Virus record (IMG/VR): IMGVR_UViG_3300032285_003395
Coordinates: 33,666-97,665 of that record
Source of the DNA: a virus
DNA: 64,000 nt
Direction: 5' to 3' (one strand)
A model generated the notes under the pieces. That model was not told the DNA's origin and did no database searches. It saw only the letters and a list, made by a program, of their open reading frames with translations. This document shows, piece by piece, positions 1 to 64,000 of the stretch. A program made the position numbers and the translations under genes. Every line of letters begins with the position of its first letter. Position 1 is the stretch's first letter.

Positions 1-3000
1 TTTTATAGTTTAAATTTTGTTGAAGCTAATGATGAAAAAGTATTTAACCAGTCAACTGATAAAATGTTAGATACTATTTTATTAAATCTTAAAAATCAAA
101 GACAAAAATTTATTGAAAATAAACAAACTAATTTAGTTGAAACTATTAATACTTTAATAGATATAATTACAGACCAAGATAGTACAATTAGTAATGAAGA
201 TAGAATTTCTAACTATATAAATATGTCTTTAATTGAAATACAAAAAGTTAATAAAGCTTTTAATGATTTTAAAAACAGCCAAGTTATACAAGACTTAGAA
301 AGTAAAGATTTTAAAAATTTAAGTAGAGCAGAGCAAGAAGCACAAACACAACAAGATAGACAAAATCATTTAAATTATATAGCAGCTGCTATTACTACTG
401 TACAAAACTTAAAATCATTTGTTGATTTAATTGAGTGGAATTTTAAAGGTTTCAATAAATCATTTAGCTCTTTGTCTAAATATAATGAAATTATTAAAAA
501 TTTACCTGATACTTATGAAAATAATGTATTTAAACAACTATTAGAAATAACTAAAGACTCCTCAGAAATAAGTAAAATGAAAGGAGTTTATGTTGAAATT
601 AGTAAAGAATTATTAGATGTTTGTTTTAAAAGTTTAAATACTACCGAACAAAAAAACTTTTTAGAAATAACTCAAACAAATTTAACACCAAATGTTAAAG
701 TTCAAGAAGATATAAATAATGATATTTCTGTGTTATCTACTACAAAAGATATATTAACAGGTAAATTTAGTATAACAAGTGTAGGGTCAACTGTAAAAGA
801 AAATATAATGCCTACTAACTTTCAAAGTGACATTTTTTTAAAAGCAGTTGATAATGCTAATGCAGCTTTAAGACAATATGCTTTAATGGCATCTGCAAAA
901 GAAAGTTTTGAATATTCTTTATTACAAGAAAAATTAAATCAATTAGGAGTTTTTGATGAAACTTGGATTTCTTCTAAAGATGATAAAGGTCAATTAAGTC
1001 ATAAATTATTACAAAAATATAATTTTAAATTATTTAAAAAATCTTTAGTTCAAAAAATTATACAAGAACATTTATCTAAAATTATTGATCTTGATAATGT
1101 ATTAAAAGAAGTAAAAGATAATAACCCTGAAATATTAAAACAAGTAGTTGATAAAACATATAAATCACCTAATGAATTAAAAGATGTAATAAACAAATTA
1201 TTTGATGATGGTGTAATAAGTAAAAAACTATTTTTATTTTTAAATAACTATGTTAATGGTTATGAAACTTTATATACTTTAAAATTAAGTGAAGGTAATA
1301 AAAACTTAACAACTATTAATCAAAATAATTTACAAAAATTTAAAGATAAATATATTACTCAATTAGAGTCTAATTTAAATAATTTAAATTTTAATAAAAA
1401 AGGTTTACCTTACTTTAATCCTAGTTTTAGTTTTAATGATACAACAATTAGTACAGATCAATTATCTGGTATTCTTAGAAATGTTATATATAATAGAAGG
1501 GAGTTTTTAATTAAAAAATATGTTACAGTTCCAAGAATTATTAATGGAGAATTAAATCCTATTTATGATAATCAATTAGCTTATGTAGAAGGATTGTTAA
1601 ATTATTTTAAAAACAATATTTCTTTTTTAGAAGATGAAGAGGGTAATGTTAAATTAAACTATATAAATTATTTGTTATTAGGAGATGACTATATGTTTAA
1701 TTTATCAGATAAATTTTCTGTTCCAAGTATTAATTTTATAGATCAAGATTATGTTAACTTAGAAAAAGATTTACAATCTAGTGATCCTAAGAAAAAACAA
1801 ATTGCTGAATTAAAATTACAAGTAATAGAAAAAATTAGATTAGAAAATATTTCTCACAATGCACCTTCTAATTCATTAGAATATATACCTAAAAATAATA
1901 ACGCAGCTTTTTTAAGCAATTCTAAAGAATATAGACATTTATATAATTTAATATTTAGAGTAGCTTTACCGGGAGTTTTAGCAACTTCAACAACTGTAAA
2001 TCCTTTAGCAGGAGTTATGTTATATTTTCTTTATCAAGGAGGTCTTGATAATTTAATATATAAACCTCTTTATTTTTTTAAACATGATAAAACAGAATCT
2101 AATACTTTTTCTAAAGCATATAAAGCTTTATTAATGAGTTTAAAAGAAGGTTATAATAAAAATCTAAGAGAAAATACTATTATTAAAAATAATGAAAGTT
2201 TACAAAATGAAGTTGTTACAGGTTATAAAAAAATATTTAACAATATTATAGAAAAAATAAAAACTAGTTTAAATAAAGATAGATATAAAAATAATATATT
2301 ATTATTAGGAGAATATAAAATACCTAAATTATTTGGTGCAGATAAAACTAATAAAGTATTTTTATCAACAGATTTTCTTTCTAACCAAAAAACTATTGTA
2401 CAAGCAAGATTTAATTATGAACAAAATATAAGATTTGAATCTTGGATAAGAATGGTTGGTGATTTTAATGAAAGTAGAGAAGGTGTAAATAACTCTAATG
2501 TTATTAATGTAATAAAAGATAGATATTGGTTTAATAAATTTTATAAACCAAGTGCTATGTTAAATGCATATAGATCTTATTTAGGATTTTTATCAGGTAA
2601 ATTATTAAGAGGAAATATTCAAAGTGCTATTAATAACTTAACTGTTGGACAATTTAACGTATTTTTATTTACTAATCCAAAAACTTTACCTAAAACTTTT
2701 ATAGATTTATTAAAACATAATATGAATATGTTAGCTATGGGTACTAACATAGACAATGTAGTAGATAATTTTATTACTACAGTAGGTAATCCTAATAATG
2801 CAGAATCTAGACAAGCATTTTTTGATGCTTTAAAAAATATTTTTTTACTTAGATCTACTAATCAAAATAAATATAATACTAATTTAATAAATCACATTAG
2901 TATGAATTTAAGAAAAAATAGAGGCACTGGTTATATAAATTATGATGAAAGTGAGTCTATTTTAATAAAAGAATTAAATTTAACTAATACTCAAGCATTA

Positions 3001-4776
3001 CAAAATCTTGGTGAAAAACTTATTGAACAAAATATTATATTTCAATTATTAAATAGTAAAATTTTTATTGATGAAGATGGTAAACCTGTTAAAAATTTAA
3101 AAAAATATTTAAAAGTTGAAAATGGTATTATTGTTATTGATAAAACTAAATTACCAAAAAATTTATATTTAAAAACTACAGTTGATTTAGCTTATAAAAA
3201 TTATTATAATATTGATATAAATTCAGGAATAAATATTACTAAAATAACTCCAAAAGAATTAGGGTTATTACCATTAACTAATGTAGAATTACAAAATTAT
3301 TTAAATGTAACAATGTCTAATGACATAAATAATTTAATAGAAAAATCTCAAGGTTCTTATAATATATTTAATAGAAGTTACTGGAGAAATACTTTTGTAG
3401 GATTAACATTTTTACAATTTAAAGACTATGCATTACCTGCATTAACCTCTACTTGGAACTCTAAAAAAATATATAATAATTTTACTAATTATGAATCAGG
3501 AGTTTTAAATTCTATAGGAAAAGCATTTGATAGAGTTGCTGTATCAGGATTAAGAGTAGTAAATAAAAATATTGATTTTAATAAAGATTCAGATCATAAT
3601 TTATTAATTATTAATAATATATCTAAAGCAGAATTTTTAAAAGAATTAGCTGTTATAAAATATTTTTTACCAAAAGCTAATAAAAAAATTAATGAAAATT
3701 TAAAAACTCTTGCTTCTGATAATAAAAAATTTAGAAAAGATACAAAAAGAATAACAAGTATTGATAAATTAGAATCTTTAAGTCTTAGTTGGTATTTAAA
3801 AAATATTAATCTTAAAAGTCAAGATGAAATTAATAAAAAAATAGAATTTGATTTTAATTTAAATAGAAATAATCCAAAATTTAAAGAACAGTTAGATTAT
3901 ATTAAAAATTTAATTAATAAAAAATATAAAAGTAAAAATAATTTAACAAATGCTGATATAGATCAATTAAATAAATATGATGTTGATCAAAATTATTTTG
4001 ATTTAGTCCAAGCTTATTTAAAACTTAAAATAGATTTAAGAGCAGATAAAGATTCTATTAATAAATTAATTAATTTTGTTGGTTTAAGTGTTGGTGTAGT
4101 AGCAATATTAAGTGTATTAAAAGCTTTAGAGTGGCCTAAAAATGAATTAGATGAAGAAGGTAAAAAAATATTAAATTTTAAAGATTGGTTAATAGCTACT
4201 GTAGAATTTAGTACATCTAATTTATTTCTTAGTTATGTTCCTTCAGATGTTAATGATGCTTATGGTATTGATTATAAAAACTTTGCATTACAACTTTATA
4301 AATTAGCACCTGCAATTTCTGAAATAAAAAGAGTTACTGATAAAATAAAAACTAATTATGCAGATGTTAACCCAAATAATATTACTACAGAAAAAGCAAA
4401 AGAATTATTGCGTATTCAACAATTAAATGGGGGTAAACTTCCTTTATTACAACCTAAATTAATTATTAATGAAAAAACAAATAGTTATGAATTAATAAAA
4501 GGGGAAACTTTGGTTGCTAATGCATTAACACAAACTCTTGTTAATAAAGAATTATTAAATAATTTTGAATTTTCAGCACTTGATAAAAATAAATTTAATA
4601 GATTAAAAAATAAAAGTTTTATTTCTTCATTAGCAGAAAAAGCTAATATTAATAGATCTTATAAATTTGGAGATAGACCTACTGATGATACTCAAGAAGA
4701 AAAACAACAAAAAATTGATCTATTTAATGCATATAAAGCAGAACTTGAAAGTGGAAGTAACCCATCAAATAAATAA
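1..4776 (+). CDS. Giant protein, 5'-truncated by the window edge; probable crAss-like virion cargo/ejected protein
   Basis: Frame is open from base 1 into the 1570-aa ORF. It lies at the end of a + strand arm converging on the replication module, like the giant genes of crAss-like phages. No RNAP DxDxD catalytic motif recognised in this part. Confidence 0.5.
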   Translation, partial: FYSLNFVEANDEKVFNQSTDKMLDTILLNLKNQRQKFIENKQTNLVETINTLIDIITDQDSTISNEDRISNYINMSLIEIQKVNKAFNDFKNSQVIQDLESKDFKNLSRAEQEAQTQQDRQNHLNYIAAAITTVQNLKSFVDLIEWNFKGFNKSFSSLSKYNEIIKNLPDTYENNVFKQLLEITKDSSEISKMKGVYVEISKELLDVCFKSLNTTEQKNFLEITQTNLTPNVKVQEDINNDISVLSTTKDILTGKFSITSVGSTVKENIMPTNFQSDIFLKAVDNANAALRQYALMASAKESFEYSLLQEKLNQLGVFDETWISSKDDKGQLSHKLLQKYNFKLFKKSLVQKIIQEHLSKIIDLDNVLKEVKDNNPEILKQVVDKTYKSPNELKDVINKLFDDGVISKKLFLFLNNYVNGYETLYTLKLSEGNKNLTTINQNNLQKFKDKYITQLESNLNNLNFNKKGLPYFNPSFSFNDTTISTDQLSGILRNVIYNRREFLIKKYVTVPRIINGELNPIYDNQLAYVEGLLNYFKNNISFLEDEEGNVKLNYINYLLLGDDYMFNLSDKFSVPSINFIDQDYVNLEKDLQSSDPKKKQIAELKLQVIEKIRLENISHNAPSNSLEYIPKNNNAAFLSNSKEYRHLYNLIFRVALPGVLATSTTVNPLAGVMLYFLYQGGLDNLIYKPLYFFKHDKTESNTFSKAYKALLMSLKEGYNKNLRENTIIKNNESLQNEVVTGYKKIFNNIIEKIKTSLNKDRYKNNILLLGEYKIPKLFGADKTNKVFLSTDFLSNQKTIVQARFNYEQNIRFESWIRMVGDFNESREGVNNSNVINVIKDRYWFNKFYKPSAMLNAYRSYLGFLSGKLLRGNIQSAINNLTVGQFNVFLFTNPKTLPKTFIDLLKHNMNMLAMGTNIDNVVDNFITTVGNPNNAESRQAFFDALKNIFLLRSTNQNKYNTNLINHISMNLRKNRGTGYINYDESESILIKELNLTNTQALQNLGEKLIEQNIIFQLLNSKIFIDEDGKPVKNLKKYLKVENGIIVIDKTKLPKNLYLKTTVDLAYKNYYNIDINSGINITKITPKELGLLPLTNVELQNYLNVTMSNDINNLIEKSQGSYNIFNRSYWRNTFVGLTFLQFKDYALPALTSTWNSKKIYNNFTNYESGVLNSIGKAFDRVAVSGLRVVNKNIDFNKDSDHNLLIINNISKAEFLKELAVIKYFLPKANKKINENLKTLASDNKKFRKDTKRITSIDKLESLSLSWYLKNINLKSQDEINKKIEFDFNLNRNNPKFKEQLDYIKNLINKKYKSKNNLTNADIDQLNKYDVDQNYFDLVQAYLKLKIDLRADKDSINKLINFVGLSVGVVAILSVLKALEWPKNELDEEGKKILNFKDWLIATVEFSTSNLFLSYVPSDVNDAYGIDYKNFALQLYKLAPAISEIKRVTDKIKTNYADVNPNNITTEKAKELLRIQQLNGGKLPLLQPKLIINEKTNSYELIKGETLVANALTQTLVNKELLNNFEFSALDKNKFNRLKNKSFISSLAEKANINRSYKFGDRPTDDTQEEKQQKIDLFNAYKAELESGSNPSNK

Positions 4777-4779
4777 AAT

Positions 4780-4808
4780 AAAAGCCACTCAATTTAGGGT
4801 GGCTTTTT
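4780..4808. terminator. Bidirectional intrinsic terminator between convergent arms
   Basis: AAAAGCCACTC-aattta-GGGTGGCTTTTT between convergent stop codons. Confidence 0.85.
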
Positions 4809-4813
4809 AATTT

Positions 4814-5137
4814 TTATTTATTACTTTCAATTTCACAACAATAAGCTAATTTAAGATAATTTATTGCATCTTCATAGGAATCAAGAAGAGATTCATTCAT
4901 AATGTCTTTTCCTTCTTTTTTGAGATTCCAAATACGCACAAATTTTAATATAACCATTAATGTAGCATAACCTTCTGGTTTAGAAACGTCTACACCTATC
5001 ATTTTTGTTACATTACTTACTATTTTAAAGTTAGAAAGAACATCTTCTGATGCATAATCATTTGTTTTTAATTTAATAATATCTAATGTTTTAGCATCTA
5101 GTCTTTCTAATAATTTTATTTGTTCTTGTGAGGTCAT
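4814..5137 (-). CDS. DUF1599/Nmad1-like (nucleotide modification associated) protein
   Basis: KxxDYA...NF...K..R..NL...NESLLDSYEDAINY pattern. Confidence 0.65.
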   Translation of the reverse strand: MTSQEQIKLLERLDAKTLDIIKLKTNDYASEDVLSNFKIVSNVTKMIGVDVSKPEGYATLMVILKFVRIWNLKKEGKDIMNESLLDSYEDAINYLKLAYCCEIESNK

Positions 5138-5148
5138 ATTTATTTATT

Positions 5149-5364
5149 TTATAATTTTTCTAATTCTTGTCTAACGTTTAAATAATAATCAAAAATTTCA
5201 TTATTTGCATAAAATGCTACTCTTGTAGCCTCAACTACACATATTTTTGCGTGTTTAATGGCAATACTTGTACATAATATTTCATTTCCACAATCAGTAT
5301 CTTCATTCATTAGAATAATTTTAAATTTATCTACTAAATCTTCTGCTTTTTCTTTTGGTGTCAT
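5149..5364 (-). CDS. Small phage protein, MTPKEKA family
   Basis: ORF; resembles 34521-34730. Confidence 0.6.
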   Translation of the reverse strand: MTPKEKAEDLVDKFKIILMNEDTDCGNEILCTSIAIKHAKICVVEATRVAFYANNEIFDYYLNVRQELEKL

Positions 5365-5379
5365 ATTATTTATTTTTTT

Positions 5380-5703
5380 TTATTGATTTTTAATTAATTC
5401 TAATAAAAATACAGATATTTTATAACCTGTAAATGCCCCTAATGCAGAGCTAGTAGGGAATATAACAATTTTTCCTAACTGAGTGACATATTTAGGTCTA
5501 TTAATAATTTTACCTACATACAGATAATAAATTACTTGTGAAAATAAAACAGCAACATCTATCTTTAATGATATTGTAACCATTATCATAGCTCCTAAAA
5601 ACCCATATAAAAAATTATCTGTAATTGCTTGTGCAATTTCTCTAGGAGTAGCAGCTTTCCACTCTTTTACTATTTGTCTATGTTTAACTTGTATTCTTTT
5701 CAT
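5380..5703 (-). CDS. Hypothetical membrane protein
   Basis: Several hydrophobic segments. Confidence 0.6.
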   Translation of the reverse strand: MKRIQVKHRQIVKEWKAATPREIAQAITDNFLYGFLGAMIMVTISLKIDVAVLFSQVIYYLYVGKIINRPKYVTQLGKIVIFPTSSALGAFTGYKISVFLLELIKNQ

Positions 5704-5711
5704 ATTATTTT

Positions 5712-5939
5712 TTAATCTTCTATATCAAAATTTCTTTGTCTATATTCATCTCCTTCAGATAAATCAGCAAATGGACAATTTAAACAATTGTTATAACAGC
5801 ATCTCCCTCTTTTTATATGATATTCTCTAGTAAAAATCATTTTTCCATTTTCCCAATAAAAATCTTCTGGAGATAGTTTTGTTTTTTCTTGAAGCAATCT
5901 TTTAGCTTCTAGTTCTAATATAAAATCTTTTTGTATCAT
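5712..5939 (-). CDS. DUF5522-like Cys-rich small protein
   Basis: FYWENGKMIFTREYHIKRGRCCxxxCxxCP. Confidence 0.7.
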   Translation of the reverse strand: MIQKDFILELEAKRLLQEKTKLSPEDFYWENGKMIFTREYHIKRGRCCYNNCLNCPFADLSEGDEYRQRNFDIED

Positions 5940-5950
5940 AAATTATTTAT

Positions 5951-6568
5951 TTAATAATTAAAAGCTTTTAAAGTGTATTCAAAAGGATTACCTTCAATGT
6001 TTTTTAATAAAATCATCATTTCCTCTGCAATATCAGAAATTTCTTTTTGTGCTTTGTCTGAATGCCTTAATTTATAAAAATTTGCAAAACAACTCATATT
6101 CATTATACAATCTGTAGTAATTACAGAATTATAAGTTTTAAAATACCTAGCACTTTCTTTAGCTCTTTTTCTACCAAGGATAGGTGTTAAATTATCCAAC
6201 CATGTATGATATAAATGATTAGAATGTAAAGTAAAAGCTTCTAATTGTTTTATTGCATCTTGAGGCCAATCTTCAGGTAAATAATACTTATCTTCTTTTA
6301 ATTCTTTGTATCTAGCACTTTCTCCATTTGTTCCCATGTGTCTATGTTTTAACAAATGTATATGACTTGCAATATCAGCTTCTACTAAAAAATGAACTAT
6401 ACCTCTTTCAAAAGGAGTTTTGTGTCCTTCTGAATAAAGAGTTTCAATCATTTTGGGTATTCTTTTAATCTTATCTTCTGTCAATTCTCTAGACGTAGAT
6501 GTCCAAGCTGCTAAAGCTATTTGTTCATCAGAACCATAATAACCTACTAGTTTTACTCTATTATTCAT
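5951..6568 (-). CDS. thyX: FAD-dependent thymidylate synthase
   Basis: GHKTPFE, (R/K)HRx7S-ARY (KHRHMGTNGESARY), KESAR, LRxxxxAQxEI. Confidence 0.9.
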   Translation of the reverse strand: MNNRVKLVGYYGSDEQIALAAWTSTSRELTEDKIKRIPKMIETLYSEGHKTPFERGIVHFLVEADIASHIHLLKHRHMGTNGESARYKELKEDKYYLPEDWPQDAIKQLEAFTLHSNHLYHTWLDNLTPILGRKRAKESARYFKTYNSVITTDCIMNMSCFANFYKLRHSDKAQKEISDIAEEMMILLKNIEGNPFEYTLKAFNY

Positions 6569-6986
6569 AATCTTTAATTTTTAAATTTATTATTGGATGT
6601 ATTTCTGTTATACTATGTGTTTTATCAAAAACATAAGGACCTTGTATTTGAATTATATCATCTTTTTGTGGTATAATAATTTTATTTTTATAAAACCAAC
6701 AAATAGGAAATATAGAAGGTGCTGCACATACAATTTCTCCTACCATACATCCTTCTTCATCTACATAATTATTTTTAACTAATAAAGATGTATCTTTTAT
6801 TTTTAATCTAATATGTACATCTCCATCTAAATCTGATTCTACTTTAATAACTTTACCTGATAAAGTTTTAAAAGAATCTAAAATAACTAATCTACCAGGA
6901 TGGTGTATTCTATTGCAAGGACAATCTTCCGTAGATATAAAACTTAGTAATATAACTATTGTAATTAGTGTTAAAGTTAATTTCAT
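6561..6986 (-). CDS. Secreted or membrane-anchored protein, possible OB fold
   Basis: N-terminal signal-like segment; DGDxH...EI...GPxVxD...EIHP. Confidence 0.5.
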   Translation of the reverse strand: MKLTLTLITIVILLSFISTEDCPCNRIHHPGRLVILDSFKTLSGKVIKVESDLDGDVHIRLKIKDTSLLVKNNYVDEEGCMVGEIVCAAPSIFPICWFYKNKIIIPQKDDIIQIQGPYVFDKTHSITEIHPIINLKIKDYE

Positions 6987-7003
6987 TTTTATTAATTATA
7001 GTG

Positions 7004-7011
7004 CAAAAATA
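7004..7011 (-). promoter_or_regulatory. Bacteroidota sigmaA -7 element (TATTTTTG)
   Basis: TAnnTTTG just upstream of the 6986 start and after a terminator. Confidence 0.55.
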
Positions 7012-7049
7012 GTAAAAAAAATAAATACCCTTAATTTTTTATTAAATAT

Positions 7050-7094
7050 AAAAAAAAATGCCTACATTACTATCTGCGCAAATAATAATGTAGG
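7050..7094 (-). terminator. Intrinsic terminator after the nrdJ operon
   Basis: CCTACATTATTA...TAGTAATGTAGG followed by a T-tract on the minus strand. Confidence 0.75.
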
Positions 7095-7199
7095 ACTTAA
7101 TGCCCAGAGATAAAGCTTACAGTTTATTCGGGGGCTTTAATATTGTAAAAAATTATTTAATAATACTTTTTTATTTTAAATTTATATTATTTAATTTGT

Positions 7200-7433
7200 T
7201 TAACTAATAATTTCTATTTTATTTTGAGTTTCAATCCATACTTTTGCTCCACAAGATAAAGGATTATTAGGACTATATTTTATGGTAGCTACTATATTAC
7301 CTTCTTTATCCAAAATATTTACATTATTAGCATAGTTATTTGACTTATAATTTTTACAAGTTATAACAGGTAAATTAGCACCTTTAGCATTTGCTTTTAT
7401 GTTATGTTGATTAACATGAATAATACTTTTCAT
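7200..7433 (-). CDS. Conserved phage hypothetical protein
   Basis: IHVNQHxI...PLSCGAKVWIET motif. Confidence 0.65.
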   Translation of the reverse strand: MKSIIHVNQHNIKANAKGANLPVITCKNYKSNNYANNVNILDKEGNIVATIKYSPNNPLSCGAKVWIETQNKIEIIS

Positions 7434-7442
7434 TTTTTATAT

Positions 7443-9638
7443 TTAAAAATTAATTTCGCATGATCCTCCTGAACAAGCTATACCACTCAACTCATCAGCA
7501 CTAAGATATTTTTCTGTATAATCTATTTTAGAAAAATCTATAGATTTGTTTTTTAACACTCTATTTATTTTAACCCATTTATGATAAAGATGAATATCTT
7601 TTAAACAATCAGAAGCTTTAAATAAATCTCCTTTAAAGTAGTTTTTAGCAAACTTTTTAATTCTACTAACAATATCTTTTTTAACCATAACAGTTATTCT
7701 ATCTCCTGAAAGTATAAAATTTCTATCTGTTACAGCAGAACATACATCCCAAAGGTCATTATTAAAACAATGTAAGGCATCTACAATAAGTCCTGATGCA
7801 AATAAAGCTGCATCTCCATATTTATCCATTAATTCTTTTTGAGTAAATACTTCTGTAAAAGGTGCTTGCTTGTATATTTTATCCCCTGAATTAGGTAGAA
7901 AAGATAACCCACAAAAGTCTTCTTTATTGTCAAATATATAATCAAAAGCTTTATCCCAATCATTTACACTCACGGTATTAGATACATTATGAGTGATTGT
8001 CTCACTATATCCTAATTCTTTATTAGTACCAGGTAAAACCCAATGCTTATAAACTAATTGAACTGCTTTTAGAAATTCTATTTCATCTACTTGAGATTTT
8101 ACAATAGTTTCAGGTGTTTCTTTCATAGGAATAAAACAAGCATAATCACTATTAGTTGGACTCCATACACCTTCTTCTAGTAATTCAGGATAATTTTCAT
8201 TTAAAAACTTAGCCATTGGCGTGTCTTTATTTAGTTGAATAGTTCTAAAATAATTATGAGCATGAGCAGGATGAATACCACTTGCAGTCATAGCTAACAC
8301 AGAAGCATTTCCAGAAGGTTTGACACAGGTAGTTCTAGCAGCTTGATTAATACCAATTAATTCAGCCACTATTTTATTTGTTTCTTTAACTATTTCTGCA
8401 CCTTTTTCTAACACTTCAGGATTTAATAATACAGATGGATTATTCATAATACCTGTAATAGAAACTCCTAATAATGCTTCCCAATTAATAAGTTCTTCTG
8501 TTTCTTTACCTAAAAAAGGCATATTAGTGTAAGATGCTTGGAATGTTCCTAATATAGCAGCTGCCTTACATGCTTCATAAAACTTTTTAGGAGTGGTACA
8601 CTTAGAACCAATAATTTCATTTAGATTACAAAAAGACCAACAAGATTTTCCTGAAAATGGATTGATTGGTTTAAATCCTATTTCAACACATGGATTTACC
8701 ATCATATCAATATCATCCACTAAAACAACTCCAGGTTCACCAAATTGTTTTATAAATTCTTTATAACCATCTAGCTCTTCTTTTGTAATAGATGATTTTA
8801 ATATTTTAGCAGAATTGTTTGCTCTAGCTCTCCAAGGAGTATCCATCCACCAATTACCTGTTTTACAACTAAGCATATTTTGGTCATCTTTATCAAATAA
8901 AGAAATTAAAGCACTTCTTCTCACTCCTCCAGATAAAACTGCATCTGATAAAATACAAACAATATCATGGCAATCTATAGATGAAAGTTTAAACTCTTCT
9001 TTGCTTAATTTAGTGTCTAAAATCTTCTCTATTAAGTCCAAAGATTTTTTTAATCCATCAGGGCCAGGAGCTATAAATTCTCCTGCTATAAGCTCACCTT
9101 TTGCTCTAATTTTTGAATAATCAAATAACACCTTTTCAGTTCCATTAAAATAAGAACTAATTAATATATCTATTGCATTTGCCCAACCTTCAATAGAATC
9201 TTCAATAACATGAACTGCATGAGAATCTAAAATTCTATTTTTTATAGAAGGCAATTTTTCTATAAATCTTTTTTCTACAGAAAACCCAACTCCAGCTCCA
9301 CATAAAAGTACATACATAATTTCTTTAAATACTTCTACTCTGTCTATAAAAGTAACTGAACAATTGTACAATTTAACATTATGGGAATTAATGTGTTTCT
9401 CTCTAAATTGTAAATTTCTTTGAGAGGCCAAAATTTCCATATTTGTATAAGCTTGTTTAGCTATGTCAAAATAAGGAGCTATTTCATTCCAATTACTTCT
9501 TGTTGAAAATTTATTATAATGCATTTGCATTACATCATCAACAGATTCTTCCCAGGTTTCTAACCTGTTTTTATGCTTTAAAAACTTAGCATAAGATTCA
9601 TTAAATTTTAGCTGTGAAGCTATTTCTTTACCATTCAT
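7443..9638 (-). CDS. nrdJ: Class II (adenosylcobalamin-dependent) ribonucleotide reductase
   Basis: YNCS, GGVRRSA, NPCxEI, CNLNEI, TTCVKPSG, C-terminal CSGGSC; no R2 subunit gene nearby. Confidence 0.9.
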   Translation of the reverse strand: MNGKEIASQLKFNESYAKFLKHKNRLETWEESVDDVMQMHYNKFSTRSNWNEIAPYFDIAKQAYTNMEILASQRNLQFREKHINSHNVKLYNCSVTFIDRVEVFKEIMYVLLCGAGVGFSVEKRFIEKLPSIKNRILDSHAVHVIEDSIEGWANAIDILISSYFNGTEKVLFDYSKIRAKGELIAGEFIAPGPDGLKKSLDLIEKILDTKLSKEEFKLSSIDCHDIVCILSDAVLSGGVRRSALISLFDKDDQNMLSCKTGNWWMDTPWRARANNSAKILKSSITKEELDGYKEFIKQFGEPGVVLVDDIDMMVNPCVEIGFKPINPFSGKSCWSFCNLNEIIGSKCTTPKKFYEACKAAAILGTFQASYTNMPFLGKETEELINWEALLGVSITGIMNNPSVLLNPEVLEKGAEIVKETNKIVAELIGINQAARTTCVKPSGNASVLAMTASGIHPAHAHNYFRTIQLNKDTPMAKFLNENYPELLEEGVWSPTNSDYACFIPMKETPETIVKSQVDEIEFLKAVQLVYKHWVLPGTNKELGYSETITHNVSNTVSVNDWDKAFDYIFDNKEDFCGLSFLPNSGDKIYKQAPFTEVFTQKELMDKYGDAALFASGLIVDALHCFNNDLWDVCSAVTDRNFILSGDRITVMVKKDIVSRIKKFAKNYFKGDLFKASDCLKDIHLYHKWVKINRVLKNKSIDFSKIDYTEKYLSADELSGIACSGGSCEINF

Positions 9639-9671
9639 TTATTATTTTTTTTTTAAAGTGAAAAAGGGTTG

Positions 9672-9679
9672 CAAATATA
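9672..9679 (-). promoter_or_regulatory. Bacteroidota -7 promoter element (TATATTTG)
   Basis: Consensus match upstream of nrdJ. Confidence 0.6.
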
Positions 9680-9689
9680 TGAATAAATT

Positions 9690-10265
9690 TTAATTTTCTT
9701 TATCATTATAATACAATAATATTATACTATTTTTATTAATAATACATTGATAATATTCTTTTTGATTAATCATAAATTGTTTAGTATTAAAAGGTTTAGT
9801 AATTAAATGAATAACATTTAAACCCTCAATATTAGCAACAGTATGATTACCATTAGGATTACAATCATTAATTAATGTTTTTATTCTAAGAAAATTATTA
9901 TGTGAAATATTAGAATTTATTTCTATGTTCCAATATTGTTGTTCTGAAGATAAATTTTTAGTTGATTCTTTTATTAAATCTTTAAATAAATAATTTTTAT
10001 TTTTTAATTTATTTAATATTACTTCAGATATGCTAAACCCTAATTTTTCTAAAGAGTATTGTTGAAGATTAATATAAATTTTAGCATCAAATAAATCAGC
10101 TATTTTTTTCATATCTTCATAAGTATTTAATAACTCTTCTTCATTATGAATTAAATAGTAATTTAAAATATTTAAGGTATCTTGATTTTTAATAATAAAA
10201 ATTTCATATACCCAACCTTGTTTAAATTCTAATAAAGAAGTTATTTTTTGTATATTATCTATCAT
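9690..10265 (-). CDS. Conserved phage hypothetical protein
   Basis: ORF with ...HLITKPFN motif. Confidence 0.55.
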   Translation of the reverse strand: MIDNIQKITSLLEFKQGWVYEIFIIKNQDTLNILNYYLIHNEEELLNTYEDMKKIADLFDAKIYINLQQYSLEKLGFSISEVILNKLKNKNYLFKDLIKESTKNLSSEQQYWNIEINSNISHNNFLRIKTLINDCNPNGNHTVANIEGLNVIHLITKPFNTKQFMINQKEYYQCIINKNSIILLYYNDKEN

Positions 10266-10266
10266 T

Positions 10267-10482
10267 TTAAAAATTATTATGTAAGATATTTTCTAAATCT
10301 TTTTTAATTAAAAATAATTCATCAAAGATAGCTATACTTATAGGATTATTACAAGGTAATAATTTTTTTTCTAAAGATTTGGTATTATTTATATCTATAA
10401 GTGCAGCTTTTATAGCCTGTTCTTTATTTAATCCAATATTAATATATTTATTTATTAATTGTTCTGAATTATATTCTATCAT
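10267..10482 (-). CDS. Hypothetical protein
   Basis: ORF in operon. Confidence 0.5.
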   Translation of the reverse strand: MIEYNSEQLINKYINIGLNKEQAIKAALIDINNTKSLEKKLLPCNNPISIAIFDELFLIKKDLENILHNNF

Positions 10483-10583
10483 TTTTAATTATTTTTTAGA
10501 AAAAAAAAGTTTGTAAACTTAAAAATATAAATCTTTAAATTTACAAACTTAGTTTTTAAAATTATTTATTTTATTATAAAATT

Positions 10584-10862
10584 TTAATTTTTAATAACTG
10601 GTTTTTTTCTAGGTTTATTAGATTTTTTAATTGGTTTTTCCTCAATTGCAGGAACAGTTTTATTTTTAACATTACTGCTAATATCAATAGGATTCTTTTT
10701 CTTTTCTACAATTAAACTATGATATGCTTGGGTTAGTACATCAAGGTTTTTTTGTAATTCAGATTTTTCTTCTTTAAGTTTATTTATTAGTTTCCAAAAT
10801 TGCCAATTAGCTATTGCAGAAATAATAAAATAAAAACAAAAAATAATAATTTTAATTTCCAT
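10584..10862 (-). CDS. Membrane-anchored coiled-coil protein
   Basis: N-terminal TM, basic C-terminus. Confidence 0.55.
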   Translation of the reverse strand: MEIKIIIFCFYFIISAIANWQFWKLINKLKEEKSELQKNLDVLTQAYHSLIVEKKKNPIDISSNVKNKTVPAIEEKPIKKSNKPRKKPVIKN

Positions 10863-10906
10863 AAGTTTAAATTTTTAATTTTATTTTTTAATTAATTTTT
10901 AAGGTG

Positions 10907-10914
10907 CAAATATA
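10907..10914 (-). promoter_or_regulatory. Bacteroidota -7 promoter element (TATATTTG)
   Basis: Consensus match in an intergenic region. Confidence 0.55.
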
Positions 10915-10939
10915 ATAAAAATATTTTAAAATAAATTTT

Positions 10940-11389
10940 TTAATTACCTGTACTTCCATAACCACCCCAACCTCTTATTGAATCAGATAATTCATTTACT
11001 TCTTCCCAGTCTACTTCAGGATAAGGTAAAATAATTAATTGACCAACTCTATCTCCAAGTTCATATAAATTACCAGGAATAGCATCATCTTTTTTAACAA
11101 AATATTGGTAATTAGGTTTATACTTAAACATAATTTCCCCTCTATATCCGCTGTCCAAAATTCCAACGGAGTTTGTCAACATTAAATCTTTTTTACAATT
11201 AGAAGATCTAGGAAATAATAATCCTACAAATCCTTTAGGAATTTCCATAGCTAAGCCTGTTTTATAAACATAGTTACCATTAGTATCTAATTCTATTTCA
11301 GTACAGGTTAGATCCATTCCACCATCTCCAGGATTTGCATAAGAGGGTGTTACTGCATTTTTATTTAATTTTTTTATTCTTACTATCAT
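10940..11389 (-). CDS. dut: Trimeric dUTPase
   Basis: GMDL, PRSS, GILDSGYRGEI, GQL, RGxGGYGSTG. Confidence 0.95.
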   Translation of the reverse strand: MIVRIKKLNKNAVTPSYANPGDGGMDLTCTEIELDTNGNYVYKTGLAMEIPKGFVGLLFPRSSNCKKDLMLTNSVGILDSGYRGEIMFKYKPNYQYFVKKDDAIPGNLYELGDRVGQLIILPYPEVDWEEVNELSDSIRGWGGYGSTGN

Positions 11390-11390
11390 A

Positions 11391-11702
11391 TTAAATATCT
11401 TTAATTATATAAGTTTCATTTTTAGAACTACATGGTTCTTTAGTAATTAAATAACCTAATCTATTAACAATATGTAAACCTGATACAATATAAAGTTCAT
11501 CTTCTTCATCTATAATAGTCCACACATTTTCTTTAGGTTGGTTTTTTACATAATCAAATTCTTCATCAAAAGTTTCATACATACAACCACCAAAAGAACA
11601 CATATCTTCTGGTTTATAGATAGTATTATTAATTAAAATTTGATTATATTCTGGAGTGTATTTTTCATAAAAATCATCATCCGTTAATTCTATGTTACTC
11701 AT
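11391..11702 (-). CDS. Conserved phage hypothetical protein
   Basis: YETF..E...VWT...SGxHxVNRLGY motif. Confidence 0.6.
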   Translation of the reverse strand: MSNIELTDDDFYEKYTPEYNQILINNTIYKPEDMCSFGGCMYETFDEEFDYVKNQPKENVWTIIDEEDELYIVSGLHIVNRLGYLITKEPCSSKNETYIIKDI

Positions 11703-11704
11703 AA

Positions 11705-12700
11705 TTATTTGATTTTTAAAGTTATTTGATCTCTTAATAATCTTTCATTAATTATTTCTAATAACCTATTAGATCCTAAAAATTTAATAACATCTGAAGG
11801 GTCTTTTTCTTGCATAAAAGATGGATTATTAATATATTTTAATCTAGTATCAATTTCTAATGTTAATAATCTAGAGAATTTTTTACCAGCTTCATCATTA
11901 TTTAAGTAAACATAAATTGCTTCAAATTTACTAAATAAATCTTCTATAACAGGTAAGAAAATTTTATAACTATTTTCACTAGGTAAATTAAAAGCATCAT
12001 AACCTAATGCAGTTAAACACATAGTATCTTTTAAAGAAGATGTAATAAAACAAATATTAGTTTTATATTCTAACTTAGAATATCCTTCTAATATAGCTTT
12101 AATAGTTCTCCATTTTTGAAAAGATTTACCTATAGGATTATAAATTTTAAATAACTCATTATTTTCATAATACCCAAAAATAGGATTAAAGTTACTAGCT
12201 GAATAATTAATAATATTATTTTTTAATACATATTGTATAGGTTTAATTTCAAACTTGTTTAATATATCTAAATTAATTTGAAATTGATTCCAATAATTTA
12301 ATTCAATATTATTAAAAGATTTGGTAATTACACTATAATTAGATTTTTCTAATGTATTAGTTACTTTATCCAAAGTTAAAAGAGGAGCTTTTTGGAGCTC
12401 CCCTTGAACTTGAGATAAAAAATTACCTTTAACTTTATTACTATACTTTAAATCTAAATTAATTTTATTTATACTAGATTTTCTATCATTTAAATTATAT
12501 TGTTTATTTACAAACTCAATACAATCTAAATGGGTGGGCATAAAAGCCCAGTCCATAAAGAATAATGTATCATTTCTTTCTGTAAAATAACATTTTGGAG
12601 TTTTATCATTCCTTAAAGGATTTTTAAAACTTTTTTTAAGTTCAACAGGTCCAAAATAATAATTAAATATTTCATATTGTTGATCTAAAGTATATATCAT
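11705..12700 (-). CDS. DNA primase (TOPRIM, crAss-type)
   Basis: NPLRNDKTPKC N-domain; ITSSLKD; NNDEAG; KDPSD. Confidence 0.8.
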   Translation of the reverse strand: MIYTLDQQYEIFNYYFGPVELKKSFKNPLRNDKTPKCYFTERNDTLFFMDWAFMPTHLDCIEFVNKQYNLNDRKSSINKINLDLKYSNKVKGNFLSQVQGELQKAPLLTLDKVTNTLEKSNYSVITKSFNNIELNYWNQFQINLDILNKFEIKPIQYVLKNNIINYSASNFNPIFGYYENNELFKIYNPIGKSFQKWRTIKAILEGYSKLEYKTNICFITSSLKDTMCLTALGYDAFNLPSENSYKIFLPVIEDLFSKFEAIYVYLNNDEAGKKFSRLLTLEIDTRLKYINNPSFMQEKDPSDVIKFLGSNRLLEIINERLLRDQITLKIK

Positions 12701-12712
12701 AAATTGGTTTTA

Positions 12713-13543
12713 TTAAAATGCAAACGGATTATCTTCAGATAAAGTTTCAGCTTTTTGAGAAATTTCAGCTTTTACTGCTTCAATATTAAATTCTTCCAAA
12801 GTTTCAGAAATAGGTGCAATATTACCTGAGAAAGAACTATATTCTCCCATTAGTGCATCTATAATTTCTTTTGCTCCTTTTTTATTAGGATTATCTTTCA
12901 TAAATGCTTTAGAATATATTTCCATATCATAATAAGTATTGTTATCTACTTGTCTAGATTTAATACCTGCATAAACTTTAATAGTTTTATTTTCCAAAAC
13001 TAATTTTTGCAAATCAGAAAAATCTCCTTTAAACAAATTTTCTACTGGTAGAAATATTTGAGGAGTATCTCCATCTTTCAAAGTAAATTTAGATAATTCA
13101 GTTTCCCAATTCATTAGTTTAACAAAAAAGTCAACAACAATATCTTCTCCTTTAATACATTTTCTTGCATTATCAGTATAATACCAATTTTTATTTTTAT
13201 TTAAAATTGATAAATCTTCTACATAAGTAGCAAAACCTTGACCATTAATCATTTTAGTTTTACCAGAACGTGATACATCATATCTACCTTCTAACCAAAA
13301 TGTAATTTTAGTTTTAACATCTACTTTTGGAAGTATACCCCAAATATCAATTCTTAAAGATTTTACATCTTTACCATCAATATTTTTTGTAGTCAAATAT
13401 TGAGGCTCTGTATTAATTTGTCTATTTAAAAATGTTCCCAAATCTTTACTATTTGGGTTAATCATTAATGGTTGAAAAGATCCTACACCATAATATTTTT
13501 TAAATGTAGTTGTATTACTTGCTGTTTTTACGTTATTATTCAT
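12713..13543 (-). CDS. Putative single-stranded DNA-binding protein
   Basis: Between primase and AAA ATPase; acidic C-terminus ending in F (EDNPFAF). Confidence 0.5.
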   Translation of the reverse strand: MNNNVKTASNTTTFKKYYGVGSFQPLMINPNSKDLGTFLNRQINTEPQYLTTKNIDGKDVKSLRIDIWGILPKVDVKTKITFWLEGRYDVSRSGKTKMINGQGFATYVEDLSILNKNKNWYYTDNARKCIKGEDIVVDFFVKLMNWETELSKFTLKDGDTPQIFLPVENLFKGDFSDLQKLVLENKTIKVYAGIKSRQVDNNTYYDMEIYSKAFMKDNPNKKGAKEIIDALMGEYSSFSGNIAPISETLEEFNIEAVKAEISQKAETLSEDNPFAF

Positions 13544-13587
13544 ATTTATATTAAATTTAAAGTTGTTAATTTGTTAAAAATTGTTAA

Positions 13588-14325
13588 TTAGATAAATACC
13601 TGATCCCAAAAAGTTACTAACTCTTCATCTTGATCAAGTTCTGAAATTTTAAATTCTTTATTTCTTAAATGTTTACTTCTTGAGCCACCTATTACATCAT
13701 CTGTATGTGCAAAAGAAAGAATATTTGTATTTTTATTTTCAGGATCTCTATACATATAACCTATAGCATCCACTCTTAAAGCTAGTAAATCTTTTAATTT
13801 ACCTTCCAAATTTAATTCTTTAATAGTTTGACCAGTTGCACTAACAGATTTATCTGCAACGTGACCTACAACAATTAAAGTTTTACAGAATTTAGTAAAA
13901 AATTCCATAATTTTAAATAGAGCTTCTCTTTTGTAAACTTGACCCTTACCATAAGCCAGTTTATCTACATCAAAATCTAGAGATTCATTTTTATTTTCTT
14001 CTCTATTATAAGATCTAACTGCCAATTGATTCAAAACTTTCTCTTTTAAAGAAGTTACAGTATCAATAATAATATAATTATATTGAGGTTTTTGTTCTGA
14101 AAATGCTTGAATGATTGTATCAAACTCTGTAATATTTGTCATATTAACTTTTGTACACTCATAAAAATCAGCACCACCTTCCATATCTAATATTAAAGAA
14201 TTTGGTAGTTTAGAAAGAGCATGGGTTTTACCAGTTTTCTTTTGACTGAAAATTACCATAGTTCTTGGATTTACTACACTTGGTTTTTGAGGTGTAGTAG
14301 GTAATAAAAAATTTGCTTTACTCAT
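13588..14325 (-). CDS. AAA_24/Sak4-like ATPase
   Basis: Walker A KKTGKT, LILDMEGG, Walker B IIIDT. Confidence 0.8.
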   Translation of the reverse strand: MSKANFLLPTTPQKPSVVNPRTMVIFSQKKTGKTHALSKLPNSLILDMEGGADFYECTKVNMTNITEFDTIIQAFSEQKPQYNYIIIDTVTSLKEKVLNQLAVRSYNREENKNESLDFDVDKLAYGKGQVYKREALFKIMEFFTKFCKTLIVVGHVADKSVSATGQTIKELNLEGKLKDLLALRVDAIGYMYRDPENKNTNILSFAHTDDVIGGSRSKHLRNKEFKISELDQDEELVTFWDQVFI

Positions 14326-15436
14326 TTAAAATTGAATTTTTTTTATTAATAAATTGAGAAATAGCTAAACTATCACTAGGTTTAGGCAAAGATTCAAATG
14401 AAAATCCTTTTGGATTAAAAAAAATAGGTTCTGCAACTCCAGTTCTGCCAAATCTATTTTTACACATGTGAATTGATCTAAAACAATCTTCTAACCCATT
14501 AGATTTATCAGATTCTAAAATTTGATAACCATAATAATTATTTAGCTTATGTTTGTAAGGAGAAAATAATCCTAAAATAACTTGATAAGATCTAGCTACT
14601 TTAATATTGTCTCCTAACTTTTGTGGCTCTGGCTCTAATCTACCTGCTTTAAAATGGTTTAAGTCACCAGCTGCCATTTGTTGTTGTTGAACACAACATA
14701 CATGCCAATTCCAATGTTTAGACATTTGTTTTCTGGCATAAGAATTTACCATTCTGTCAATACTTCCAGACAAATCCAAAGCAATTCCTAAATCATTTTT
14801 CTCTGGTTCTAAGATATTAACATTATCTATAACCACAGCAACAATTTCATTAGGATTATTAGGTTCATAATGACTATAAACTTCCATTGGACCATCTTTT
14901 GTATCAATAGTTTTATGTATGTGTTTGCCTCTAGAATAAGATAAATTCCTACATTGTTTATAAATACCTGTAGGATTTGATGTATGATCATCAAATATTA
15001 TAAATTTTTTTACTAAATTAAAATAATTTTGTATTATATCAGACTCAATTAATTTAATTGTAGTATCATCTAGTTGATTTACCCTAGATAATAATTCATC
15101 TTGGGTTTTATTGACATTGTAATATTTAGCTAAAGCATACTGAATAATACTAATGTCAAATTCTTCCACTGATTCTTCAAGACCAAACCAATAACATACA
15201 TAATCTAAATCAGATTGGTTGTTTAAAGATAACATATAGTCTGCAACACTAAATACATATAAATACTTAGCTAAAGAAGTTTTACCAACAGAAGTTTCTG
15301 CAGTAACACAAACCAAAGCTCCTGGAAAAATACCACTAAAGTATTTTTTCATACCATTAAATGGATTAGGTATACAATTAATATATCCATCTATTAGTTG
15401 TTGTTTGTTTTGTTTAATTACATTTAATACTTCCAT
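14318..15436 (-). CDS. dnaB: Replicative DnaB-like helicase
   Basis: AETSVGKT, VVIDN, KNRFG. Confidence 0.8.
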   Translation of the reverse strand: MEVLNVIKQNKQQLIDGYINCIPNPFNGMKKYFSGIFPGALVCVTAETSVGKTSLAKYLYVFSVADYMLSLNNQSDLDYVCYWFGLEESVEEFDISIIQYALAKYYNVNKTQDELLSRVNQLDDTTIKLIESDIIQNYFNLVKKFIIFDDHTSNPTGIYKQCRNLSYSRGKHIHKTIDTKDGPMEVYSHYEPNNPNEIVAVVIDNVNILEPEKNDLGIALDLSGSIDRMVNSYARKQMSKHWNWHVCCVQQQQMAAGDLNHFKAGRLEPEPQKLGDNIKVARSYQVILGLFSPYKHKLNNYYGYQILESDKSNGLEDCFRSIHMCKNRFGRTGVAEPIFFNPKGFSFESLPKPSDSLAISQFINKKNSILNE

Positions 15437-15936
15437 TAGAATACTAATTTATCGTTTTTAATAAAAACTCCTTTACGCATTTCTAAAATATTATCTAACA
15501 ATAAACTTCCACCATTTTTTTCTATAAAATATTGGGCATCTAGGGAGAAGACTAAATTACCATTATTTCTACAGTTTTCATGATAAAAATCTACTGCTTT
15601 TAAAATTTCCTCAGAAGATGTTTTATATTTATTAATAAATACTTCTAGTTTTTTCTTAATTAAAGATTTTGGACTAAAAGATATTTTACTAATACCTAAA
15701 ATATTTTGAGTAAATTTTTCATAATAATTTTCTACAAAATCATCTGTAACATTAGTTACATATTTTGTACCATTAAGTACAGAGCTACCTAAATTTGTTA
15801 ATTCAAAGTTAGATAACTCTGTGTTAGACTCATTCCCATCTATAAATCTAATTAACCCATTTCTTAATAATGGATTAGGAAATTTACATTTAGGATAATT
15901 GATTAATAATTTTCCTATTTCCTCAACTGTAATCAT
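15436..15936 (-). CDS. Hypothetical protein upstream of the helicase (possible loader or initiator)
   Basis: Translationally coupled to the helicase. Confidence 0.45.
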   Translation of the reverse strand: MITVEEIGKLLINYPKCKFPNPLLRNGLIRFIDGNESNTELSNFELTNLGSSVLNGTKYVTNVTDDFVENYYEKFTQNILGISKISFSPKSLIKKKLEVFINKYKTSSEEILKAVDFYHENCRNNGNLVFSLDAQYFIEKNGGSLLLDNILEMRKGVFIKNDKLVF

Positions 15937-15987
15937 TTAATATTTAATCAATTTTTATTTAATAATTATAATTTTTAAATTATAAAA

Positions 15988-16329
15988 TTAAAAGAAACCA
16001 TTATTTTCTTCTTCTTCATTAGTAGGAAATATACCTGGAAAAAAATATTCTTCTTCCTCTTTTGTATCTATAGACATCTGATAAGATAGTTCTTCTAAAA
16101 TTTTATTTAATGAAATATTTGAAGAATCCAAAACTACTAATCTATTAGATTCACTATGAAAATTGTCAGTATCTTTTTTTAAGAATTTTGTTATTTCATT
16201 TTTAATACTAGATAATGGCATATAATCATCATTAAAAAATATTGTAAAATTTGATACTAATTCTTCATCTTTATAATTTAAATTATTATTTGACATAAAT
16301 AATAAAATCTCATTAATTGTTTTTGCCAT
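15988..16329 (-). CDS. Hypothetical acidic protein
   Basis: ORF. Confidence 0.5.
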   Translation of the reverse strand: MAKTINEILLFMSNNNLNYKDEELVSNFTIFFNDDYMPLSSIKNEITKFLKKDTDNFHSESNRLVVLDSSNISLNKILEELSYQMSIDTKEEEEYFFPGIFPTNEEEENNGFF

Positions 16330-16552
16330 GATAATTATTTAATTCATTAAAAATTTGTTGGTATTGCTGTTGTTCTAAATAATCATTGTACAAAGATACA
16401 AAAATTTCATGATTATTTAGTATTAAATTTACATTTTCATTATTATTTTTTTTATCTATAATTATTAATTCAGTTAATATTTTAGAATTATTAATTTCAA
16501 TCTCAGATAATTTATTGATAACCTGAGAATTGTTCTGGATTATTTTTAACAT
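16313..16552 (-). CDS. Hypothetical protein (start uncertain)
   Basis: ORF overlapping both neighbours. Confidence 0.35.
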   Translation of the reverse strand: MLKIIQNNSQVINKLSEIEINNSKILTELIIIDKKNNNENVNLILNNHEIFVSLYNDYLEQQQYQQIFNELNNYHGKNN

Positions 16553-16898
16553 AATATTTATAAATTTCTAAAAAGAATTTCCAATCCATAGAAGCAATAT
16601 CTACTCTACCCATCTTATGTCTTAAAATATAAGGATGTTTATGAATTGGATCATTTTTGGGATAATGTTGTTCTAAAAGTTGTTTACTTTCATCTCTTAA
16701 TACATCCCACTTGGGTCTATTATTTATATAACCCATTTTACATTGTATATTAAGTGGCAAAAAAGCCAAATCAATTTTACAACTATCTAATAAATGAGAA
16801 GCATTTCTTGAAGTTTTAGTTTTAGGAAATACATCTCTAAGGTCTTTTACAGTTAATTGCTCTAATAGGTGACCTTTTCTTCTATATTTATTACTCAT
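16512..16898 (-). CDS. Holliday junction resolvase-like PD-(D/E)XK nuclease
   Basis: RKGHxxE...ID...IQCK. Confidence 0.7.
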   Translation of the reverse strand: MSNKYRRKGHLLEQLTVKDLRDVFPKTKTSRNASHLLDSCKIDLAFLPLNIQCKMGYINNRPKWDVLRDESKQLLEQHYPKNDPIHKHPYILRHKMGRVDIASMDWKFFLEIYKYYVKNNPEQFSGYQ

Positions 16899-16948
16899 TA
16901 TTTAATCATATTTTATATGTTTTAATTAAGAAATATTTTTTACATAAT

Positions 16949-18979
16949 TTATTTTGCTTCATACCAAGAGTTTCCTATATTGGCATCTGCATTCATTTTT
17001 AAAATAGGATTTTTTAAGAAAAAATTACCTCCTTTTCTCATACTATCTTGTACAACATGTTTATAAGTTTCTACTAAAGAATCTTCTACTTCTAACAATA
17101 TTTCATCATGAATTACATTAGCAATTCTAGCTTTCCAATAGTGATTATGTTCTTCTATATAATTAAAAATTAATATAGTAGCAAATTTAGTTTGATGTGC
17201 TGATGTACCTTGAGTAGGAGCATTTAAACAAAGTCTAAAATATTGAGATTTTAAACTAAAATATTCACTTATTTCATGTTTATTATTTAAAAATAAATTA
17301 TATGCTGTAGTATTTTGAATAACATATTCTTCATTTTTTAATTTAGCTTCTTTATTATTTTTATACTCTTGTTTACCTTCTCTATAAATGGTCCAAAAGT
17401 CATTATCAAGTTTAGAAATATAATTATGTAATTTAGTAAATCTATCAAATTTAGGTAATCTTAATTTAAAACCAAGAGCATATTCAATATATCCTAATTC
17501 AATAGATTCTTTTAATTTTTTATTACCATATTCATAAACTCCAGAATGTAATTCTTTAAATAAATTTTCTAATCTCATACCTTCTTCAAGTGGTATACCT
17601 TCATTCATAGCTACAGTATAACCTGTACCACCATAAGTAAAAGCAAACCTAGGTGCTTTGGCAGAGTTTCTTTTATTTTTGTGTTCTTTTTTAATTATAT
17701 CATCAGGTAAATCTTTAATTTCTGGATATAATAATTTAGCAAAAGCACAATGAAGATCTAATCCATCTGTAATAGATTTAATTAATGCTATATCTCCTGT
17801 TAAATCTGCACCAACAACATTTTCTTGACCTTCATAATCACAACAAATCATTTTAAATCCTGGATTAGCAGTAAAACAATCTCTTGTTTCTGAATTAGCT
17901 GGAAAATTTAAAAAGTTTATTTCACCTTTTCTTGATGCAATTCTAGCAGTATCTAATATAGGTTTAAATCTAGTATATATTCTATTATTTTGAATTTTAG
18001 AATAAATACTATCTCCAAAAGTAGTTACATTATGTTCTGTTTCTTTAAAGTTTAACCAAAGTTTTACAAATGGATGTTTACTTTTAGAAATAACAGATTT
18101 TTCTAAACTTTCTTTAATAACATTTTTTTCATTAATTTCAACATTAATACCAAAGTCTTTAAACACTGGTATCATTTGTTGAGGAGAAGATAATAAACAA
18201 GTAATTTTATTTTCAGTAGAAAACAAATTTAATTGCAAATTTCTATATTTAGGTAAATAATTAAAAATATAATCTGTAACTAATTGTTCACATTCTTTAT
18301 ATTTTTTATAATCATTATCCATTTTATTTTTCCATTTTTCTACAGATATAGGTAACCCACATAGTTCCATATAAGTTAATGCTCTTATATGTTGACAATG
18401 TAAATTATAACTTTCTATAGCTTTGTATTCTTCTAATTTTTTTACATAAACTGAATGTAATTCAAGTAATTTATCTACATCATTAAAACAATATTCAATA
18501 ACAGATGATTTACTTAATTTAACATTATAAATGTTAGCTTGTTCTGTTTTATCATAATTAATATTTAATTCTCTTAACATACATTCTTTAAATGAATGTC
18601 TTATAAAAGAATTTCCATTATAATAAATCATAGAAGCTAACATAGTATCTTTTACTTTTTTTAAAAAGTAATTTTTAACAAAAAAGAAAGATAAATCAAA
18701 TGCAGCATTATGAAATACTAAAGTTTTATCTTTTATAAAAGGAATTACTTCTGATAAATAAATAGATTTATTTTCTTTATAAATTTGTAAATCTATAAGA
18801 TAATTATTAAATCCAGTACCTATTTGAATAGAAAATATTTCATCTATTTTTGGATCTAAACCTGTAGTTTCTGTATCCATAGCTATTATATCAGGTAAAA
18901 CCATATCTTCTAATGAACAATAATTATAATTACCAATTTTTGTAAAAAAATCTTTATTTTTGGTTATAATATAATTCAT
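16949..18979 (-). CDS. polA: Family A DNA polymerase with 3'-5' exonuclease
   Basis: Exo DTETTG/HNAAFD/YCFND; motif A DYEGQE; motif B RxxAKxxxFxxxYG; motif C HDE. Confidence 0.95.
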   Translation of the reverse strand: MNYIITKNKDFFTKIGNYNYCSLEDMVLPDIIAMDTETTGLDPKIDEIFSIQIGTGFNNYLIDLQIYKENKSIYLSEVIPFIKDKTLVFHNAAFDLSFFFVKNYFLKKVKDTMLASMIYYNGNSFIRHSFKECMLRELNINYDKTEQANIYNVKLSKSSVIEYCFNDVDKLLELHSVYVKKLEEYKAIESYNLHCQHIRALTYMELCGLPISVEKWKNKMDNDYKKYKECEQLVTDYIFNYLPKYRNLQLNLFSTENKITCLLSSPQQMIPVFKDFGINVEINEKNVIKESLEKSVISKSKHPFVKLWLNFKETEHNVTTFGDSIYSKIQNNRIYTRFKPILDTARIASRKGEINFLNFPANSETRDCFTANPGFKMICCDYEGQENVVGADLTGDIALIKSITDGLDLHCAFAKLLYPEIKDLPDDIIKKEHKNKRNSAKAPRFAFTYGGTGYTVAMNEGIPLEEGMRLENLFKELHSGVYEYGNKKLKESIELGYIEYALGFKLRLPKFDRFTKLHNYISKLDNDFWTIYREGKQEYKNNKEAKLKNEEYVIQNTTAYNLFLNNKHEISEYFSLKSQYFRLCLNAPTQGTSAHQTKFATILIFNYIEEHNHYWKARIANVIHDEILLEVEDSLVETYKHVVQDSMRKGGNFFLKNPILKMNADANIGNSWYEAK

Positions 18980-19635
18980 TATGTATATTTTTTTAATAGT
19001 TGAAAATCTTTAAAAGTAATAGGATTAAAATTTTCAGGATCATAAGTTTCTTTATCTATAGATAATTTTAAAAATGGATGAGGAATATTTTTAATATGTA
19101 ATTCAGATTGAATTATTTTATATAAACCTTCTTTTTTAATTAAATTATTTATAAAATTACTTACTATATCAGAAGAATGTAAAGGTTTCATACTTTTATA
19201 CAATCCTTTTAATAATAAATTTACATGAATATTAAATATTTCATTATCTGGTTTTATTGCAAATACATGATGTAAATCATTTTCATAATAATCTAATGTT
19301 TGTGGTATTTCTTCTAATACTTCTAATATAGTTACATTGTTCTTATTAAAATTAACATTAGGTAAATACTTAACATCTTTTTTAAATACTAAATAAATAA
19401 CATCACTTGCATAATTATATTCAACTTCTTTATTAAATAAATAAGAATTAATTAAATTTTCATTATGCAAGTATGTTAAAGTGGATAAATTGTTAGAAAT
19501 ATTTTTAAAAATATTTATATGATTTAACAAAAACAAAGAAGTTTGAGTTATCTTTAAATCTTCTAATTCTTTAAAAAAATATGTCTGATGTGGATTCTTC
19601 AAGGTCATTCCAATCATTTTTAATGTATTTTTCAA
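18979..19635 (-). CDS. Hypothetical protein
   Basis: ORF coupled to polA; start uncertain. Confidence 0.5.
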   Translation of the reverse strand: MKNTLKMIGMTLKNPHQTYFFKELEDLKITQTSLFLLNHINIFKNISNNLSTLTYLHNENLINSYLFNKEVEYNYASDVIYLVFKKDVKYLPNVNFNKNNVTILEVLEEIPQTLDYYENDLHHVFAIKPDNEIFNIHVNLLLKGLYKSMKPLHSSDIVSNFINNLIKKEGLYKIIQSELHIKNIPHPFLKLSIDKETYDPENFNPITFKDFQLLKKYT

Positions 19636-20446
19636 TTAAATCTAATGCATCGTCTATTAATACTTTACCTTGAATTTCATCTTTATATGATAGAGGATAT
19701 ATTAGTGGTTCATCTATTTTTACAGAGTTACAAACTACCCAATGAAATGGGCGTAAAGTATAATCACCATAACCATTCTTTTCCATAAAATCTTCTATTC
19801 CCATTAAATATAACTTACCTTGTAAATGATAATAATATTTTTTAACTGACTCAGGAAATTGTGGAGGATAACTGCTAGATTTTAAATCTGTTACAATTAT
19901 TTCTTTATTTGCTTTATCAATTTTTAAATAATCTAATTTAACTAAAAAATTAAAATCTCTATATTTAAATTCCCATTTAAATTGTGCTTCACCTTCAGAA
20001 AATAAAAAATTAACTTTTTCATCTTTCTTTAAGTAAGTACCTATTTCTTTTCCTAAATCAAAATTATCTTTTAATATTTTATTTTTAGGATCTTTAAAAT
20101 AGCTAATATAATCTGGATAACTTAATACAGTATTTAATATTTTTTCATAATTCTTAGATTTTACATTTAATGAAGTAGCAGCTTCTTCAACTGATTCTAA
20201 ATTAAATTCTTTTTGATTGTTAATAATAAATTCTATAATAAATTTTATTTGTGGTTTAGGAAGCTCAATATCTAATATTTCTTCCGTAAACTCTTCATTA
20301 AATACTACTTTATCAATTACAGTTCCTTTTTCCAAAAAAGAAGATTTTTTATAAACTGGGTTTAAAAAAGAATCTTTACCTTCTTTTAATAATCTACTCA
20401 AGGAACTGTAACTTAATCTTAGTGTTTCTTTATTAGGTGTTTGCAT
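19571..20446 (-). CDS. PD-(D/E)XK exonuclease (RecE/DUF3799-like)
   Basis: LSYSSL, KLD, DLKSS, YxxQxxxY; start moved to the ATG at 20446. Confidence 0.75.
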   Translation of the reverse strand: MQTPNKETLRLSYSSLSRLLKEGKDSFLNPVYKKSSFLEKGTVIDKVVFNEEFTEEILDIELPKPQIKFIIEFIINNQKEFNLESVEEAATSLNVKSKNYEKILNTVLSYPDYISYFKDPKNKILKDNFDLGKEIGTYLKKDEKVNFLFSEGEAQFKWEFKYRDFNFLVKLDYLKIDKANKEIIVTDLKSSSYPPQFPESVKKYYYHLQGKLYLMGIEDFMEKNGYGDYTLRPFHWVVCNSVKIDEPLIYPLSYKDEIQGKVLIDDALDLIEKYIKNDWNDLEESTSDIFF

Positions 20447-21887
20447 AATGATTATTTGTATAAGATGCAAAAGTACTCAATTTATCTGTAAAAAACAAAT
20501 TTTTTCTATTATTATAATAATAAATTAATTCTTTTTTAACTTCATCTTTAAAATAATAATTAATTACATCCATAACAGTAAATACATGTCCTTCTAAGCA
20601 TTCTTTTATGTGATCTTGCACAAACTCAAAGATAGCAATAGAAAGTAAAATTTGATTAATAACTCTGTTAGAGTTAAAAGTATTTTCATGAATTCTAAAT
20701 TCTATAGTATTTCTACTAGAAAATAATAAATTCATAAAATTAAATACATAATACCTGTTTACTCTATCCCATTTATTTTTTAAAGGATGTTTCTTATTCT
20801 TTTTGTTAAAGTTTTTACAAGAAGCAATTCCATCTGTTAAAAATAAAAATATATTTTTGTTATTATAATTAACAAGATATTCAAATTCTTTTTTATCTAT
20901 CTTATTAAATGATATATTTTTACATAAAGGAGGTAAAGGTTTAGTATAATGTTTTCTTTTATTTAATACATTTTCTTTTTTATAATAAGGAAAATAACTA
21001 AAATAATCATGTTGAAAATAATATAAAAAATTATACAATGCATTGATAAAAACTTTATCATTTCTAATATTACCAATATGAACATGCAAACTACAGTTTA
21101 TATCAGTATTAACATTATTAGCATTTAAATTCATAAATTTTTTAATACTCTCAATACCTTTTAATCCTGACATAGGTACAGAAACATACTCTGCATTATC
21201 AATAGAACCATCTCTACAAATAGAAAATCCATATTTTTTTAAACTATGACGATATACAGAACCTTCAGAAGTTTCTAACTCTATACCAAAAGTATAATTT
21301 TTTAAATATTTTTTATATTTATAAGTAGTTTTTTCTATTTCAATATTAGATTTATTATATAAAAGAACAGATTCTTGATAATCTGAATTATCTTCTATAT
21401 TATAAGCTCTATGAGTTGCAATAGAAGATGAAGTTTCTTCTTTTATTTGTTCAATAAAACTTTCTTGATCTGTAATATTTCCAATATAATAAAATTTAGA
21501 ATTAGCTTTATTAAAAATAAAATCTGAATCATATAAAATTTCTTTAACATCTTTTATATAAACTATAGCTGTATCATATTGAAAAATTTTACCCTTATTA
21601 ATAAAAACAAGATCTTTGGTACATTTAAAATAAATTTGTTCCATCTTAGTAGGATCTTTAAGAAAGAATCCTAGTGTAAATGTTTTATTATTTTTATCAT
21701 AAGAAATTACACCAAAATCAAAACTATTATCTCTAATTAATTTACTAAAATGATAATGTTTATTTAAATCTTCTATAAAATATACATCAGGATGATTTAT
21801 ATGATAATAATTTTTTCTATAAATAATACATTCTTTTCTAGGTACTTCGTTACCAAGAATGTCAATAACTTTTTTATAAGTTTTCAT
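20433..21887 (-). CDS. Putative amidoligase (COOH-NH2 ligase, Amidoligase_2-like)
   Basis: TFGIELET, DGSI, EYVS, CSLHVHIG, RYxxxN, TIEFR. Confidence 0.85.
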   Translation of the reverse strand: MKTYKKVIDILGNEVPRKECIIYRKNYYHINHPDVYFIEDLNKHYHFSKLIRDNSFDFGVISYDKNNKTFTLGFFLKDPTKMEQIYFKCTKDLVFINKGKIFQYDTAIVYIKDVKEILYDSDFIFNKANSKFYYIGNITDQESFIEQIKEETSSSIATHRAYNIEDNSDYQESVLLYNKSNIEIEKTTYKYKKYLKNYTFGIELETSEGSVYRHSLKKYGFSICRDGSIDNAEYVSVPMSGLKGIESIKKFMNLNANNVNTDINCSLHVHIGNIRNDKVFINALYNFLYYFQHDYFSYFPYYKKENVLNKRKHYTKPLPPLCKNISFNKIDKKEFEYLVNYNNKNIFLFLTDGIASCKNFNKKNKKHPLKNKWDRVNRYYVFNFMNLLFSSRNTIEFRIHENTFNSNRVINQILLSIAIFEFVQDHIKECLEGHVFTVMDVINYYFKDEVKKELIYYYNNRKNLFFTDKLSTFASYTNNHYANT

Positions 21888-21897
21888 AATTTTATTT

Positions 21898-23598
21898 TTA
21901 ATAACCTCTTAAATATTCTTGTTCATTAAAATTATAACTTGAAAATTCGTCTTCATCTTCATCTTCAACAGGTTCATTGTGAGCAATATAAAATTCTAAT
22001 ACATGATTATTAATAGCTTCACAAAAAGAACCATATTCTTTAACCATATCATTCCAATAAACATTAAATAATACAGTAGAAAATTCTGTAAATTTAGAGT
22101 TAGCAACAACAGATGAAGTATCTATCATTAGATCAAACATTTCTAGTTTATATAAAGGATTTTGTTCTATAAAGTTTAATATAGTTTGTTTAGAAAGATT
22201 AGGTTGTAAAATAAATTTTAATAAATGATAACTAAAGAAATATTGTTCACAATAAAATTTTTCTATTACTTCTTTTTCATCTAAGAAATCTGTATCAATT
22301 TCTAAACTAGATTTACTAGGAATAGATAATAACATATTATTTCTATTACTATCTATTTCTTCTATTTTTACAATATTAAAACTTTCAAAAAACAAATGTT
22401 TGTTAATAAATATTTTAGGTAATGGAAAATAAACATTACTTTTTTTATTAATAGGTTTATACCAAGTGCTATTATATTTTATAGGAACCATACTAATACT
22501 TTCCAAATCATGGTTTGGAACTTCATAACTTAAAATATTATTAATATTAAATTCAAGATTTTTACTTAAAATTTTTGCTCTTATTAATTCTAAATTTACC
22601 CAAATACCTTTATTAAAAACATAAATATATTCTTCATCTAATATACTATCTAATGGTTTATTTATTAAATTAAATATAGTATTATCTTTATTAGATCTAT
22701 ATACACCATGTAATAATTTATTTTTAGATTTAGTTTTAAATAAACCTTTTTCAAATAAAATTTTAAATTTATCAGATTGATGTTCATCAAAACTATTTGT
22801 AGTATTAGAAAATAAATTATAATTACTATGTGTATAAAAAGAAGATTTACTAACAAAAACTTCATCTTGAAAACATTCAGTTCTATCTATTTCAACAGTA
22901 CTTATAACTTTATTATTTTTAAATTCAAAAATACAATTAGTATTAATATCAAATATATTTTTATTTTCTTCTGAAGTACAAATAAAATTTAAACCTTTTT
23001 TAACAGAAGATAAATATAAACCTTCATTAAGATAAACACCAAATAAAGGTCTTTCTTCAGTTAAAATGTTATTATTAGTTTTAGATTCACCTTTAAATAC
23101 TTTAAGAGTTTGACCTCCATTATCAGTCCATACTAAAGTTGCTTTACCTCTATATTCTTTTAAAACATCATAACCATATTTATAAATAATATTAGCTAAT
23201 AAAAAAGAATCTACTTTATCATTTGTATCAATATCTATAGGATATTTTTTAACTAAATCTTCTATATTATAAATAGTACCATTATGACAAAATACAAAGT
23301 TATCATCAATAATAAAAGGATGCAAATTTTCATCTGTTTTACTTCCTTTAGTAGCATATCTAGTATGGCTAATTACACAAGTAGCTTTAGTTGTTTTTTT
23401 AGTAAAGTGAAGGTTTGTATACAATTCTGAAAAATTAGCTTTAGTAGCATCTTTATAAGAATAATTACTTGGGGCAGGGTTAGCCCAAATGCCAACCCCA
23501 TGTCCTCCTCTAGAATCATTTGCAATACTTGCTAACTTTAACTTTAATATATTTGGATTTTTATAGTTATTGCCTATAAATGCAGTTATTCCACACAT
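21898..23598 (-). CDS. Class II (Ntn) glutamine amidotransferase domain protein
   Basis: N-terminal MCGI, RG, HTRYAT, NxHPF, HNGTI, DS. Confidence 0.9.
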   Translation of the reverse strand: MCGITAFIGNNYKNPNILKLKLASIANDSRGGHGVGIWANPAPSNYSYKDATKANFSELYTNLHFTKKTTKATCVISHTRYATKGSKTDENLHPFIIDDNFVFCHNGTIYNIEDLVKKYPIDIDTNDKVDSFLLANIIYKYGYDVLKEYRGKATLVWTDNGGQTLKVFKGESKTNNNILTEERPLFGVYLNEGLYLSSVKKGLNFICTSEENKNIFDINTNCIFEFKNNKVISTVEIDRTECFQDEVFVSKSSFYTHSNYNLFSNTTNSFDEHQSDKFKILFEKGLFKTKSKNKLLHGVYRSNKDNTIFNLINKPLDSILDEEYIYVFNKGIWVNLELIRAKILSKNLEFNINNILSYEVPNHDLESISMVPIKYNSTWYKPINKKSNVYFPLPKIFINKHLFFESFNIVKIEEIDSNRNNMLLSIPSKSSLEIDTDFLDEKEVIEKFYCEQYFFSYHLLKFILQPNLSKQTILNFIEQNPLYKLEMFDLMIDTSSVVANSKFTEFSTVLFNVYWNDMVKEYGSFCEAINNHVLEFYIAHNEPVEDEDEDEFSSYNFNEQEYLRGY

Positions 23599-23609
23599 AT
23601 ATTTTTTAT

Positions 23610-24005
23610 TTAGTTGTTAGTAATAGGTCTATAATCATTATAATCACCAGATGTAATAATTGTAGAACCTGAGTTTTCCATAAAATAAAGCCAAGCTTTT
23701 ATTACTTGACCCTTTAATTCAACATTAATTTCTTCTCTACAATACCATTCAGGATGTCCTTCTAGTCTATCTACTGATGGCAAATGTAAGTCTCTGTTAA
23801 TTTCCCAAACATCTACAACAATTTGTGTATCTGGAGTTTTATTAACAAAAGGAATACCACTAGCTCTCATTTGATATTTATCTACAGTTTTACCTGTACC
23901 TAACCATTTAGTCTGACCAGGAATATCTACAAGTCTAGAATTACCATAACCTTTACGTAAAGTGCCATAGCTTGCAATTAAAATATTATTTTTTATCATC
24001 TTCAC
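23610..24005 (-). CDS. Gamma-glutamylcyclotransferase (AIG2/GGCT-like)
   Basis: YGTLRKG, DRLEGHPxxY, AWxY. Confidence 0.9.
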   Translation of the reverse strand: MKMIKNNILIASYGTLRKGYGNSRLVDIPGQTKWLGTGKTVDKYQMRASGIPFVNKTPDTQIVVDVWEINRDLHLPSVDRLEGHPEWYCREEINVELKGQVIKAWLYFMENSGSTIITSGDYNDYRPITNN

Positions 24006-24097
24006 TTAATGTTTTTAAATCTTTAATAATTTCTTTTATTTCATGTATTTCAAAAGAACCTAGCCTATCAGACCATAATAATAATTCTGTTAATCTT

Positions 24098-25048
24098 TTA
24101 ATTATCTCTATCATTTTGATTAATTATATTAATGTCTGAATCTAATTGAAAGTTTTTCCAAGCTAATGATTTAGAATTTTTAAATTTTTTAAAATCCCAA
24201 TGTTCTAACTTACTTGTTTTAGTATGTCTATGAATATAATCAAATAGTTTAGCATATCTTTGAACAGTATAATCATTAGATATTAAAGTTGGACTAGAAT
24301 TAATTTCTAATACATAATATTTATCTTCAAATCTAATAATATCTACTGCACCAAAATCAGCTCCAACTGCTTCCATTGCTTTTAAAGCTGTTATACACAT
24401 ATCATAATTATATTCAGACCAAGGAATATAAATAAATGGATCTCCATTTAAAGATCTATTCCAAGCTTTTTGACTAGGATTACTAGGCTTTGGTTTTTCT
24501 AATACAGAAATTACTTTACCTAAACCACAATGTACTCTAAACTCTGCATCTTTTTCTAAATAAGGTGCAAAATAAAAATTAGTCATTTCATTTAAATCTA
24601 AAAAATGATTTAATTCATTACTATTATTTAGTACAATAAAATTTCTACCTTTTGCGTGTTGCAAAGGTCTACAAATTATAGGATATTCTAAATTAGAATC
24701 TTCAGAAATTTTTTCATAGGTATAATAGGGAGTTAATATATTATTATTTTTTAATATTTGTCTAGTTAATCCTTTGTTATTAATTTTTTCTAGAGCTTTA
24801 ATATTATTATAAACAATACTATTATTATTAACTGGTAAAGGTATTCTATTACCCCATCTAATAATTACATTTTCATTAAAAGGAGCATTAATAGATTTTT
24901 TAATAAAATAATCAGAAACATTATAATTAAATGATCTAAACCATTCTTTATTTTTAATTTTTCTTCTGATTCTTAATTCACAATTAAATTTCATGTGTTG
25001 ATAGACAGCTTTCATTGAAGGTCTACCATCTTTACCTACTAGTATCAT
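24098..25048 (-). CDS. ATP-grasp amide ligase (RimK/YheC-like)
   Basis: IRWG, NK, EFRVH, DFGAVD, LEINSSP. Confidence 0.85.
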   Translation of the reverse strand: MILVGKDGRPSMKAVYQHMKFNCELRIRRKIKNKEWFRSFNYNVSDYFIKKSINAPFNENVIIRWGNRIPLPVNNNSIVYNNIKALEKINNKGLTRQILKNNNILTPYYTYEKISEDSNLEYPIICRPLQHAKGRNFIVLNNSNELNHFLDLNEMTNFYFAPYLEKDAEFRVHCGLGKVISVLEKPKPSNPSQKAWNRSLNGDPFIYIPWSEYNYDMCITALKAMEAVGADFGAVDIIRFEDKYYVLEINSSPTLISNDYTVQRYAKLFDYIHRHTKTSKLEHWDFKKFKNSKSLAWKNFQLDSDINIINQNDRDN

Positions 25049-25371
25049 ATTTTTTTAGGATTTTTTAAGTTATGTAATTTTAAAACATACATATCTAATG
25101 TTTGTTTTTTGCCATCTATGTTAGAAACTTCTCTTCTATTAAATTCTAGTGTTTTTCTAAAACCTAGTTTTTTAAGATTTCTTCTTAAAGTAATTTCTTC
25201 TTTTTTGACTATACATTGAATAGTAGTTTCACCTCTTCCATAACCATGCCAATTAATTTGATCTAGTTGATTATATTTTTTTAAAAGTTTTTTATACATT
25301 ATATCAACGTTATCATAATTTTTAGCTTGTAAAAATAATAATGCACAACAAGGTGTTCTCTTTATGGTCAT
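25045..25371 (-). CDS. Hypothetical protein inside the ligase cluster
   Basis: Overlaps both neighbours; LKKLGF recalls the GNAT C-terminus (weak). Confidence 0.5.
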   Translation of the reverse strand: MTIKRTPCCALLFLQAKNYDNVDIMYKKLLKKYNQLDQINWHGYGRGETTIQCIVKKEEITLRRNLKKLGFRKTLEFNRREVSNIDGKKQTLDMYVLKLHNLKNPKKI

Positions 25372-26114
25372 AATAAATTATATTTTTTAATTAATAATTC
25401 TGCTTTACTTTTATCATTATTTTTTATAATATTTTTAATATTATATTTTTCATGATCTTTAAAGTTAGATTCTAATAAATTTAAAGCTAGTTCTGAATTA
25501 TTCCAAACAAAATCTAAATATCTTTCTTGTTGAAACCAAGAACTTAATACTCTATATTCTACCCATTTATTATTATCTCTATAAGAACCTGCATTACCAT
25601 ATAATTTTTTACGATCATTATCAGGCTCTAGTAATAAACTTGGAATAGCTAAAGTAAAATCTAGTAATTTAACTAAATCTTTTTGAAGATTATGTTTTAC
25701 ATCTATATGAAGATGAAATCCTGCAGACCTACCTTTAAACTTCATAGGATTAACTTTTACTACATTATATTTACCTGTATAAGCATTTAAATCTGGTTCA
25801 CAACCAAATGTAATACTTTCTACAGTATATAATTCTTCTTCATCTACTTCATAAAAAGGAAATGGAGATAATTGTAAATCACTTTCTAATAAAGATTTTA
25901 AATAATCTTGACTTTCCAAGATTTGTTTTTTAAATACTTTTTTATTGTCTGTAATTGGAGTATTATATTCCATCATAATACAGTCTAAAGAAGTTAAAAA
26001 TCCTCCTTCTTTCCATTGGTAAGGAAAAGTTTTAGTACCTTCTACAATACCACAAGCATTAATTGCTTTGTTATTTCTTGTAACAAAAATTTCTATATCT
26101 GTTCCTAAAATCAT
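25368..26114 (-). CDS. phiEco32-like COOH-NH2 ligase type 2
   Basis: LGTDIE, GTK, EYN, FGCEPDxNAY, RSAGFHLH, RKKLYGNAGSYR, VEYRVLS. Confidence 0.9.
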   Translation of the reverse strand: MILGTDIEIFVTRNNKAINACGIVEGTKTFPYQWKEGGFLTSLDCIMMEYNTPITDNKKVFKKQILESQDYLKSLLESDLQLSPFPFYEVDEEELYTVESITFGCEPDLNAYTGKYNVVKVNPMKFKGRSAGFHLHIDVKHNLQKDLVKLLDFTLAIPSLLLEPDNDRKKLYGNAGSYRDNNKWVEYRVLSSWFQQERYLDFVWNNSELALNLLESNFKDHEKYNIKNIIKNNDKSKAELLIKKYNLL

Positions 26115-26830
26115 AATTCATTTTCTTTTTTTAATTTAACATAACATTCATAACCTTCTTTAAATAATCCACTTTTAAATAAAGTAAATATTTTTTCTTT
26201 TATTTCTAAATTTTCAACATAAACATTATAATCTTCATGAGGATAAAAATAATCATTAAAAACAAATCTATTGTCAGTAATTAATGGTCTTATGAATTTA
26301 ATAATTATTTTAGGATCTCCTACAGTAAATTTATCATCATATACTGAACTTTTAAATCCATTATGTATACCATAATATGCAACATGAGGAAATGTAAAAG
26401 GTGCTAAATATAAAATTTCTTCTATACTATCTGTATATTTTTGTAATTCCATAATAGCTATTGGAAATATATAATAGTATTTAATTATTAATAATCTAAC
26501 TAATACCATAGCTCTATATACACTAGAAGAAGATGAAGGTTCTTTTAATTTATCAATTTTAATAACAAAAGTTATTTCATTTTTTATTATCTTATATTCA
26601 ATAATAGTATTGGTAGCTTTTTGTACAAAATTTATATAATTAGTTAAAAACTCATTATTTTTAATATAAATTAAGTTAGCATTATATAAAGATGTTGTAA
26701 AAACAAAATAATTTTTACTTTTTGAAGACATTAAACAAGTTCCTTTAATAAATTTAGAAAATAAAGAATAAGAATATTCACTTTTTATATGTCTATTATA
26801 AGATTTTCTTAAATCTGTAACATTTACCAT
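26111..26830 (-). CDS. Hypothetical protein
   Basis: ORF coupled to the ligase. Confidence 0.55.
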   Translation of the reverse strand: MVNVTDLRKSYNRHIKSEYSYSLFSKFIKGTCLMSSKSKNYFVFTTSLYNANLIYIKNNEFLTNYINFVQKATNTIIEYKIIKNEITFVIKIDKLKEPSSSSSVYRAMVLVRLLIIKYYYIFPIAIMELQKYTDSIEEILYLAPFTFPHVAYYGIHNGFKSSVYDDKFTVGDPKIIIKFIRPLITDNRFVFNDYFYPHEDYNVYVENLEIKEKIFTLFKSGLFKEGYECYVKLKKENEL

Positions 26831-26840
26831 ATTAATTTAT

Positions 26841-27212
26841 TTATTTATTTAAAAATATAAAAGCTTTACCATACTTAGTTTGTAACTGATGTATATCACT
26901 TTTTGAATGAACATAAAAACAATTCATACCATAATAAGATATTAAAAAAGACATTATAGATTTATCTATAATATATAAATTTAACTTTAAATTAAACTTA
27001 GCTTCTTTATTAATTTCTTTTTTAACTATTATATTGTTACTAAATAATTCTTGATATACATTATAGTGTTCAAAATTTTCATCAATTTCTATAGTATCAA
27101 TAAATTTAGAAGTAGAAAATAAAAAGTTTAATGGTGTTTTATTTAAATTGTCATATATTGCTACCAAAAATTTACTTTTAGGTATTTTTAAAATTTTGAC
27201 TTGTTTTTTCAT
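26841..27212 (-). CDS. Hypothetical protein
   Basis: ORF. Confidence 0.5.
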   Translation of the reverse strand: MKKQVKILKIPKSKFLVAIYDNLNKTPLNFLFSTSKFIDTIEIDENFEHYNVYQELFSNNIIVKKEINKEAKFNLKLNLYIIDKSIMSFLISYYGMNCFYVHSKSDIHQLQTKYGKAFIFLNK

Positions 27213-27214
27213 AA

Positions 27215-28255
27215 TTATAAATTTATAATCTTTATTTGTTTAAAATTCTCCATGCCATTTAATACCCATTTTTCTTCTATTGTATCTTTTGCTACAATAA
27301 AATAAATTTTTGATAAATCATTTATAGTTAATCTTAAAAATCTACCTATTAATTGATGTTTTGAAGATGTTGAACTATCAATACCTAAAACAAATCCACA
27401 TTTTAAATTTGGAATACTAACAGATTCTTTTAAAATACCAACATTAACTAACTTACCATCAATTGAATTATAAAAATTATCATAGATTAAATCTTTTTTA
27501 TCTTTAGTTAAAGAAGAGTTAAATACAGGTAAATCAAATAATTTACTTTGTTCAATAGAACCTGCATAAATTAATATTTTATGATCTTTTAAATTTTTAT
27601 TTATTAGATTATTAGTTATATCAACTTTACTAGATAAATTATTTAAAAATATTTTTAATCTATTTAATTCTGGGCAATAATGTTTTACCATTGGAGCATT
27701 AAAATATCTTTTATAATAATAATCATATAATGCTTTTTCATCATCTGGTAAATTATATTTTAAAATATACATTTCAAAATTATTTAACATTTTTTCTTCA
27801 ATAGCATCTTGCATTAAATATTTATAAGAGATGGGTAAAATACTGTAAATAGGATGATTAGAAAGAGGTGTTCCTGTTAAACCAATAATTTCTATTTTTG
27901 GATTAATTTTTATTAGTTTTAATAACTCAGTATACACTCTGTCTGTCTCCTTATGAGCTTCATCATAAATAACTAAATCATAATGTTTAATATAATTATG
28001 TAATGATTTATTACAAATCATATCAATATTATTATCACTACAATTCCATTTATTTAATTCTGACCTGAAGTTTCTTGAATAAACTTCTCTAGCACCTGTA
28101 AATAAAATTTTAGCTGAGGGATTTAACTCCCTCAAACTAAAAATTCTATCTATTGCTATTTTGGTTTTGCCCATACCTACTGATAATCCAATAATAGATT
28201 TACAGTTATGCTCAATATGAGCTTTAATTGCTTCAGATTGTATTTTACTTTTCAT
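27215..28255 (-). CDS. Superfamily 2 DExH helicase
   Basis: VGMGKT, DEAH, GLTGTP, QxxGRxxR. Confidence 0.85.
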   Translation of the reverse strand: MKSKIQSEAIKAHIEHNCKSIIGLSVGMGKTKIAIDRIFSLRELNPSAKILFTGAREVYSRNFRSELNKWNCSDNNIDMICNKSLHNYIKHYDLVIYDEAHKETDRVYTELLKLIKINPKIEIIGLTGTPLSNHPIYSILPISYKYLMQDAIEEKMLNNFEMYILKYNLPDDEKALYDYYYKRYFNAPMVKHYCPELNRLKIFLNNLSSKVDITNNLINKNLKDHKILIYAGSIEQSKLFDLPVFNSSLTKDKKDLIYDNFYNSIDGKLVNVGILKESVSIPNLKCGFVLGIDSSTSSKHQLIGRFLRLTINDLSKIYFIVAKDTIEEKWVLNGMENFKQIKIINL

Positions 28256-28487
28256 TAGAAATAAAATAATTACAATCTTGTTCTGGAGTACTTGTTAAAT
28301 TTCCACAAAAAGGTACATATAATGTATCTTGAAGTGGTGCATCTTTTTCTAGTAAATAAGCTATTAGTCTTTTACACTTACTAGCTGCAGGACATTCTAC
28401 ACAAGTACATCTTGAAATAGTATTAAATAGTATTGAAGAGATTACTTCTCCTTCACCTCCCTCAGGACATTTGTCAATTGTTTTCAT
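28245..28487 (-). CDS. Small Cys-rich protein
   Basis: C..CP...C.R...C pattern. Confidence 0.5.
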   Translation of the reverse strand: MKTIDKCPEGGEGEVISSILFNTISRCTCVECPAASKCKRLIAYLLEKDAPLQDTLYVPFCGNLTSTPEQDCNYFISNEK

Positions 28488-28779
28488 TTTCTATAACTTT
28501 TAAAATTAATGATCTGTGAACAAATTTTAATTGATTAAATAATACACTTAAAGGCATCTCTTCAAACTCTAAATTAAGTTCTAATAGTTTAACTAAAGAA
28601 TAAGCTTGACTTAATTTTTTTGTTAAAATAAATGTATCAAATAATTTAGGTGGAGTTTGATTTGATAAAATTAAAATATGAGCATTATTGTTTTCATATT
28701 TTAATAATTCAGCATCAGATTTAATCTCTATAATATTTAATTTATTTGCATTAAAGTATAGTTCTACTAAAAAATACAT
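28474..28779 (-). CDS. Hypothetical protein
   Basis: ORF. Confidence 0.5.
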   Translation of the reverse strand: MYFLVELYFNANKLNIIEIKSDAELLKYENNNAHILILSNQTPPKLFDTFILTKKLSQAYSLVKLLELNLEFEEMPLSVLFNQLKFVHRSLILKVIENENN

Positions 28780-28781
28780 AA

Positions 28782-29000
28782 TTATAGTTTTAAACCTAGA
28801 TTAACTATTCCATAAACTGCTAAAAATTTTATATCATTATTAGAAATATTTCTAAAATGTTTTTTAGGTGCAGGTGTTGGTATTTCTGTAATTTGTAATT
28901 CACATCTAGCTTTTACATAGTTAATTTTACGAGTATCAGCATAACTTAGTATTTCTTTTGGGGTAATGTCTTTGTTTAATTTTTTTGAAAAGTAATTCAT
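28782..29000 (-). CDS. Hypothetical protein
   Basis: ORF. Confidence 0.5.
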   Translation of the reverse strand: MNYFSKKLNKDITPKEILSYADTRKINYVKARCELQITEIPTPAPKKHFRNISNNDIKFLAVYGIVNLGLKL

Positions 29001-29038
29001 GTTAATTAATTTTAATTGTTAGTAATAATTTTTAATAA

Positions 29039-29308
29039 TTAGTTTTCTGATAAACAAACAAAATGTTTTTTATGGATTGTGTTAAACAATAAAATACATT
29101 TGTCTTTAGGTTTTACCATAGATGTTAAAGCATCATATAATACTTTTGCATAAATTTTAGATTCTTTACTAGAGGAAAATAAATAGTTAATTTTACCACC
29201 AGGATTTTGTATAACTCCTGTACTAAATACTATCCATTCTTCACCAGTCAAAGTTTCTTTTTCTGTTAAGGTAAACAAATCTTTACCTATTTCTTCAATA
29301 ACATACAT
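29039..29308 (-). CDS. Hypothetical protein
   Basis: Start moved to the ATG at 29308 to avoid overlap. Confidence 0.45.
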   Translation of the reverse strand: MYVIEEIGKDLFTLTEKETLTGEEWIVFSTGVIQNPGGKINYLFSSSKESKIYAKVLYDALTSMVKPKDKCILLFNTIHKKHFVCLSEN

Positions 29309-29330
29309 AGTTAAATGGTTTAAGTTAAAA

Positions 29331-29966
29331 TTATTTATAATAAGGTAATGTGTAATTAATAACTCCTCCACAATATTCTTCATGGACTTTTTTCCAGTCA
29401 TGGTATTTATCAAATAAATAATCTAAATAAATACACATTACTTTGACTTGTTTATCTTCGTGGTTTCTACCAGAAGTATTTAGTCCACCTCTTTTACACA
29501 TATTATTCCAGGTTAAATCTATAAATTGAAACATACCTTTTGCAGAAGAGTTATTATTTTGTACTGTAGTTTTAAAGTTTGATTCTTTAAATGCAATATA
29601 CCATACTAAGTTAGCAGGAACATGATGTAATTCAATTACATGTTTATATTTAAAATATAAATAATGTAATCTTTTTTCTTGATCTTGAGTTAGTGTGATA
29701 GGTAAAGATTTTCTAAAGTCTGAGTATTCAGTAGCACTATTTTGAGATTTAGTTTCTAAATAAAAAACATTAGTTTTTAACGTAGAGATTTCTTTTAGTT
29801 GTGAGTCAATGATATTATCTTGTTGTTGAGCATCTAATTTGTAATGGGTTATTAATATAATAATTAATATAATAGATCCTATAGTAGCTCTAAAAAATAA
29901 ATTATATTTTTCTTGCTTTACTATATCTAATTCCCATTCTAATTTTTCATGATTAAAAGTATACAT
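29331..29966 (-). CDS. Membrane-anchored lytic transglycosylase (SLT domain)
   Basis: TM helix, coiled coil, then IAFKESNF...SSAKGMFQF...TW. Confidence 0.8.
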   Translation of the reverse strand: MYTFNHEKLEWELDIVKQEKYNLFFRATIGSIILIIILITHYKLDAQQQDNIIDSQLKEISTLKTNVFYLETKSQNSATEYSDFRKSLPITLTQDQEKRLHYLYFKYKHVIELHHVPANLVWYIAFKESNFKTTVQNNNSSAKGMFQFIDLTWNNMCKRGGLNTSGRNHEDKQVKVMCIYLDYLFDKYHDWKKVHEEYCGGVINYTLPYYK

Positions 29967-29970
29967 AACT

Positions 29971-30414
29971 TTATTTTTTATTTTTTACAATTTCAATTAA
30001 TTTTTTAAGACATTCAAATTCTGCTTCTTCATAGGATTTATAAACTTGATACCCTATAGGTGGTAATTCATCATTCAACACTATAAAATTTTCTTGATTA
30101 ATTTTATTACCATTAATCCCTCTAAAATGAACATAATATCCATTATAAAATTCTGAACTTCTACTTATCCAATCAATACTGTAGGATATATTATACTTCT
30201 TTCTAAACCATCTAAATGCTTGTTGGTAGAGTGGAGAAATAACAAAATTTTTATTAGTTACAATAGTTCCAATTTCATTTCTCCCTTCAATAGTAAAAAT
30301 CAATTTATTATTTTCAAATCTATCGTAAAATGCAAAACAAGGTTCATCAAATCCAATTAACTTCATATCAAGAGCTATTTGATATGGTACAAAATTATTT
30401 TCTATACTACTCAT
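29971..30414 (-). CDS. Conserved phage hypothetical protein
   Basis: FVPY..A..K.IGFDEPC...P.YQQAFRWFR...YEEAE..CLKKLIEI. Confidence 0.65.
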   Translation of the reverse strand: MSSIENNFVPYQIALDMKLIGFDEPCFAFYDRFENNKLIFTIEGRNEIGTIVTNKNFVISPLYQQAFRWFRKKYNISYSIDWISRSSEFYNGYYVHFRGINGNKINQENFIVLNDELPPIGYQVYKSYEEAEFECLKKLIEIVKNKK

Positions 30415-30620
30415 ATTTATTTATTTTTATTAATTAATAATTAATTTAAACTGTCTATAGCTTACTCATAGTTTCTCAAGCTATTTTTAGCTATAGTTAC
30501 AGTAATAGAACTCCAATTAAGCTATTAAGATTATTACAAAGGGTTGAGATTCCCATACTTATGCAATAACTCAATTACTTCTTAATGCACTAGTGCAATT
30601 ACTATTATGTGTCTAGCTCG

Positions 30621-30745
30621 TAGTCAGGACAGGATTCGAACCTGTATTATTCTAGCTATCAATATTATATAAGGGTACTTGCTTTTTCCCAAGAGATACC
30701 AGACCTCTGTCTCTTATATAGCGTCTACCATTCCGCCGCCTGACT
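30621..30745 (-). ncRNA. tRNA-like RNA 1: Leu-type D arm, T arm and acceptor stem; anticodon arm replaced by a branched insert
   Basis: AGTCAGG/CCTGACT acceptor, GGCGGAATGGTAGACGC, ACAGGTTCGAATCCTGT; about 75-nt central region with no 7-nt anticodon loop. Confidence 0.7.
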
Positions 30746-30748
30746 ATT

Positions 30749-30838
30749 TTATTTTAATAGACAACAAAGTAAAACTAATAAAGGAATTAATAATATTCCC
30801 AAAACTATCAAATGCTGTTGTTTTTCTTCTTTATTCAT
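30749..30838 (-). CDS. 29-aa single-TM peptide (not in the ORF track)
   Basis: MNKEEKQQHLIVLGILLIPLLVLLCCLLK with an A-rich leader, between the two tRNA-like RNAs. Confidence 0.5.
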   Translation of the reverse strand: MNKEEKQQHLIVLGILLIPLLVLLCCLLK

Positions 30839-30854
30839 AATTATTTAATTTTTG

Positions 30855-30947
30855 TAGTCAGGACAGGATTCGAACCTGTATGATAACACGACCTATTGAT
30901 TATCGGTTGTTATCTACGTATAGCGTCTACCATTCCGCCACCTGACT
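30855..30947 (-). ncRNA. tRNA-like RNA 2: same scaffold, different central hairpin
   Basis: AGTCAGGTGGCGGAATGGTAGACGC...GATAACA/TGTTATC stem...ACAGGTTCGAATCCTGTCCTGACT. Confidence 0.7.
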
Positions 30948-31058
30948 ATATTGCTTGTCTTTCCAAGCTGTCACCAAGTTTATTAAAGCAGGATATTAAC
31001 TGAGGAAAACAATGGTTAAAACCAAGCCATCAGCATAGAATTATTTATTTATTTTCTT

Positions 31059-31430
31059 CTATACCATATTTTTTTTAACTAATTTAAAATTTCTTATTTT
31101 TTCTACAAGTTCTTTCATAGTATATTCAGGAATATTAAACCCTCTTTCTGTACCATTTGAATTTTTGTAAGTTAACTCATTGCCTTTTTCATCATAAGTA
31201 TATTCTTTCCAATTACCGCTTGAATCTTTATAGGTTAGTATATTGCCTTTTTTATCATAAGTATATTCTTCCCAATAACCATATGAGTTTTTACAGGTTA
31301 ATACATAACCATTCTCATCATAAGTACACTCATACCATACACCCCTTAAACCTTTGGAATAACTATAAACCATTTTACCTTGTTCGTTAAAAAGTTTTAA
31401 GTTTTCGTTTTTTCCTAATGCATTTTTCAT
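31059..31430 (-). CDS. YD-like repeat protein
   Basis: YTYDxxGNxLTYKxSxG repeated three to four times. Confidence 0.7.
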   Translation of the reverse strand: MKNALGKNENLKLFNEQGKMVYSYSKGLRGVWYECTYDENGYVLTCKNSYGYWEEYTYDKKGNILTYKDSSGNWKEYTYDEKGNELTYKNSNGTERGFNIPEYTMKELVEKIRNFKLVKKNMV

Positions 31431-31459
31431 AATTTGTTTGTTTTTAATGTTGTTAAATC

Positions 31460-31663
31460 TTAATTATTTTTTAATTTATTCCATACTCCATTTTCTTTTA
31501 ATTCATTTGCTAAATCAATAATACCTTGATTAACAGTAGACTCTGTAAATGTAGCTTGAATAAGTAAACCTTTCATTATGTCTAAATATTCATTAATATC
31601 TAAATCATCATGCTCTGTTTCTACTGTATAAGTTGTTTTGTAACTTGTTAATTGAAGTCTCAT
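31460..31663 (-). CDS. Hypothetical protein
   Basis: ORF. Confidence 0.55.
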   Translation of the reverse strand: MRLQLTSYKTTYTVETEHDDLDINEYLDIMKGLLIQATFTESTVNQGIIDLANELKENGVWNKLKNN

Positions 31664-31694
31664 ATTTATTTGTTTTAACTATGCAAAGAATATA

Positions 31695-31958
31695 TTATTT
31701 TAAAATAATTGTTGATTGATTATAAGTAGATTTACCATAAGGCTGCTTTGTTACAATCACTTCAGGAGTTTGTGTATTAGTATCTAATGGAATAAAAATC
31801 CAAACATCTCTATCATATTCATTTGGCGCTATTTTTATAAACTTATACTTTTTACCATTAATTTTATAAATAAATTGAGGATTACTTGTTGTTTCATCTT
31901 CATCACAACAAGAAGTTAATAATGTAATTAATGCTAATGCTAATAATAATTTTTTCAT
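31695..31958 (-). CDS. Putative lipoprotein
   Basis: MKKLLLALALITLLTSC lipobox-like signal. Confidence 0.65.
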   Translation of the reverse strand: MKKLLLALALITLLTSCCDEDETTSNPQFIYKINGKKYKFIKIAPNEYDRDVWIFIPLDTNTQTPEVIVTKQPYGKSTYNQSTIILK

Positions 31959-32227
31959 ATATTATTTGTTTTTAAATTTTGATTTTTATGAATTGGTTTA
32001 TTCAATTGTTCCATAATAAATTCAGGACTTTCTCCAGTTAGTCTAATTAATTCTATTATTTGATAGACTTGCATTTCATTATACATTTTCTTGTCTTGTT
32101 CTTGTTGCCATTTAGCACCTGCTATAAAAGCATTAAGTATTTTAGTATTGTTTCCTCCTCCCATTGTACCTGGATTTTCACTCCTGAATTTTTCAGCAGC
32201 TTCTTCAAGTGTTTCTTGTTGTTTCAT
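31955..32227 (-). CDS. Conserved phage hypothetical protein
   Basis: QETLEEAAE...FIAGAKWQQE motif. Confidence 0.65.
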   Translation of the reverse strand: MKQQETLEEAAEKFRSENPGTMGGGNNTKILNAFIAGAKWQQEQDKKMYNEMQVYQIIELIRLTGESPEFIMEQLNKPIHKNQNLKTNNI

Positions 32228-32368
32228 AAATTAAAAATTTATTTTTGATGAAATAGTTAAAGTTATAGGTTTATGTAAATAAACATATTTAACTTCTTGA
32301 AGGAATTTTAAGTAATCTTTTATTCCTTGATCTGTATTGTAAGCATGATTATTCATAATTGATTTAAT

Positions 32369-32503
32369 TTAGTTTTCTAAAAATGAAGCTAATAACATAC
32401 CAAAATATAAAAATATAAATAATAGTATGATAAATAGCCAAGATAAAATAAAGTCTTTTTTATTGCTTTTGTAATGTCTTATTAGTTCAAATATCACTAA
32501 CAT
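32369..32503 (-). CDS. Small membrane protein
   Basis: Start moved to the ATG at 32503, downstream of the terminator hairpin. Confidence 0.45.
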   Translation of the reverse strand: MLVIFELIRHYKSNKKDFILSWLFIILLFIFLYFGMLLASFLEN

Positions 32504-32522
32504 AATTTTAATTTTAATAGTT

Positions 32523-32558
32523 AAAAAAAACCCATTTATAGTTAAGCCAAAATGGGGC
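32523..32558 (-). terminator. Intrinsic terminator inside the early operon
   Basis: CCCATTT-tggcttaactat-AAATGGG followed by T8 on the minus strand. Confidence 0.65.
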
Positions 32559-32574
32559 AAAAAGCTTTTAATTT

Positions 32575-32769
32575 TTATTTACCATAGATAATGTAATCTT
32601 TAATTTGTATTGATTCTTTACTGCCATAATATGGATTACATTTAGACATACATTCTTTATATCTACTCTCTATATTTTGTGTTAAAATAAATTTAATAAA
32701 GAGTGTGTAAAGAAATGCAAGTAACATTGAAATTAAGAAAACTTTGTTAATTTGTAAAAATTTAATCAT
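32575..32769 (-). CDS. Small membrane protein
   Basis: N-terminal hydrophobic helix. Confidence 0.5.
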   Translation of the reverse strand: MIKFLQINKVFLISMLLAFLYTLFIKFILTQNIESRYKECMSKCNPYYGSKESIQIKDYIIYGK

Positions 32770-33080
32770 AGTAAATAGTTTAAGGTTAAAAAAAAGTATG
32801 GTTTTTCCTCACCAAAAAGCTTTTATTGTATGAAGTCCAATAAATAAGTCCTGTTTAATTTGTGTTTTACACCTAAAACTATAATTATTTATAGAAACTG
32901 GTGTCCTTAACATCTTGGAAAGAGTTAAGTTTTTTTTATTTTGCTATATTATGTAACTTTTGGGTAAAATTAAAAATAGTTAAATGGTAAATGAGGTGCT
33001 CTCCAGCCTTCTTACCCCACTTACCACCCACTATTACTAACAAAAAAAGGGTATTATAGATACCAAACTTGGGATAATGC

Positions 33081-33181
33081 TTATGGTTTTGAATAAATCA
33101 AAAGTTAATGACCATAATAAAGTTTATCCTATTAAATTAGTTTAAGGTTTTGAATTAGATTCAAAAGTTAATGACCTTAAA
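33081..33181 (-). repeat. Two tandem bulged hairpins sharing GGTCATTAACTTTTGA
   Basis: Copies at 33081-33117 and 33141-33181; outer stems differ in sequence but still pair. Confidence 0.75.
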
Positions 33182-33381
33182 TTTATTTAATTTTTTGTTA
33201 GTTTAAAAAAATAAATTATTAATTTATTAATTTAGAAAATAAATAATTTATTTTTGAATTAAAACAATAAATTAAAAATTAGGAAAATTTTGACACTTCC
33301 AATGTTAAGATAATGTTAAATTTTTTATAATTTTTTAAATAAAAATAACTAAATAATTGAATATTTACAATTATTAATTTT

Positions 33382-33418
33382 AAAAAGTAATATAAGGGGG
33401 CAAAGCCCCCATATTACT
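33382..33418 (-). terminator. Intrinsic terminator after 33417-33821
   Basis: GGGGGC-ttt-GCCCCC core, extended AT stem, T5. Confidence 0.8.
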
Positions 33419-33821
33419 ATTGCCACACAGCATTTGCTCTTTCAGCAGCTTCTTGTTTTTCAACATCAAAATCTTTAAGTAGACCTTTCACTGTGAAATA
33501 TCTAGGTCCATTTTTTGTGTTATCATCTGCTCTTTTAGAAACTACAACTTCACAATTATCCAGAGTCGTCAAAGGCTTTACTGTAAAGGGTGTGCCATCT
33601 TTTTTGAGAGCAGAGCCAAGTTTTCTCCAAGATATTTGAATACCTGCATGAGAATACTCTCCAACAAATTCTAGATCAAATCGTTGAACCTCAGAGTTAT
33701 CTTGTTTAGAGCGAGTAATTTCACTTGAAATAATTTTACAAGTGTTTGCACCAATAGGAATAGTATCTAATACTATGTAAGTGCTAGTGTCTGTTGGGTT
33801 TACCGTGGAATTGGTTTGCAT
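33417..33821 (-). CDS. Hypothetical protein; first gene of the leftward arm, monocistronic
   Basis: 134-aa ORF with its own terminator. Confidence 0.65.
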   Translation of the reverse strand: MQTNSTVNPTDTSTYIVLDTIPIGANTCKIISSEITRSKQDNSEVQRFDLEFVGEYSHAGIQISWRKLGSALKKDGTPFTVKPLTTLDNCEVVVSKRADDNTKNGPRYFTVKGLLKDFDVEKQEAAERANAVWQ

Positions 33822-34005
33822 AATTTAAAATTTTTAATGTTAGTAAATGACGGGAGTATTTCAAAATCCCGAAGTTAGGCTGGGCTTGGTTGGGGAGGGT
33901 ACTCCAACTCTTAGTGTCAAAAAAATTTTTTAGGGTAGGGGGTAAAAAAATTTTAAAAAAAAATTTTCAGGTTTTACAAGGCTTCCAAAAATTTTTTAAA
34001 ATAAT

Positions 34006-34038
34006 TTTGTTCTAATTAAAAATTTTTACTTAGCTTTG
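34006..34038 (+). promoter_or_regulatory. Bacteroidota sigmaA promoter (TTTG-N21-TAGCTTTG)
   Basis: Both -33 and -7 elements with canonical spacing. Confidence 0.65.
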
Positions 34039-34041
34039 CAA

Positions 34042-34464
34042 AAGTTTTTTCACTGAGACAAATTCTAATGCCCTGAGATTTGAACTGAAAAGTTGGTTGG
34101 TAAGGATTTCATTAGATAGTTTTAAATAAGGTAGGACCTCCCAGGATAACAAGATCACCTGAAGGGTAAGGAGAGGAAAGTTAAAAGTTTAAATAGAGTA
34201 ATTCTACTTTTAATGTATACAGGATAGTAAGTAACCTAAGTAGCAATATATGGTTATTTATAAACCAACTACTCAATAGAAACAAAGAAACTAATCTTAT
34301 TAAAACTAAAGTTAGCCTGTTCATTCGGGGTAACCTTTCTATGTTTAAGAGTAACTATCTAACTTATTAGTTAGAAGGTTATAACTATATCTGCTAATTT
34401 TTTATTATATTTTTTTTTAAGTACCAGTATATTCTGTAAAAAGAATTGCTGGTATTTTTTTTTT
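34042..34464 (+). ncRNA. Candidate ncRNA of about 420 nt
   Basis: No ORF of 60 aa or more; bounded by a promoter and a terminator. Confidence 0.4.
34419..34464 (+). terminator. Intrinsic terminator
   Basis: AAGTACCAGTA...TGCTGGTATTT followed by a T-tract. Confidence 0.7.
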
Positions 34465-34488
34465 ATTACTAATTGAAAAAAAATATTA

Positions 34489-34496
34489 TATATTTG
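34489..34496 (+). promoter_or_regulatory. Bacteroidota -7 element (TATATTTG)
   Basis: Consensus match before the first late-arm gene; similar sites at 35083, 41726 and 44264. Confidence 0.55.
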
Positions 34497-34520
34497 CAAA
34501 ATATTTTTAAACTAATTATA

Positions 34521-34730
34521 ATGACACCTAAACAAATAGCTAAAAAATTATTAGAAGATTATGTAACATTGTTGACTGGTAATTTACACAATGAAAAAGA
34601 TATGATACTCTATGCTGCTAATTGTAGTATTGTAGCAGTTAATTATTTAATTACTACTACCAAAGCAAAACTTTGGTATGATGTTAGACATGAGATTAAT
34701 AAATTAATTAATAAAGAAATTAAAGAGTAA
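34521..34730 (+). CDS. Small phage protein, MTPK family (paralog-like to 5149-5364)
   Basis: MTPKQIAKKL...CSIVAV...WYDVRHEINKL. Confidence 0.6.
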   Translation: MTPKQIAKKLLEDYVTLLTGNLHNEKDMILYAANCSIVAVNYLITTTKAKLWYDVRHEINKLINKEIKE

Positions 34731-34733
34731 GTT

Positions 34734-35051
34734 ATGTGTAGACTATTATGTATAGATGATACTAACAGACCTAAAGAAATACCTAAAGATAAATGGGTAG
34801 TTAAAGATGCAGAGTATACTGCTATTTGGATTACTATACATCCTACTCAAGGGAATATACAAGGAGTTTTACTTGAGGAACTTACTTTAGATGAATCTTG
34901 TTTACCCTATGAAACATTTAAATTAAATAGGTTTGCTATTCATAAAGATGACTTAGAAAAGTTTTTAGAGTTAGCTCAAGATTGTAGTGAATTTAATAAA
35001 GAAGAAATAGAAGAGATGTTAAAAAAAGATTTAGTTGTATTAGATAATTAA
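34734..35051 (+). CDS. Conserved phage hypothetical protein
   Basis: CIDDxNRPxEIPxxKW...L.E..L...C.PY..F...RF. Confidence 0.65.
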   Translation: MCRLLCIDDTNRPKEIPKDKWVVKDAEYTAIWITIHPTQGNIQGVLLEELTLDESCLPYETFKLNRFAIHKDDLEKFLELAQDCSEFNKEEIEEMLKKDLVVLDN

Positions 35052-35115
35052 AAATAAATATACATTTAATAAAAAAATATATTACCTTTGCCAAAATATT
35101 TTAAATAAAAAATTC

Positions 35116-35526
35116 ATGAACATACTAAAACAACAATTTAAAAATAATAAAAAGGATGGCTTTATCCAAAGGGTAAGGATTCTTTTAGCAACCAAAGGGT
35201 TGTTACTATCAGATAAAACTTATGAGGTTTTATATTGGTTATTGTATTATATATTAGAGCAAGATCAAAAGTTAGATGGTAAAACTTTTAAAAATATGAA
35301 CCAAATGCATGTAGCTATTGCAAAAGAAATAGGAGTTTATTCTTCTTATGTAGGAGCTTATATTAATGATAGGTTAATTAAGAATAATATTATTACAAAA
35401 CAAATGAGTATTTCAAGTGATAAGTTTTCTAAAGCTAAGATAGAGAAATATGAAATACCTAATTGGTTAATTACATTATATAACAGTCAAGATTTTAAAC
35501 TAGAAATAACATTAAATTATGAATAA
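35116..35526 (+). CDS. Hypothetical protein, possible wHTH DNA-binding
   Basis: IAKEIGVxxSYV...L. Confidence 0.45.
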   Translation: MNILKQQFKNNKKDGFIQRVRILLATKGLLLSDKTYEVLYWLLYYILEQDQKLDGKTFKNMNQMHVAIAKEIGVYSSYVGAYINDRLIKNNIITKQMSISSDKFSKAKIEKYEIPNWLITLYNSQDFKLEITLNYE

Positions 35527-35710
35527 GAGTATTATAGATTTAATTAAACAATATAATTCTAAGTATAGAAAATTTTTAATTATGAATAATGTAACTTATC
35601 AAACTTTAAAAAGAGAGATGGGTTTAGAAGACTATGAGGACTTAACTAACTATAAAAATCTAACTATATGTATTAGTTTAGATGATAGTATAAATGTAAT
35701 ATTAGTATAA
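35519..35710 (+). CDS. Hypothetical protein
   Basis: ORF. Confidence 0.45.
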   Translation: MNKSIIDLIKQYNSKYRKFLIMNNVTYQTLKREMGLEDYEDLTNYKNLTICISLDDSINVILV

Positions 35711-35887
35711 TGATTAAGATAGTAAGTTTTATTAATGTATTAATTTTTATTTATGTATCTATCTTAATACATTTTTTGTATAAGAGTAAGGATAATTTAA
35801 AATTATTTATAAATAAAACTTATAAAATTATAATTTTTATTTTAATTTACATAATTTTTATTTATATATTTTATTTAATATAATTAA

Positions 35888-36166
35888 ATGGAACATATTT
35901 ATAATACTGTAGCAGAAAGATTAGGTATTGATCCTAAAGAAGTAGAGTTAATTTATAAAGATTATACATCTATTATAAGAAAAGAAATGTTATTAACTCC
36001 AGAAAGAGAAATTTATATGGAGAAATTTGGTAAGTTTGTACCAAGTATTTTTAAACTAAAAAATAAACTAAGAGCTGCGTTTAAAAAAAGAAATAAAGAA
36101 AGAGTAAAGATTATTATAAACACATTAAAACAATTAAATTATAAACCCAAAAAACACACACAATGA
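35888..36166 (+). CDS. HU/IHF-like DNA-binding protein
   Basis: VAERLGIDxKEVELI...EIYMEKFGKF. Confidence 0.65.
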   Translation: MEHIYNTVAERLGIDPKEVELIYKDYTSIIRKEMLLTPEREIYMEKFGKFVPSIFKLKNKLRAAFKKRNKERVKIIINTLKQLNYKPKKHTQ

Positions 36167-36588
36167 CTATTAAAGAATTTAAAGAAAAAAGTATTCCAGA
36201 ATTTGATTTTGAAATACAAAAAGAAAAACACTTATTAGTTCAATGTTTTTTTCACAAAAGTGAATTAGCATCTCAACTAGTAGGTATAGACAAACAAGCT
36301 ACAGAGATTAAAAATGCTTTTAAAGTATTAAAGGTAGGACCTAATTCTACTTTTAGTGTAGGAGATATTATTTCTGTACCAGATAACTTTGTAGACAGAC
36401 CAATTGTTAGTTACAAACATCCAGAAGGAAATGATCCTAATAAAGAAGCAAGACCTGTGTTTGGTTCTTACCTACAAGGTATGATGCCATTTGCTTTCTA
36501 TTGTCATAAACTAGAAGAGCCAGAGAAACCTTTGGAATTAACTTTCTTTATTCCAGAAGATATTGTTACAGTAAAACATAATTTTTAA
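36163..36588 (+). CDS. GroES-like co-chaperonin (divergent)
   Basis: LLV...ASQLVG...KVLKVG...VGD...EDIV layout. Confidence 0.45.
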   Translation: MTIKEFKEKSIPEFDFEIQKEKHLLVQCFFHKSELASQLVGIDKQATEIKNAFKVLKVGPNSTFSVGDIISVPDNFVDRPIVSYKHPEGNDPNKEARPVFGSYLQGMMPFAFYCHKLEEPEKPLELTFFIPEDIVTVKHNF

Positions 36589-36607
36589 TTTAATAAATAT
36601 AAACAAA

Positions 36608-36925
36608 ATGAAATTTTTAATGAACCAAGATAAAAATGTAGAAAAACATTCTTACTCAATGTCTAAAAGCTCAGAGAGTGAGATCTTTACACTTACTAAA
36701 AAGAATGATAAAGAAGATATTACCAAGACAGTAGAAAAGATTTCTAATGGTTGGTTGCTTTCTGTAGAGATTTATAATACAGAAAAAGGTACTTGGAAGT
36801 GTATTAAAAAATACTTTGAGAACAATCCTTTGATGGAAACTAAGGAGCAAGAAGAGAAAGAAAAAGATTCTAAAACAGGAATGTCAGAGTTTGATGAGAA
36901 CTGGGATATTCTAGAACTAAAATAA
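36608..36925 (+). CDS. Hypothetical protein
   Basis: ORF with VEKISNGW motif. Confidence 0.55.
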   Translation: MKFLMNQDKNVEKHSYSMSKSSESEIFTLTKKNDKEDITKTVEKISNGWLLSVEIYNTEKGTWKCIKKYFENNPLMETKEQEEKEKDSKTGMSEFDENWDILELK

Positions 36926-36929
36926 AACT

Positions 36930-37235
36930 ATGTTTGCAAATCCTAATGCTAAAAATCCTGCAAAGATAACTTTAAAAAATGTAAAGAACTACCTCTCTGC
37001 TCAAGTTAGAGAGGCTGGTTTTTTACCTGAATGGGAGAAGGAACAAGTAATGTGGAGAGTTGAAGCTGCTAAACCTTGTACTTTAAATGGAAGTTGTTTT
37101 GAATGTGGATGTGAAACTCCTGATTTATATTATGGAACAGATGGTTGTAAAAGAAAAGAAAACCCTTGCTTTCCTAGTATGATGAATAAAGAAACTTGGG
37201 AACAATTTAAAATTGATAACAATATAAAATTATAA
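36930..37235 (+). CDS. Cys-rich (zinc-binding-like) protein
   Basis: CxxxGxCxxCGC...C...C.P. Confidence 0.65.
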   Translation: MFANPNAKNPAKITLKNVKNYLSAQVREAGFLPEWEKEQVMWRVEAAKPCTLNGSCFECGCETPDLYYGTDGCKRKENPCFPSMMNKETWEQFKIDNNIKL

Positions 37236-37237
37236 TA

Positions 37238-37543
37238 ATGGACACACAAGCAAAACTAATATTTTCTCCAAGCAGTTATACTTTGACTGGAGGAAGAGAC
37301 ACAACACAATCAGGTGTATTTAAAGTAACTAATGATAGTACTATAGATTTTGTTTGTAGAAGTATTACAGCTAGTTGTGGTTGTACTACTCCTACAGGAA
37401 TTGCTACAGGTACTATTATTAACCCAGGAGAAAGTGTAGATCTAGAATTTTTTATTAATTTAAAATCTCCTGGTACAAAATATGTTTATATATTTGGTAA
37501 TGCAGAAACTATTACATTGCCAATTTCTTTACAACTAACTTAA
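37238..37543 (+). CDS. DUF1573-like Ig-fold protein
   Basis: FxVxN...ITASCGCTTP...INPGES. Confidence 0.75.
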   Translation: MDTQAKLIFSPSSYTLTGGRDTTQSGVFKVTNDSTIDFVCRSITASCGCTTPTGIATGTIINPGESVDLEFFINLKSPGTKYVYIFGNAETITLPISLQLT

Positions 37544-37549
37544 TGTCTT

Positions 37550-38074
37550 ATGGCTAAATCAAATGAAGAGGTTTTCAATGCCCCAAATCTTAATTATATA
37601 TTTGAAGGAAACTTTGAATTGGAAGAAATAAATAATGCTATTTCTTTTTTTAATAATAATGAATCACCTGTTAACTTTTTTATAGATACTCCTGGTGGAT
37701 ATGTAAGTTATGTTTATATACTGTCACTAGTTATTGAAGAGTATAAAGATGTTATTCTTTATCCTATTCAAGAGTGTTCTAGTTCAGGGTTTTTATTATT
37801 ATTAAATACAACAGTACCTATAAAACTAATTGATAGAACAATTAGATGTTCAGTTCATTTTCCTAGAATAGATACTACATTTGATTTAAATAAAAATCAT
37901 ATATATCCAAAAGAAGATTTTAAAATTAAAACTAAAAATAATATCTTTATTGAACAACTAAAGAATATAAACATTAGTTCTAAATTAAAAAGTAAACTAC
38001 TAAGAGGAGAAGATGTAATACTTTATTATGAAGATTTATTAGAAATTTTTAAAGATAGAATAATACATGAGTAA
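37550..38074 (+). CDS. ClpP-like serine protease
   Basis: FIDTPGG (cf. INSPGG), CSSSG nucleophile region, VHFP (cf. MIHQP). Confidence 0.6.
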   Translation: MAKSNEEVFNAPNLNYIFEGNFELEEINNAISFFNNNESPVNFFIDTPGGYVSYVYILSLVIEEYKDVILYPIQECSSSGFLLLLNTTVPIKLIDRTIRCSVHFPRIDTTFDLNKNHIYPKEDFKIKTKNNIFIEQLKNINISSKLKSKLLRGEDVILYYEDLLEIFKDRIIHE

Positions 38075-38468
38075 TAATAATTTAGAAATTAGAAAAAACA
38101 AAAAGTTTAAAGAAGTTTTTTCAAATAAAGAATTCTTTACTGGTGAGACTGTACTATTTATATGTTGTGAAGAGTCTAAGATACCTACCCAATACACAAT
38201 ACAATTAGATATAAATTACCATGTATTAGATCCTATTGTAAAATATATTAAACATTCTTTTGATCCTAATGTTAAAGTAGTGGGGCACTCCTTAGTAGCT
38301 ACTAGAAAAATAAAAGTTGGTGATGAAATAAAAAGAAATTTTTATGATACAGAAGAAGTTATTGTAAAAGAATTTATTGATAGAGAGACAGGAGAAAAAG
38401 TTAATACAAAAAATTTATATAATTATAAATACGGAGAAGATGGATTATTGTTTGATACAGAATACTAA
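38067..38468 (+). CDS. Divergent SET-domain protein
   Basis: YIKHSFDPN...LVATRKIKVGDEIKRNFYDTE (cf. NHSCxPN...AxRDIxxGEELTxDY). Confidence 0.7.
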   Translation: MSNNNLEIRKNKKFKEVFSNKEFFTGETVLFICCEESKIPTQYTIQLDINYHVLDPIVKYIKHSFDPNVKVVGHSLVATRKIKVGDEIKRNFYDTEEVIVKEFIDRETGEKVNTKNLYNYKYGEDGLLFDTEY

Positions 38469-38976
38469 TTATGAAGAAAACAAAGATAAGTTTTGGGAAG
38501 TAAATCCAGAGTTTAAATTTGTAGAACCTTATGCTAGTTTTTATAAATCAATTAAAGATAAAAAACTTACATCTAAATATATGTGGGCTATTTTTTTATT
38601 GTGTGATATTAATAGTCCTAAGTTAAGATTAAGAGATGATGAAAGAAGAGAAGAAATTAAAGTTTATTTTATTAAAGAAGATGACTTTGATTTTTCAAGA
38701 TTAGATGAATTAATATCAGCTTATTCTAAAACTGCTATGACAAAGATACAAAGAGAATTAAAGTCTTGGCAAGATAAGATTGAGGAAAGAAATAAATTTA
38801 TTGAAAGCCAAAAGTATAATGAAAGAACCTTTGAAATGTTAGATAAAATGATGAAGGAGTCTAAACCTATCTGGGAAGCTTTTGGTAAAATATATAAAGA
38901 GTATCAAGCAGAGAATATAGAGACAAGAGCTAGAGGTGGTAGACAAGAATCTTTTGCAGAAAAATTATTAAATTAA
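38440..38976 (+). CDS. Conserved protein upstream of TerL, possible terminase small subunit
   Basis: FWExNP...SKxMWAI...RARGGRQES; position; start set to the ATG at 38440. Confidence 0.45.
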   Translation: MDYCLIQNTNYEENKDKFWEVNPEFKFVEPYASFYKSIKDKKLTSKYMWAIFLLCDINSPKLRLRDDERREEIKVYFIKEDDFDFSRLDELISAYSKTAMTKIQRELKSWQDKIEERNKFIESQKYNERTFEMLDKMMKESKPIWEAFGKIYKEYQAENIETRARGGRQESFAEKLLN

Positions 38977-38999
38977 ACTTACACACAAAATAATAAATT

Positions 39000-39209
39000 A
39001 TGTATCCAGTAAATAAACCTAACAAATATAATACACCAAAACAAAGAGAAAGATTTGCACTAAAAGAAGGACAATACTTTTGGCTGTCTAGTGTAATGAA
39101 AACTTATAATAAAGAACAACAAGAAACTTATCAAAGAAACTTAGAGGAACAACAATTAAAAGAAACTCCTCAATTACTTGCAGAACAAACCAATGATAAT
39201 ACTAATTGA
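39000..39209 (+). CDS. Hypothetical protein
   Basis: ORF. Confidence 0.45.
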   Translation: MYPVNKPNKYNTPKQRERFALKEGQYFWLSSVMKTYNKEQQETYQRNLEEQQLKETPQLLAEQTNDNTN

Positions 39210-39411
39210 TACAGAAGATAAAATAATTGAAGTAGATCATACCTCAGAAAAAGTATTAACATTTAATACACTTGCAGAAGTATTAATGGTTTTTAATTCA
39301 TATAAACATATTTCTTTAAAAGATTATAAGAAGAATGTTGCTAAAGAAATTAGTAACTTAAAATATGATTTACATGATGTTAAACCTAAAGAACCTAATA
39401 TGAAAAAATAA
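39178..39411 (+). CDS. Hypothetical protein
   Basis: ORF coupled to TerL. Confidence 0.4.
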   Translation: MQNKPMIILIDTEDKIIEVDHTSEKVLTFNTLAEVLMVFNSYKHISLKDYKKNVAKEISNLKYDLHDVKPKEPNMKK

Positions 39412-41717
39412 TGCAAATAAATACAGATTTATTATTTCCTGTAATAGAAGATAATTCAGATTTTATTAAAGTACATCCAACACTACACCCAAGTAGTACA
39501 GCTTATGAATTATACTGGAAAGAAGAATTAAATAGATTAGTTTATGGCTATTGGGGTACAGAAAATACTAGTCAAGGAATAAGATATAGATATATTCCTC
39601 CACAACTTTATTACTTTATTAACTATCATACTATGATGGTTACAGTAAAAAAACAAAGGATTAAGAGTAGACCTTATTTATGGGATATAAATTATACCAT
39701 TATGAACCTTTGGTTTATTGCTAGAGGTTTTAGTGGTTTTAAAGATGATGATAATTATACTTGTAATTATACTGTATATTTAAAAGAACAAAGATTAAAG
39801 TATCCTAACAATCCAGATATACCTTTACATTTATTAGAAACACTAACTGATAATTGTTACAAAGAAGATGGTACATTAAAAGAATATATTGATCCATTAG
39901 AATACTTAAACTCTACACATAAAGAAAAATTAGGTATTCCTCTGTATGATAATTATTCTTATAACCTATTTTTATTTGGTTCAAGAGGGGGTGGTAAGTC
40001 TTTTATGGCATCAGCTATACTAGAGCATGAGTATTTAACTGATGGTGCTAAAACTTTAGAAGACTTTTTAGGTAAGAAAAATAAAGTAGAAATATTTTGT
40101 GGAGCACCTATTGCATCTAAATCTTCTGACTTACTAAATAAATTAAAAGACTCTTTTGATAATTTACCTGGAGAATATTCAGATGGTAGAGAGATGTTTC
40201 CTCCTCCATTCTCAAGACAAAGTTCTGGTACATTAAAAGTTGGTAACTCAAAAAATCCATATAGATTTCATTATGAAAAAAAGATTGGTAATACTGTTAA
40301 GCTAGTAGGTACTGGTACTTTATTAAAACATGAAACCTTTAAAGATAATAAACAAGCTGCAGTTGGAGGAAGGTATACTGTTATAGTAATAGAAGAGGTT
40401 GGTTTGGAAGAAAGCTTATTAACTATTCATGGAGCCAATAGATCTACACAAGACTTGGGTACAGGTAAATTCGGATCTTCATTATACATTGGTACATCAG
40501 GAGATGTAGACAAAGTTATTGAAACAGAGATTATATTTAGAGATCCTGAAGCTTATGACTTTTTAAGTTTTAATGATATTTATGAAGGTAGAAATAGGAT
40601 AGGATTTTTTCTTCCAGCTTATTATACTAATGAAATGTTTAAAGATAAGAATGGTAATACAGATGTAGCCAAGTCTTTAGAGTATGAAATGTATGAAAGA
40701 GAGAAAGCTAAGAAGGCAAATAATACAGTAGCTTATGATGAGTTAATAATGTCTAGACCTATTAAACCATCTGAAATGTTTTTATCCAGAACAGGAAATA
40801 AATTCCCTATTGCTATGCTTAGAGAAGTACAAGCAGATAATGATAGATTTCAATATAAAAAACATTTAAGAACTATTGGTAATTTAATTCCAGATAAAGA
40901 TTTAATTTATGGAGTTAGGTTTAAAGCTAATACAGATTTAAGACCAATAGATAGATTTCCTCATGATCAAAAAGGAGATTTAAAAGGTGCTTGGGAATTT
41001 TATGAACATCCACCTGCAGGTATTATACCATCTAATCTTTATAGAATAGTATATGACCCTATTAAAGATGAAGGTGGTGGTACATCATTAGCAGCTATTT
41101 ATGTATATAAATCTAATAATACTGTTGATGCTAATGGTAATGAAATAATAGCTTGGTGGGTAGGTAGATATGATATGCCAGATGAAATACATTTTCAATG
41201 TGTATTAGCTGCTAAATATTTTAATGCTCAAGTAATGTTTGAGAATAACATTATTGACTTTAAAAACTATTGTATGCGTACTGGTAACTATCATATATTA
41301 GCACCAACTCCAAAACAAATTATAGAAAAAGCTATTAAAGATCCTACATTAAAATATGATGTTGGAGTACCTATGACAGCTCCTCTTAAAGATTATTCAT
41401 TGAGATTGGCTCAACAATGGTTATTAGAAGATAAGAAAAAATATACAGAAGAATTAATTGATGGTACTAAGAGAGAAGTTATTATTAGAAACTTAAATAC
41501 TGTTAAAGATGATCTTCTTTTAGAGGAGTTAATACAATATAATAATAAAGGTAACTTTGACCGTGTGTCTGCATTTTTATTATTAATGCTTTGGATTGAG
41601 CAAGATAAAGAATTAGTAGTTATAGAGTCTGAAGAAATTGTTAAGAAAACAAGTACAGACTTTTATAAAGAATTGCATAATAATAGGTTAAAAAATAAAG
41701 TTTTAATAAATTATTAA
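39411..41717 (+). CDS. terL: Terminase large subunit (crAss-like)
   Basis: YYFINY, Walker A SRGGGKS, Walker B IEEVG, GTSG, nuclease DP...FENN...GNFDRVSA. Confidence 0.9.
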   Translation: MQINTDLLFPVIEDNSDFIKVHPTLHPSSTAYELYWKEELNRLVYGYWGTENTSQGIRYRYIPPQLYYFINYHTMMVTVKKQRIKSRPYLWDINYTIMNLWFIARGFSGFKDDDNYTCNYTVYLKEQRLKYPNNPDIPLHLLETLTDNCYKEDGTLKEYIDPLEYLNSTHKEKLGIPLYDNYSYNLFLFGSRGGGKSFMASAILEHEYLTDGAKTLEDFLGKKNKVEIFCGAPIASKSSDLLNKLKDSFDNLPGEYSDGREMFPPPFSRQSSGTLKVGNSKNPYRFHYEKKIGNTVKLVGTGTLLKHETFKDNKQAAVGGRYTVIVIEEVGLEESLLTIHGANRSTQDLGTGKFGSSLYIGTSGDVDKVIETEIIFRDPEAYDFLSFNDIYEGRNRIGFFLPAYYTNEMFKDKNGNTDVAKSLEYEMYEREKAKKANNTVAYDELIMSRPIKPSEMFLSRTGNKFPIAMLREVQADNDRFQYKKHLRTIGNLIPDKDLIYGVRFKANTDLRPIDRFPHDQKGDLKGAWEFYEHPPAGIIPSNLYRIVYDPIKDEGGGTSLAAIYVYKSNNTVDANGNEIIAWWVGRYDMPDEIHFQCVLAAKYFNAQVMFENNIIDFKNYCMRTGNYHILAPTPKQIIEKAIKDPTLKYDVGVPMTAPLKDYSLRLAQQWLLEDKKKYTEELIDGTKREVIIRNLNTVKDDLLLEELIQYNNKGNFDRVSAFLLLMLWIEQDKELVVIESEEIVKKTSTDFYKELHNNRLKNKVLINY

Positions 41718-41752
41718 TTTTTTTTTATATTTGCAATTTAAATTCATTTTGA

Positions 41753-44245
41753 ATGGTAGTAAGTGAAAATATAATTAGTAGTGTACTGTTGTCTCAACAA
41801 GGTACAGACAGGTATTCTTATAAGAAAAAGATAGAAGATAACTATGCTTGGGCTAGAGCCAAGATGGATTATTTTGCTAATCAATACAACTATTATAATG
41901 AAAGAAAAGAAAAGTTTAAAATAAATTATGAATTGTTTAATGGTAGAATGGACTTTGACAGTTACTTAGATACTGGTAAAGTTATATCTACTGAATTAGG
42001 AATTGATATTCCTGAAATGGAATTTAATAAGAGTGATTATATTCACTTCCCTATATTACAAACAGTACTACAAGATTTAGAAGGAGAAGAAATTAAAAGA
42101 CCTTTTAACTTAAGAGTAGTAACAACTAGTTCTAATAGTGAATCTGTTAGACAAAAAACCAGAAGAGATTTATTAGTTGAAAATACTGTTAAGATAGTTA
42201 GAGAAAAACTACTTAAAAAAATTCAACAAGAGAATGATAAAAAGTTAGAGGAAGCCAAAGCTAATATGGACCCTAACACAACTCCAGACTATGTTCAAAA
42301 GTTAGAAGAAATTCAACAAAGTTTAAATGATCAGATTGAGGAAACAATGCATAGAATGACTCCTCCTGAAGTAGAAACTTATATGGCAACTAACTTTAGA
42401 CTTCCAGAAGAAAAGTTAACAGATGAAATCTTACAGTATCATATAAGAACTGATAGATTAAAGTTTGTATTTGATAAAGGTTGGAAAGATGTTATTATTA
42501 CTGGTGAAGAAGTTTATTGGACTGGTGAATGGAATGGTAAACCTATTATTAAAGTATGTAATCCTTTATACTTTAATTATTCTAAATCAAAAGATTTAGA
42601 TTACTTAGATGAATCAGATTGGTGTACTTATGATGAGTATCTTTCTATATATGAAATATACCAACACTTTGGTAACTTAATTACAGAAGAAGAAAGAGAA
42701 GTGTTAGATAAATATGAATCTACATTAAACTCTCCAGGTGATTCTAAAGTATGGGAAGTTATTCCTAATGCTATTATGAATCCTACCAATGTAGAAACTA
42801 CACCATCTTGGTTAGATCCTTGGCAAGATGATTACAATGATAATTACAAAACAAGAAGAATAAGAGTAACTCACGTTGTTTGGAAAACTCTTAAGAAGAT
42901 TAAATATATTTATAGATTAAATGAGAATGGTACTTTAGAAAAAAATATAGTTGATGAAACTTATGTTTTTGACAAATCTAAAGATATTAAACAAGAAACT
43001 CTTTGGATACCAGAATACTGGCAAGGATATAAAATATTTACACATCCAAAGATTTATTTAAAGATAGAACCTATTCCTAATCAATATAGAGATATTGATA
43101 ATCCTTTTCAAATTAGAGGACCATATACAGGAACTGTTTACTCTGCTAGAAACTCTGCACCTATTTCAATAACAGACTTGGGAAAACCATGGCAATTTTT
43201 ATATAATGTAATTGTCAACCAGATTATTGAAATTATGAAAACTGATATAGGTAATATCTTATTAGGATTACAAGAACAAATTCCTAAGGATTTAACACCT
43301 ACTCAATGGATGACTTATATTAAGAAATTTAAAGTAGCTTTGATTAGTGCTTCAAGAGATGGAGACTTAAGAAGTATGGGTATAGATCCACAATATTGGA
43401 AAACTATTAATCTATCTCATACACAAGATATTGCACAAAAATTAAACCTATTAGATTATATTGAAAGAAAAATGACTCAATCAATGAGTTATAACCCTGC
43501 TAGATTAGGTATGCAATCTCCTTATGAAAGTGTGGGTAACAATCAACAAAATTTAATACAGTCTTCTAATCAAACAGAAAAGTGGTTTTATATGCACAAT
43601 TATGTAAAAGAAAGAACTACTGAAAACTTTATTGAAATATGTAAAGTTATTTATAAAGAAAATCCTTTAAGAGCTTCTTATATACTTTCAGATCTTAGTG
43701 TAGCCACATTAAATACAGATCTTGCAAACTTTGCTAACTATAATTACAAAGTATATATTACCAATACATTAAAAGATACAGAAGTTATTTCTCAATTAAA
43801 GAGTTTAATACAACCTATTATTCAAAATAGTGGAGGTGATTTAAGAGTAGTTAGTGAAATTTTAACTTCTGAGAATGCTACAGAGATTAAAAATATTATT
43901 AACAAGATACAAGAAGAAAAAGAATTGAAGCAAGATCAAATGCAAAAAGAACAACAGCAACAACAAATGCAAATGCAACAAATGCAAATACAAATGCAAC
44001 AACAAAAGATGGCATTTGAAAAACAAATTGCTGATGATAAAAATGCAACTACTTTAAAGGCTGCTGATATAAGTGCATCTAGATTTGCTGCTATGAATGA
44101 TGTTAATCAAAACAAAGAAAATGATTTGATTGAGTTAGAAAAATTAAAGGAAGAGAATAGTTTAAAAAACAATATAGAAGCTGAGAAATTAAAACAAATT
44201 GAGTTACAAAATAAAAAATTAGAAAAAGAAATAAAAGTTATTTAA
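41753..44245 (+). CDS. Portal protein
   Basis: 830 aa directly after TerL; NYELFNG, LEGEEIKRPF, WIPEYWQG; Gln-rich barrel region. Confidence 0.85.
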   Translation: MVVSENIISSVLLSQQGTDRYSYKKKIEDNYAWARAKMDYFANQYNYYNERKEKFKINYELFNGRMDFDSYLDTGKVISTELGIDIPEMEFNKSDYIHFPILQTVLQDLEGEEIKRPFNLRVVTTSSNSESVRQKTRRDLLVENTVKIVREKLLKKIQQENDKKLEEAKANMDPNTTPDYVQKLEEIQQSLNDQIEETMHRMTPPEVETYMATNFRLPEEKLTDEILQYHIRTDRLKFVFDKGWKDVIITGEEVYWTGEWNGKPIIKVCNPLYFNYSKSKDLDYLDESDWCTYDEYLSIYEIYQHFGNLITEEEREVLDKYESTLNSPGDSKVWEVIPNAIMNPTNVETTPSWLDPWQDDYNDNYKTRRIRVTHVVWKTLKKIKYIYRLNENGTLEKNIVDETYVFDKSKDIKQETLWIPEYWQGYKIFTHPKIYLKIEPIPNQYRDIDNPFQIRGPYTGTVYSARNSAPISITDLGKPWQFLYNVIVNQIIEIMKTDIGNILLGLQEQIPKDLTPTQWMTYIKKFKVALISASRDGDLRSMGIDPQYWKTINLSHTQDIAQKLNLLDYIERKMTQSMSYNPARLGMQSPYESVGNNQQNLIQSSNQTEKWFYMHNYVKERTTENFIEICKVIYKENPLRASYILSDLSVATLNTDLANFANYNYKVYITNTLKDTEVISQLKSLIQPIIQNSGGDLRVVSEILTSENATEIKNIINKIQEEKELKQDQMQKEQQQQQMQMQQMQIQMQQQKMAFEKQIADDKNATTLKAADISASRFAAMNDVNQNKENDLIELEKLKEENSLKNNIEAEKLKQIELQNKKLEKEIKVI

Positions 44246-44403
44246 TTCTAAAATATAATTTTTTAAATTTGTAAAGCCTTATAAACAAAGAGTTTATTTT
44301 AAAATTTTTAATTTATTAAAAAAATAAATTAAAAAATAAAATAATTTTTTTTGAATTTTGCAGTACAAAACAATTAATTTTTACCCACATAAAACAATAT
44401 AAT

Positions 44404-45528
44404 ATGCAAGAAAACAGTTTGGATTTTGAGATCCTAGAATTTAATGATAATATTATCAATGATGATAATCTTACAGACAAAATAGATTCAATTAATGAGT
44501 TTGAATCAGACTCTGAAGAAGAAGAAACTGAAAATGATTTAATTAATCCTGAGTTAGTTGATGAAGAAAATTTAGATGAGTTAGATCTTTCAGATGAAGA
44601 AAAGTCTACCATTCTAAATAAAAAGAATAAAGATAAAAAAATAGAAGAAGAATTTAATTCTGATTCTGATGATGAAGATGATGAAGAAGTAAATCCTTTA
44701 AAAGTATTTGCTTCAGAGCTAGCAGAAAAAAGACTATTAAATTTACCAGAGGATTGGGATGGTGATGAAGATGCTTTGTTTGAGGCTTATGAAAATACAG
44801 TTGAAGACAGAGCTTTACAAATGGTGAAACAAGCTTACAAAGTTGATGATCCAAAAGTAGATGGCGTTCTTAAATTTTTAAAAAATGGTGGAGATATAAA
44901 TGAATATATTTCTACTTACGAACAAACAAACTGGGTTGATGTAAACATTGAAGATGAAGATAATGCAACTGCATTAGTAAAAAATTATCTTTTAAATGTA
45001 AAAGGTTTGGATGAAGAGGAGTCTGAAGAATTGGTAGAAGGTTATAAAGAAAAAGGAAAACTATTTAACCAAGCTAGTAAAATTCAATCAGAACTACAAA
45101 GCTTTAGAGAAACACAACAACAAAAGTTAATTGAATCTCAAGAAGAATATATGAAACTTCAAAGAGAACAATATGTAAAAACAGTTTCTAAGATTAGAGA
45201 AGTTATTAAATCTGGAAAAAGTAATAATGTAGTTATTGCTAAAAATGAAAAAAGTAACTTTGAAGATTTTATCTTTTCTCCATTAGATATTAAAAATGAT
45301 AAAGGAGATGTTGTAGGAAACTCAACAGGATTTAAAAAAGTATTAAATGAATATTTATCAGATCCTGAAAAGATGGTAGCATTAGCTTATAAACTATATG
45401 AAGGACTATCTGATAAATCTGATAAAATAGAAGTTGAAAGTAGGGTTAAAAGTAGACTAGCTGAAACTTTAAAAAAGAAGTCTGGTAAACAAAAACCTGA
45501 GACAATTAAATTAGAATTCATAAATTAA
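44404..45528 (+). CDS. Acidic scaffold-like protein
   Basis: Very D/E-rich N-terminus; between portal and MCP. Confidence 0.6.
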   Translation: MQENSLDFEILEFNDNIINDDNLTDKIDSINEFESDSEEEETENDLINPELVDEENLDELDLSDEEKSTILNKKNKDKKIEEEFNSDSDDEDDEEVNPLKVFASELAEKRLLNLPEDWDGDEDALFEAYENTVEDRALQMVKQAYKVDDPKVDGVLKFLKNGGDINEYISTYEQTNWVDVNIEDEDNATALVKNYLLNVKGLDEEESEELVEGYKEKGKLFNQASKIQSELQSFRETQQQKLIESQEEYMKLQREQYVKTVSKIREVIKSGKSNNVVIAKNEKSNFEDFIFSPLDIKNDKGDVVGNSTGFKKVLNEYLSDPEKMVALAYKLYEGLSDKSDKIEVESRVKSRLAETLKKKSGKQKPETIKLEFIN

Positions 45529-45559
45529 AATATTCAAAAAAAAATAAAATTAAACTAAC

Positions 45560-47137
45560 ATGAAATTATCACAAAGTAAATTCGGTATTATAAAAGCACC
45601 TATGCTTACGGGAGATCGTAACTGGGGTATGAATTATACCAATCTAAATAACCTTTACCAAGCAGGTCTTATTAAGACTGATGTAGAGGCTTTGGGTGGT
45701 ATGGGTCAATTGGCTTCTATGAAAACATTGTTTGATGGAACATCTCCATTATTGGAACTTGCACAAGGTGCTGATGTTATCACTGTAGAGGGTAACAAAG
45801 TAGAGTGGGAGTTCATGGTATCTGGTTACAGACCAGCTCTATTGATTGAAGACGTTGAGCCTTCTAACACTACAAAAGGTATTGCTCAAAGACCTTTTAA
45901 AATTAAAATTGATTTGGGTACTTATGTTGAAGGAGATACTTTGGTATTTACAGATAGTAAAAAATTCAACATGCGTGTAATGTCTGCAGGTCAAAAAGAT
46001 GGATCAGCTACAGTTTATACTGTTAAGTTGATGACTGATGATCCGACATTATTTGTACCAACTGATCTATTTGTTATTGGATCAAGAATTATGAAAATGG
46101 CTTCTACTTATTCTGAGGCATCTGTTAAAGGTGGTTCAATGAGTGTTGATTCAATCGGAAAAATTAAATTCCGTTCTGGTCTTTCTAGATTTAGAAAACA
46201 ATATCAAATGACAGGAGATGCTGCTCAAAGAAAATTGAATGGTAATTTGACTGAGGCTGACTTGTTGATCCTTGCAGGAAGAAAACAAGGTGAGTCTGTT
46301 GATTCATTCCAAAAAAGAATTGTTGCTGCTATGAATACTAAAAACAAAGGTAATATGTATATTACTTCAGTAGCAGAGGTTAAATTCAACAAAGAGTTTG
46401 AAATGGAAAAAGAACTTCACTTGATGTATCAAAGAAGTACTTCTACAGTTGTTGATGATTCTACAGGATACTATGTAAACCAAGGACCAGGTCTTCAAGA
46501 AATTCTAGAAGATGGATACAGAGAATACTATAACACTTTCTCTATTGGTTTGATCAAAGATTTCTTGACAGATATTTTCTTTGGTAGAGTTGCTTATGAC
46601 CAACGTAATGTTGTAATGTGGACTGGTGAGATTGGATTGAGAAAATTTGACGAAGCTATCAACCAAATTACACAAGGATACTTCAAAGATATGAAAGACT
46701 ATTTCATCAAAACTGATGGAACTTCATTGGTACCAGGTGGACCAAAAGGATTGTCTTACACTGAAACTCCTTGGACACAATATACATTGAAATTTGGAGG
46801 TTCATTGACAGTTATGCACATGAAAGCTTATGATGACGTTACATTTAACACTATACTTGATGAAAATGGTTACCCAGCTGAATCTTCAAGATTTACATTT
46901 GTAAACTATGGTTTGGGAGATGGTTTTGGTAAAAACATTTCTTACTTGAAATCTACAAGAAATGCAGCTTATGGTTACACAGGTGGTTTGTCAAACCCTT
47001 ATGGAAATAACCAAGGTGCAATGATGTCTCACGCAGGTGACTTCTGGACAGTTCATAGAATGGAAGATGCAGGTATCATGGTTAAAGATGTTACTAAATG
47101 TGGTGAGCTTATTCCAGCTGTATTGAGAGGAAAATAA
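45560..47137 (+). CDS. Major capsid protein (crAss-like HK97 fold)
   Basis: Synteny, 525 aa, GPGLQE and WTGEIG motifs, highly-expressed codon bias, strong terminator. Confidence 0.85.
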   Translation: MKLSQSKFGIIKAPMLTGDRNWGMNYTNLNNLYQAGLIKTDVEALGGMGQLASMKTLFDGTSPLLELAQGADVITVEGNKVEWEFMVSGYRPALLIEDVEPSNTTKGIAQRPFKIKIDLGTYVEGDTLVFTDSKKFNMRVMSAGQKDGSATVYTVKLMTDDPTLFVPTDLFVIGSRIMKMASTYSEASVKGGSMSVDSIGKIKFRSGLSRFRKQYQMTGDAAQRKLNGNLTEADLLILAGRKQGESVDSFQKRIVAAMNTKNKGNMYITSVAEVKFNKEFEMEKELHLMYQRSTSTVVDDSTGYYVNQGPGLQEILEDGYREYYNTFSIGLIKDFLTDIFFGRVAYDQRNVVMWTGEIGLRKFDEAINQITQGYFKDMKDYFIKTDGTSLVPGGPKGLSYTETPWTQYTLKFGGSLTVMHMKAYDDVTFNTILDENGYPAESSRFTFVNYGLGDGFGKNISYLKSTRNAAYGYTGGLSNPYGNNQGAMMSHAGDFWTVHRMEDAGIMVKDVTKCGELIPAVLRGK

Positions 47138-47151
47138 TTAACTTAGGCTTT

Positions 47152-47185
47152 AGGGTATGAGCCACCTAATCATACCCTTTTTTTT
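47152..47185 (+). terminator. Intrinsic terminator after MCP
   Basis: AGGGTATGA...TCATACCCT followed by a T-tract. Confidence 0.85.
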
Positions 47186-47309
47186 CTACAACAAGTAGAA
47201 GGATAGCAGGAGGGAGGTAAGGATCTCTAGGTACAAAAAAACCAAATTAACCAGTTCGAGTCTGAGTCATTGCTACTATTTTTAAACACACAAACAAAAA
47301 TAATACAAT

Positions 47310-48227
47310 ATGTCAAACACACAAACAAGACCACAAAAAGTAAAAATTTACCCCAATATTTTAAAGAATAAACATTGGCAAGTAAATATAGATCCATCTT
47401 ATAGACAAATAGGTGAGACTTACGCATTCTTAGCTAATAGTAATACTATAAGACCTAATTTTGATAAAGTTACTTATCAATATGTATTAGGACCAATTAA
47501 TGCAAGATATACTCCAGAAGAGATAAATACATTGGTTAAAAAACTTGGATTTAATGATGAAGTTACAGGTGCAAAAATCCAAAGTTCAGATCCAACAAAT
47601 AGATTGGATCCCTTCTTTACAAATAGAAGTTGTAAAGCTAAATTAGGTAGAGATGTTGCATTGCTAGATTTAAGAAATCCTTTGGATGAACTTACCTATG
47701 CAATAATGAGTGCAGATCCTATGACAATTATTGGAGAAAATAATTTGTCTAAACATCCAACAGCAGAGTGGATTATTGCAGATGAAGAAGCAGATGCAGT
47801 AATAAGAGAAAGTAAAAGAGAAAGAAGTAGTAAACTTCACACTAGATTTGAAGCTCTTACTAAATCTCAAAAAAGAAACATGGCTACTGCCCTTGGAATT
47901 AAATTAACAGGAGAAGAAAAAGATGTTATTGTAGAAGATTTATTATATTCTAAAATTACAGAAAATAGTTCTAAAGATACATTATCATCAATACAAGATT
48001 TATTCTTAGAGCTTTCTGATCCTAAAAATAAAGCAAAACTTGAATTAACTGTTACAGTAGAAAAGTTATTTCAATATGCTGTATTAAGAAAAGAAAACAC
48101 AAAAGTATTATTTAATGGAGAGCAACTTTCAACAGATACAATAAATATTGTAGACTTTTTATCAAAGCCTGAAAACTCTGCATTATTATTAACTTTGGAA
48201 GAAGCTTTAAAAGCTAAGATGAAATAA
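47310..48227 (+). CDS. Conserved post-capsid protein
   Basis: LDLRNPLD motif; crAss-like synteny. Confidence 0.55.
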   Translation: MSNTQTRPQKVKIYPNILKNKHWQVNIDPSYRQIGETYAFLANSNTIRPNFDKVTYQYVLGPINARYTPEEINTLVKKLGFNDEVTGAKIQSSDPTNRLDPFFTNRSCKAKLGRDVALLDLRNPLDELTYAIMSADPMTIIGENNLSKHPTAEWIIADEEADAVIRESKRERSSKLHTRFEALTKSQKRNMATALGIKLTGEEKDVIVEDLLYSKITENSSKDTLSSIQDLFLELSDPKNKAKLELTVTVEKLFQYAVLRKENTKVLFNGEQLSTDTINIVDFLSKPENSALLLTLEEALKAKMK

Positions 48228-48934
48228 TGTATTCAATAAAAGAAGCTCATTACAAATTTAAACAACACGCTAATAAAGTAGATGGACTTAGAAATGCAAA
48301 CTTTCTAATCCCTCAAATAGATGAATATCTTTGGGAAGCTTATATTATTTATGTTGAAAATATATGTGAGCAACTAGAGTTAAATCAAAAGAGAAGAGAT
48401 GATATTAGGCAACTTGAAGTTAAAGACCTTGAGTTGCCAGTCACTCAAGTAACTAATAATTATTATACAGTAGATTTACCTGATAATTATTATAGACATT
48501 TAGAATCATATTCTCTGTGTTCTAAACCTCCATGCACAAATAAAAAACAAATAAAACATTATATTGTCAGAAAAGATGATATATATAAAACAGATCCAAT
48601 GTTTGATCCATCATTTACTTTTGAAAGAGTAAACATGGATATATCAGGAAATAAATTATATCTATACTATACTGATTTTATAATAGAAAAAATATATCTT
48701 TCCTATGTTAGGAAACCATTAAGACCTGGTAACCCAGATGATTTTATTAATGGTGGAGGAAAATATAATCTTCCAGATGGTACACCAGCGGTACAAAGAG
48801 ATATAGAAATTGACTCTACATTTCAAGCAAATAAAATTATAGACATTGCAGTATTAGTTGCAATGAGAGATGTAGGAAATACAATTGATTTTGAATCTCA
48901 ACTAAATAAAATTTTACAAATTTCAAAAATATAA
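48227..48934 (+). CDS. Tail ring / head-tail connector protein
   Basis: IDxYL..A, LPxNY, YVRKP, IIDIAV; synteny. Confidence 0.6.
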   Translation: MYSIKEAHYKFKQHANKVDGLRNANFLIPQIDEYLWEAYIIYVENICEQLELNQKRRDDIRQLEVKDLELPVTQVTNNYYTVDLPDNYYRHLESYSLCSKPPCTNKKQIKHYIVRKDDIYKTDPMFDPSFTFERVNMDISGNKLYLYYTDFIIEKIYLSYVRKPLRPGNPDDFINGGGKYNLPDGTPAVQRDIEIDSTFQANKIIDIAVLVAMRDVGNTIDFESQLNKILQISKI

Positions 48935-48962
48935 TCTTTAAACAACTTTAAAATATTAAATT

Positions 48963-50117
48963 ATGTCAACTAGAATTCAAAAAACTATTTTCCTTCCAAC
49001 CAAAGGGAATTTAGGAATTGTTGCTAATGGTACAGCTTTGTACGATTCAACAAACAAATGGTACAATTTGGCTCCAGGTCAAATTGGTTTTTATGATGCT
49101 GCAACTAACACAGCAGTAAGTAATACAACTATTGCAGCTGCAAAAACTGTATTTATTGCTATTGGTGTTGGAACAGTTACAGGACAACCTACAAAATCTT
49201 CTAAAGTAAGAATGAGCAATGGAGAAAATATTTCTTCTTGTCTTATTGACTATGCTAATGCAGAAACTCCACAAACTGGTCAATCAAACACTGCATCATT
49301 TTACTTTTCTTGTGTAGAGTGTTCTACAAACTATTCAATTGGTGTTCGTCTAAAAGATCCTACATTGAACTTTTTCTACCCAGAAAATAGATACCATGTA
49401 GAATTGGTTTCAGTTCAATCTGAGACTTGTCCTTCTTGTGATGGAGATTGCAACTACACTCCAGATCCAAATAACTTGAGAGACAAATTCATTGCTGAAA
49501 TTAATGCTAACACTTTGTTGAACAAATATGTAAATAGTGTATCAACTATTACAGGTGGAGCACTTACAGTAAATGGTATTACTTATGCTGCTGGTTTCCA
49601 AATTACATTTAAAACTAACACTCAAGATTGTGGATGTTTCCCTAAAGCAGAAAGTATCATGCAAAGATATACTATTGGATCAATCCAAACTATTCTAAAC
49701 TCAGGATGGGCTCCAAATAGTACTTATACTGCAGTTGATATGTCAGCTATGCAAATGCCAAAAGGTATTGGTGCTGACCTTCAGTGGGAAGAATATATGG
49801 AAATGCCAGGTGGTACAGGTTTTGATGGACTTAACAATGAAGTAGAAACTACAGGAGCTCCTTACTATGCTCAATTGGAAGTTTCTAGAACTAAAAACTT
49901 GTTGGTTGATTGTGCTACTAACTATTGCCAATATTCAATTGGACATCATTCAGTTTCTCCAGATGAGAATGCTAATGGTAAAAATTGGGCTCCTAAATTT
50001 ATTACAACAGTTTTAATTCCAAGTACAGATACTGTTACTAAAGCTGCTGTTGAACTTGCATTGAATGCATTTGTAACAGCTGGTCCATGTGGCAAATCTA
50101 TTACATTGGCTTGTTAA
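48963..50117 (+). CDS. Abundant virion protein, probable auxiliary capsid protein
   Basis: Codon bias like MCP, own terminator, synteny. Confidence 0.55.
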   Translation: MSTRIQKTIFLPTKGNLGIVANGTALYDSTNKWYNLAPGQIGFYDAATNTAVSNTTIAAAKTVFIAIGVGTVTGQPTKSSKVRMSNGENISSCLIDYANAETPQTGQSNTASFYFSCVECSTNYSIGVRLKDPTLNFFYPENRYHVELVSVQSETCPSCDGDCNYTPDPNNLRDKFIAEINANTLLNKYVNSVSTITGGALTVNGITYAAGFQITFKTNTQDCGCFPKAESIMQRYTIGSIQTILNSGWAPNSTYTAVDMSAMQMPKGIGADLQWEEYMEMPGGTGFDGLNNEVETTGAPYYAQLEVSRTKNLLVDCATNYCQYSIGHHSVSPDENANGKNWAPKFITTVLIPSTDTVTKAAVELALNAFVTAGPCGKSITLAC

Positions 50118-50165
50118 TAATAAAATATATTAATTAATTTTAATATATCTATTGTTTTGTGTGGG

Positions 50166-50201
50166 TAGGTGGTAGAGTTTTCTTTACCACCTATTTTTTT
50201 T
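50166..50201 (+). terminator. Intrinsic terminator
   Basis: TAGGTGGTAGAG-tttt-CTTTACCACCTA followed by T8. Confidence 0.85.
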
Positions 50202-50276
50202 AATTTAAAATTAATAATTTATTATTAATAAATTTAAAATTATTTTTTAGTTTTACATTATATTTATATAATTTAC

Positions 50277-50723
50277 ATGAAAAATGTTTTAATTCTTTCA
50301 GAGGCTATATATAATAAAAAATATATTCAAGTCAATCAAGGTTCATTTTTAAATCTATCTGTTATTATGTCAGATGTATTTAAATGTTTTGGTTTGTCTT
50401 GTTGTGTAGATAAATCTGATTATTATATCAGAAAGTCTTACGTTAAAAAAAGTATGAAGAAACCAGGACCTAACTGGACTTCTTTAAATAAGATTATGTT
50501 AGATATTTATAATTGTGTAAAAGGAACAACCTACTGTCCTACACATTCATCTGACGAATGGTGGATTACAACTGATATAATCAGACCTAAAAAAACCATT
50601 GAAACAATAAGCTTTACAGCAATTTTATTACAAGTTATGGACTGTTGTCAGTTAGTTAAAAATCTAATTACTAACAATAGTATTTGCATTGTAACTAATC
50701 AAGGTACATCAATAGCAGTTTAA
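50277..50723 (+). CDS. Cys-rich structural adaptor, paralog of the 53268 N-domain
   Basis: Shared SEAIY...KKPGxNW...WWITxDxIRPKKTIETI. Confidence 0.6.
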   Translation: MKNVLILSEAIYNKKYIQVNQGSFLNLSVIMSDVFKCFGLSCCVDKSDYYIRKSYVKKSMKKPGPNWTSLNKIMLDIYNCVKGTTYCPTHSSDEWWITTDIIRPKKTIETISFTAILLQVMDCCQLVKNLITNNSICIVTNQGTSIAV

Positions 50724-50736
50724 AAAGAAAAAAAAT

Positions 50737-52899
50737 ATGCCAGTAACAATAGACAATCTTCCTAGCTCAGGCTCCTTAACAGGTAGTGAATTTGTACCAT
50801 TAGTACAAAATGGGCAAACTTATAAAACAACAGTTGATAGCATCCGTAGTTCTGGAGGGTCTATTACTGATGTAACTTTTGAAGAACTCTATGATAAAGT
50901 TGTAAATTCACAATTAACTCCTTTAGCTTGGTATAGATTGTTAGACTATCAATCTGCTAATTTTTTAAATGGATTTCAAACTGCAAATAATAATCCTACT
51001 CCTATAAATCCAAATTTTAATCCACATGAAATTCATTATGGAGATACAGAAGTTTTACTACTAAACGCTCTTACTTCTTCTGAATTATCTCCTATTGGAT
51101 TTTCTGAAACTCATATAAATGATATTGTTAAATATAATCCTTTAGTAAAAGATATATCTTTAAGTTTAGAAATTTACAATAATAATACCCTTCCAAATGG
51201 ACAAACAGTAGAGGGATTTGATTTACAGTGGGATGGTACAAATGTTTACTTTAATTTACCTTCTGGTTATCCTATTTTATTTGGTCAACCTCTTTATCTT
51301 TATTTTAATGGAGATGGTTATGATGTAGATGTTTCTTATGCTTCTGTTAAACCAGGAGATAATACAGATGATGGTAATACTTTTTTAATTAATATATTAC
51401 CTGATGGATATAAAGTAATTTTGCCTACTTTTACAGAACAAGATTATTTAAATTATAATGTCAATTCTTTATATATTCACTCATATTATTCACTAGGATA
51501 TGCAACAGGACAAATTATTAGGAGACAAGATTTAAATAAAAATATTGATTGTCCTCTTGATTTTAGAGGATTTAAATACAGAAGATTTGAATGTGAAATT
51601 TTAGGACTTATTACTAGTTTTAATAATACAACTTCAGTTCCTAGTGCTTCTGATGGAACTTACACATTAACTAATCTTAGTGCAAATGGAACTTCAGGGT
51701 ATAATGCAGGATTTATAGTTACTATTAAAAGTGGAACTGTAAATTCAATTATACTAAAAAATCCAGGGAGATTATTTGTGAGTGGAGATACAATTACTAT
51801 TGATGGTACTCAGATAGGAGGAACTTCAGGAACAGATAATATTCAAATAACTGTTGTAAATGTTAATTCTAATGTAAATTATTGGGGAATAGGAGATGTA
51901 TTTAATGGTGCAACTACAACAGGTAATTACCAAGACTATCCTATTTTTAATATAAATAACACCTACAATGTAGTATTTAAATATAGTGGTAATTTTAGTA
52001 ATTGGACTTTTGATAATTTTGTTTTTTTAGGGGTTTGTTCTTTTAATACAATTGGATATACTTTTTTTAATAATACAATTATAGACCCATCTAATAATAA
52101 TATTGAAAATAATTTTTATGGTAATAGTATAAGTGGTTTTCAAGATAATAATATAGGTTCATATTTTCAAAATAACATAATAGCAAGTAGTTTTTATAAC
52201 AATAATATTAACGGAGGATTTTCGTATAATATAATAGGTTATGGTTTTAATTTTAATACTATAGGATATAATTTATATTATAATATAATAGGTAATTATT
52301 TTTACAATAATACAATAAGAGGTAATTTTCGATATAATAATATAACTAATAATTTTCAAAACAATAATATAGGTAATGATTTTTACAATAATAATGTAAA
52401 TGATTCTTTTCAAAGAAATAATATAGGTGTTAATTTTTCTAGCAATTCTATAGGTAATAATTTTCAAGATAATAATATAGGTAGTAATTCTTATAACAAT
52501 ATTATTGGTGATTATTTTCAATATAATAAAATAGGTAATTCATTTATTAATAATACAATAGGTCGTAATCTTAGTTCAAATATAATTGGTAATTATTTTA
52601 TTCAAAATACAATAGGAGATGATTTTGTAACTAATCAAATAATGGATGGTTTTAATCTTAATACAATAGGAAATCAATTTATATCAAATATAATTAATCA
52701 AGTTTTTCAACATAATATAATAGGTTTTCATTTTACTAATAATTTTATAACTTGTATAATTTCTGAAGTTGATTTTTCAGGAGCTTCAGTAGTTTATAGT
52801 AATATGAGTTGTAATTTATTTTTAAGAGGGGATGGTCAAACTCAACTTAGTTATGTTAATGGAGAAAATACAGTTGTATATACCCTTATAAATGAATAA
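50737..52899 (+). CDS. Fibre/spike protein with Asn-rich 11-aa beta-helix repeats
   Basis: N-terminal IDNLP...LTGSEFVPLVQNG; many NxIGxxFxxN repeats. Confidence 0.7.
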   Translation: MPVTIDNLPSSGSLTGSEFVPLVQNGQTYKTTVDSIRSSGGSITDVTFEELYDKVVNSQLTPLAWYRLLDYQSANFLNGFQTANNNPTPINPNFNPHEIHYGDTEVLLLNALTSSELSPIGFSETHINDIVKYNPLVKDISLSLEIYNNNTLPNGQTVEGFDLQWDGTNVYFNLPSGYPILFGQPLYLYFNGDGYDVDVSYASVKPGDNTDDGNTFLINILPDGYKVILPTFTEQDYLNYNVNSLYIHSYYSLGYATGQIIRRQDLNKNIDCPLDFRGFKYRRFECEILGLITSFNNTTSVPSASDGTYTLTNLSANGTSGYNAGFIVTIKSGTVNSIILKNPGRLFVSGDTITIDGTQIGGTSGTDNIQITVVNVNSNVNYWGIGDVFNGATTTGNYQDYPIFNINNTYNVVFKYSGNFSNWTFDNFVFLGVCSFNTIGYTFFNNTIIDPSNNNIENNFYGNSISGFQDNNIGSYFQNNIIASSFYNNNINGGFSYNIIGYGFNFNTIGYNLYYNIIGNYFYNNTIRGNFRYNNITNNFQNNNIGNDFYNNNVNDSFQRNNIGVNFSSNSIGNNFQDNNIGSNSYNNIIGDYFQYNKIGNSFINNTIGRNLSSNIIGNYFIQNTIGDDFVTNQIMDGFNLNTIGNQFISNIINQVFQHNIIGFHFTNNFITCIISEVDFSGASVVYSNMSCNLFLRGDGQTQLSYVNGENTVVYTLINE

Positions 52900-52911
52900 T
52901 AAAATAAATAT

Positions 52912-53256
52912 ATGAAAGAATTAATAGAAAAATCAATAAGTATTAATGGAGTTGCAAATAAAAATATAAAAACTGTATTTGATTTAAATAAATTAACTCC
53001 CTTAACAAAAGAATCTACTCCTGAACAAACAGTAGAATTTCAAAAGCAAGAAATTGAAAATACTAAAATTAATAATGATATAAACTTTATGTCATTAGTT
53101 AAAATAAAAGGTAGAACTTTAACAATAGATTTTGACTATAATGATGGAGAAGTAAAAAAGACAGATAAAATATTACTTACTATTCCAAATGTAGACTCAC
53201 AAGATACTATTAAAGAATTTATCTTAAATGAAATAAACTCAAAAATAAATAAATAA
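52912..53256 (+). CDS. Hypothetical protein (fibre-associated)
   Basis: ORF. Confidence 0.5.
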   Translation: MKELIEKSISINGVANKNIKTVFDLNKLTPLTKESTPEQTVEFQKQEIENTKINNDINFMSLVKIKGRTLTIDFDYNDGEVKKTDKILLTIPNVDSQDTIKEFILNEINSKINK

Positions 53257-53267
53257 ATTATAAAAAC

Positions 53268-54278
53268 ATGAAAAATATAAACATTATTTCAGAGGCAATT
53301 TATAAGGGCCAACATAAGCTTGTCAATCAAGGTGCTTTTGTTAACTTTTCAGACCTTATAGATGATATATTTGCTTGTGATGGTCTTACATGTGCTTGTA
53401 ACACAAGTCATTTGAATAAGTCTGATATTTTTATTAGAAAAGCTTATTTAAGACAATCAAGAAAAAAACCAGGAGCTAACTGGATGTCATTAGAGCAAAT
53501 GGTTAAAGAGGTGTATAATTGTTGTGCAGGAACTACACTATGTGCAGATAAATCTCATGCTCAATGGTGGATAACTTCTGATGTTATTAGACCAAAGAAA
53601 ACAATTGAAACTATTAACTTTACAACATTAATTGTAAAAACTTTAACTTGTTGTCAACTATTAAATTGTTGTGCTCCTAATGTTTCTCCAAGTTTTTACT
53701 ATGTAAATGGTAATTGGAGTGGTGCAGGGGTAACAAATCAAACTACATTTGAGAATTTCCTTACTAGTAAAGGATATTCAAGTATTAATGTTACTAACTT
53801 TTCATTAGTGGGTACAGTATTAAGTTGTAACTTAACAGCTGATTTTGCTGGTACACAGGTTAATTATTATACCCTACCAATTACTGAAGTAAGAGGATTG
53901 GGTCAAATAAATGCTACAGGTTTTAATTATAACTTATTATTTACAAATCCTGGTAATACTTCAATTAAATCAAATGTTTCTACATTTAATATAACAGCTG
54001 CTGGACAATTGAATAATGCAACTATAATTTATTTGCATAACAATATAGTGTCTACATTTAGAATGTTAAATTACAATCCTACTAACACAGCATCTGAAAT
54101 ATATTTGACTAACAATGCTATGACAGCTGCATCTTATAGTGATATGTTGCTTTCAGTAAATACATGGCCAACTATAACAAACTCATCAGATGTAAGATTT
54201 ACAGGAAATCCAATATCAGTTTTAGGAACAGCATTAGAAACCACTCTTGTTAACAAAGGATACGCAGTATACCATTAA
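53268..54278 (+). CDS. Structural protein: Cys-rich adaptor domain plus LRR-like/solenoid C-terminus
   Basis: N-domain paralogous to 50277; IYLxNN repeats. Confidence 0.6.
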   Translation: MKNINIISEAIYKGQHKLVNQGAFVNFSDLIDDIFACDGLTCACNTSHLNKSDIFIRKAYLRQSRKKPGANWMSLEQMVKEVYNCCAGTTLCADKSHAQWWITSDVIRPKKTIETINFTTLIVKTLTCCQLLNCCAPNVSPSFYYVNGNWSGAGVTNQTTFENFLTSKGYSSINVTNFSLVGTVLSCNLTADFAGTQVNYYTLPITEVRGLGQINATGFNYNLLFTNPGNTSIKSNVSTFNITAAGQLNNATIIYLHNNIVSTFRMLNYNPTNTASEIYLTNNAMTAASYSDMLLSVNTWPTITNSSDVRFTGNPISVLGTALETTLVNKGYAVYH

Positions 54279-54290
54279 AAATAAATAATT

Positions 54291-54506
54291 ATGCAAGGAT
54301 TTTATAAATTAAATGAAGAAAATAAAACTTTTGATTATACTGAAAATGGAATAACAAGTAGTCAATTTGTTTTAAAAAAAGAAAATAAAGATAACTATAC
54401 ATTTCCTATTCATGGATGGGAATGGTTAGAGGAAGCTCCAAAAGGTTATGTAAATAAAATAGAACTATTAGCTCCTAAAGAGGAAAAAGAAGAAGAAAAA
54501 GTTTAA
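54291..54506 (+). CDS. Small conserved phage protein
   Basis: GFYK...L..ENKD.YTFP.xGWxW. Confidence 0.6.
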   Translation: MQGFYKLNEENKTFDYTENGITSSQFVLKKENKDNYTFPIHGWEWLEEAPKGYVNKIELLAPKEEKEEEKV

Positions 54507-54553
54507 TTTAAAAAACTTAAAATTTTTTTTGATATTTGCATTTAAATAATTAT

Positions 54554-56323
54554 ATGTCAGACTTTGCAAATGAAAGAGAAAAGAATATTAAATTTTCAAT
54601 TTCTCTAAATGATGAACAAAAACAAGCAAAATCTGTTATATTAGAAAATAGTATATCTTATATAGCAGGTAAACCAGGTTCAGGTAAAACGCTTCTATGT
54701 GCTCAAATAGCATTAGATTTATATTTTAAGAAAAAAGTTAAACATATAATTATAACTAGACCAGCAGTTGAGGCAGGAGAGAAGTTAGGGTTTTTACCAG
54801 GAGGTCTAGATGAAAAGTTAGACCCTTATATGCAAGCAATATATAAAAATTTTTATGCTTTGTATAATAAGGCTAAGGTTGATAAAATGATACAAGATGG
54901 TGTAATTCAAATACACCCTTTTGCATATATGAGAGGTAGTACATTTTGTGATGCAGTTATTATAGTAGATGAATGTTTAACAGGAGATAGTATAATAAAT
55001 GTAGAATTTAATAATAATTCTACATCAAGATTATTTAATAGTTCTACATTATCTTCAATAATAAAAAAATTTAAAAATAATAAAGAAATTAAAGTTTTAT
55101 CTTATAATTCTTTAACTAATAAAATTGAACGAAAAAAAGTAATAGACATCTTTGAAATGGGTGAAAAACAAATTTTTGATATTTATACAGGGTTAAAAAA
55201 GAAGCCGATTAGTGCTTCTAAAAATCACCCTTTTGCAATATTAAAAAATGGAGAAATTGTTTATACAAAAGTTAAAGATTTAAAAAAAGGAGACACTGTA
55301 TTAAGAGCAGTTAACAAAAACTCTAATAATAGTAGAATTTTAAAGAAAGAAAATTATGATGTTTTATTAGGATTATTATTAGGAGATGGTTGTTTATTAA
55401 AAAATAAACAAGATAAGTTAGCTTTTAGATTATCTAAAACTCATGGTTTATCTCAAGAAAATTATAATAGTTATTGTGCTGATATTTTTAATGGAAATCT
55501 ATGTAAAGGATTAATTTCTGGATATACAGGTAAACCTTTATGTGGTATGCAAACTAAAAGTTTGTATTTAGACCAAGATTTTGTTAACTCTATAAAAAAC
55601 TTTAAAAATAAAAAAGAAATTACAAAAAATATTATTAATTATTTTACAGAAAGAACATTGGCTTTTTGGTATATGGATGATGGTTCTTTAGACGCATCTA
55701 ATAGAGTTAGATTACATACAGAATCTTTTTCAAAAGAAGAAAATGAAATATTAATAAATATTTTAAAAGAAAAATTTAATATAACTGCTGAACTTAAATA
55801 TACTAGTAAAAATAAAGGATATTATTATTTAACAATAAATAAAGAAAATAGTAAATTATTTTTTAATTTAGTAAAAAATTATATACAAGAAGATTTGTTA
55901 TATAAATTACCTAAAGAATATAGTCAAGAAAAATTTATTAAAGTTGAACCTTTATTTTTTGATGACTTATCTACAAGTGAAATTACAGAAATTAAAACAG
56001 ATAGATTTGAACCTGTTTATAATATTACTGTTGAAGATAATAATAACTTTTTTGTAGATGGTATTTTAACCCATAATTGCCAAAATACCTCAGAGAGTCA
56101 AGTTAGAATGGTGTTGGAAAGACTTGGTAAAGATAGTAAGATGATGTTATGTGGTGATGTGAATCAAATAGATTTAGCAAAAACTGTAACATCTGGAATA
56201 AAGTTTTTAGAATTTTTAAAAGAATCTAATCTAAAAAACTTTACAAAAATAGTGTTAAAATCTAATCATAGAGACCCAATTGTAGAGGATATAATAAACC
56301 TTTACGAGATATATAAAAAATAA
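54554..56323 (+). CDS. phoH: PhoH-like ATPase interrupted by an intein
   Basis: GKPGSGKT, TRPAVE, LGFLPG, YMRG, DE|CQN, GDxxQxD, HR. Confidence 0.9.
   Translation: MSDFANEREKNIKFSISLNDEQKQAKSVILENSISYIAGKPGSGKTLLCAQIALDLYFKKKVKHIIITRPAVEAGEKLGFLPGGLDEKLDPYMQAIYKNFYALYNKAKVDKMIQDGVIQIHPFAYMRGSTFCDAVIIVDECLTGDSIINVEFNNNSTSRLFNSSTLSSIIKKFKNNKEIKVLSYNSLTNKIERKKVIDIFEMGEKQIFDIYTGLKKKPISASKNHPFAILKNGEIVYTKVKDLKKGDTVLRAVNKNSNNSRILKKENYDVLLGLLLGDGCLLKNKQDKLAFRLSKTHGLSQENYNSYCADIFNGNLCKGLISGYTGKPLCGMQTKSLYLDQDFVNSIKNFKNKKEITKNIINYFTERTLAFWYMDDGSLDASNRVRLHTESFSKEENEILINILKEKFNITAELKYTSKNKGYYYLTINKENSKLFFNLVKNYIQEDLLYKLPKEYSQEKFIKVEPLFFDDLSTSEITEIKTDRFEPVYNITVEDNNNFFVDGILTHNCQNTSESQVRMVLERLGKDSKMMLCGDVNQIDLAKTVTSGIKFLEFLKESNLKNFTKIVLKSNHRDPIVEDIINLYEIYKK
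54974..56077 (+). mobile_element. Intein (368 aa) with LAGLIDADG homing endonuclease
   Basis: Starts CLTGD, block B HPF, LLGDG and WYMDDG motifs, ends VYNITV...THN, +1 residue Cys. Confidence 0.92.
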
Positions 56324-56328
56324 AAATT

Positions 56329-56922
56329 ATGCAATTATTATTAGAGTTTAGTCAAAATAGCTGTAAAAATATTTATCTTAATAATTTATCAGAATATGAT
56401 TTATCATTAGGAGCCATTAAATCTACTTATATTAATGTATTAACTCCAGGACAAACCATTCCTGTTAAAATACTTATTCCTACTCAAGGTCAAATAGTTT
56501 TGAATGCTAAAAATATGGGTATTCAAAAAAATCTTAGTGTATACTTACAAGATTTGACAGAAGGATATTATCAATTTGATTTTACCGTTGAGCAACAAAT
56601 AGCTCCAAATAGTGAAATAACAATTAACACAGAAACATTTTGTTATTTTAATACTTGTCACTTAGATTGTACTATTGATCAAAAAACTTTAGATTTATTA
56701 GAAAGTAAATGTTGTAGTTATAATGATTGTACTGGAACTTTAAGTAAAGAAACACAAGACATTGAAACTTTAAAATTATATAGAGAAGGTTTAAAATCTG
56801 CTACTAGTCTATGTAAAAAAGAAACTGCTACAGAAATTTACAAATGTCTTCAATATAAACTAGATTTATTAAATATTGATTGTGGTTGTAAACAATCAGA
56901 TCTTGGTTGTGGTTGTAAATAA
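56329..56922 (+). CDS. Cys-rich virion (tail hub/ring-like) protein
   Basis: Position; EGYY motif; Cys-rich tail. Confidence 0.5.
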   Translation: MQLLLEFSQNSCKNIYLNNLSEYDLSLGAIKSTYINVLTPGQTIPVKILIPTQGQIVLNAKNMGIQKNLSVYLQDLTEGYYQFDFTVEQQIAPNSEITINTETFCYFNTCHLDCTIDQKTLDLLESKCCSYNDCTGTLSKETQDIETLKLYREGLKSATSLCKKETATEIYKCLQYKLDLLNIDCGCKQSDLGCGCK

Positions 56923-56930
56923 ATAATAAA

Positions 56931-57749
56931 ATGACACTAAGTAGTTATAGAAATTTATTAAATACATTAGATGATCAAATTGCACAATTAGTGCAATCTT
57001 TTTGTAGATCAGAAACTTATGGTTATAAAACCTGTAAAAATAAATTAAAAAAACTTATTCATATTAAAGAACTTTTAAAAGATAACTTTAATATTTATGA
57101 GTTAAATAAATTATTTTATTCATGTACAGAGGTTAATGGAGTCCAAACAATAAAACAATTTAATAAATTAGTAGGTAATAAAGCAGAACTTATAGTTAAA
57201 ACTATAACAAAAACTACTAATACAACTAATAAATTTAGGTTTGTATTACCCACAATGCCTAATGTAAATGGTTTTTATTTATTTGGATTGTGGATTAACT
57301 GTAAATTAGAAACTTTAGATGATGTAAATAAGGTTTTAGCAATCTTAGAAGGCTTAAATTATTTAGGATTTTATAATTTTCAATATGACAGTTTACCAGG
57401 TTCAGATAAAAGCCATGCTACTGTAGAATTTACTAATATATCTGGTAACTTTCTTGCATATATTTTTCCAAACAATACAATCTGTCCAGCAGCAACTGTA
57501 CAAATTAATGATTTATTGGGTAATTTAATAGGATATGCCCTTCCTGGTAATACAAATGGTTCAAATATTGAAATTAAAGATTTGTCTGGTAATCTTATTG
57601 GTTGGGGTTATGACCATCCTGCTATATATTCTAACACTTCTTATGTATATACAGAAACATTTAGTTATGAATATGTCAACTTTGATGTAGCAAAAAGTAT
57701 ACAATGTGTAAATTCAAAAAAGATTTTAAAATTAGCAGAAAGTATATAA
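56931..57749 (+). CDS. Putative structural protein
   Basis: ORF; repeated I.DL.GNLIG motif. Confidence 0.5.
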   Translation: MTLSSYRNLLNTLDDQIAQLVQSFCRSETYGYKTCKNKLKKLIHIKELLKDNFNIYELNKLFYSCTEVNGVQTIKQFNKLVGNKAELIVKTITKTTNTTNKFRFVLPTMPNVNGFYLFGLWINCKLETLDDVNKVLAILEGLNYLGFYNFQYDSLPGSDKSHATVEFTNISGNFLAYIFPNNTICPAATVQINDLLGNLIGYALPGNTNGSNIEIKDLSGNLIGWGYDHPAIYSNTSYVYTETFSYEYVNFDVAKSIQCVNSKKILKLAESI

Positions 57750-57784
57750 ATTTATATTAAAATATAAAAAATAAAAATAATAAA

Positions 57785-59446
57785 ATGAGTACATGTAATA
57801 ATAATATAAATGGTCAATGTAGTTGTCCTCAATGTAATCCTTGTCAAGATTGTAACAATATTGTTCCACAACAAACTTGTGTAACAACTTGCACTTGTAC
57901 AACAGGTCAATTTTCAGAAGATTGTCCTTGTGGAATTATAGGAACTAATTGTGCTGTTTATACAGGAGATACTTTACAAGATTGCAGTGGTAATGATTAT
58001 TTATTTAGAGGAGTTGCTTTAAATACTTTTCTTTCTAATTTTTGGAATACTGTAAAATGTGCAGTAAATCCTAATACAGATACTACACACTATACAGGAG
58101 CAAATATATTAGACTGTGGTAGTAGTGTTTTAGTTCCTACAGGAGCCACTTTAACAACTACTATAAATAATATTTGGAATAACATTAAATGTTGGTATAG
58201 AGACTTAGATGCTAAAATTAATAATAAACAACCTCTATGGGTTGGAGGGTATCCAATATTAGTAGGTCCTTCTCAGACAGCTCCATTTAATGATTTAACT
58301 TCAGCTATCCAAGCTTTAAGTTATTATCATTTTAATAATACAGATTCTTTAACAATAGAATTAGAAGATGCTACACATAATGTAACAACATCAAATTGGC
58401 ATACTCCTGTATCATTAGATAGATATTTACATATTAAAAGTCATTTAGGAAATGCTGCTAACGTAATTATTAATCAAACTACAAATGGACAATATACAGC
58501 AGGTGTAGGTGCTGGTAAAGTATTTTTTGAAAGTGTTACAATAAAAAACAGTGGTACTGGAGGATGTATAGGTGCATGGGATGGTGGATTTATTTATGGT
58601 ACTAATGTAACTTTATTAAATACAACTAATGCTACAACAGGACCTCTTTTAGCTTCAATAGGCCAAGTTTATTTAGTAAATAGTCAAATTACAAACAACT
58701 CCACTAATCCAGTGACAATAGTGGTTGCAACAAATCAAGCAAATGTTACATTGGCAAATACTCCAATTACTAATAGCGGTAGTCAAAATTCAACTGCATT
58801 TTTATCACAAGTTCAATCAAAAATTACTTTACCTTTTAATAAACCAGGATATAATATTGTTTCTAATGTTAATATAGTATTTAATGCTTATTTAGATTCA
58901 TCTATTACTTGTTATCCTTATCATTCTGTTACATTTGATAATATTGGGTATTCTTTAATAGATTGTATTAGTAATTCAAATGTAATATTAAGAACAGAAA
59001 CAAGTGTAGGCGGTGTTCTACCAGTTACAGTTAATGGAAGAAGTTTAACAGGAGGAGGGTCAGGTTCATCTATAGTAAATGTATATAATAACTCAAATAT
59101 TGTTACTACCCTAATAACAGCTAATACATTTAATAGAGCAGCTTATATAGTGGCTAATTCTAAGGCTAATTCTACATTTACTATAACAAATGTTAATAAT
59201 GGAATTATATTAGATAGAAATTGTTCTATGATGGTCAATGGAAGTGTAGTTACAAATGGAAACAATGGTTTAATTATAGCAAACAATTCAGATGTTGTTA
59301 CAGATGATTTACAAATTACAGGACAAGCAGGTGGATTAAATAAAGTATTTATGATTAATGCTAGTAGATTAAGTAGAAATAATGCAGTTTCTAATATTGG
59401 ATTAGATGTAGCATATAGTGGTATTGGAAATATAGTAACAGGATAA
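57785..59446 (+). CDS. Tail fibre/spike with Cys-rich N-terminus and beta-helix (pectin-lyase-like) body
   Basis: Duplicated YTGxxxxDC...WNxxKC; PF..L..A start of a solenoid. Confidence 0.65.
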   Translation: MSTCNNNINGQCSCPQCNPCQDCNNIVPQQTCVTTCTCTTGQFSEDCPCGIIGTNCAVYTGDTLQDCSGNDYLFRGVALNTFLSNFWNTVKCAVNPNTDTTHYTGANILDCGSSVLVPTGATLTTTINNIWNNIKCWYRDLDAKINNKQPLWVGGYPILVGPSQTAPFNDLTSAIQALSYYHFNNTDSLTIELEDATHNVTTSNWHTPVSLDRYLHIKSHLGNAANVIINQTTNGQYTAGVGAGKVFFESVTIKNSGTGGCIGAWDGGFIYGTNVTLLNTTNATTGPLLASIGQVYLVNSQITNNSTNPVTIVVATNQANVTLANTPITNSGSQNSTAFLSQVQSKITLPFNKPGYNIVSNVNIVFNAYLDSSITCYPYHSVTFDNIGYSLIDCISNSNVILRTETSVGGVLPVTVNGRSLTGGGSGSSIVNVYNNSNIVTTLITANTFNRAAYIVANSKANSTFTITNVNNGIILDRNCSMMVNGSVVTNGNNGLIIANNSDVVTDDLQITGQAGGLNKVFMINASRLSRNNAVSNIGLDVAYSGIGNIVTG

Positions 59447-59466
59447 TAAATTAAAAATTAAAAGAT

Positions 59467-59958
59467 ATGACATTTAAATATTATAAAGGAAGTTTAAAAA
59501 CAATCAATTGGGTAACTCCTGTTACACCATTGTATATAGGTGTTATTGAATCAGTTTCTGCAGATGGTGGAGATGGTGTTAAAGTTACTGATTTATATCC
59601 AGTGAATAAAAACACATATTTAAAAACAGTGGATTATGTAATGAAAGCAAATGTTATTTGGAATAACGGAGGAGCTCGCACTGCATTTTATAGATATTCT
59701 TTAATTGTATTAGAAAATCCAGCAGAGTCTGATATTTTTAATATAAATACTATTCCTGCTATTACTACACCATCATCTACTTATACAGATGCTAATGGAA
59801 ATGTAATTACAACTCCAGGAATGACAATTCCATCAACAACTACAAAATCTCCTAAGAGCTATGATGTATTGTCAGGACTTCCTGCTTATGCAGAAGATTT
59901 GATAGTGCCAAGTTATTATGATGGAAATGCTTCAGTAGGAGCACCACTATTTGCTTAA
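59467..59958 (+). CDS. Hypothetical structural protein
   Basis: ORF. Confidence 0.5.
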   Translation: MTFKYYKGSLKTINWVTPVTPLYIGVIESVSADGGDGVKVTDLYPVNKNTYLKTVDYVMKANVIWNNGGARTAFYRYSLIVLENPAESDIFNINTIPAITTPSSTYTDANGNVITTPGMTIPSTTTKSPKSYDVLSGLPAYAEDLIVPSYYDGNASVGAPLFA

Positions 59959-59978
59959 AAAATTAAAAATTTATAAAA

Positions 59979-60611
59979 ATGACAAAAGAAGCATTAATAA
60001 AACTCTTTGGATATAAAGCAGGATTAAAACTTTATAAATTGCTTTATAGTACTTGTGCAGATTTTTGCTGTATAGTAAAAAACTGTTTAGGAATTGGTTC
60101 ATCAGGAAGTTCAACATTATTTTTAAATCAAAAAGGAAATTGGGCACCTTTAAATCTATATTCTGCAACATTTTTTGATACAACTACTCAAAATAATGGT
60201 GGAGCTACAGTTGCCAACCAAGTTTTAATTAATACAACTCAAACAGCAAATGGATTTACATTAGGTCCTGATAATAGAATAAATATTTTAAATACTGGTA
60301 CATATTTTTTAAGTGCTAATATGCAATTAGCATTTACAGGAGGAGCATCAAATTATAATGTAACTGTATGGTATACAATAAATGATGTAATTGTACCAAA
60401 CTCTGCATTCACTTTTACTACAACAGGGGCACAAAATGACCAAACATTAGCCACTATAACAGATACAGTAGCTTTAACTGCAAACCAATATATTAAATTT
60501 TATTGGTGGTCTCAGGCTACGGGTATGAAAATACTCTCAACTGCAGCAGGTACAAATCCAACAAGACCTTTATCTCCTTCAGTAAATATTTCTATCTTTA
60601 ATGTAGATTAA
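59979..60611 (+). CDS. C1q/TNF-like fibre-tip domain protein
   Basis: F.DTTTQ...I...GTY.....Q...VW beta-sandwich pattern. Confidence 0.55.
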   Translation: MTKEALIKLFGYKAGLKLYKLLYSTCADFCCIVKNCLGIGSSGSSTLFLNQKGNWAPLNLYSATFFDTTTQNNGGATVANQVLINTTQTANGFTLGPDNRINILNTGTYFLSANMQLAFTGGASNYNVTVWYTINDVIVPNSAFTFTTTGAQNDQTLATITDTVALTANQYIKFYWWSQATGMKILSTAAGTNPTRPLSPSVNISIFNVD

Positions 60612-60635
60612 AATAAATATATTTAAAAAACAATA

Positions 60636-60953
60636 ATGGAAGATATTTTAATAGCTTTCTTTGGACATGGAAATTTATTAGAAATAATCTCAGGATTTTT
60701 TTGGGCAGTGATGTGTGCTTTATTTGTAAATCTTCCTGACTTAAATAAAATGTCTTTCAAAGATTATATTAAAATATTATTAAGTATTATTATTACATTA
60801 AGACTAGACCCTATAGTGTGTTTATGGATTAATATGGACCTAAATTTAGGTAATACAGCAGCAGTATCTTCAGTTACAGGAGCTATTGCTGGATTAGTAG
60901 GAGTTAAATTTATAGATAAAATTACAAAATTTTTAAAAGACAAATTGAAATAA
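60636..60953 (+). CDS. Holin-like membrane protein
   Basis: Three hydrophobic segments, basic C-terminus. Confidence 0.5.
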   Translation: MEDILIAFFGHGNLLEIISGFFWAVMCALFVNLPDLNKMSFKDYIKILLSIIITLRLDPIVCLWINMDLNLGNTAAVSSVTGAIAGLVGVKFIDKITKFLKDKLK

Positions 60954-60954
60954 T

Positions 60955-61182
60955 ATGAAAAAAAATACCACAGAAGAAAGAGAAACTATAATTCCTGTAA
61001 AATACATTTTAGGTATTATTGCTTTTTTATTGGTACTTGTGTCTAAGACATTATCTGATTATAGAGAAACTGCTAAAGTTTGTGAAGCTAAATACAGTGA
61101 TTTATTAAAAGAAATTATTTTAAATAATCAACTTAAAGAAAAAAATAAAGAACTAATAAATATAACTACTGAAAAAAAATAA
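60955..61182 (+). CDS. Single-TM lysis-region protein
   Basis: TM plus coiled coil. Confidence 0.5.
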   Translation: MKKNTTEERETIIPVKYILGIIAFLLVLVSKTLSDYRETAKVCEAKYSDLLKEIILNNQLKEKNKELINITTEKK

Positions 61183-61208
61183 TTATTTAACTAAAAAAAC
61201 TAAATAAA

Positions 61209-61553
61209 ATGTTTCATTTAAAACCATTAATGATTGGAACCTTTGGATTAGGAGTAGCATTATTAACTATTCTACCAGTAAAACAAAGTAAAGCTCCTAT
61301 ATGTTATGATTGTAGTATAGAATTAATTAAAAAGAAAAATGATAGCTTAATTAAAGAAAATAATATTCTATATTTAAAAGTAAAAGATACATTGGAAATG
61401 GGTAAAAAAGCTATTGCAGAGTTAGAAATATTAAAAGAAAGAGTAAATTATTTTAAACCAGATATTTATATTACAGTAGATACTATAGTAGTAACAAAAG
61501 AAATTCATGATTCTTTTTACTTTACAAAAGAATATACAACTAATAATTATTAA
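61209..61553 (+). CDS. Membrane-anchored lysis-region protein
   Basis: TM plus coiled coil. Confidence 0.45.
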   Translation: MFHLKPLMIGTFGLGVALLTILPVKQSKAPICYDCSIELIKKKNDSLIKENNILYLKVKDTLEMGKKAIAELEILKERVNYFKPDIYITVDTIVVTKEIHDSFYFTKEYTTNNY

Positions 61554-61557
61554 TATT

Positions 61558-61818
61558 ATGAAATTTTTTAAAGATTTATTTTCAGATAACAATTCATTAA
61601 ATGAAAAATCATTTATTGGATTTTTATCTTTTTTAGTATTATGTATATTTGCTATGGTAGATATTATCTCAGGATTTATGGGTCATACTCTTACAATACA
61701 TGAATTTATTTTTAATGGTTTTGAAATTATTGTATTAGGTGCATTTGGTATAGCTGCAACTGAAAAAATTACAAATATTATAAAAAATAATATAGATAAA
61801 GATAATGAGTCTAAGTAA
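61558..61818 (+). CDS. Holin (two TM)
   Basis: FFKDLFSDNNSLNEKSFIGF...GAFGI; overlaps the endolysin start. Confidence 0.6.
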   Translation: MKFFKDLFSDNNSLNEKSFIGFLSFLVLCIFAMVDIISGFMGHTLTIHEFIFNGFEIIVLGAFGIAATEKITNIIKNNIDKDNESK

Positions 61819-62416
61819 ATTACAAGAAAAATTAGGTCTTGAACCTAATGGTTTATTTGGACCACATACTATGCAAGTAGCTATGGAGTATTATAAAATG
61901 ACTCCTGAAAGAGCTGCACATTTTTTTGGACAAACTTGTCATGAAACAGGTAATTTTGCAAGATTTGAAGAAAATTTAAATTACTCTACAGAAGGATTGT
62001 TAAAAACATTTAAAAAATATTTTACAATAGAGACAGCACCTATGTATGCTAGAAATCCTCAAAGAATAGCTAATAAAGTTTATGCTAATCGTATGGGTAA
62101 TGGTAATGAAGCTAGTGGTGATGGTTATAAATTTAAAGGAAGAGGTGCTCTTCAATTAACAGGAAAAGCAAACTATAAAGCATTTTCTGATTATTTAAAA
62201 AATCCAGAGATTGTGGAAAATCCAGATTTAGTTGCAGAAGAATTTTCTTTTGAATCAGCTATATTTTTCTTTGATAAAAATAAACTTTGGAATATTTGTG
62301 ATAAAGGAATAAATAAAGAATCTATACTAGCTCTTACTAAAAAAATAAATGGTGGAGTCAATGGTTTAGATGATAGAGAAGAAAAAACATTTAAATACTA
62401 TACATACGTTAAATAA
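61805..62416 (+). CDS. GH19 (chitinase-like) endolysin
   Basis: HFFGQxxHET, ENLNYS, YANRMGN, GRGxxQLTGKxNY, INGGxNGLxDR. Confidence 0.9.
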   Translation: MSLSKLQEKLGLEPNGLFGPHTMQVAMEYYKMTPERAAHFFGQTCHETGNFARFEENLNYSTEGLLKTFKKYFTIETAPMYARNPQRIANKVYANRMGNGNEASGDGYKFKGRGALQLTGKANYKAFSDYLKNPEIVENPDLVAEEFSFESAIFFFDKNKLWNICDKGINKESILALTKKINGGVNGLDDREEKTFKYYTYVK

Positions 62417-62877
62417 TGAAATATTTATTTTTTAGTCTTATTGTTATATTAGGATTTTATATTTGGTTTACTAATAATACTATTAATCAAAAAGAAACTA
62501 TTATAAAACATTTAGAGGATAGTTTATCTTCTAAGATAGATACTTTAATTATTAATAGAGATATAGTTCAAAATCATTATATTACATCAAAACAATATGT
62601 TTATAAATTAGATAAAAAATATATTCCAGGTAAAGATTCTATATGTGATAGTTTAGTAGTTGCATTAAAAAATTCTTTAAAAACTTGTGATACTGTAATT
62701 AATATTTCAGATACTCTTATTAAAACTTTATTAGTAAGAGATACTGTTAGAATTAATCATATACATTATTTAGATAAAAAAAGTAAATTTTCTTTAATAG
62801 TAGGTCCTACTTTATCTTTAACTCCACAAGGTATACAACCTGGAATAGGTATTTCTTTTGGAATAAAATTAAAATAA
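62416..62877 (+). CDS. Spanin-like membrane protein
   Basis: N-terminal TM, coiled coil, C-terminal amphipathic beta strands. Confidence 0.5.
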   Translation: MKYLFFSLIVILGFYIWFTNNTINQKETIIKHLEDSLSSKIDTLIINRDIVQNHYITSKQYVYKLDKKYIPGKDSICDSLVVALKNSLKTCDTVINISDTLIKTLLVRDTVRINHIHYLDKKSKFSLIVGPTLSLTPQGIQPGIGISFGIKLK

Positions 62878-62881
62878 TTTT

Positions 62882-63964
62882 ATGACTATACAATATCTAA
62901 GTACTCTTCCTTCTTATGGATATGCAGGCACTATTTATTATGTAAAAGATGTAGGTAAAACCTATGCTTGGGATGCTGTAAATTCAAGATTTTATAATTT
63001 ATCAACACCTTCTTTTGAAGATGTAGTAGGTATTAATTTTAATACATTACATGACGGTGATGTATTAACTTATAATAGTATTACAGGTCATTGGGAAAAT
63101 AGACCCCCAAGTTCAGGAGGTGTAACTTCTTTTAACACAAGAACAGGGGCTGTAACATTATTAAGTTCAGATGTTACTTCTGCTTTAACTTTTACTCCTG
63201 AAAATATAGCAAATAAACAAACTGATTTAACTGCAAGTAGTACAAAATATCCTACAGTAAATGCTGTTAATACAGGACTTTCCACAAAAGAACCAGTAAT
63301 TACAGCAGGAACTACATCTCAATATTGGAGAGGAGATAAATCATTTCAAACACTAGATAAAACAGCAGTTGGGTTAAATAATGTTGACAACACAAGTGAC
63401 GCTAATAAACCTGTCTCTACCGCTCAATCAACAGCAATAGGATTAAAAGAAGACACATCAAATAAGTCTACATCTACAACTGATAGTGCTAGTAGTGTAA
63501 AATTTCCTGTATGGAGTGCAATTGTTTCTTACTTTAGTTCAACACAAATAAAAAGTATATTAGGAATAACAACTTTAAGTGGAAGTAATACAGGAGATGA
63601 AACAAATTCAACTATTATTACTAAAATAGGTTATACCCCTGCAAATAAAGCAGGAGAAACTTTTACAGGTAATATTTCTGCTCCACAAATATCATCAAGT
63701 TCATTAGCTAATAATGGAACTAAAGTATTAGTAGGAGATGATACAGGAAAAATTACTAACTCTACACAAACATTAATAAATACATATATAGATGGAGCTA
63801 GTACTAATGCCACTATATTAAGTACAAGTTCAAATTGGGATGCTAATGGTTTATTTATAGGAACTGGTATAAATGGAACATATCAAGGTCAATGTTTTTA
63901 TACAACAGGATATTTCTTTACTTGTGTTTCTGATGATGTATGGATTAGATTAAAAAGACAATAA
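62882..63964 (+). CDS. Tail fibre-like protein
   Basis: GDVLTYN...WEN, VTSFNTRTGAVTL, VGLNNVDNTSDANKPVSTAQ. Confidence 0.7.
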   Translation: MTIQYLSTLPSYGYAGTIYYVKDVGKTYAWDAVNSRFYNLSTPSFEDVVGINFNTLHDGDVLTYNSITGHWENRPPSSGGVTSFNTRTGAVTLLSSDVTSALTFTPENIANKQTDLTASSTKYPTVNAVNTGLSTKEPVITAGTTSQYWRGDKSFQTLDKTAVGLNNVDNTSDANKPVSTAQSTAIGLKEDTSNKSTSTTDSASSVKFPVWSAIVSYFSSTQIKSILGITTLSGSNTGDETNSTIITKIGYTPANKAGETFTGNISAPQISSSSLANNGTKVLVGDDTGKITNSTQTLINTYIDGASTNATILSTSSNWDANGLFIGTGINGTYQGQCFYTTGYFFTCVSDDVWIRLKRQ

Positions 63965-64000
63965 TGGTGCCTAGTACAACTGCTAATATTTTAAGATATA

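Follow-up and report, generated by a model that had tools for sequence, protein, structure and literature searches.

The two tRNA-shaped elements that lie close together in the 64,000-nt stretch of viral DNA analysed here (the window) are members of a phage RNA family of very large size, whose elements are built on a constant tRNA-Leu chassis. The original prediction had treated them as a local pair, and the search of viral contigs for the conserved flanks and the catalogue of inserts for which it had called yielded instead 345 unique elements from at least 227 viral loci, with about 125 unrelated inserts between the arms. On balance, we lean towards the view that a phage class II tRNA-Leu gave rise to both elements and that they encode non-decoding RNAs, which would be matured by tRNA enzymes, would possibly be leucylated, and would carry an exchangeable structured insert.

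The source record is a complete virus of 97,665 bp with direct terminal repeats and a G+C content of about 25%. The terminase, portal and major head protein of this phage match those of phage families, the head protein being 31% identical to its counterpart from Flavobacterium phage FpV4 and also matching Bacteroides crAss-like phages, and because of these protein matches the phage is classed as crAss-like and its hosts are probably Bacteroidota. A search of the whole phage genome with ARAGORN gave zero ordinary tRNA genes. Both elements are located at the head of a leftward replication-gene operon (Table 1); they lie where the original prediction had placed them, but on the minus strand, with the 5' end of copy 1 at 30745 rather than at 30747. 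The GAAAGA hairpin upstream of copy 2 also adjoins family members at the loci L026, L031, L054, L071, L110, and L489, and among those loci its stem changes from GCTTG/CAAGC to GCTCG/CGAGC, which is a compensatory change. The small hydrophobic ORF between the two copies starts 16 nt past C74 of copy 2, stops 3 nt ahead of copy 1 and has no Pfam match; small hydrophobic ORFs are about three times commoner immediately downstream of family members. The 147-aa protein encoded downstream of copy 1 has 371 relatives, and upstream of the genes for the two closest ones (67% identity) no such RNA pair is present. Among the flanking genes in the window no informative domains were detected, except for an SLT transglycosylase two genes downstream.

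Table 1. Features of the locus in the window, in the order of transcription
Feature	Position	Strand	Evidence or remark
123-aa ORF	31430-31059	-	first in order, upstream of GAAAGA hairpin and copy 2
TGACA + GCTTG-GAAAGA-CAAGC hairpin	30953..30973	-	ends 5 nt before 5' end of copy 2
Copy 2, tRNA-Leu-chassis RNA, 93 nt (A1-A73)	30855..30947	-	Rfam tRNA score, fold, covariation
Copy 2 acceptor	30947-30941 / 30862-30856	-	
Copy 2 D arm	30938-30923	-	
Copy 2 insert, 43 nt	30880..30922	-	same type in 5 phages; covariation
Copy 2 T arm	30879-30863	-	
Copy 2 A73	30855	-	C74 at 30854
29-codon hydrophobic ORF between copies	30749..30838	-	read from sequence
Copy 1, tRNA-Leu-chassis RNA, 125 nt	30621..30745	-	arms repeat those of copy 2; homologue L489:37-161
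Copy 1 acceptor	30745-30739 / 30628-30622	-	
Copy 1 D arm	30736-30721	-	
Copy 1 insert, 75 nt	30646..30720	-	minimum-energy fold
Copy 1 insert closing stem	30719-30713 / 30673-30667	-	encloses two hairpins, then about 21 unpaired nt
Copy 1 T arm	30645-30629	-	
Copy 1 A73	30621	-	C74 at 30620
Spacer, 206 nt			between copy 1 and 147-aa ORF
147-aa ORF	30414-29971	-	downstream of copy 1

The two copies have in common an acceptor stem of 7 bp (AGUCAGG/CCUGACU), a D arm with a 3-bp stem and a loop of the bacterial tRNA-Leu type, the T arm ACAGG-UUCGAAU-CCUGU, and an A73 that is followed by C; position 8 is occupied by U in copy 2 and by C in copy 1, and G9 is part of the chassis. At the level of DNA these common arms appear as two families of direct repeats, one of 34 nt (94%) on the 5' side and one of 31 nt (97%) on the 3' side, and because the repeat spacings are 202 and 234, respectively, the centres of the copies differ by 32 nt. 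The near-identical acceptor, Leu-type D and T arms around unrelated centres that had been described at the outset are borne out by these repeats and by the sequence. The 25-nt 3' half of the chassis occurs exactly twice in the window, whereas 0 occurrences are expected from 100 shuffles. When compared with the Rfam tRNA model (RF00005; gathering cut-off 29 bits), copy 2 scores above the cut-off with 41.2 bits, 26 nt being skipped in the anticodon "loop", and copy 1 scores below it with 23.9 bits. Rfam alignment, fold, and covariation together predict for both elements that the acceptor, D and T arms form a tRNA elbow. Neither copy has a canonical anticodon arm of 5 bp and 7 nt or an encoded CCA, as had been noticed originally and as is evident from the sequence and from ARAGORN, which calls no tRNA in a default run.

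When the exact 25-nt 3' half was used as query, at least 120 viral contigs were matched, and in most of them the same 5' half was present upstream, together with a centre of unrelated sequence. In this sample the elements have a total length of 54-147 nt and occur in up to five copies per locus. Inserts comprise 20-109 nt, the minimal member (L034, 54 nt) having almost no insert, and 201 of the 345 unique elements obtained across all fetched loci are longer than 95 nt. Among 79 family elements, at least 73 have U at position 48. As the constancy of the chassis in these collections is partly due to searching with exact chassis patterns, it is to be read together with a second sample of 97 unique elements (71 insert clusters), for which only the D and T arms were fixed and the acceptor was left free. 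This sample contains 32 acceptor variants with 98% of cells paired, and even wholly different acceptors are still paired at 7 of 7 positions (TGTTGTG/CACAACA, GCTAGTG/CACTAGC, and GGGGCAG/CTGCCCC). A73 is present in 89%, C74 in 95%, and U-1 in 84% of the same elements, and a CCA is encoded in 2 of the 97. The exact chassis hardly occurs in cellular genomes: in a search covering 185,579 species its 3' half turned up in 14 contigs, all of them from MAGs and many titled as freshwater Bacteroidota bins; all 14 are of the insert type and possess no anticodon arm, and for this reason an origin from a host tRNA was rejected. No GenBank phage record matched both chassis halves; the SPP1 record X97918.2 gave neither a match to the tRNA model with E-values of up to 1 nor a hit to a pattern for tRNA-shaped elements. 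In the literature searched no description of a tRNA-Leu-chassis RNA family was found, the three bacterial tRNA mimics of a 2026 preprint being other RNAs.

The insert of copy 2 consists of an invariant single-stranded UAUACGUA, followed by a hairpin of 7 bp plus 3 bp (30914-30881) with a CG bulge and an A/U-rich loop of 11 nt. The minimum-energy fold of the whole RNA is composed of acceptor, D arm, this long hairpin and T arm (z -2.96), and in the folding model the hairpin beats a stem in the canonical anticodon-stem position by 6 kcal/mol. The same type of insert recurs at the loci L092/L151/L175/L201/L227, L157, L163, L165, and L200, and so is present in five phages with mutually unrelated flanks; the 1.5-kb flanks of the carriers have nothing in common except additional copies of the chassis, the GAAAGA hairpin and, for L163 and the window, a single weak protein match. 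From an alignment of nine sequences it is evident that hairpin pair 37-66 (A-U, G-C, U-A) and hairpin pair 38-65 (C-G, U-A, A-U) each occur as three Watson-Crick types, and that two-sided changes have also taken place in the acceptor pairs 3-92 and 4-91 and in the T-stem pair 71-87. The observed covariation score was reached by 0 of 500 shuffles, and slid controls of the same test were only 32-44% paired. Invariant in inserts of this type are the unpaired UAUACGUAG, ACAACCG, and the CG bulge. The GATAACA/TGTTATC hairpin that had been proposed for copy 2 is in this way backed by the minimum-energy fold as well as by covariation.

In the case of copy 1, the three-way junction that had been proposed is the minimum-energy fold of the insert, yet it is no better than the folds of shuffles (z -0.8 to -0.9). 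The only homologue of this insert (L489:37-161, 92% identity) is located on an otherwise unrelated contig of 53.6 kb, and compared with copy 1 its closing stem contains one compensatory change from A-U to G-C and one change from A-U to G.U, whereas in its inner CTTG/CAAG stem one pair is lost. The proposed variable-arm-like hairpin is absent from the predicted fold. Scans with loop patterns of copy 1 returned chance matches or true tRNAs only.

Insert types are 80-92% conserved across phages with unrelated flanks, and they are also exchanged at a fixed place. One syntenic slot, recognized in 12 contigs by 400-nt upstream flanks of 82-100% identity and, in many of them, by downstream flanks of about 90% identity, holds at least five unrelated inserts, and its occupants include an insert of the copy 2 type as well as a near-canonical tRNA-Leu(UAA). 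Judging from these alignments, cassettes at the slot are replaced within limits set by the constant arms, which suggests that the family originated from a phage tRNA-Leu. As a population, the inserts have an advantage in folding over dinucleotide shuffles that is modest but significant (mean z -0.70, t -7.0, n=118). A conserved insert stem could be kept only against misfolding of the chassis. No 6- or 7-mer is present in more than 10 of 125 non-redundant inserts, and when 20 loci (67 kb) were searched against Rfam by E-value, tRNA and tmRNA were the only matches. Antisense regulation of this phage's own genes by its inserts was considered and rejected, the longest complementary runs (11-13 nt) being equal to those of shuffles.

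The elements are closely fitted between genes. In 46% of cases the element is preceded, at a distance of no more than 15 nt, by the end of an ORF (at least 30 aa) on the same strand, compared with 8% for the opposite strand, and in 52% of cases an ORF of this size on the same strand starts no more than 30 nt downstream, compared with 25% for the opposite strand. The 510 genuine tRNAs that ARAGORN detected in the same loci have C74 in 91% and U-1 in 66% of cases, with CAA or CTA at positions 74-76 and no encoded CCA, and because genuine tRNAs and chassis elements have the same flanks, we infer that they are matured by the same enzymes. With respect to charging, PMC9976931 states that LeuRS from E. 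coli needs A73, A15-U48, G18G19, A20a, and contacts linking the D loop with the T loop, and that the anticodon and the variable arm are dispensable, E. coli tRNA-Leu without both arms still being charged (PMC9976931, citing Larkin et al. 2002). Of these features, A73, A15-U48, G18G19, and the residues for D/T-loop contacts are present in both copies and conserved family-wide. Because the chassis keeps what LeuRS needs and is without only what LeuRS ignores, leucylation of the chassis RNAs is plausible.

The mechanism that is best supported by these comparisons is maturation, by the tRNA machinery, of a putatively stable RNA that carries an insert. A constant chassis made up of a 7-bp acceptor, a Leu-type D arm with G18G19, U48, a T arm, A73, and C74 would fold into a tRNA elbow, RNase P of the host would cut at U-1/A1, 3' trimming would be followed by completion of CCA from C74, and the RNA might then be leucylated by LeuRS. 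The insert in place of the anticodon and variable arms would act as a separate structured module giving each RNA its specific activity, and inserts are conserved within their type and swapped between phages by recombination in the constant arms. As the genes lie co-directionally between ORFs, excision would at the same time sever the transcript of the early operon on both sides of the element and so yield separate mRNAs, and such operon punctuation would be a by-product or a second role. The comparative data agree with the core of the original interpretation, according to which elbow and acceptor are kept, the anticodon domain is replaced by free structured sequence, and the RNA is non-decoding. 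Among the roles that had been listed, those of a scaffold for cargo RNA and of an RNase P/Z processing signal appear to fit the evidence, because inserts are exchanged as cassettes and conserved, the elements are placed in operons, and the flanks U-1, A73, and C74 are as in true tRNAs; for the role of a decoy no specific support was obtained.

That the elements might nevertheless be true decoding tRNAs, with short unconventional introns or after refolding, seems to us barely credible. When introns were allowed and the threshold was lowered, ARAGORN could be forced to read copy 2 as Ile(GAU) with a 19-nt intron and copy 1 as Gly(ACC) with a 36-nt intron, and in a few relatives the loop is indeed close to the canonical one of Leu(UAA) or Leu(CAA). 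However, the forced reading of copy 2 has A33 and that of copy 1 has its intron at 32/33, and in 114 unique elements forced in the same way there were anticodons for nearly every amino acid, intron sites from 28 to 41 and intron lengths of 2-73 nt. Because these anticodons and intron sites scatter and disagree with the uniformly Leu-type body, the forced calls are what chance gives on a strong chassis, and intron-bearing or refolded tRNAs were rejected. A group I catalytic core usually takes 200 nt or more, and no Rfam match to a group I or other intron was obtained in either copy or in the 20 loci. A canonical anticodon arm, U33, and an anticodon are absent, the supported fold of copy 2 being a 10-bp hairpin with an 11-nt loop, and it is this long hairpin and not an anticodon stem that covariation backs. 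A spliced product with a normal anticodon, which the original prediction had named as its own refutation, did not emerge from the intron searches, as they give no consistent anticodon. For annotation this means that tRNA finders miss such genes or mis-call them with spurious anticodons. Covariation also bears on a possible role at the level of DNA, in which the arms would serve as targets of homing endonucleases or as homology tracts, and scars or hitch-hikers with no function as RNA would make up the centres. Identical arms of 26-31 nt are ideal recombination tracts, genes of the HNH and GIY-YIG type adjoin some members and are also found in the tRNA clusters of T4 and T5, and L165 keeps the copy 2 insert although its 5' acceptor strand is lost. 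Acceptor, T and insert stems covary, however, and therefore a constraint acts at the RNA level; considering also the strand bias of the elements relative to flanking genes and the fact that they retain the signature for RNase P and the 3' end known from true tRNAs, we judge a role mainly at the level of DNA to be very improbable. In analogy to the tRNA clusters of T4 and T5, homing endonucleases may still drive the exchange of cassettes.

A rival explanation would be pure punctuation, in which RNase P/Z signals cut the polycistronic transcript and set mRNA ends while the insert is tolerated as inactive filler. The tight co-directional placement between ORFs, the tRNA-like flanks, the minimal member with hardly any insert, the extreme diversity of inserts without a shared motif, and the occurrence in a phage without any ordinary tRNA gene would all be in agreement with such a function, whereas conservation of insert types across unrelated flanks, with compensatory pairs and invariant unpaired stretches, is not what filler should show. 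Moreover, RNase P could do with a minihelix, yet the elements retain the entire Leu-type D arm as well as U48, and genomes possess several differing copies, so that we place punctuation as the sole function on the unlikely side. The chassis might alternatively be bait, the elements serving as sponges or decoys for tRNA-acting factors of the host, such as defence enzymes cutting or modifying tRNAs or their CCA termini, or else LeuRS/EF-Tu. The chassis retains its entire upper half together with A73, exchange at the syntenic slot resembles an arms-race locus, and Pfam analysis of the 150 genes directly flanking family members revealed 2 Acb2/Tad1-hairpin proteins, 1 Tad3, 3-4 HNH endonucleases, and 1 Thg1-like enzyme, whereas for 150 size-matched control genes, taken from the same loci at a distance of at least 1.5 kb, none of these appeared among the 25 of 37 families listed. 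Since the counts are too small for significance, this enrichment is a lead only, although it suggests that the elements sit in accessory regions rich in anti-defence genes. A bait would, however, need no variable insert, the inserts are unlike anticodon stem-loops, and for the host range no defence target is known, which leaves the decoy explanation improbable. Tentatively, and as a reading that we consider rather unlikely, the family could form a natural "tRNA-scaffold display", in which a Leu chassis matured and perhaps charged by the host would present recombination-shuffled modules as agents of host takeover or counter-defence (decoys, sponges or aptamers against immune components); it would explain the turnover of cassettes at fixed slots and the neighbouring genes for anti-defence proteins and homing endonucleases.

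Among known RNAs, class II tRNA-Leu and phage tRNA-Leu(UAA) resemble the chassis in the D arm, U8/G9, A14, A15, G18G19, U48, the T-loop, A73, and the flanks U-1 and C74, whereas in the family the 5-bp/7-nt anticodon arm is missing together with U33 and the anticodon itself. In tmRNA, too, the upper half is tRNA-like and has a domain foreign to tRNA inserted between its halves, but the family has U3-A70 instead of G3.U70, no tag ORF, and no pseudoknots, and its elements are 5-7 times shorter; an identity with tmRNA was rejected in view of U3-A70 and because the tmRNA mode of ARAGORN finds nothing. YrlA, a bacterial Y-RNA-like RNA, has a permuted tRNA-like module with a loop-closed acceptor, and the ends of the RNA form the Ro-binding stem. 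In the present elements the covarying acceptor is formed by the element's two ends and there is no match to an Rfam Y RNA, and an identity with YrlA was rejected as well. Plant mitochondrial t-elements (PMC1920247) and MALAT1 mascRNA are tRNA-shaped pieces which tRNA enzymes cut from longer transcripts, setting mRNA ends and freeing a small RNA. They differ from the family in being eukaryotic or organellar, degenerate, unrelated in sequence, and without an exchangeable structured insert, and cleavage of the phage elements is a prediction. In the engineered "tRNA scaffold" of Ponchon and Dardel, a cargo RNA reportedly replaces the anticodon arm and the tRNA body provides processing and stability. 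The design is the same but man-made, and the phage family is its putative natural counterpart; if the chassis recruits RNase P, the CCA-adding enzyme, and LeuRS, it would be a natural version of such a scaffold.

The closest known RNAs are RNA1 and RNA2 of phage T5 and species 1 RNA of phage T4. The T4 RNA (rnaC) is, like the family, associated with phage genes for tRNAs, being a small stable RNA of unknown function encoded beside them, and its end is formed by a canonical T arm with an acceptor-like 3' strand, but a Leu-type D arm is absent and its sequence does not match that of the chassis. RNA1, RNA2, and RNA3 of T5 (AY543070, misc_RNA 30501-30644, 32959-33083, and 33877-33949) are annotated as "tRNA-like stable RNA with unknown functions" and are encoded on one strand together with tRNAs and small ORFs. 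Their stability is an annotation of the record; in addition, T5 possesses 20-odd real tRNAs and the phage studied here none. The two elements are thus members of an apparently much larger natural class behind the stable tRNA-like RNAs of T4 and T5, a class with hundreds of distinct inserts on one tRNA-Leu chassis that are exchanged between unrelated phages. If this is true, a new layer of phage-host RNA biology would be at hand, with the T5 RNAs as a tractable model. RNA1 and RNA2 show the family's arrangement of acceptor stem and T arm around a large centre without anticodon arm, although the acceptor sequences are other ones and the D arm of RNA2 is not of the Leu type. In RNA1 the D arm is of the Leu type, the centre comprises about 85 nt, and the D-arm 15-mer CGGAATTGGTAGACG is found exactly in family members. 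RNA2 has the T arm GCAGGUUCGAAUCCUGU, with a T-arm 17-18-mer exactly common to family members, and within its insert a stretch of 15 nt is common to that of the family member at L071.

In three of the viral loci analyzed (L061, L067 and L095), an element built on the same chassis, that is the constant acceptor stem, Leu-type D arm, T arm and A73/C74, is located directly 3' of GTAGTATATTTGCAT and presents a CUUAAGU loop, corresponding to Leu (UAA), on top of a 7-bp stem containing an A bulge, and its variable arm is capped by GAAA. ARAGORN called all three as tRNA-Leu(taa). These elements occupy the identical syntenic slot in which insert-bearing members of the family are found and therefore may represent the ancestral state of the family. 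In an aberrant element with a copy 2-type insert (locus L165), unrelated sequence takes the place of the 5' acceptor strand and the D stem; either its chassis is broken or the element arose by recombination. A tRNA-shaped gene on a metagenome contig (L450), in which a long insert occupies the position of the anticodon arm, has a different acceptor stem, suggesting that metagenomes also contain chassis of other sequence. The inserts of T5 RNA2 and of an environmental element in locus L071 have a stretch of 15 nt in common, which reads as a hairpin resembling a T-loop (CUCG-UUCGAUU-CGAG) and would place a second elbow-type motif within the insert; a similar hairpin is present in the insert of locus L077.

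Features and their coordinates in the window or in the loci indicated (L-numbers)
Feature	Location	Strand	Remarks
TGACA + GCUUG-GAAAGA-CAAGC hairpin	window 30953-30973	(-)	3' end 5 nt upstream of copy 2
Hydrophobic ORF, 29 codons, MNKEEKQQHLIVLGILLIPLLVLLCCLLK	window 30749-30838	(-)	between copy 2 and copy 1
Element with copy 2-type insert	L165:8408-8501	(-)	insert, T arm and 3' acceptor strand intact
tRNA-shaped gene, acceptor stem GCCGGGU/ACCCGGC	L450 (OBEQ013047219.1), ~294-430	(-)
T5 RNA2	L123:4960-5084
Phage-borne tmRNA	L055:553-939	(-)	68.8 bits
Consecutive amidoligase-like, glutamine amidotransferase-like and RimK/S6-glutaminyl-transferase-like genes	window 20433-25048	(-)	replication module
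PhoH-like gene	window 54536-56323	(+)	middle part matches LAGLIDADG homing endonuclease

The hairpin motif preceding copy 2, TGACA followed by a stem with a GAAAGA loop, is also found immediately 5' of family members in six further loci (L026, L031, L054, L071, L110, L489). Its stem shows a compensatory change from U-A to C-G among loci, and its occurrence follows the chassis and not the type of insert. The motif may serve as a leader or promoter, or as a signal for processing.

Of the ORFs of ≤60 aa starting 0-40 nt after family members, 21% looked transmembrane, as compared with 7% of other ORFs from the same loci, and in T5 small membrane ORFs are likewise interspersed among the tRNAs. When genes directly flanking family members were surveyed in about 150 loci and compared with matched control genes, the neighbors included the Acb2/Tad1 hairpin domain (n=2), Tad3 (n=1) and HNH endonucleases (n=3-4), as well as a Thg1-like tRNA-His guanylyltransferase (n=1) and DUF932 (n=3), all of them counts too small for testing. 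No anti-defense or HNH families were among those listed for the matched control genes. In locus L055, a chassis element and tRNAs lie no more than a few hundred bases from the tmRNA.

Elsewhere in the window, the run of amidoligase-like and adjoining genes may constitute a pathway modifying a peptide or a nucleotide, and the position of the LAGLIDADG match suggests that the PhoH-like gene contains an intein or an inserted endonuclease.
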